The notes: generated by a model not told the origin, from the sequence alone. Positions 1-24,108 are shown, numbered from the stretch's first letter. The stretch: DNA of 24,108 nucleotides from a virus (IMGVR_UViG_3300030104_007197:1-24108), one strand, 5' to 3'. Program-made: numbers and translations.

Positions 1-2
1 TA

Positions 3-137
3 CATGAAGACGGCTCAAGGGCTTATCTGGAAATGGGTCACTACGATCTCGACTTTGCCAGAGCCGTTGAGGACTTTTTAGAGCGAGCCGAAAACTGGAG
101 AAAATACCCGCTGCCAAGCGCAGCGAATTCCAACTGA
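3..137 (+). CDS. Hypothetical phage protein, 5'-truncated by the window edge
   Basis: Open frame HEDGSRAYLEMGHYDLDFARAVEDFLERAENW...NSN*; its TGA stop (135-137) lies inside the hammerhead core. Confidence 0.7.
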   Translation, partial: HEDGSRAYLEMGHYDLDFARAVEDFLERAENWRKYPLPSAANSN

Positions 138-192
138 ATGAGAGTCGGGTGGTGCCCGACCGAAACGCCCGACAGGGCGTCTTGGAAAACCA
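128..192 (+). ncRNA. Type I hammerhead ribozyme, copy 1 (core with one extra nucleotide)
   Basis: Stem I TTCCAA(128-133)/TTGGAA(182-187); core CTGAATGA(134-141); stem II G142-C161 plus GTCGGG/CCCGAC; GAAA(162-165); stem III CGCCC-GACA-GGGCG; GUC triplet with cleavage after C181; loop II TGGT can pair with ACCA(189-192). Confidence 0.88.
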
Positions 193-217
193 ACTTACAA
201 GTCCTGAGGAGGATATT

Positions 218-472
218 ATGAATATCAAGTTAAACAATGATCCCAGCACGTTCACCAAAGCGGAAACGAAGCTCATGGATCAAGCCGGAGCTGTCAATGC
301 TCCGATCGCCGTGGCGCTGCGCCAAAATCCTGAAAGCTGGAAGCTCAGTGTGATGGGTCAGACGCATCGTCCCCGCAAGCAATTTGTTGATCTCCGTAAG
401 AACCAAAAGATCTCTCTTGGAGCTGCAAAGCAAATAGTTGCCAAATTTGAGAGGGAGAATAATCATGCCTAG
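218..472 (+). CDS. Hypothetical phage protein (84 aa)
   Basis: ATG at 218 after GAGGAGG RBS; the ORF-track start at 149 runs through the ribozyme and is unlikely. Confidence 0.8.
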   Translation: MNIKLNNDPSTFTKAETKLMDQAGAVNAPIAVALRQNPESWKLSVMGQTHRPRKQFVDLRKNQKISLGAAKQIVAKFERENNHA

Positions 473-662
473 AGCAGACCACATAGACAACGGAGCCACG
501 CGAATCCTTTTTACAGAGTCATGTTTTGACTGCGATTATAGCGGTTGCAGAGTAATTTTTTCACAAAACGAAGTTTATAGTTTTGAGAGAACGACAAAGT
601 GCAACCGCGAAGATGTTTACCCGCTCCAAATCAGCGATATCGAAGAGGAGGTGGCATCATGA
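465..662 (+). CDS. Hypothetical Cys-containing small protein
   Basis: GGGAG RBS, ATG 465 overlapping upstream stop; ends in ATGA coupling. Confidence 0.65.
   Translation: MPRADHIDNGATRILFTESCFDCDYSGCRVIFSQNEVYSFERTTKCNREDVYPLQISDIEEEVAS
643..662 (+). repeat. 20-bp gene-junction repeat, copy 1 (AAGAGGAGGTGGCATCATGA)
   Basis: Identical to 1230-1249; encodes EEVAS*, the RBS and an ATGA overlap. Confidence 0.9.
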
Positions 663-1249
663 AAACCTACAAAGCAAAAGTAGACTTGTTTGGCACAGGC
701 AGCGCAAATGCTGAGACGTTTAGCGAGTGCGGCGCAGGAAGACGGTGGGCGGAGAAATGCGCCCTCTACACGCTCCAAACCGTTTTTGATGAGGCGACAT
801 CAATAAACCATTTAGACGCTTTGTCCGTTCAAGCGACCGGCTCAGCTCTCGAAATTGATGTAAGGACAGAGGGTAGCTTAAGGGTCAGCGATGAGGACGG
901 GAGAAGGCTGAAGATTGCAACGGACAAATGGACCTTCAACCTTGACTACTCCGGTGCTGGTTCCATTAACGCAAGATTGTGGACAAGCGGCTATGTAGGA
1001 TACAAACAAGTGCCCTTGCCGCGTTTACACCAAAGGACCCTTGACAACAGGAAGACGACAGTTGACATGTGTATTATGCCCGACGACGACGAGCAACCGA
1101 AAGGGCCATGTCACCCTGAAATCTATTTATACGATGTAACGAAAGAAGCCTTCGAGAGTGTACAGGAGCACTGGTGCACCGCCTATGGTCGAAACGCCGT
1201 GGTGGAGGCTAGGTCTTTTCTCTCAGAGCAAGAGGAGGTGGCATCATGA
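659..1249 (+). CDS. Hypothetical phage protein (196 aa)
   Basis: GAGGAGG RBS and ATGA start at 659 (not 599). Confidence 0.8.
   Translation: MKTYKAKVDLFGTGSANAETFSECGAGRRWAEKCALYTLQTVFDEATSINHLDALSVQATGSALEIDVRTEGSLRVSDEDGRRLKIATDKWTFNLDYSGAGSINARLWTSGYVGYKQVPLPRLHQRTLDNRKTTVDMCIMPDDDEQPKGPCHPEIYLYDVTKEAFESVQEHWCTAYGRNAVVEARSFLSEQEEVAS
1230..1249 (+). repeat. 20-bp gene-junction repeat, copy 2
   Basis: Identical to 643-662. Confidence 0.9.
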
Positions 1250-1479
1250 GAATTACTTTAGATCGCAATATTGAGCTAGATAAGGAGGCTTTGCTTGCCT
1301 TTATGTCTGATTTGGGCTATGACGATGAGATCGAGGCACAGGGTGAAGGCTTCGTCCGCGAATACGTCAAAGGCTGGATCTGGCTTCAAGGCTCGGTCAG
1401 CCTTGAAGAGCACGTTATGAAATATGTGGCGGCTCGCTCCAAAACAATTCCAACTGAAGAGCAATCAGATGGTAACTGA
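1246..1479 (+). CDS. Hypothetical acidic phage protein
   Basis: RBS plus ATGA coupling; the last codons and stop overlap hammerhead copy 2. Confidence 0.75.
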   Translation: MRITLDRNIELDKEALLAFMSDLGYDDEIEAQGEGFVREYVKGWIWLQGSVSLEEHVMKYVAARSKTIPTEEQSDGN

Positions 1480-1512
1480 TCGAAACGCCCGCGAGGGCGT
1501 CTTGGAAAACCA
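1448..1512 (+). ncRNA. Type I hammerhead ribozyme, copy 2 (canonical core)
   Basis: Stem I TTCCAA(1448-1453)/TTGGAA(1502-1507); core CTGAAGA(1454-1460); stem II G1461-C1481 plus ATCAG/CTGAT; GAAA(1482-1485); stem III CGCCC-GCGA-GGGCG; cleavage after C1501 (GUC); loop II TGGT can pair with ACCA(1509-1512). Confidence 0.93.
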
Positions 1513-1539
1513 ACTTTACAATCCTGAGGAGGATATAAT

Positions 1540-1758
1540 ATGAATATTGAACAAGCTAACGAAATTCTGGCCCAGCACCATGTTGACCAAGAGGCGCTGG
1601 ATGATTTCTTTGACGAACTGTGGGGACTGCGCGAAAGCGGCGACATGAATATGCTCGAATCACCGCGATGGTTGGAGGACGAGTTTGATGTGCCCAAGAA
1701 GGCGGCACGGGCTATCTTTTATAAGTGGGCTAAGACTTTTGAGGAGCCAACGTCATGA
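1540..1758 (+). CDS. Hypothetical phage protein (LRESGxxNM motif)
   Basis: GAGGAGG RBS; the motif resembles a widespread small phage protein family. Confidence 0.8.
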   Translation: MNIEQANEILAQHHVDQEALDDFFDELWGLRESGDMNMLESPRWLEDEFDVPKKAARAIFYKWAKTFEEPTS

Positions 1759-2225
1759 CTCGCCGAAAGACACTGGGTGACCTGCAGCAAGCGTATGACG
1801 CCAAATATCAAGAGATGGCGAAGATGCCGGTGCATGCCTCGGCTGACGATCGCCTGCTATGTCATGCGCTTGTCAGAGAGCTATCTGTTAACCCCGATGT
1901 TCGCTCCCTATGCGTTCATGATGGCGAAGAGATTTGCCTGACTTATGAGGAGCACAATGCGGCAGCGGACGATTCATTTGTTCCCGTGTGGTGGAAGGTG
2001 CTCGACTCGATGGGTCACACCGGAGAGAACACGATTGAGGCAGTTGACAAAAACTACGACTCGCTGGGCTGGTTTCATCTTCTCTATTATAACGGCTCGG
2101 AAGATGACCCCAATGTCTGCATGTCTGATCACTCAGCAAACGAGTGGACTAAAGATGTAGTCACGCGGATCGAACGTGCTGTCGATTCAGGACGGGTGTT
2201 TTTTCTGGAGGAGGAGCTTGTATGA
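1755..2225 (+). CDS. Hypothetical phage protein
   Basis: GAGGAG RBS, ATGA coupling, 156-aa ORF. Confidence 0.8.
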   Translation: MTRRKTLGDLQQAYDAKYQEMAKMPVHASADDRLLCHALVRELSVNPDVRSLCVHDGEEICLTYEEHNAAADDSFVPVWWKVLDSMGHTGENTIEAVDKNYDSLGWFHLLYYNGSEDDPNVCMSDHSANEWTKDVVTRIERAVDSGRVFFLEEELV

Positions 2226-2425
2226 AAAATCCAGAACTCGAAGCACTGATCTCTGAGCATGATCTCACGACGCAGAAGGTTGCGGACTTGCTCGAAGTGC
2301 CAAAGCGAACGGTTGATAACTGGCGACGGAGTGAGGATTCTGCTCACTCCAACTTCATGTCGAAAGCCAATCTGAAGCTGTTACGGCTGCTACTGGAGAA
2401 TGAAGCAAAGGCGACTGCATCGTAA
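2222..2425 (+). CDS. Small helix-turn-helix DNA-binding protein
   Basis: LTTQKVADLLEVPKRTVDNW is an XRE/Cro-type HTH. Confidence 0.8.
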   Translation: MKNPELEALISEHDLTTQKVADLLEVPKRTVDNWRRSEDSAHSNFMSKANLKLLRLLLENEAKATAS

Positions 2426-2426
2426 A

Positions 2427-2891
2427 CTAGCCCCCCTTTTGGGGGGTTATTTTTTTTAGCCGCGAAATTTTATAATTACCAACCAACTCAACATCCGCAT
2501 GGTCCCTCCGGCTGGCACCCGTCCGGCCTCCCACACTTACCTCGTCCGGTTTCTCGGAAAAATCAATGTATCGAATACCATCATCGTATTGCACCACAAA
2601 AAAACTAGGCACCCCGATCTGCTCGCTGAGCATGTTTGCACTGGCCCTTTTCAGCACAGAAAAAATGATGGTCGGATAGGTTTCGGCCCGAACATTTCTC
2701 ACACGAATCTCAGCCAGCGCAACGATCTTTTGTTGCCTCACGAGCGCAAAGTCTAACCGGTAGCTGAGCGGCAGCTTCAGGTAATCGCACTGCCACCGTT
2801 CGGCCACCGCCTGCATCACCCCTGCCTCACGCGACAGGTCTTCCTCTGTCTCATACAGTGGCCTAGCCAGCCTTCCGCCTCCCCTTGGCAA
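2427..2891 (-). CDS. Putative PD-(D/E)XK-fold nuclease (start uncertain)
   Basis: YRLDF...LAEIRVR resembles the D...E-x-K/R catalytic pattern. Confidence 0.6.
   Translation of the reverse strand: MPRGGGRLARPLYETEEDLSREAGVMQAVAERWQCDYLKLPLSYRLDFALVRQQKIVALAEIRVRNVRAETYPTIIFSVLKRASANMLSEQIGVPSFFVVQYDDGIRYIDFSEKPDEVSVGGRTGASRRDHADVELVGNYKISRLKKITPQKGG
2428..2457 (+). terminator. Rho-independent terminator ending the accessory operon
   Basis: TAGCCCCCC-TTTT-GGGGGGTTA hairpin followed by a T run; overlaps the 3' end of the convergent gene. Confidence 0.85.
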
Positions 2892-3150
2892 ATAACTGCG
2901 TCAGAGCGCTTTTGACAAAGTCGAGGGTATGGTCTGGCTCTGCATCTGCGGGTATGGATGCAACGGCCTGCCTTCGCTCGTCAAGCGTGGGCAAATCGGC
3001 TATACGGGTTGGCAGATAATAGACGAGCGTTGCCCGTGCGAGAGAATGAAATTCCGGCTGAAGATTGGCCTCGATGTATTCAAGGCATTCGGGGTAATGA
3101 ATTTTATCCGCCGCTTTTTGAACCGTCAGTCTAAGTTGCTCCGGCCTCAT
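2863..3150 (-). CDS. Hypothetical phage protein
   Basis: TGATG coupling to the upstream gene gives ATG at 3150 (MRPEQL...). Confidence 0.7.
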   Translation of the reverse strand: MRPEQLRLTVQKAADKIHYPECLEYIEANLQPEFHSLARATLVYYLPTRIADLPTLDERRQAVASIPADAEPDHTLDFVKSALTQLFAKGRRKAG

Positions 3151-3551
3151 CAGAATTCCAACAGATCGCGCATCACCATGATGCCGTCTTGTAGATCCGT
3201 CGTTGCCGTTGAGGCATCGCTGGAGGGATAAAAACCACCGCCCCAACCGATGTCACACAACCGGAAAACGCACCGGATAGGGTGGCGATCGAACTTATAA
3301 ATCAACACGGGAATTAAATCGCCAGAGGTGCTGTTACAGCATTGGCGCCACCATTCGGGATGGTGCCACGCCCCCTTGGCATAGCGCTTACATTCGATCC
3401 TTAAATTGTAGAACTCAATATCCGCCCGACCGGACTGCTGATATTGATCTAAGACTCTTTTTAGGTGGTCGGCGCACTCCCCAAACTCCTCCTGAAAAAT
3501 CTTTATGATCTGTCGCTCAAAGGCGTGGCCCTTGGCTCTCCCGTTAATCAC
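3150..3551 (-). CDS. Holliday junction resolvase-like nuclease (Hjc-type PD-(D/E)XK)
   Basis: GRAKGHAFER...ADI...IECKR motifs. Confidence 0.8.
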   Translation of the reverse strand: MINGRAKGHAFERQIIKIFQEEFGECADHLKRVLDQYQQSGRADIEFYNLRIECKRYAKGAWHHPEWWRQCCNSTSGDLIPVLIYKFDRHPIRCVFRLCDIGWGGGFYPSSDASTATTDLQDGIMVMRDLLEF

Positions 3552-3843
3552 GCTTCAGCACCTCACCGGTACGCGGATCGATGCCGTCGGCTACCTTCAG
3601 CCACCAGCTTGCCTTGCCGATATCGGTGCCCTGCTGGCCCTTATGTCGATGCCTCCAGAGGTACTTAAACGCAGTGACCTTGGCAAAGATCTTGACTTCA
3701 TCCAAGCCAAAAACCTCAAACATCGCATCAACACATTCAACACTGCTAAAGCGATAGTGAGCCGGCGAATTCACATCGTCATCCGGTTCCGGCATTTGCC
3801 TCGGCGGTACAACGCAGTGCCCTGCCTCGCAATCGGCGTTCAT
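3544..3843 (-). CDS. DUF3310 family protein
   Basis: DDVNSPAHY...ECVDAM...KYLWR...KG...DIGKA signature; start placed at ATG 3843 (GAGG RBS) to avoid a 113-nt overlap with the Ref-like gene. Confidence 0.8.
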   Translation of the reverse strand: MNADCEAGHCVVPPRQMPEPDDDVNSPAHYRFSSVECVDAMFEVFGLDEVKIFAKVTAFKYLWRHRHKGQQGTDIGKASWWLKVADGIDPRTGEVLKRD

Positions 3844-3859
3844 CAGCGCCTCGACGTAG

Positions 3860-4162
3860 TCATCGCCGTTCAATTCGCTCGCGGAGCCAGTCGAGAAGCT
3901 CTTGCTCGGCCCCGTAGCGTTCGACAAATCGTCGCTTGAACGGATGTCGGGAAGTGTATAGCTCATTGTCATCTCCTTGTCGGTGGTGCCGGTAGCACAA
4001 CGGAAGCGTCAGCAAGTGACAGTCCGGCCGCGTTTTTCCGGCGATGTGATGGATTTCCGGCGGGGTGTAAACGTGGAAGAATTTCTTGCAGATAACACAC
4101 CCAAACTGGGTGATCGCGTCCATCCACTCCCGCTCTTCAACCGTTGCTGTCTTGCTCTTCAA
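3860..4162 (-). CDS. Ref-family (RecA-dependent) HNH-like nuclease
   Basis: GCVIC...EIHH...TLPLCYRHHR...H...F...YG.E.ELL pattern. Confidence 0.8.
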   Translation of the reverse strand: MKSKTATVEEREWMDAITQFGCVICKKFFHVYTPPEIHHIAGKTRPDCHLLTLPLCYRHHRQGDDNELYTSRHPFKRRFVERYGAEQELLDWLRERIERR

Positions 4163-4373
4163 CGGCGGGCGCGTCAGTAACCGTGATGTCTCCGTAGAGG
4201 TAGTCGACCGAGACGTTGAAATAGCCGGCTATGCGCTTCATAACGTCATAGCGAGGACTTGCCGTCTTGCCGTGGATAAAGCGATTGATGGTCGGTTGCG
4301 AAACCCCTGTGCGCCTACTCAGCTCCGTCTGAGACACCTTAAATTCGTCCAATAATTTCTCTAGCGCGTTCAC
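4137..4373 (-). CDS. XRE/Cro-like HTH transcription regulator
   Basis: SQTELSRRTGVSQPTINRFIHG...P...IAGYFNVSVDYL. Confidence 0.9.
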   Translation of the reverse strand: MNALEKLLDEFKVSQTELSRRTGVSQPTINRFIHGKTASPRYDVMKRIAGYFNVSVDYLYGDITVTDAPAVEEQDSNG

Positions 4374-4386
4374 AATTAGCTCCTAG

Positions 4387-4737
4387 TTAGTCAGTGTTGT
4401 AAATTTGATTCTTTTCAAACCTCAGGGTGGCCATTCGGGAACGCCAGCCCTGAAACTCCATCTTGCATGCTTCCAGCTCGGCTTTAGCGGCTTCGAGATC
4501 GCCCTTGGCGGCATACACCGACATGCGAGCCTCAAAGCATGCGTCATCTTCATCGGCGTAGCGCTCTTGCTTGCCAATCGTCTTAATGCCGCTCGCCTCT
4601 GCGATGGCCATGGTCTGTGCCGTCTTTTTCTTAGCGGTCAACTCACACCGGCCGACATACCTAACAGCCTCCCGCAAGGACTTGCCCGCCTCCCGAACCT
4701 TCTCCGCATACCTCTCAACAACATCTATTTCCATCAC
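4387..4737 (-). CDS. Hypothetical helical/coiled-coil phage protein
   Basis: ATGA coupling to the helicase gene; Ala/Glu/Lys-rich helical composition. Confidence 0.75.
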   Translation of the reverse strand: MMEIDVVERYAEKVREAGKSLREAVRYVGRCELTAKKKTAQTMAIAEASGIKTIGKQERYADEDDACFEARMSVYAAKGDLEAAKAELEACKMEFQGWRSRMATLRFEKNQIYNTD

Positions 4738-6569
4738 GCATTCCTTATGTCAAAGTCAATGTATTTTCTGGCCGATCGCGAGTTCTTCCTCTCCATGAAT
4801 TGCATCGATTCAGGATCGAAATCAAAGCCAATTTTGCCCTCGTATAGACCGTTCCGATTCTTCAAAACCTCAAGATAGCTATCCCACTGGGAGGCGTACT
4901 TCTCATCCACCTCCTCCAGCAAGATCTCGGCTTCCGCAACAGCTCGCTGCTTGCGCTTGTTCTTGAAAATCGAAACAAAGCCATCCGCCAGATCGGTGAT
5001 GCTGCCGCTACCCTTAACGTCGTATTTGTTAGGTGCTAAGTACTCGGACTCACCCTTTCGCACATGGCACACGAGAAAAATTGTCACGGGGAAAGCGAGC
5101 TTGAAATTGACGAGCAACTCACAGAACTTCTGCTGCCCCTCTAGGTCATCCTGCCTGACCATATTGGTAAGGCTGTCAATCACAAACACGTTAACGCCAT
5201 ATCGGCGATATGCGTACTCGAAACAAGTCATCAGCTCCTTCGGCTTGGGCGTGAGCTTGTCGACAAACAGCCATAGATTGGGCGTCAGCCAATCGAGCAG
5301 CGCCTTCCGGTAGGGTTTGGCCGGCGTTGACAGACCACCAGCCTGTTTCAGCATTCGCCCTAACGTCGATCGAGGCGGCATCTCCATGGAGGCTATCAAC
5401 ACCTTCTGATCCTGCTCGACTGCATTGAGCGCAAGCTGACCCAGCCACATCGACTTGCCATGGCCGTTGATGCCGGCAACCCCCCAAAGCTCGCTGGGCC
5501 GGAAACGGATATCCTCCTCATCGAGTTTTTTCCAGCCCGATCCAAAGCCTGTCTGATCGTCAGCCTGTGAGAAGAACTCGTCGATCTCATCTTCAAACTC
5601 CAGCACACTGCGGAGCGTCTCAGGGTCTTTCCATACGGCTTCGTCATAGGCTCGCTCAAGCATCCATCTGGCCTGTTCGTAACCCTCGGCCTCAATCATT
5701 TCGTTGATGTCTTTCTTGGGCAGATTGATGCGAAAGCATCGGTCCCCCAGACGGGAGATAATCTCCTGCGCGGCAAGCTCACCTTCAGCATCCATGTCGG
5801 TCGCTATCAGGATTCGTTCAAACCGGTTCAGGTTCTCGTATTCGTTTGCTATCCAGTTTGTTTGCTTGGCGCCCTTGCCTCCTCCGAACGGCACACTCAA
5901 TGCGGGGAAGCCCAGCTCGCTACACGCAACAGCGTCCCACTCGCCCTCGGTCAGCCAGATCTCACGGGCATCAGCCGGCACGGTATGCCACCCGAACAAG
6001 ATCGGTTTCAAATCTTTCTGGGTGCGGGGCGTCCCGTCACCCGTAACCGGCTTGGTCTTTAAAAACGCCAGCTCTCCCGTCACATCAAAATATTGAAATA
6101 CTGCGTCGGCGCCGGTCTTGCTGTCAGCCTCGTACAGCTTCCATTTGAAGCAGATCTCACCGACATCCTTAAAGCCCCTTCCCTCCATATAAGCGTGGAG
6201 GTGCAAGCTGGAATTCTGTTTCGGTGGATTGGGTTTTTTGTAAGATTTTTTTTGTACCGCGCTAAATTTTTTGGACGGCTTCTGGTCGCGAACACCAATG
6301 CGCTTTTTCGCCCAGTCCATTGCCTCGATCAGCGAGCAGCCGTTGATATGCTGAATGATGTCCAGCAAGTCTCCTCCCTGCCCCGTTGCAAAGTCCATGA
6401 ACTTGCCCGCCTGATCGCCGTGGAGATACACGCTCATCGAGCGGCCGGTCTCACCGGAGATTGAGCCGATTTTAAACATGCCCGACTCCACTTTGCCGTC
6501 GGGATACAGCTCAGCACAAATGCTCCCCGCATGTTGGCCTAAACGATCGGCCAGTTCCCTGATTTCCAT
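4734..6569 (-). CDS. Bifunctional DNA primase-helicase (TOPRIM + SF4 helicase; T7 gp4/Twinkle-like)
   Basis: TOPRIM LTEGEWDA and DMDAEG; Walker A GINGHGKS; Walker B FVIDSL; H-x-RK; KGSGSI; KNRNG; GAGGAGG RBS. Confidence 0.95.
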   Translation of the reverse strand: MEIRELADRLGQHAGSICAELYPDGKVESGMFKIGSISGETGRSMSVYLHGDQAGKFMDFATGQGGDLLDIIQHINGCSLIEAMDWAKKRIGVRDQKPSKKFSAVQKKSYKKPNPPKQNSSLHLHAYMEGRGFKDVGEICFKWKLYEADSKTGADAVFQYFDVTGELAFLKTKPVTGDGTPRTQKDLKPILFGWHTVPADAREIWLTEGEWDAVACSELGFPALSVPFGGGKGAKQTNWIANEYENLNRFERILIATDMDAEGELAAQEIISRLGDRCFRINLPKKDINEMIEAEGYEQARWMLERAYDEAVWKDPETLRSVLEFEDEIDEFFSQADDQTGFGSGWKKLDEEDIRFRPSELWGVAGINGHGKSMWLGQLALNAVEQDQKVLIASMEMPPRSTLGRMLKQAGGLSTPAKPYRKALLDWLTPNLWLFVDKLTPKPKELMTCFEYAYRRYGVNVFVIDSLTNMVRQDDLEGQQKFCELLVNFKLAFPVTIFLVCHVRKGESEYLAPNKYDVKGSGSITDLADGFVSIFKNKRKQRAVAEAEILLEEVDEKYASQWDSYLEVLKNRNGLYEGKIGFDFDPESMQFMERKNSRSARKYIDFDIRNA

Positions 6570-6583
6570 AAAGCCTCCTCAGA

Positions 6584-7306
6584 CTACTTCACCAGTTCCA
6601 TGATTTTGTTTTGTTTAGCCTGCCCTTTGAAAACGGACAGGGAAGACCACTCGGCGTCGAAGCTCTTCCAGTTCTGCGCGATCACATAGTCAATCGCCTC
6701 GTCCTGATCAAAGCCTCCCCGAACCAGCCCGAAAAAGCTCGCTCGCATCTGCGCCTCAACCTTGTCCCCAAGCTGAGTGCTCTTCGACTTGAACTCGACC
6801 CACTTGATCCATGCTTTGGCAGAGGCCCCTGCCGGAGGAGAACGTAACAACCGTTCCTTTTTGGCGGATTTAGGTTCTTTAGCTTCTATTTGTTCTTTAG
6901 TTTCTATTTGTTCTTTGTTCGCGGTTATCAAGATCTTGTCTTTACAAGATGTGGTGTTTTCCAGATCTGGTAAATCGCGATCTGGTGAATCGTAGACCAC
7001 CCAGTCCCAGCCGGTGATTGTGCCGGTCTCTTTATCTCGCAGTGGCGCCTTAACAAGGTAGCCGGCTTCTGCCAGCTCTCTGGTAATGCGCGTTACCTTG
7101 CCGGTCGAGATGCCAAAGAACTTGGAGATCTGCACATTGGTTATTCGCCACGTTTCGGCATGGCTCAAGAGGTACACGAGAACGCCCAAACTGTCCGGCC
7201 CAATCCCATCCTCCCGCTCACTGGCGCTGGTGCCGCCACGCAGCAATGCATTCGGGATTCGGGTATACTTGATCTCGTCGTATCGGGCTGTGCGGAAGAT
7301 AGCCAA
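6584..7306 (-). CDS. Phage replication initiator protein (O-like, N-terminal winged HTH)
   Basis: YTRIPN...LGVLVYLLS...W...ELAEAGYL N-terminus; central repeat-rich linker carrying iterons; directly upstream of the helicase. Confidence 0.8.
   Translation of the reverse strand: MAIFRTARYDEIKYTRIPNALLRGGTSASEREDGIGPDSLGVLVYLLSHAETWRITNVQISKFFGISTGKVTRITRELAEAGYLVKAPLRDKETGTITGWDWVVYDSPDRDLPDLENTTSCKDKILITANKEQIETKEQIEAKEPKSAKKERLLRSPPAGASAKAWIKWVEFKSKSTQLGDKVEAQMRASFFGLVRGGFDQDEAIDYVIAQNWKSFDAEWSSLSVFKGQAKQNKIMELVK
6874..6986. other. Putative replication origin inside the initiator gene
   Basis: Four GAT(C/G)T(T/G)GT repeats at 6932, 6948, 6964, 6979 (spacing 16, 16, 15; two in palindromes CAAGATCTTG and CCAGATCTGG) beside a T-rich 18-bp tandem repeat GTTCTTTAGYTTCTATTT (6874-6909). 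Confidence 0.7.
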
Positions 7307-7333
7307 GCTCGCCCTCCAAGGTAGGTGACATTT

Positions 7334-7368
7334 AATCTATTATTCGATTTCCAATCTATCATGTGATT
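7334..7368 (-). promoter_or_regulatory. Two tandem operator-like sites over the probable leftward early promoter
   Basis: AATCTAT-N5-GATT at 7334-7349 and 7353-7368; candidate minus-strand ATGATA-N17-TAGATT promoter ahead of the GGAGG RBS of the initiator. Confidence 0.6.
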
Positions 7369-7531
7369 GTAAATACTTTTTCGCGTATACGCAATTGCAA
7401 TTTATCTTGTGCTTAAATTTGCATTTAAGTATTTAAAAATGCTTTAATGGTCCATACCAATGGGTTGTGGCTCACGGATTCATGATGGTGACCGCAATGG
7501 GCGGCCTAACAACACGGAGGAATTTAGGTAA

Positions 7532-7960
7532 ATGAAGAAGACATTTACGAAGCAAGATCGAGCCTTGCTTGTTGAGCGAGTGCTCAACGCGGCGAAGGTG
7601 ACCATGAAGGGGCGTGTCTCAGAAGTGGCGAAGACATGCAATGTCTCGCACCCCACCGCGTCGGGCTGGATAAAAGGCAGCTTGCCACGCGACCCCTCGG
7701 TGATGCCTGTGTTTTGCGACACTTATGGCATGGATATTTTTGAGTGGATCGACGGCACCCCGCGAGGCGAGACGTTACAGATCGACAAGCTCACCCGAAA
7801 CATAGCCGCAGTGGCCGGCTTTTACGCTCAGTCTGATCGAGACATTGACCCCGATGCATTTGCCAAGCTCGTCATGATGGCGTACTCGGAGGAAGACAAA
7901 ACGCAGTTTATGCTCGACAACCTTAATGAATTAGCCATTTTTCCAAATTTGCAAAATTAG
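7532..7960 (+). CDS. CI-like HTH repressor without S24 peptidase domain
   Basis: VSEVAKTCNVSHPTASGWIKGSLP HTH; divergent from the replication operon; GGAGG RBS. Confidence 0.75.
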   Translation: MKKTFTKQDRALLVERVLNAAKVTMKGRVSEVAKTCNVSHPTASGWIKGSLPRDPSVMPVFCDTYGMDIFEWIDGTPRGETLQIDKLTRNIAAVAGFYAQSDRDIDPDAFAKLVMMAYSEEDKTQFMLDNLNELAIFPNLQN

Positions 7961-8055
7961 CGCTGCTAATATCGCCTTTCCGCAGGGTTTTCTTGCCGGA
8001 TCACACCACTCCTCCCCCCCTAAAACCGCCGAAAATGCTAAAAAAGCGCACAATT

Positions 8056-8075
8056 AGTTGACTGAAGTGTCAACT
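8056..8075. promoter_or_regulatory. Palindromic operator-like site AGTTGAC-N6-GTCAACT
   Basis: Perfect 7-bp inverted repeat in an AT-rich intergenic region upstream of a promoter. Confidence 0.5.
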
Positions 8076-8129
8076 TTTGGATTTTTTCATAATATTTTTA
8101 AAATATTTGTGTTTTTGCATAATATTGCG

Positions 8130-8158
8130 TTGACAACTATGCATTGATGAATTAAATT
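8130..8158 (+). promoter_or_regulatory. Sigma70-type promoter for the 8191-9530 genes
   Basis: TTGACA(8130-8135)-N17-TAAATT(8153-8158). Confidence 0.7.
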
Positions 8159-8190
8159 CAACAAATCAAACAATATCTTGGGACAAAATT

Positions 8191-8826
8191 ATGGATAGCA
8201 GTGAATCAATCGTTACTTTAAAGCAGCGGGCTGCCGACTTTCCGGCCCTCCGGTCTGAGGAAAACCGCGCACTCTGGTTGCAGAACACCTTGTATAAACG
8301 GTGGGGCCTCAAAAAGCACGGCTTGGCCCGCACCATTGAGGAGGTGTTGAAAGTACCTTACTCAAAAGCATGCGATTTAGTGTCGGGCAAAACCAGTGAC
8401 AGCGTCACAAACGCCAACTTCGCTATCGTCTTTGATTTCTGGCTGGTCAACTGGCTTTACGACAACATCAGCGCCTACATGGAGTTCTGGTCGGCCGGTG
8501 ACCGAGGTAGAACTGTTAAGTCGCTTTTGATGGGAGATGCTTCGGCTGATCTGTCCGAAAACAATGCCCAGTGGGCCACCTCGATCGAGAAGGCTGTCGA
8601 CTTTGTGAACTTCCAGCTTACAGTTGAAAATGTCATCGATCCCGTTGCCAACACGATAGAAATCACCGATGAGTTTGTGGACTATTATCGAGCGCGAATT
8701 CTCAACACCGCCAAACTCATCAAGCTGGAGCAGGAAGGCGGTTCGGTCTTTGATGTGAACACGAAACAACAGCGGGCATTATTAAAGGAGCACCAGCGGG
8801 TGCGGGGCATGGGGAGGACATTATGA
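8191..8826 (+). CDS. Hypothetical protein with a putative N-terminal HTH
   Basis: 211-aa ORF; HGLARTIEEVLKVPYSKACDLVSGK resembles an XRE-like HTH. Confidence 0.65.
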   Translation: MDSSESIVTLKQRAADFPALRSEENRALWLQNTLYKRWGLKKHGLARTIEEVLKVPYSKACDLVSGKTSDSVTNANFAIVFDFWLVNWLYDNISAYMEFWSAGDRGRTVKSLLMGDASADLSENNAQWATSIEKAVDFVNFQLTVENVIDPVANTIEITDEFVDYYRARILNTAKLIKLEQEGGSVFDVNTKQQRALLKEHQRVRGMGRTL

Positions 8827-9305
8827 GGGGAGACAATCACTTAGGACTTCTGAGGGCGTTTCTGGACATGCAGACCGTGCAGGTCGACGAGGCGCGACAA
8901 TACCATACCAACCCGCATTGGATCATGATCGACCGAGAGCACTACATAGTCGAATGCAGTCCGTCTTTTACTTGTGCGATGGTCAGGGCTGGCCTGTGGC
9001 CGAAGAGGCAACGCGCAACAGACAATCTCGCGAATACCGCGAAACCCAAGATGCACTTGAGCAGGGGCCGGTTTGCTTTTCCCAGACAGTATAAGATGGC
9101 CATTGAGCACATTGACTTGACGTTTGTGGATCAGGTGACCCGCAAGTACTACATCGAATACCCTCGCGATTTTGGCACTGCCAAGGCCGGCGACATCAGC
9201 TCCCATCAGACGATCTACTCCGCCGAGAGCGACGCTGTTGTACTGGCTTGGCATACGATTGACGCGGTCCAACCAAGAGTCTCGATTGACGAACTCAAAC
9301 GCTAA
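8823..9305 (+). CDS. Hypothetical protein, possible stand-alone PAS-like domain
   Basis: GGAGG RBS, ATGA coupling; PHWIMIDREHYIVECSPSF resembles the start of a PAS fold (weak). Confidence 0.55.
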   Translation: MRGDNHLGLLRAFLDMQTVQVDEARQYHTNPHWIMIDREHYIVECSPSFTCAMVRAGLWPKRQRATDNLANTAKPKMHLSRGRFAFPRQYKMAIEHIDLTFVDQVTRKYYIEYPRDFGTAKAGDISSHQTIYSAESDAVVLAWHTIDAVQPRVSIDELKR

Positions 9306-9320
9306 CTATAGGAGGGGCTT

Positions 9321-9530
9321 ATGAACCCATCAGTGTGCCCCGCATGCCCAATTTCGGATGTTTGTATCCTGCAGGAATTTGAGGCGTACTATCGATCTCG
9401 CTACGGCATGATTGACTTAACCAGCGAGGCGATCCTTCGTAAGCACAGCGTCTGGTCGGACAAGTGCCAAAGCGTGAAGGCGCCCACACAACAGGCGTCA
9501 AATATAATCTATAAATCTAATTATAATTAA
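9321..9530 (+). CDS. Small Cys-motif protein (CxxCx5C...C)
   Basis: AGGAGG RBS; CPACPISDVC plus a fourth Cys. Confidence 0.65.
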   Translation: MNPSVCPACPISDVCILQEFEAYYRSRYGMIDLTSEAILRKHSVWSDKCQSVKAPTQQASNIIYKSNYN

Positions 9531-9554
9531 TTTATCGTTTTTGCATCAATAGAT

Positions 9555-9583
9555 TTGATTCTACCTATTAGATTCCGTATAAT
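9555..9583 (+). promoter_or_regulatory. Sigma70-type early promoter of the recombination/integrase operon
   Basis: TTGATT(9555-9560)-N17-TATAAT(9578-9583). Confidence 0.8.
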
Positions 9584-9618
9584 CGCATAACAGGCTATAC
9601 GATAATGGAATCTAGTAT

Positions 9619-10242
9619 ATGACAGCAGAAGCATCTGTTTGGAAAACGCTTAGCAGTATTGACGTTAAACCTTTTCTGATCGAAAAAGACGGCACCCCCA
9701 TCTTACCCCACATGCGGGCACATGCTCTGACCATGGAGCACTATCCCACCTACTCGTGGCAGTTCATTAAAGATGAGCGCGGGCGCGACATACACTATCT
9801 GGAAGACGGCTCCGGCGAGGTCAAGATCAAGATGACGATCGATGACCTGTCTCATGAATACTCGATACCAATTTACAGGCCGAATGAAAACGGCCAGACA
9901 CAGGCGATTAACAACCCTTCGGCGTGGGACCTTAACACTGCAAAGCAGCGGTTGCGCGTTCGGGCGCTCGGTTTGTTTGGTTTGGGCTGGGAGCTATGGC
10001 TTGACGGTGACACGCCCATGCCGGCTTTCAGTGACTCGGAGCCGCCGCCTGAAGAGGTCGCTGAAAGTGATAATGAGATCGCCGAGGATTTGTGGGAGCA
10101 AGCCGGTGTTCAGGCAGCAACCAACTTAAAAGCCTTTGACCGCAAGGTGAAGCGCTACCAAACGGGACTGCGAAACCATAAGATTGACGATGACCCGAAG
10201 GCTGACCAGATCGCCGAACTTCGCCAAGGCTTTCACCATTGA
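9619..10242 (+). CDS. DUF1071 / Sak3-like single-strand annealing protein
   Basis: VWKTLSSIDV...EK...GEVKI...NP.AWDLNTAKQR...ALGLFGLG pattern; adjacent to an exonuclease. Confidence 0.8.
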   Translation: MTAEASVWKTLSSIDVKPFLIEKDGTPILPHMRAHALTMEHYPTYSWQFIKDERGRDIHYLEDGSGEVKIKMTIDDLSHEYSIPIYRPNENGQTQAINNPSAWDLNTAKQRLRVRALGLFGLGWELWLDGDTPMPAFSDSEPPPEEVAESDNEIAEDLWEQAGVQAATNLKAFDRKVKRYQTGLRNHKIDDDPKADQIAELRQGFHH

Positions 10243-11273
10243 CCCGCTCTGCCGAACAACAGGGCAGCGACGAATGGCTCGAAGCTAGGCGCCCCTATGA
10301 ATCCGCCTCACAAATTGCCGCCCTATCCGGTGAGCACCCCCGTTTAAGTACCGCCAAGTATGTCAGGCAGCGTGTGCGCCAACTTGCGAGAGCGGAGAGC
10401 GAGTTTAAGATGGTGCCCGCCGTTGAGCACGGAACAAAGATGGAACCTTACGCCCGCCGTTATCTGGAAGAGCTGAAGAACGTCAAGATCAGGGAGACCG
10501 GTTTCATCGTCCACCCAGACTATGACTTTATAGGCGCCAGTCCTGACGGCATGATTGGCTTGGATGCGATCTGTGAATTCAAGTGCCCCTATCCGCTGTA
10601 CACCAAGAAGCCTTACTCGATTTTTGACGCCAGCAAGCGCATGTATAAAGTGCAAGTCGAAATGCAGATGGCATGCACGGACACTGACTTCTGCTATTTC
10701 TTTTGTTTCTTGGCGAAAGGCCCGAACGACAAAAACCCGCAGGTCAAGCTCGAAAAAATCATCCGTGATGAGAACTTTCTGATAGAGCCGCTGGAGGGCA
10801 GTCTGCTGCCGCGAAAACGCAAAGGCAAGGTGTCACGGATCGATCTCTACCAAGAGTGGCACCAGCACATCTTGGACGAATTCAACGACGAGGGACGCCG
10901 TCAGAAGCACCTCGATCCGCTCGATCAGGCCAAGCTCGTCAGTAAGGACGCCAACCTGAAAATGCTGACCGCCTATCAGGCTGAGCTGCACTCGGTGCGG
11001 GCAAGAATTGCTGATGAGCTGGAGGCGATCTCTCGCCTGACCACGCAGTCCGATGAGCTAAAGCGGGCCATTGGTGAGCAGTACAAGGAGTCCGTTACTG
11101 ACGGGCGAACCACCGTTAGGGTGATCCACAAGACCCCTAGCGTAGATTTTCGGAAAGCGTTTGAGTCGGTGAACGGCGAGGCGCTTTTGGAACAAGCCGG
11201 TGACAACCTAGAGTCATTTCGACGCACCACCGGCGCAATGCAAATTTCCATTAGGAATGAGGAGGACGCATGA
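10239..11273 (+). CDS. YqaJ / lambda-exonuclease family recombination nuclease
   Basis: QGSDEWLEAR...SASQI...HG..MEP...GASPDG...EFKCP...QVEMQM. Confidence 0.92.
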   Translation: MTRSAEQQGSDEWLEARRPYESASQIAALSGEHPRLSTAKYVRQRVRQLARAESEFKMVPAVEHGTKMEPYARRYLEELKNVKIRETGFIVHPDYDFIGASPDGMIGLDAICEFKCPYPLYTKKPYSIFDASKRMYKVQVEMQMACTDTDFCYFFCFLAKGPNDKNPQVKLEKIIRDENFLIEPLEGSLLPRKRKGKVSRIDLYQEWHQHILDEFNDEGRRQKHLDPLDQAKLVSKDANLKMLTAYQAELHSVRARIADELEAISRLTTQSDELKRAIGEQYKESVTDGRTTVRVIHKTPSVDFRKAFESVNGEALLEQAGDNLESFRRTTGAMQISIRNEEDA

Positions 11274-11719
11274 ACGATGGAGGTGTAAGAGCGGTGGCCG
11301 GCGGCAACGGGCGGCTGTACCGCGTGAGTCAGGAAGACGCGGACAAGGAAAAACGGCGGCGACAGGAGCTGCTGGATACCAACCCGCAAAGCTGGATGAG
11401 CAAGCAGTGGGTTGAAGATGGGCCGGTGTATGGCGGCTACCTTCAGATCACGCAGGACTTGCTTGACTGGATTCAGGAGGGCTTTGACCTGCAGGACGAG
11501 GAGCACATGCGCCTGAACATTAATGGCTCTCTGGGCGACTCGCCCACACAGGGGAAGTATCTGAAGATCGAGGGTGCGTGGATAGCCAAGCATGTGTCGC
11601 TCAAGCAGCACCGCGAGGATGCGGGCCAGCGACAGGTGACCAAGGCGAAGCGGGAAGCCGTATCGTCGGACGCCAAGCCCAGTCAGACCCAAATGGCCGA
11701 AGATGAAATCCCGTTCTAG
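11270..11719 (+). CDS. Putative single-stranded DNA-binding protein
   Basis: Acidic EDEIPF C-terminal tail; position after annealase and exonuclease. Confidence 0.6.
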   Translation: MNDGGVRAVAGGNGRLYRVSQEDADKEKRRRQELLDTNPQSWMSKQWVEDGPVYGGYLQITQDLLDWIQEGFDLQDEEHMRLNINGSLGDSPTQGKYLKIEGAWIAKHVSLKQHREDAGQRQVTKAKREAVSSDAKPSQTQMAEDEIPF

Positions 11720-11722
11720 CGT

Positions 11723-12109
11723 ATGGGCCTGCGACTGACTCGAACGGCCGGCTCCACTGTTTACGGTGGTTATGCGCTAGATCCAGACGATCTTGAAGGC
11801 ACCTTCGCCCATCGGATATGGGTACGGCGCGTCAGGGATGACGCGAGCCATCAGGATGCTTTGTTGCATATTGCCAGCCAGACGGGCGTCAGGGAGGAGG
11901 CAGTCCAAGCCGGACAGTCGGTTGCCCTGACAAACGAGGTGGGGTTTACCCTTGAGAATATTTCGGTTTATACCATCAAGGCGAAGCCTTATTGCGAAAC
12001 GTGCGAGCGGGGAGGCGAAGGAAAGGTTTTTATTCCTCAGGCTAACTTTTCTTTCAATGCCCCCCGCGAGTACCAAATCTGCCGCTCGGAAGCGAGGAGA
12101 CGCAGTTGA
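11723..12109 (+). CDS. Extended CsrA/RsmA-like RNA-binding protein with a CxxC insert
   Basis: N-terminus LRLTRTAGSTVYGG resembles CsrA LILTRRVGETLMIG; C-terminus FNAPREYQICRSE resembles VNAPKEVSVHREE. Confidence 0.65.
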   Translation: MGLRLTRTAGSTVYGGYALDPDDLEGTFAHRIWVRRVRDDASHQDALLHIASQTGVREEAVQAGQSVALTNEVGFTLENISVYTIKAKPYCETCERGGEGKVFIPQANFSFNAPREYQICRSEARRRS

Positions 12110-12333
12110 GCATTGAGTTTTTAGAAAAGCAGGACAAGTTGACGGTGCGCGGCAAAACCTATCGTGCCCGCGACATTAGCGAGACGGCCCGCACGTTGCT
12201 GCACATGTTGGCCAAGCTGAATGTGGCGATTCATGGCATGCAAGCGTTTTGTCAGCTTGGAGAACATTTTTACGAATCCATGATCGATGAACTCGAATCA
12301 GAGATTCAAGAGGGGGAGCAGGCTAGACACTGA
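12106..12333 (+). CDS. Hypothetical phage protein
   Basis: GAGGAG RBS, TTGA overlap. Confidence 0.7.
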   Translation: MSIEFLEKQDKLTVRGKTYRARDISETARTLLHMLAKLNVAIHGMQAFCQLGEHFYESMIDELESEIQEGEQARH

Positions 12334-12343
12334 TTTCCTTTGC

Positions 12344-12402
12344 GACCAGCGCCGTCCCAGCGTATGAAGCCGGCGTAGCTCACCGGTGGTCAAAACGAGC
12401 TA
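12344..12402 (+). ncRNA. Candidate pseudoknotted cis-regulatory RNA
   Basis: GACCA/TGGTC, nested CGCCG/CGGCG and crossing TAGCTC/GAGCTA pairings fill the intergenic gap. Confidence 0.45.
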
Positions 12403-12430
12403 TCACTTAACCCGACAAAAGGAGAAACCT

Positions 12431-12721
12431 ATGGGCGAGGCAATAACACAACATCTTACGATTATTAAAGACGCTCCGATGCCGCCGAGAGGCCGAGTCA
12501 TAACCAAGTACCAGATTGTGAAGGACATGGAGATGCACGATGCGATTGATATCCACCATGAGTTGGCCGAAGGACTGTGTCACGCCATCAGACATCATCA
12601 CAAAGACAGTCTCCCGAAGCGGCGGAAAAACGTGGCCGCTGGGCCGCCACTTGCTCGCGGCATGACGCGGGTATGGCGCACTCCCAAGACCGCTAAAAAA
12701 GTTTTGAAAGCCGCAAGGTAA
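12431..12721 (+). CDS. Small basic phage protein (possible excisionase/DNA-binding protein)
   Basis: AAGGAG RBS before ATG 12431; IIKDAPMP...KY...ME..D...RVWR pattern common in phages; directly upstream of int. Confidence 0.65.
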   Translation: MGEAITQHLTIIKDAPMPPRGRVITKYQIVKDMEMHDAIDIHHELAEGLCHAIRHHHKDSLPKRRKNVAAGPPLARGMTRVWRTPKTAKKVLKAAR

Positions 12722-12770
12722 TTGGTAAACTGCCAGAGCTTCTGGCGGTAGGTTTCAACGGAGAATTATT

Positions 12771-13865
12771 ATGGAATCTATATTATTTGAAGAAGCGGTT
12801 GCCGAGTATGTCGGCCAACCAACAAAGCGCCGAAACAGAAAAAAGGCTGCGGATGACAATGCCGCTCGGACGCTTGACTGGATGTCTCGAAAACGCCCCT
12901 CGGTAGTGGTTTTACCGGACGGGAAAGAGAGGATCTATTCCAAGCGTCTGGAGGCTCAGCACCCTGATTTCACCGTTAAGGCGTATGACGAAACGTCCGG
13001 TTTATTTGCTGGGCGTGACATGGGCAGCATTACCAATCGGGATGTCTTGAAGATGGAAAACGTGCTTCGTAACGACAAGGGTTTGACGGAAGACACCATC
13101 AACACTTATCGCACCTATCTTCAGGCGCTGTGTAATTTTGCCCGCAACAAACTGTGTGTCGAGTTCAAGCTGTTTCCCGAAATAGAGATGGCAAGGAGCA
13201 CGGAGCGGCAGTTCGTTTTCTCGCAGGATCAGGCGCGTGGCTTGCTGCGTTTTCTTGACCCGCTTCGGCAGGACCTGATGCGAATGGCTTTGCTCATTGG
13301 CAGACGGAAGAGCAACATTGCGCTGATGCGCTGGAAATGGGTCAATCAGGCTTTGACTCAGGTTGTGATTCCGGCTGACGAGACGAAGAACGGGTGCGCT
13401 GACACGGTCTATCTTAGCGAGGATGCTCACGAACTGATGCGTAAGCGACTGGAGATCCATCAGCGGTTGGCGCTACAGTACAAGTCTGATCGACACCAGC
13501 GCGGCTTGGAATATGTGTTTGTTCAGGAAGAGGCGCCGCACACTTGCATGCCGTTGCAGCCGAACTCGGTGACCAACAAGTCGTGGAAGAAGGCAGTCCG
13601 CTTGTACAATCAGAGCATTCGCATTAGCGCCGAGCACAAGGGTAAGTCTGTGAACCGCGACCTATTGATTCCTGAGGGCAATTACATGTGCGGGTTTCAT
13701 ACGGCGCGACACACGTTCGCCACCAACCTCAAGGATCTGGGTACTGATGATCTGGACTTGCAGATGGTTGGCGGATGGCGTTCGCTCAATTCGGTCGCAC
13801 GTTATGTGAAGAAGACCGAAGGACGGCAGCGGGCACATCTTGCCAAATTGGATGGTATGCTTTGA
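12771..13865 (+). CDS. int: Tyrosine integrase
   Basis: Catalytic set R (GRRKSNI), K (TKNG), HxxR (FHTARHTFA), W (GGW), Y (VARY); adjacent to attP. Confidence 0.95.
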   Translation: MESILFEEAVAEYVGQPTKRRNRKKAADDNAARTLDWMSRKRPSVVVLPDGKERIYSKRLEAQHPDFTVKAYDETSGLFAGRDMGSITNRDVLKMENVLRNDKGLTEDTINTYRTYLQALCNFARNKLCVEFKLFPEIEMARSTERQFVFSQDQARGLLRFLDPLRQDLMRMALLIGRRKSNIALMRWKWVNQALTQVVIPADETKNGCADTVYLSEDAHELMRKRLEIHQRLALQYKSDRHQRGLEYVFVQEEAPHTCMPLQPNSVTNKSWKKAVRLYNQSIRISAEHKGKSVNRDLLIPEGNYMCGFHTARHTFATNLKDLGTDDLDLQMVGGWRSLNSVARYVKKTEGRQRAHLAKLDGML

Positions 13866-13869
13866 AGAA

Positions 13870-14097
13870 CACAACCTTGAATAAACTTGATATGTTTGAT
13901 CGCATTTGGGCTGGAGCCACAACCTTAGATGGGTTATGGTTTGGGTGCTTGTAACATGCTGATTAATAAGGGGAAAAAATTGGTACGACCGCCCAGATTT
14001 GAACTGGGGACCCCCACCATGTCAAGGTTAACTTATTCAATTCCTTATTTATCAATCACTTACGAAATTGCCGCCGCCAGAGGCAACCACAACCTTA
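13870..14097. other. attP region with arm-type repeats and IHF sites
   Basis: CACAACCTT at 13870-13878, 13918-13926, 14088-14096; IHF consensus TATCAATCACTTA at 14050-14062 and a near match on the minus strand at 13952-13964. Confidence 0.8.
13981..14028 (-). other. attP core: 3' half of tRNA-Val(GAC)
   Basis: Minus strand ACCTTGACATGGTGGGGGTCCCCAGTTCAAATCTGGGCGGTCGTACCA gives anticodon loop, T-arm, acceptor strand and CCA; no D-arm or 5' acceptor strand. Confidence 0.92.
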
Positions 14098-14110
14098 ACG
14101 AGGATATCAT

Positions 14111-14260
14111 ATGATTGATTTCAATCAAGTGAAAGAATGGTGCATCGATAAAGCACGAATAATTGATAGCTACGAGGTCCAAATTTATTTTAAAGCGTGG
14201 CATTGGGCGGCCGCTCTCAGCACGATGCTACTGTTGCTGATCGTCCTCGCAATGTACTAA
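14111..14260 (+). CDS. Small membrane protein (49 aa, C-terminal TM helix)
   Basis: GAGGA RBS; MIDFNQVKEW...WHWAAALSTMLLLLIVLAMY*; followed by a terminator; not in the ORF track. Confidence 0.7.
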   Translation: MIDFNQVKEWCIDKARIIDSYEVQIYFKAWHWAAALSTMLLLLIVLAMY

Positions 14261-14285
14261 CGCCTAACGCATTCCTCTCGTCTTT

Positions 14286-14312
14286 GCCGGAGCAACCCTC
14301 CGGCTTTTTTTT
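14286..14312 (+). terminator. Rho-independent terminator
   Basis: GCCGGAG-CAACC-CTCCGGC followed by T8. Confidence 0.9.
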
Positions 14313-14378
14313 GCCGACTAGGACTGATGTGCGAGACAATTGGTCAAAAAATTTCTAATTGTCTCGGCGAGGTAGTCA

Positions 14379-14453
14379 TTAAATATCTTGGGCGGCAATA
14401 GCCATCAATCCGCACACAAATAGGCACAGAATGGCTGTTGTAAAAACAGGCAT
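14379..14453 (-). CDS. Putative 24-aa hydrophobic peptide
   Basis: AAGGA RBS; MPVFTTAILCLFVCGLMAIAAQDI*; extended -10 element just upstream. Confidence 0.55.
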   Translation of the reverse strand: MPVFTTAILCLFVCGLMAIAAQDI

Positions 14454-14488
14454 CGGGGGTTCCTTAACAGGGGGTTACTGAGGCGCTA

Positions 14489-14497
14489 ATTATAACA
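14489..14497 (-). promoter_or_regulatory. Extended -10 promoter element TGTTATAAT
   Basis: Perfect TGnTATAAT 35 nt upstream of the peptide start. Confidence 0.55.
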
Positions 14498-14530
14498 TAT
14501 TGGCTGGCCGACATTATGCAAAAACTGCAT

Positions 14531-14701
14531 TCAGACTAGGTTCCAACCGTGATTTGCTATTGCGTTGAGGATAATGAAAATACATGTTGTCATGTGGGTT
14601 AACCACCACACGGTTCTGATAGCAGCTACGGCATCAGCCTGATGATCATCTCCAACTTTTTCTCCCAAACTTTTCGCCCATATGCGCCACCAATTTTTCA
14701 T
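14531..14701 (-). CDS. Small membrane-associated phage protein (56 aa)
   Basis: ATGA coupling; MKNWWRIWAKSLGEKVG...AD.VA.IRT resembles a small family common in marine phages; not in the ORF track. Confidence 0.8.
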   Translation of the reverse strand: MKNWWRIWAKSLGEKVGDDHQADAVAAIRTVWWLTHMTTCIFIILNAIANHGWNLV

Positions 14702-14913
14702 GTCTGTGGAGCAAATCCTATGATTTTATTTTTCTTCGGATCGACAAAAAGGGGCTTGCAAAAAGCGAGGACGGGTCGATAGTTTTCTTCTCGGCTTGAC
14801 AGAGATCTAGCCTCAACAAGGCATAGCTTTTTGTTGATCCAGTGGGAAGCCACCTGCTCCTCTGAGTCTGGAGAAAGCTGCACGATCAGCGCAAAAGCTA
14901 TGATTAGGTCCAT
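14698..14913 (-). CDS. Hypothetical protein with hydrophobic N-terminus and two Cys
   Basis: 71-aa ORF in the coupled late-gene run. Confidence 0.7.
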   Translation of the reverse strand: MDLIIAFALIVQLSPDSEEQVASHWINKKLCLVEARSLSSREENYRPVLAFCKPLFVDPKKNKIIGFAPQT

Positions 14914-14916
14914 CGT

Positions 14917-15111
14917 TTAAATCCATTTCATTAGCGCCACAACGGAGATGATGGTCCCTATGACGGTCGGATACATACCCCAGAGCAAATTCTCTAGCCG
15001 GTCAAATCGCTTGGCGCCAGACTCCAGCCTTTGTTCGATGTTTTGGTATCGAATCGCGCACTCTTTTTCGTGAGCCTCAAGTCGGGTAATTGCTTCTTTG
15101 ACGCTTGCCAC
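14917..15111 (-). CDS. Coiled-coil protein with C-terminal TM helix (holin/XhlA-like architecture)
   Basis: RLEAHEKECAIRY...RFDRLE..LW plus hydrophobic tail; start moved to GTG 15111 because the upstream stretch encodes the lipoprotein. Confidence 0.7.
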   Translation of the reverse strand: MASVKEAITRLEAHEKECAIRYQNIEQRLESGAKRFDRLENLLWGMYPTVIGTIISVVALMKWI

Positions 15112-15113
15112 CT

Positions 15114-15248
15114 TTAAGTGCCTGTCGAGGCAGTTGTGGCGGTGCTTGTTGTGGAGGTCACACCAGCCAATGTGGAGGGTGTTATATTTACGTTGGTCGT
15201 GGTGCATCCGCCCATCGCGATTGCCGTTATCATCAAAAGAATTCTCAT
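15114..15248 (-). CDS. Small Ser/Thr-rich lipoprotein (candidate o-spanin)
   Basis: ATGA coupling; MRILLIITAIAMGG-C lipobox-like signal; 44 aa; not in the ORF track. Confidence 0.65.
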   Translation of the reverse strand: MRILLMITAIAMGGCTTTNVNITPSTLAGVTSTTSTATTASTGT

Positions 15249-15529
15249 TGTGTCGGCCTCCGCTGCAAGAGGTTCAAAATCTCCTTGGTGTCGTTTCTGA
15301 TATGATCTATGTCTGACACCGCATTATCTAGCTGCACCTCCGTTTTGCTGGCTTGCCTCTGAAGCTCGTTCACATCGTCCTCAATATCGTCCACCTGTTC
15401 ATTGATACTAGCAATGTCCTCTGCGTTCTCGGACGCTTGAGCTTGCAGAGAGCCATATGACATGATGGCACCAATTGCCACAACGCCGATCGGCACCGCG
15501 CTTAATAAACTTTGTAACTTAATTTCCAT
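15245..15529 (-). CDS. Membrane-anchored coiled-coil protein (candidate i-spanin)
   Basis: AGGAG RBS; N-terminal TM segment then a heptad-rich helix. Confidence 0.7.
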   Translation of the reverse strand: MEIKLQSLLSAVPIGVVAIGAIMSYGSLQAQASENAEDIASINEQVDDIEDDVNELQRQASKTEVQLDNAVSDIDHIRNDTKEILNLLQRRPTQ

Positions 15530-15539
15530 GCTTCACTCC

Positions 15540-18500
15540 TTACTGTTCACCGGCTTTTGCCGCTCGGTATTCCCTGTTAAACAAATCGTAAACCCTTTGC
15601 TCCACCTTCCGTATTTCGTCCAGTCGAGCCGCCCTAGCGACAGGGTCGGTGTTAGCTTCTGCAACCTTTCTAATGTCACGCAGCTTTTTTAGATAACTCT
15701 CCGTGAGCTGCAATGTAATGCGTTCTGCCGTCATTGGATTAAAGGAGTCGCGAAATCTTTTATTCGACTTCTTTCGCATATCCAGCCGCTGCAACAGATA
15801 GCCATAAGACTCGAATTTTTTCTGAGCGGCTTGCAGATTGGCCTCGTGCGGAGCGACCCTGTCGGCATACAGCGACGGGTCCAGTTTCTTAACTTTCCGG
15901 TCAGCGTTCCATTGGGCGCGAGCATCAGTAACTTTAGCCGCCTTCTCTTTAAGCTCTGCCTGTACGTTGTAAACTTGAACATTGTTGTCGTAATACTCGA
16001 ATTGATCTTTGTACTCCGAGGGCGACTTGAAGAACTTAGACAGGATAGGCATATCCGATTTGCGGATTTCTTCATCCGCCAGCATCTTGCCCACCACATC
16101 GCTGATATCCCCAAAGAATGTACCTACACCACCCAAAAAGTAAGCTATCGTGTAATCCATAACATCTGGGCTGATATCGATTAGCCCGCTTTGATACTTA
16201 GAGCCTCCCGTGGCGTCATTCATAAACTGGGCAATACCTTTCAGCCACTCGTTGGTGGACCGCTTAGCCACATAGGCGTCCGCTAATTTTGATTTCAAGA
16301 AAGGGTTCTGCTCGACATAAATCGGACTACCAAAAAAGTTTTTGTTTACCCCTACCTCCCAGAACGGAATGGCGTAGTCTGGGGCAAACCCGCGTACTTG
16401 CTCCGCCAGATTGTCTCCTGCTGAGTAGTGTCGGGGAATAAAGTTAAGCAAGAAGTTGTCCCACAGATCAATGCCCGCCTCCTCGATGGTCTTTGTGCCG
16501 AGCGTCACTTCTGCGCTGAGCCGACCTATGTTCGTAAAAAAGTTGTAACCATAGGGCATGGGCGCAGCAAACGCTTCATTCTTGTCCCCATAGACAATAG
16601 TTAGCGTCCGGTTCAAATGGTGCTCTTCAAAATCGTTATAGAGCTTTTCTTGGTCATCATCTTCCTCTGATTGCAGGATGTTATACATTGCAATGCCGAA
16701 CCCGACACTTACCATTCCCGCTGCCGTAGCTCGCGCCCATGTGAATCTGGCCTTTTTGCCATCTTCGCCCTTTCGGCCAGCAGCCATCGCGTCCACAAAG
16801 TTGACATTGCCCTGCAAGGCTGCGTTGAAAAACAGCCAATGCATATCGATAATGGCGCTGTTTTCCCCTTTGCGATTGAAGTTGACAGTCAAATCTTTAG
16901 CCAGAGTTGCAGCGTCTTCCCTTTCCGCACCTACCTTTCTTGCCTCGATATACGCCGACAAACGGACAGCGTTCTCCATGGTTTGGTTAAAGTCCTCCAC
17001 CCATTTAGCAATCGACCGAAACGCAGCTTTTATCCTGCCGTTGTTAAAGTGGCCTTGAATGTCAGCTAATATCTCGTCCGATGTTTTAGTGAGCGTTAAA
17101 CCGGTTGGCGCTCCGTCTTCGACAAACTCTCTGGCATATTGCAAGTACTCTTTGTCTTTGGCGGTTTTAGCATTCGCCTCCTTGCCTCTCGCCAAACGAT
17201 AGTAAGCCTTCATGGCAGGGAAGTAGCTTTTGAATGTAGCCCCAGCAATATTTTGACTCTGGGTTCTCGATCCCTCTTTGTCCGCCTCGGCAAGCGCATA
17301 AACAATACCGGTCTGCACATCCCTAATCGGGTTTACCAGCCCCCATGTGGGGTTATAGTTAATGTACATATTTCGCCGGAAGTTTTGGAACGACCTGACG
17401 AAGGTGGCGTACTTTTCCATCGCCTCATAACTGAAAGACAACTCGTTGGCACTGGCGTTCTGCAATGTTCTGTTTAAGGTGTCGCTCCTAAAATAAATCA
17501 GCCGAGTCTGGCCGTCTTTCTTGAGCTGCAAATAATTCCTAGTGCCGTCCCCATTGGGCCGCATCTCATTCATCATGTCGCGCAACTCTTGAGGCTCGAC
17601 ATCGCCTTTCTTTTTCGGCCTATTCTTGGAGTGCGGACTGTATCGGGCAAATGACTTGCTTTGGCCTAGCTGCCCCAGCAGATCAAACAGGGTGATCATT
17701 ACAGCGTTCTTTCTGGCCCGAACAATGCTTTGCTGTACATCTTCGATAGCTTTTAAGGCGGGGTTGACAGGCAGGGTGATCCGGCCCATAGCTTTCATGC
17801 TTTCGCTGCCTCGCACCGAAAATCCTCGTGTGCCATTACCAGCGATTATTTCCTCGCCTTTATCAATAACTTCCTTTTCCGCAGCGAACCCTTTAAGAGG
17901 CACATAAAACTCGTATTTCTCTTCCCAGTCCTGCTTTGTGTCTGCATCTAATAGTTGGGCATTTTTTAAAACGTCTCGCCGAAACTGCGTAATCTCCATT
18001 AACTTTTGATGCGCTGCTTTTATTTTATCTGCGGAGTTGGACTCCTCAAAGGTTTGGACAATTTGCGCGGCTTCAGCATTGGTGAGGCCAGAACCGGTAT
18101 CAGCGTACTGATAAGGCAGCGCCTCTTGGAGTCGGTACTTTTCCCTTAGGTTGTCGATCTGCCGAGAGTGATCGACATCGTCATCCTTCGCCTCTAAGGC
18201 ATCAATGGTGCGCTGAATTTTGGCGAGCTTCTTCGCTCTGATAGCCAGCTCTTGATCGAATATGTGCTTATTGCGCTCCGGCGCATGCTTGGCAAGAGCA
18301 TACCACCCCAGTTGATTAACAGTCAGATTGGCCGACTGGAGCGTCTCAGCCAAGGGCACTACATAGTCTCTTTCAAACTGCTCTAGATCATCCTTGACCC
18401 GACCGTGCATAAGGTTCTCTTGGTCGCGAGGCGACATCCTCGCAGGAAGCCTCCCCATCTCCATGTACTCGGCTGCTTGCCTTTCAAAATCCTCTAGCAC

Positions 18501-21500
18501 CTTATATCGGTCAATAACGGCGGCATATGCGGGCATATCCTTCACTCGTTGAGCGAGGGTTCTCTGCACATCAATTTCGTCATTAAAAGTAAACGTGTTG
18601 GAAGACTCGCTCCCGTCATCCAATATGTTCATGTGCTGGTTGCGGGTCTTAATGAAAGCGAATTTTTCTACGTCATCGAACTCTGGATTTTGAACCAGAA
18701 CGAAGTTGCCAATCTGGATGACTTCATCTGCCTTAACAATGGGGCGCTGCTGCTCCAGATCATAAAAGAAGGAGTGGCGTTCTGGGTTCATGGATGCCTG
18801 CACCCAACCTTCCTCGCCTATATTGCTTACTGCCTCAAAGTAGTTTTGATCATCGGTAGCAGCAACATAGTCTCCTTCCATAGTGGCAATGGTGGTTTTA
18901 TCTTTCCCCTGCGAAATATTTAAAGCGCCCTTCTCCGGCACCGCGAAATCGACATTCTTAACTCTGATCGTGGGGTAGTAGCCGACTCTGGCTCCAGCCT
19001 GTCCTCGGAAGGCGCCATCTTTACCCCTTGGCCTTGCCTCATGGACCGTAACAATATCAATCCTTTCGTTGGCGATTAGCCATGTATAGGAGGGAATGTC
19101 CAGCCTGACGCCGACTCGCTTGCCGTCTTCAATGGGAACCTGAAAATAAGTGTCCTTGCGAGGCTTGCCTTTTGCCTCCTCCCTGTCGGTCTTTTTGAGC
19201 GCATTGAGGTAGTCCTTGTCCGGCCTGACCTTGGGCACGGTCTCGCGGATAAACGGACGCACAAAGCGACCTTCCTCCTCGAAGATCTGATTTAATCGGG
19301 TCGCGCTGATTTTACGGTCCACTCGATCGCGGACGGCTTGCTGGAGTACTGGGTTGCGTTTTTGTTCAGGTCGAATAAGGACCTTTCTGGCGTTCTTCTG
19401 AACGAAGAGTTTGAGGCGGGTGTCGCGGTCGGTGGCTAAGCCTTTGGCGATGGTCTCAGCGTTGGCGAAATCACCAAGCTGCTGCTGGATAATCCCTCTT
19501 GCCTTCTGAATTCTTGCGCTGCTTTGCCCCGCAAGATTTGGCGTGGGACTTTTCCTTCGTAGCGCGGCAAGGATTTGTTTTTCTGTGAGGTCTCTGACTT
19601 TTCCATTGCTCTCCCTTTGTACCTTTCCAATTAACTTCTCAACCTGAGAATTATACACATTTTCATTAAACGAATCAATGACTTGATCGTAATCTTCGAT
19701 CATTGAGTAGCCCGCGCTGGTCCACTGAGCGTCTTGGGTGGATATTTTTGTGATGCTCGTATCATCAACAATCAACATCTGATCTGCCGCATCTGCAACA
19801 AGCTGCATATCAGGCGTGACCGGCTCAAAAGTGTCGGTGTCAAAAGCCAAAACATTAAACTCATAACCGTTTGGATAGCGCGTGTAATTCATGTCCGCAC
19901 CGTCCGGCAAGGCGGCAGCAAATGCCTCGATCTGCTCCCGCGAAAGCACCTCTAGTGTCTTAACAAAGACCTGACTGGTTTCGATGTAATTTTCCCTGAC
20001 TCCGTCATCTGTAATTTCTGTCATGTGCGAGGCCGGCACGGCATCCTGATCCCACTGCTTAGCCAGTGAGGTCATCACAATGTTCAGTTGATCCAAGCTC
20101 ACCTGAGGTGGCACAGGTACTCTTATGTTGGGCGACACATCGCCCATGTAGGTGCCGCCGGTTGTAAAGGGCGTCGAGCCGGTTGGCACTGCAATTCTGG
20201 TTGGCTTGGATTGCAGCGAGGATAATCCCAGCGCCTTGAAATAACTGATAAAGGGGTTGTCACCTTTTTTGCTGGCCTTTTGCAGGAGCGTGGAAAAAAC
20301 GGCGTGATATTCGTCCGCTACTTGTGTGTTCCCGCCCTCGACCGCAGCATCAAAGACAGCTCTCGCATCCCTTCCGATTTCATTCCGTAGACTGTTAATT
20401 TCTGCGGTGATGATGGGCTTGTCCCTAAACGTCTTGGTGGTCGGGCTGAGCGCCGCCGGAACGCGGGGGTCCATGAGGATCTCTCGCGTAATGAGATTGT
20501 TAGGCACCTCAATGCCGGATTCCTCCAGAATCTGAATGGCGCCCTTTCTGTTTCTGCCGCCGGTTGCCGATCGGCCCACCAGCGACATACTGTAATCATC
20601 AACGTCATTGATACCGCCAGAGATTTCCTCTGGGGTTGCGCTCTCATATGCTGATAGAGCTTCAGGGGGAGACATGCCCTCGGCTTCCTTCTGCCCCACA
20701 AACTCGTTTTTGTATCGCTGCTCGACCCAGCCTAGCGCCTGAAGCTGCCATGTCTCATAGGGCTGCTCCCCGTCAGGTAAAGAGGCATTGATTTTATCTC
20801 TCAGGCCGATATAGAAGCGCGACATCACCTCATAGAGCACTGGGTTTTTACCGATCTCGTCACCGGTGGTGCCAAAGGTTGCGGCTACCTGTCGGTCGTT
20901 GGTTGATAGCGTTGGGGTAGACATGCCCAGAACAAGCTGCATCGTGCCGCCAAACGACCCTGTCTTTAGACCCTCAAGGTCGGACGTTTTGAGCGCATCC
21001 GTAACCGCCTTGGTGATAACAAGATCATTATCTACCGGCCTGCCTTGCAGGAAGTTCGCAAAGGTAGCGACTGCCCGATGCATGTTCACATAGGGATTTG
21101 CTACCGGCGAGGTGGCCGCCACAACAGAGATAAACTGCTTGATCTCTGCGTCGGTTAAATCCGGCATCACCTTACGCATGGCCTCTGCTGACACCTCATA
21201 CCAGTATCGGGCATTATCCGAGAGCTGAAGCGCTCTGTCCCAGAACACGATGGTGTTTGCATTGATACCCAAACGATCGACTGTTGCTTGTGCCACAGTT
21301 GCTCCGCCCGTGTCAGTGAGGCGTATGGCTTCCGTCAGGATGTCGTTGAGTTCTTGCTGAGTAATATCAAGGCCATCACCCCTAGTGTTTAAATCAAGGT
21401 CTAAGAAGCTGCCGCCTGCAACGGGAGATAAAGGTGTGTTGGGTTGATATTTTCCGGCAATTCTTTCATTTAGCGGGATGCTTTCTTGCAGCTCGGCTAG

Positions 21501-24107
21501 GGTGCGAACCTTTTTGCCGTCGTATTCGTTAGCATCAATGGCTTGCAGACGCTTCAGGTCGGCTTGGGCGTCCTCCGCTTTGATGTAGTTAAAGTCATCT
21601 GGAATATCGTTGTAATCAAAGTCCTCTTCAAAGTCATCATCGACAAGAACCTCTTGTCCCTCCGCTACGGCGTCTGCTGCGGCTCGCGCCTCTGCCCGCA
21701 CTACACGCTCTTCATGTAACTCGTCCAGCCGCGACAACGCTTCTTTCTTGTTGTCCCCCAGACCCAACAGCGGGTCGTAATAGACCGCGCCCAACAAATC
21801 GTCCTGCTCAGTATGCCAAGGGGTGCCCCTGTTGATTTCTTTGTTGTAATAGATCTGATACACAGTGCCATCTGGATAGGTGACATCGTAGTGCCCGCTC
21901 ATATCAAAGTCATCAGCGCGTTTGACAGTGCGTTCGGTTACTGATGTTTCTGGTGGCTGCTGCTCGACAGCACTAGGCGTAGTTTGCACTGGCTGTCGGG
22001 TGCGCGATGCTGCTCTTTTGCTCTCCTTGTCCGATACACGCCGCGTGTGCAGCTCATCAAGTTTTGCCAGCGCCTCCTTTCTGTTGTAGCCGATACCGCT
22101 CGTTTCATACAACATTTTCTGATCGCGGGGTAACTCAAACGCATCCAAGGACCGATAATCTAAAAGCCATATGGGGGTGCTGAGATTGCTGACAGTATCT
22201 CTGTAAATCCAATACACCTCGCCATTTGGATAGGTGACATCGTATCTGCCGTCGTTATTAAAGGTAGAGTTGCGCTTGATCGTGCGCCCAGTGACTAGGT
22301 CTGCTTGTACCTCTGGTCGTTCACGTTCCCCAGTTTCCTGTTCGGTCGGGTCTGCCACTCCAGTATCGGCTCGCCCTTCTCCAGCGCTTCCTTCGCCATC
22401 TGGTCCAGTTGCTGTAGGTTGAACGCTCTGCTCGCTTCCGGTGACTGGCGGTGCCCGAATCTCTCCTGATATGCCTTCAGGTTGGGAGGTATCTGGATCT
22501 GCTTGAGCTGTAATGTTTCCATCGGTTGCCTCAATCGGTTGAGCTGGCGTCAGGTTTGAATCACGAATGCCTTTGATGTAATCATACGCTAAAGGCGCCT
22601 GTTCTTGAAGTTGCTTGGGGTTGGAATGAAAGAGCGCTCCAAGCTGGGCAAACACCTCTTCCCTGTAGGTGGCGTTTAACCCCTCATTGTCTTGTTTGGG
22701 GTCCGCTATATCGCTAATTAAATCATTAAACGGGTAATTAAATCGCTGGCCAAGTTCGGTTTCATTAACCCAGTTATCATAAATCTCTTTCATGATGGGG
22801 CCGGCCTCAACAGTCGGCGTGTCAGCCTCGCCTCCCAATGTAATAGAGAAGTCAGGATTCTTGTCGCTTAACCCCAGCTTAAAATCTGCCGCGTGGTACA
22901 CCTCATGCGTGACCGACCAAGCCAGCTCGCTAAGAGCATCTATGTCTGTCGAGCTGTTATCGATCAGGGTGCGATTAATTGAGATCCCCTGAGTAGATCG
23001 ACCCGTCATGGCGGGCGCAGGGTTGTCAGCCTCATCATGCACATAAATGCCGGTGACAGTATCCATAAAGGCTTTTGGCACACCGCTGGCTGCAAGATCA
23101 GATGTCACCCCCGCAACGGTATTGTGGGGCTTCACTGCATCACTGTACGCCTCTTCAATGACCGGCATGCTTTTAACCTTGCCCTGCACGGTCTCCATTT
23201 TGAGGGTGGCGTTACGATCAAAGATGCGATCAACGTCATCCTGATCAATAGCCTCGACCACTACATCGTTATTTTCGGGATCTAGTGCCTCAGGGGACTG
23301 GGCCGAAACGGACAACTGGAGCAACTGGTCTGCTACAGGCGTATCGGCCTCAGACAGCGGCTGGTCAAAACGATGCGCTGCACCATAGTTGCCTCCGCCT
23401 CTGGGAACCACCTGAGTGCCATCTGCTGCAATCACTTCTTCTGCTTGAATGACTTCTATGGGTGCATCTGTTGCGGCTTCAGGTTGAAAATCCTGCATGC
23501 GCTGCAAACTTTCATCAAGCAAGGCATCACCCGTCTCTTCCATGCCTGTAAAAGGATCATCTCGATACTGATCGATCTTGTCCCGAACCCTTTGCTCAAT
23601 GCTCTTGGTGACGGTAATTTCACCGGCCGCAAAGTCTGGATCTGGCGTAACGTCTCTGGCGCCCGAAATGTCCGTCTCTTGACCGTACTGACCGGTAGCG
23701 CCTTTGTAGGCGGCAGTGCCGGTTCCCACAACCTTGCCGAACAAGAGTCCTGCCGAAACATTATTCAGCAGCCCTGATTGCTTTTCCGCGTTTTCAAGGT
23801 AGTTCATGTAAGCGATGCGTTCTTCGTTTGTGTAGTTGTTGTTAACGAACGTAATCGCCTCTTGCTCAACGATGTATTGCAGACCCTCCACCATGCCGCT
23901 CCAGCCCATGGTTTGGCCTATATCCTTTAGGGCTTCAATTTTCCATGAGGGCGCGTCCACCAGTTGGCCGGCAATTCCGTCAGCAAACTCAGAGGCACTT
24001 TTGTTGGGGAATATAGCCTCAAAGGTCTTCATGAACGGCAGCATATTGAGCGCACCATTTGTTATACCCACGGCGAGCGCAGTCATGGGGGCCTCAACAC
24101 CCGTCTC
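15540..24107 (-). CDS. Giant polyvalent virion/DNA-ejection protein with C-terminal LPD38-like region; 5'-truncated
   Basis: More than 2,848 aa and open to the window edge; VNFNRKG...LFFNAALQG, PMPYGY, NKNFFGSPI and FLGGVG motifs; internal HEVYH motif. Confidence 0.85.
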   Translation of the reverse strand, partial: ETGVEAPMTALAVGITNGALNMLPFMKTFEAIFPNKSASEFADGIAGQLVDAPSWKIEALKDIGQTMGWSGMVEGLQYIVEQEAITFVNNNYTNEERIAYMNYLENAEKQSGLLNNVSAGLLFGKVVGTGTAAYKGATGQYGQETDISGARDVTPDPDFAAGEITVTKSIEQRVRDKIDQYRDDPFTGMEETGDALLDESLQRMQDFQPEAATDAPIEVIQAEEVIAADGTQVVPRGGGNYGAAHRFDQPLSEADTPVADQLLQLSVSAQSPEALDPENNDVVVEAIDQDDVDRIFDRNATLKMETVQGKVKSMPVIEEAYSDAVKPHNTVAGVTSDLAASGVPKAFMDTVTGIYVHDEADNPAPAMTGRSTQGISINRTLIDNSSTDIDALSELAWSVTHEVYHAADFKLGLSDKNPDFSITLGGEADTPTVEAGPIMKEIYDNWVNETELGQRFNYPFNDLISDIADPKQDNEGLNATYREEVFAQLGALFHSNPKQLQEQAPLAYDYIKGIRDSNLTPAQPIEATDGNITAQADPDTSQPEGISGEIRAPPVTGSEQSVQPTATGPDGEGSAGEGRADTGVADPTEQETGERERPEVQADLVTGRTIKRNSTFNNDGRYDVTYPNGEVYWIYRDTVSNLSTPIWLLDYRSLDAFELPRDQKMLYETSGIGYNRKEALAKLDELHTRRVSDKESKRAASRTRQPVQTTPSAVEQQPPETSVTERTVKRADDFDMSGHYDVTYPDGTVYQIYYNKEINRGTPWHTEQDDLLGAVYYDPLLGLGDNKKEALSRLDELHEERVVRAEARAAADAVAEGQEVLVDDDFEEDFDYNDIPDDFNYIKAEDAQADLKRLQAIDANEYDGKKVRTLAELQESIPLNERIAGKYQPNTPLSPVAGGSFLDLDLNTRGDGLDITQQELNDILTEAIRLTDTGGATVAQATVDRLGINANTIVFWDRALQLSDNARYWYEVSAEAMRKVMPDLTDAEIKQFISVVAATSPVANPYVNMHRAVATFANFLQGRPVDNDLVITKAVTDALKTSDLEGLKTGSFGGTMQLVLGMSTPTLSTNDRQVAATFGTTGDEIGKNPVLYEVMSRFYIGLRDKINASLPDGEQPYETWQLQALGWVEQRYKNEFVGQKEAEGMSPPEALSAYESATPEEISGGINDVDDYSMSLVGRSATGGRNRKGAIQILEESGIEVPNNLITREILMDPRVPAALSPTTKTFRDKPIITAEINSLRNEIGRDARAVFDAAVEGGNTQVADEYHAVFSTLLQKASKKGDNPFISYFKALGLSSLQSKPTRIAVPTGSTPFTTGGTYMGDVSPNIRVPVPPQVSLDQLNIVMTSLAKQWDQDAVPASHMTEITDDGVRENYIETSQVFVKTLEVLSREQIEAFAAALPDGADMNYTRYPNGYEFNVLAFDTDTFEPVTPDMQLVADAADQMLIVDDTSITKISTQDAQWTSAGYSMIEDYDQVIDSFNENVYNSQVEKLIGKVQRESNGKVRDLTEKQILAALRRKSPTPNLAGQSSARIQKARGIIQQQLGDFANAETIAKGLATDRDTRLKLFVQKNARKVLIRPEQKRNPVLQQAVRDRVDRKISATRLNQIFEEEGRFVRPFIRETVPKVRPDKDYLNALKKTDREEAKGKPRKDTYFQVPIEDGKRVGVRLDIPSYTWLIANERIDIVTVHEARPRGKDGAFRGQAGARVGYYPTIRVKNVDFAVPEKGALNISQGKDKTTIATMEGDYVAATDDQNYFEAVSNIGEEGWVQASMNPERHSFFYDLEQQRPIVKADEVIQIGNFVLVQNPEFDDVEKFAFIKTRNQHMNILDDGSESSNTFTFNDEIDVQRTLAQRVKDMPAYAAVIDRYKVLEDFERQAAEYMEMGRLPARMSPRDQENLMHGRVKDDLEQFERDYVVPLAETLQSANLTVNQLGWYALAKHAPERNKHIFDQELAIRAKKLAKIQRTIDALEAKDDDVDHSRQIDNLREKYRLQEALPYQYADTGSGLTNAEAAQIVQTFEESNSADKIKAAHQKLMEITQFRRDVLKNAQLLDADTKQDWEEKYEFYVPLKGFAAEKEVIDKGEEIIAGNGTRGFSVRGSESMKAMGRITLPVNPALKAIEDVQQSIVRARKNAVMITLFDLLGQLGQSKSFARYSPHSKNRPKKKGDVEPQELRDMMNEMRPNGDGTRNYLQLKKDGQTRLIYFRSDTLNRTLQNASANELSFSYEAMEKYATFVRSFQNFRRNMYINYNPTWGLVNPIRDVQTGIVYALAEADKEGSRTQSQNIAGATFKSYFPAMKAYYRLARGKEANAKTAKDKEYLQYAREFVEDGAPTGLTLTKTSDEILADIQGHFNNGRIKAAFRSIAKWVEDFNQTMENAVRLSAYIEARKVGAEREDAATLAKDLTVNFNRKGENSAIIDMHWLFFNAALQGNVNFVDAMAAGRKGEDGKKARFTWARATAAGMVSVGFGIAMYNILQSEEDDDQEKLYNDFEEHHLNRTLTIVYGDKNEAFAAPMPYGYNFFTNIGRLSAEVTLGTKTIEEAGIDLWDNFLLNFIPRHYSAGDNLAEQVRGFAPDYAIPFWEVGVNKNFFGSPIYVEQNPFLKSKLADAYVAKRSTNEWLKGIAQFMNDATGGSKYQSGLIDISPDVMDYTIAYFLGGVGTFFGDISDVVGKMLADEEIRKSDMPILSKFFKSPSEYKDQFEYYDNNVQVYNVQAELKEKAAKVTDARAQWNADRKVKKLDPSLYADRVAPHEANLQAAQKKFESYGYLLQRLDMRKKSNKRFRDSFNPMTAERITLQLTESYLKKLRDIRKVAEANTDPVARAARLDEIRKVEQRVYDLFNREYRAAKAGEQ

Positions 24108-24108
24108 C

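Follow-up and report, generated by a model that had tools for sequence, protein, structure and literature searches.

The window analyzed here, a stretch of 24,108 nt that constitutes an entire virus record (estimated completeness, 43%), opens inside an array of type I hammerhead ribozymes. On comparative evidence, the members of this array probably serve as self-cleaving punctuation. They would divide a single long transcript, probably an early one, into linear pieces that each hold one to four genes; the transcript is called early because of its gene content and position. Operon processing had been named in a sequence-only reading of the locus as the simpler alternative to an excised, circular mRNA, and it emerged as the better-supported reading.

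Two hammerheads at the start of a marine phage record

The phage carrying the window is a marine tailed phage. Encoded in it are an integrase, Sak- and RecE-like recombination proteins, and, for replication, a primase/helicase and an O-like protein. The first 2.5 kb was present in whole or in part in 7 sequencing runs, all 7 of them marine metagenomes, with most of it present in two runs of a single study, one of which is a possible source of the record. The primase/helicase was at most 39% identical to proteins of cultured phages, and the sequence of the first hammerhead (copy 1) had no match among 50,697 annotated phage records. A scan of genome contigs for a host, using a pattern with fixed stem III length, returned 27 matches, none of them a valid type I hammerhead. 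A tyrosine-integrase-like gene (12771-13865) suggests a temperate phage. Elsewhere in the window, positions 15540-24086 of the minus strand encode a 2,848-amino-acid protein whose C-terminal third matched phrog_14770 and phrog_616, phage families of unknown function; its residues 1-1,700 had no PHROG match. The hammerhead locus lies at the contig start, in a plus-strand run of small genes without assigned function, and promoter scans of the window and of positions 1-4400 of a relative, L165, gave chance-level results and no convincing promoter.

A structure-checked descriptor covering all three stems identified exactly two type I hammerheads in the window, both on the plus strand (Table 1), with predicted cuts after C181 and C1501, 1,320 nt apart; the same descriptor had 0 matches in 100 dinucleotide shuffles of the window, which bears out the two same-strand ribozymes and the spacing given in the sequence-only reading. 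A family covariance model, whose training set included both window copies, found no third copy within the window. In both copies, three helices surround the core and stem I is open, the layout of a type I hammerhead. The type I consensus comprises the core CUGANGA, GAAA, and an NUH triplet, in agreement with the Rfam RF00163 consensus; copy 2 matched it exactly and copy 1 had one inserted base (A6a). The earlier statement that the core is kept in both copies therefore needs correcting, as the core of copy 1 has 8 nt (CUGAAUGA), one more than the canonical form found in copy 2. Other structural observations of that reading held: the stem II arms are unlike in sequence yet paired in both copies (GUCGGG/CCCGAC in copy 1, AUCAG/CUGAU in copy 2), and the first 15 nt 3' of each cut are the same. 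Overlooked there was the pseudoknot formed by UGGU of loop II and ACCA of the 3' tail. The plain minimum-energy fold of copy 2 was an alternative structure (-19.4 kcal/mol, versus -15.9 kcal/mol for the hammerhead fold computed without the pseudoknot).

An Infernal search with Rfam models, proposed earlier as a check, gave a divided answer. The search of the whole window returned no match at E ≤ 1. In a scan of 1.5 kb, copy 1 had no RF00163 match and copy 2 scored 23.7 bits (cutoff, 34), so both copies lay under the gathering score. Among relatives, one copy scored 36.7, the only one of 8 RF00163 matches to pass the cutoff. Such scores lower the case for membership of the entry RF00163 (clan CL00010), not of the ribozyme class: the open stem I, the core CUGANGA...GAAA, and the GUC triplet are shared with the entry, whereas stems II and III are longer here, the pseudoknot is missing from the model, and copy 1 carries its extra core base.

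The four ORFs that had been placed between the cuts (218-1479) were confirmed, and the stop and start codons of neighbors overlap. None of ORF1 to ORF4 had a PHROG or Pfam family, and ORF1 had no relatives among viral contigs and no Atlas match. Reading on into copy 2, ORF4 takes in its stem I, core, and stem II, and the stop at 1479 lies within the ribozyme. A 23-nt repeat (96% alike) at 643-665 and 1230-1252 contains a ribosome-binding site (RBS) and overlapping stop and start codons, and may be a swap point for cassette genes. The proteins of ORF2 and ORF3 both have a C-terminal EEVAS.

Table 1. Features of the hammerhead locus (window coordinates)
Feature	Position	Strand	Basis or remark
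Upstream ORF, 3' end (open at contig start)	3-137	+	Stop is the UGA of the copy 1 core; full-length homologue at L165 1807-2094
Copy 1, type I hammerhead	128-193	+	Descriptor, covariance model, family alignment
Copy 1, stem I	128-133/182-187
Copy 1, core CUGAAUGA	134-141		A6a insertion
Copy 1, G10.1	142
Copy 1, bulged A	143
Copy 1, stem II	144-149/155-160
Copy 1, pseudoknot	150-153 with 189-192
Copy 1, C11.1	161
Copy 1, GAA	162-164
Copy 1, stem III	165-170/175-180
Copy 1, cut	after C181		Predicted
SD hairpin (5-bp stem, GAGG loop)	201-214	+	Folding; precedes ATG at 218
ORF1, 84 aa	218-472	+	No family assigned
ORF2, 65 aa	465-662	+	No family assigned
ORF3, 196 aa	659-1249	+	Homologues in L165 and L136/L137
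ORF4, 77 aa	1246-1479	+	Final codons overlap copy 2
Copy 2, type I hammerhead	1448-1513	+	Descriptor, covariance model, family alignment, Rfam match under the cutoff
Copy 2, stem I	1448-1453/1502-1507
Copy 2, core CUGAAGA	1454-1460		Canonical
Copy 2, G10.1	1461		Followed by 2-nt bulge
Copy 2, stem II	1464-1468/1476-1480
Copy 2, pseudoknot	1470-1473 with 1509-1512
Copy 2, stem III	1485-1490/1495-1500
Copy 2, cut	after C1501		Predicted
SD hairpin	1521-1534	+	Folding; precedes ATG at 1540
Closing three genes of the operon, 3' of copy 2	1540-2425	+	72 aa, 156 aa, and 67 aa (repressor-like)
Intrinsic-terminator-like hairpin and T run	2428-2457	+	Would end the plus-strand operon; equivalent site in L165

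A recurrent module between phage genes

Motif scans of viral contigs yielded 137 loci, or 138 with the window; a strict match was present in 135, and removal of redundancy left 86 arrays with 126 distinct copies. These loci were retrieved by motif and many are kin, so family statistics are biased by search patterns and kinship, and the pattern itself dictates some positions in stem I and the tail. When 65 of the 126 copies were aligned, leaving out near-duplicates and those with very long stems, 98.3% of 1,232 alignment cells were paired, with double changes in 15 of 19 pairs; none of 500 shuffles paired as highly, and slid controls reached 26-41%. The pseudoknot columns were paired in 96% of cells, with double changes in 3 of 4 pairs, and the loop/tail combinations among all 126 copies were GG/C (68), AG/T (40), the wobble GG/T (9), others (9), and AG/C (0). 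Compensatory changes in the helices and in the tertiary pseudoknot, set around an intact catalytic core, point to selection on the RNA fold. A covarying tertiary contact of this kind argues for active ribozymes, and from conservation both window copies are likewise expected to be active.

A relaxed descriptor raised the number of distinct copies to 142 (the shuffle control covers the structure-checked descriptor only); 25 such extra copies agree in kind with inspected covariance-model matches. The cleavage triplet was GUC in 134 of the 142. Several family copies have a greatly extended stem III with inserts of tens of bases (L034 2648-2780, L015 6776-6880, L001 2341-2447, L008 1242-1348, and L075 7287-7393). 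Type III or type II hammerheads were also observed on the same strand a few kilobases upstream of family copies (L019 1955-2010, L012 near 4414, and L060 3545-3608), so hammerhead types mix in one region. A conserved hairpin at the 5' end of the cut product was considered as a family feature and rejected, because the common CTAG/CCAA class (21/126) cannot form it.

The position of the copies relative to genes was regular. Of the 126 copies, 116 were followed by a Shine-Dalgarno (SD) sequence and start codon no more than 60 nt from the cut, compared to 1,085 of 6,020 random positions, and in those 116 the SD-led ORF began 21-58 nt (median, 29) after the cut. No locus had copies on both strands. 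At the other side, the upstream stop codon usually lay at the 5' edge of the ribozyme (an upstream ORF was assigned for 118/126 copies). The SD itself sits in a hairpin, N-CCT-GAGG-AGG-N', whose outer pair was Watson-Crick in all 42 family copies with the CCT-GAGG-AGG core and comprised all four pair types. Across the surveyed loci, the module is shown to extend from roughly the stop codon of the upstream gene, over a pseudoknotted hammerhead, to an SD hairpin and a start codon. Of 150 other start sites with GAGGAG in family loci, 73 had the same hairpin, which makes it a wider translation signal in these phages.

This close fit between genes and ribozymes invites the idea that cleavage is gated by translation, with a ribosome at the upstream stop unfolding the ribozyme so that cutting, or use of the next RBS, depends on upstream translation. 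Both window copies overlap an ORF end, and among the 118 upstream ORFs, the core UGA is the stop codon of 20, and another 13 terminate just ahead of the core. Tight gene packing, however, accounts equally well for such overlap, and the read-in of ORF4 to copy 2 is absent in L165. The SD is unpaired with the ribozyme and lies in its own hairpin, as at the 73 other start sites, some of which lie behind variant copies. Gating by translation was accordingly judged unlikely.

Among 88 proteins scanned, most of them products of the first gene behind a copy, 10 had a Pfam match, including 3 ArdC-like and 1 DUF932. The ArdC-like anti-restriction genes lie directly behind hammerheads (L075 3340-4218, L041 7818-8687, and L073 6417-7295), as does the DUF932 gene (L165 192-1094). 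They echo the ardA genes behind hammerheads in the available text of Perreault et al. 2011 (PMC3088659).

Array extent, gene turnover, and the question of circular RNA

The two copies of the window, described earlier as a pair, turned out to be the end of a longer array interrupted by the contig start. L165, 91-94% identical to the window outside the variable cassette, encodes five hammerheads with cuts after 139, 1147, 1575, 2138, and 3226, and the window's copies are orthologues of the last two: copy 1 over 109 of 109 nt (126-234) and copy 2 with 65 of 67 nt identical. The search for copies upstream of the window, as had been advised, was rewarded by a third hammerhead on a DNA contig of run X2 that contains window positions 3-724 without differences. 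DNA contigs of runs X1 and X2 covered L165 1-2191 at ~90% identity, one of them ending on the window's first bases. Given this coverage and the third copy, the window's phage very probably has five copies too, as pieced together from several contigs. Relatives had up to 7 copies per record, with neighbors spaced 250-1,636 nt apart. Just 5' of the third hammerhead of L165, positions 1400-1505 form a strongly folded intergenic element (z = -4.2), also covered by the X1/X2 contigs, with a long hairpin and a three-way junction containing an SD-like word; it had no Rfam match at E ≤ 0.5.

Between the orthologous ribozymes lie two ORFs and 1,088 nt in L165 versus four ORFs and 1,320 nt in the window. 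In L165, an unrelated 146-amino-acid ORF, to which the ORF1 protein gave no alignment, takes the place of ORF1 and ORF2, and ORF4 is absent. One DNA contig of run X6 skips ORF4, with 34 nt on its short side, and in L136/L137 the ORF3 homologue lies directly behind a hammerhead of its own. Within the limits of such contig comparisons, genes between modules are shown to be exchanged among relatives and the modules to be retained. Mosaic gene content between repeats, together with the second repeat around the RBSs of the cassette, would also be expected if the repeats acted on the DNA level, mainly as recombination anchors for accessory cassette swaps, with ribozyme activity secondary. That role is highly unlikely in light of the compensatory changes in all helices and the pseudoknot and of the invariant catalytic core; moreover, the stems differ among copies of one array, which lowers DNA homology.

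The same comparisons bear on the circular RNA proposed in the sequence-only reading, in which positions 182-1501 are excised and closed by self-ligation or host RtcB into a functional circular mRNA. Full cleavage of the modeled ribozymes would indeed release a 182-1501 fragment, as that reading supposed. All four ORFs and their RBSs lie inside it, and joining its ends would restore stem I (6 bp) and the pseudoknot (4 bp); the product, if real, would be a 1,320-nt circle with four genes and a rebuilt ribozyme. Retrozymes use two hammerheads in such a manner, according to the portions available of two reports (PMC4918200; PMC7761336). Against this stand the copies not being a dedicated pair and the enclosed genes and their length not being conserved. 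Junction compatibility of neighboring copies was near chance: among 49 neighbor pairs (strict copies only, some being near-duplicates and some having a variant copy between them), stem I would be rebuilt in 32 (65%) and both stem I and the pseudoknot in 19 (39%); the respective values for random cross-array pairs were 59% and 32%.

Copy number also argues against a circle. In 30 records chosen for length or for a lone copy, 14 were near-complete, and of these 6 had a single family copy, 6 had two, and 2 had six to seven, with matches not to be taken as exact copy numbers. Four of the six single-copy near-complete records were examined with a type II/III descriptor that is not exhaustive (it missed a type II copy in L060 that Rfam found): in one, a type III hammerhead lies 1.6 kb upstream, and in the other three no other hammerhead was found within ~6 kb. 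Neither RtcB nor reverse transcriptase was found in any of 24 records (0/13 near-complete ones); a host-encoded RtcB is possible. The 182-1501 unit was not unusually self-paired (z = -1.1 for the circular fold with 12 shuffles, and z = -0.45 for 182-1181). As for experiments, circles were sought and none detected (data not shown) in the available text of PMC3088659. Hammerhead-cut viroid RNA in Escherichia coli gave no substantial circles with an inactive plant ligase, as far as the accessible part of PMC5895719 reports, and that result too counts against the circle. Circles made by a ligase need no rebuilt ribozyme, so the junction and copy-number evidence leaves room for them.

Comparison with retrozymes (Cervera et al. 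2016, PMC4918200; de la Peña et al. 2020, PMC7761336), again from partial texts, underlines the difference. Two same-orientation hammerheads, direct repeats, and a length of ~1 kb are common to both. In the retrozymes described there, the interior is noncoding, the hammerheads lie in ~350-nt LTRs or 150- to 300-nt tandem units, and a highly self-paired circular RNA accumulates in vivo. Here, in contrast, a 94-nt repeat recurs at a spacing of 1,320 nt, the DNA between the hammerheads is variable and encodes proteins, with 218-1479 occupied by four coupled ORFs, and the array is open-ended within a phage operon. A dedicated pair producing a circular cassette RNA is not supported, given the longer array, the nonconserved genes, the single-copy genomes, and the near-chance junctions. 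On these sequence comparisons, circular RNA from the locus seems unlikely, and excision and closure of 182-1501 into a functional circular mRNA very improbable. Natural production of stable, translated, polycistronic circular mRNAs by host RtcB from the blocks, a circular-mRNA factory, appears about as improbable. To find circular mRNAs in phages would be a genuine discovery; the comparative evidence points against them.

Probable transcript processing by canonical and variant ribozymes

If the modules act as punctuation, they would cleave during or soon after transcription. Each upstream piece would have the GC-rich stem III hairpin at its 3' end, which would carry a 2',3'-cyclic phosphate, and each downstream piece would begin with a 5'-OH, a short standard leader, and the SD hairpin; the 5' end of the window's cut product is predicted to fold as a 4-bp hairpin. 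Such a cut could insulate and stabilize each block whatever gene is inserted, and so decouple the decay and translation of accessory genes. The 5'-end preference of RNase E and RppH is the basis for proposing this stability and insulation purpose. No paper testing that purpose for phage hammerheads was found in the literature searched. In early mRNAs of phage T7, sites just 5' of an RBS are cut by the host nuclease RNase III, which leaves a 5' phosphate, and RiboJ is an engineered, synthetic insulator; in both cases the cut standardizes the 5' end of the downstream gene. By analogy, hammerhead punctuation would differ from the T7 sites in being protein-free and leaving a 5'-OH, and the modules would be natural counterparts of RiboJ.

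The core variants suggest how such cutting might be uneven. Among the 142 copies, 114 cores were canonical and 28 were not (12 A6a, a count enriched by a targeted scan for A6a; 7 U10.1; 6 U4C; and 3 C3U/G8A). The stem I of A6a copies was of three types. A bulge of 1 nt after G10.1 was present in 12 of 12 A6a copies, compared to 32 of 114 canonical copies, kinship being ignored. In L165, the inner three copies are A6a, U4C, and A6a, and the outer two are canonical. Copy 1 and its leader had 0 differences from L165 in their 109 nt; the preceding 116 nt, which are coding, match at 103 and differ at 13. Identity beside a diverged flank indicates that the A6a variant has been kept and is not a sequencing slip, and an assembly error was rejected since the same base occurs in L165, in the X1/X2 contigs, and in other phages. 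Copy 1, with its core insertion, may cut slowly or partly, in which case linear 182-1501 RNA would form late or in small amounts; variant cores in general probably make some cuts partial.

A possible elaboration of linear-block processing, rather than an exclusive alternative to it, is that canonical and weakened cores are mixed on purpose, with partial cleavage setting protein ratios or timing along the operon. The share of noncanonical cores (28/142), the recurrence of A6a with three stem I types and a constant bulge, the unchanged copy 1 next to coding DNA that matches at only 103/116, and the placement of variants inside the L165 array would all fit. Yet A6a copies were oversampled by the targeted scan, the link between A6a and the bulge may come from a single ancestor, and variant cores may simply be tolerated. 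The accessible text of PMC3088659 describes an A6a insertion as having low activity, and its oligonucleotide list includes a metagenome construct with the 8-nt core of copy 1; the low activity is, however, known from a different construct, by our reading a type II hammerhead. Deliberate grading is therefore put forward tentatively, as an idea with less than an even chance.

The arrangement itself has been known since 2011, and in this respect the window locus is not surprising. According to the available text of Perreault et al. (PMC3088659), hammerhead clusters in prophages lie on either side of a single gene or a short gene block. They were proposed to yield mRNAs of operon or gene length by processing, with circles named as an alternative, and every site was cleaved in three tandem arrangements in vitro and in one in E. 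coli. The earlier claim that no function had been described for the paired architecture thus does not stand, as both the clusters and the two proposals are in that work. The clusters reported there resemble those of the marine family in having several same-strand hammerheads between variable small genes, a pseudoknot as tertiary contact, and A6a, C3U/G8A, and U10.1 core variants. As described, the family surveyed here appears set apart by its type I layout in marine phages, its pseudoknot joining loop II to the 3' tail, an SD hairpin at a short, constant distance, arrays of up to 7 copies in which variant cores recur, and scores mostly under the Rfam cutoff. No later study that addressed what hammerhead arrays do in phages, or circles derived from such arrays, was found in a search that covered the subscription literature thinly, and the accessible part of a 2019 review (PMC6765202) calls the purpose of phage hammerheads unresolved.

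Why phages place self-cleaving ribozymes between their genes has, judging from the available text of these two sources, been an open question since 2011 (PMC3088659; PMC6765202). The family offers more than 100 natural variants of one compact module of stop codon, hammerhead, and SD hairpin, and its matched canonical and variant cores make the question of purpose directly testable. Its members are also potential natural RiboJ-like parts.
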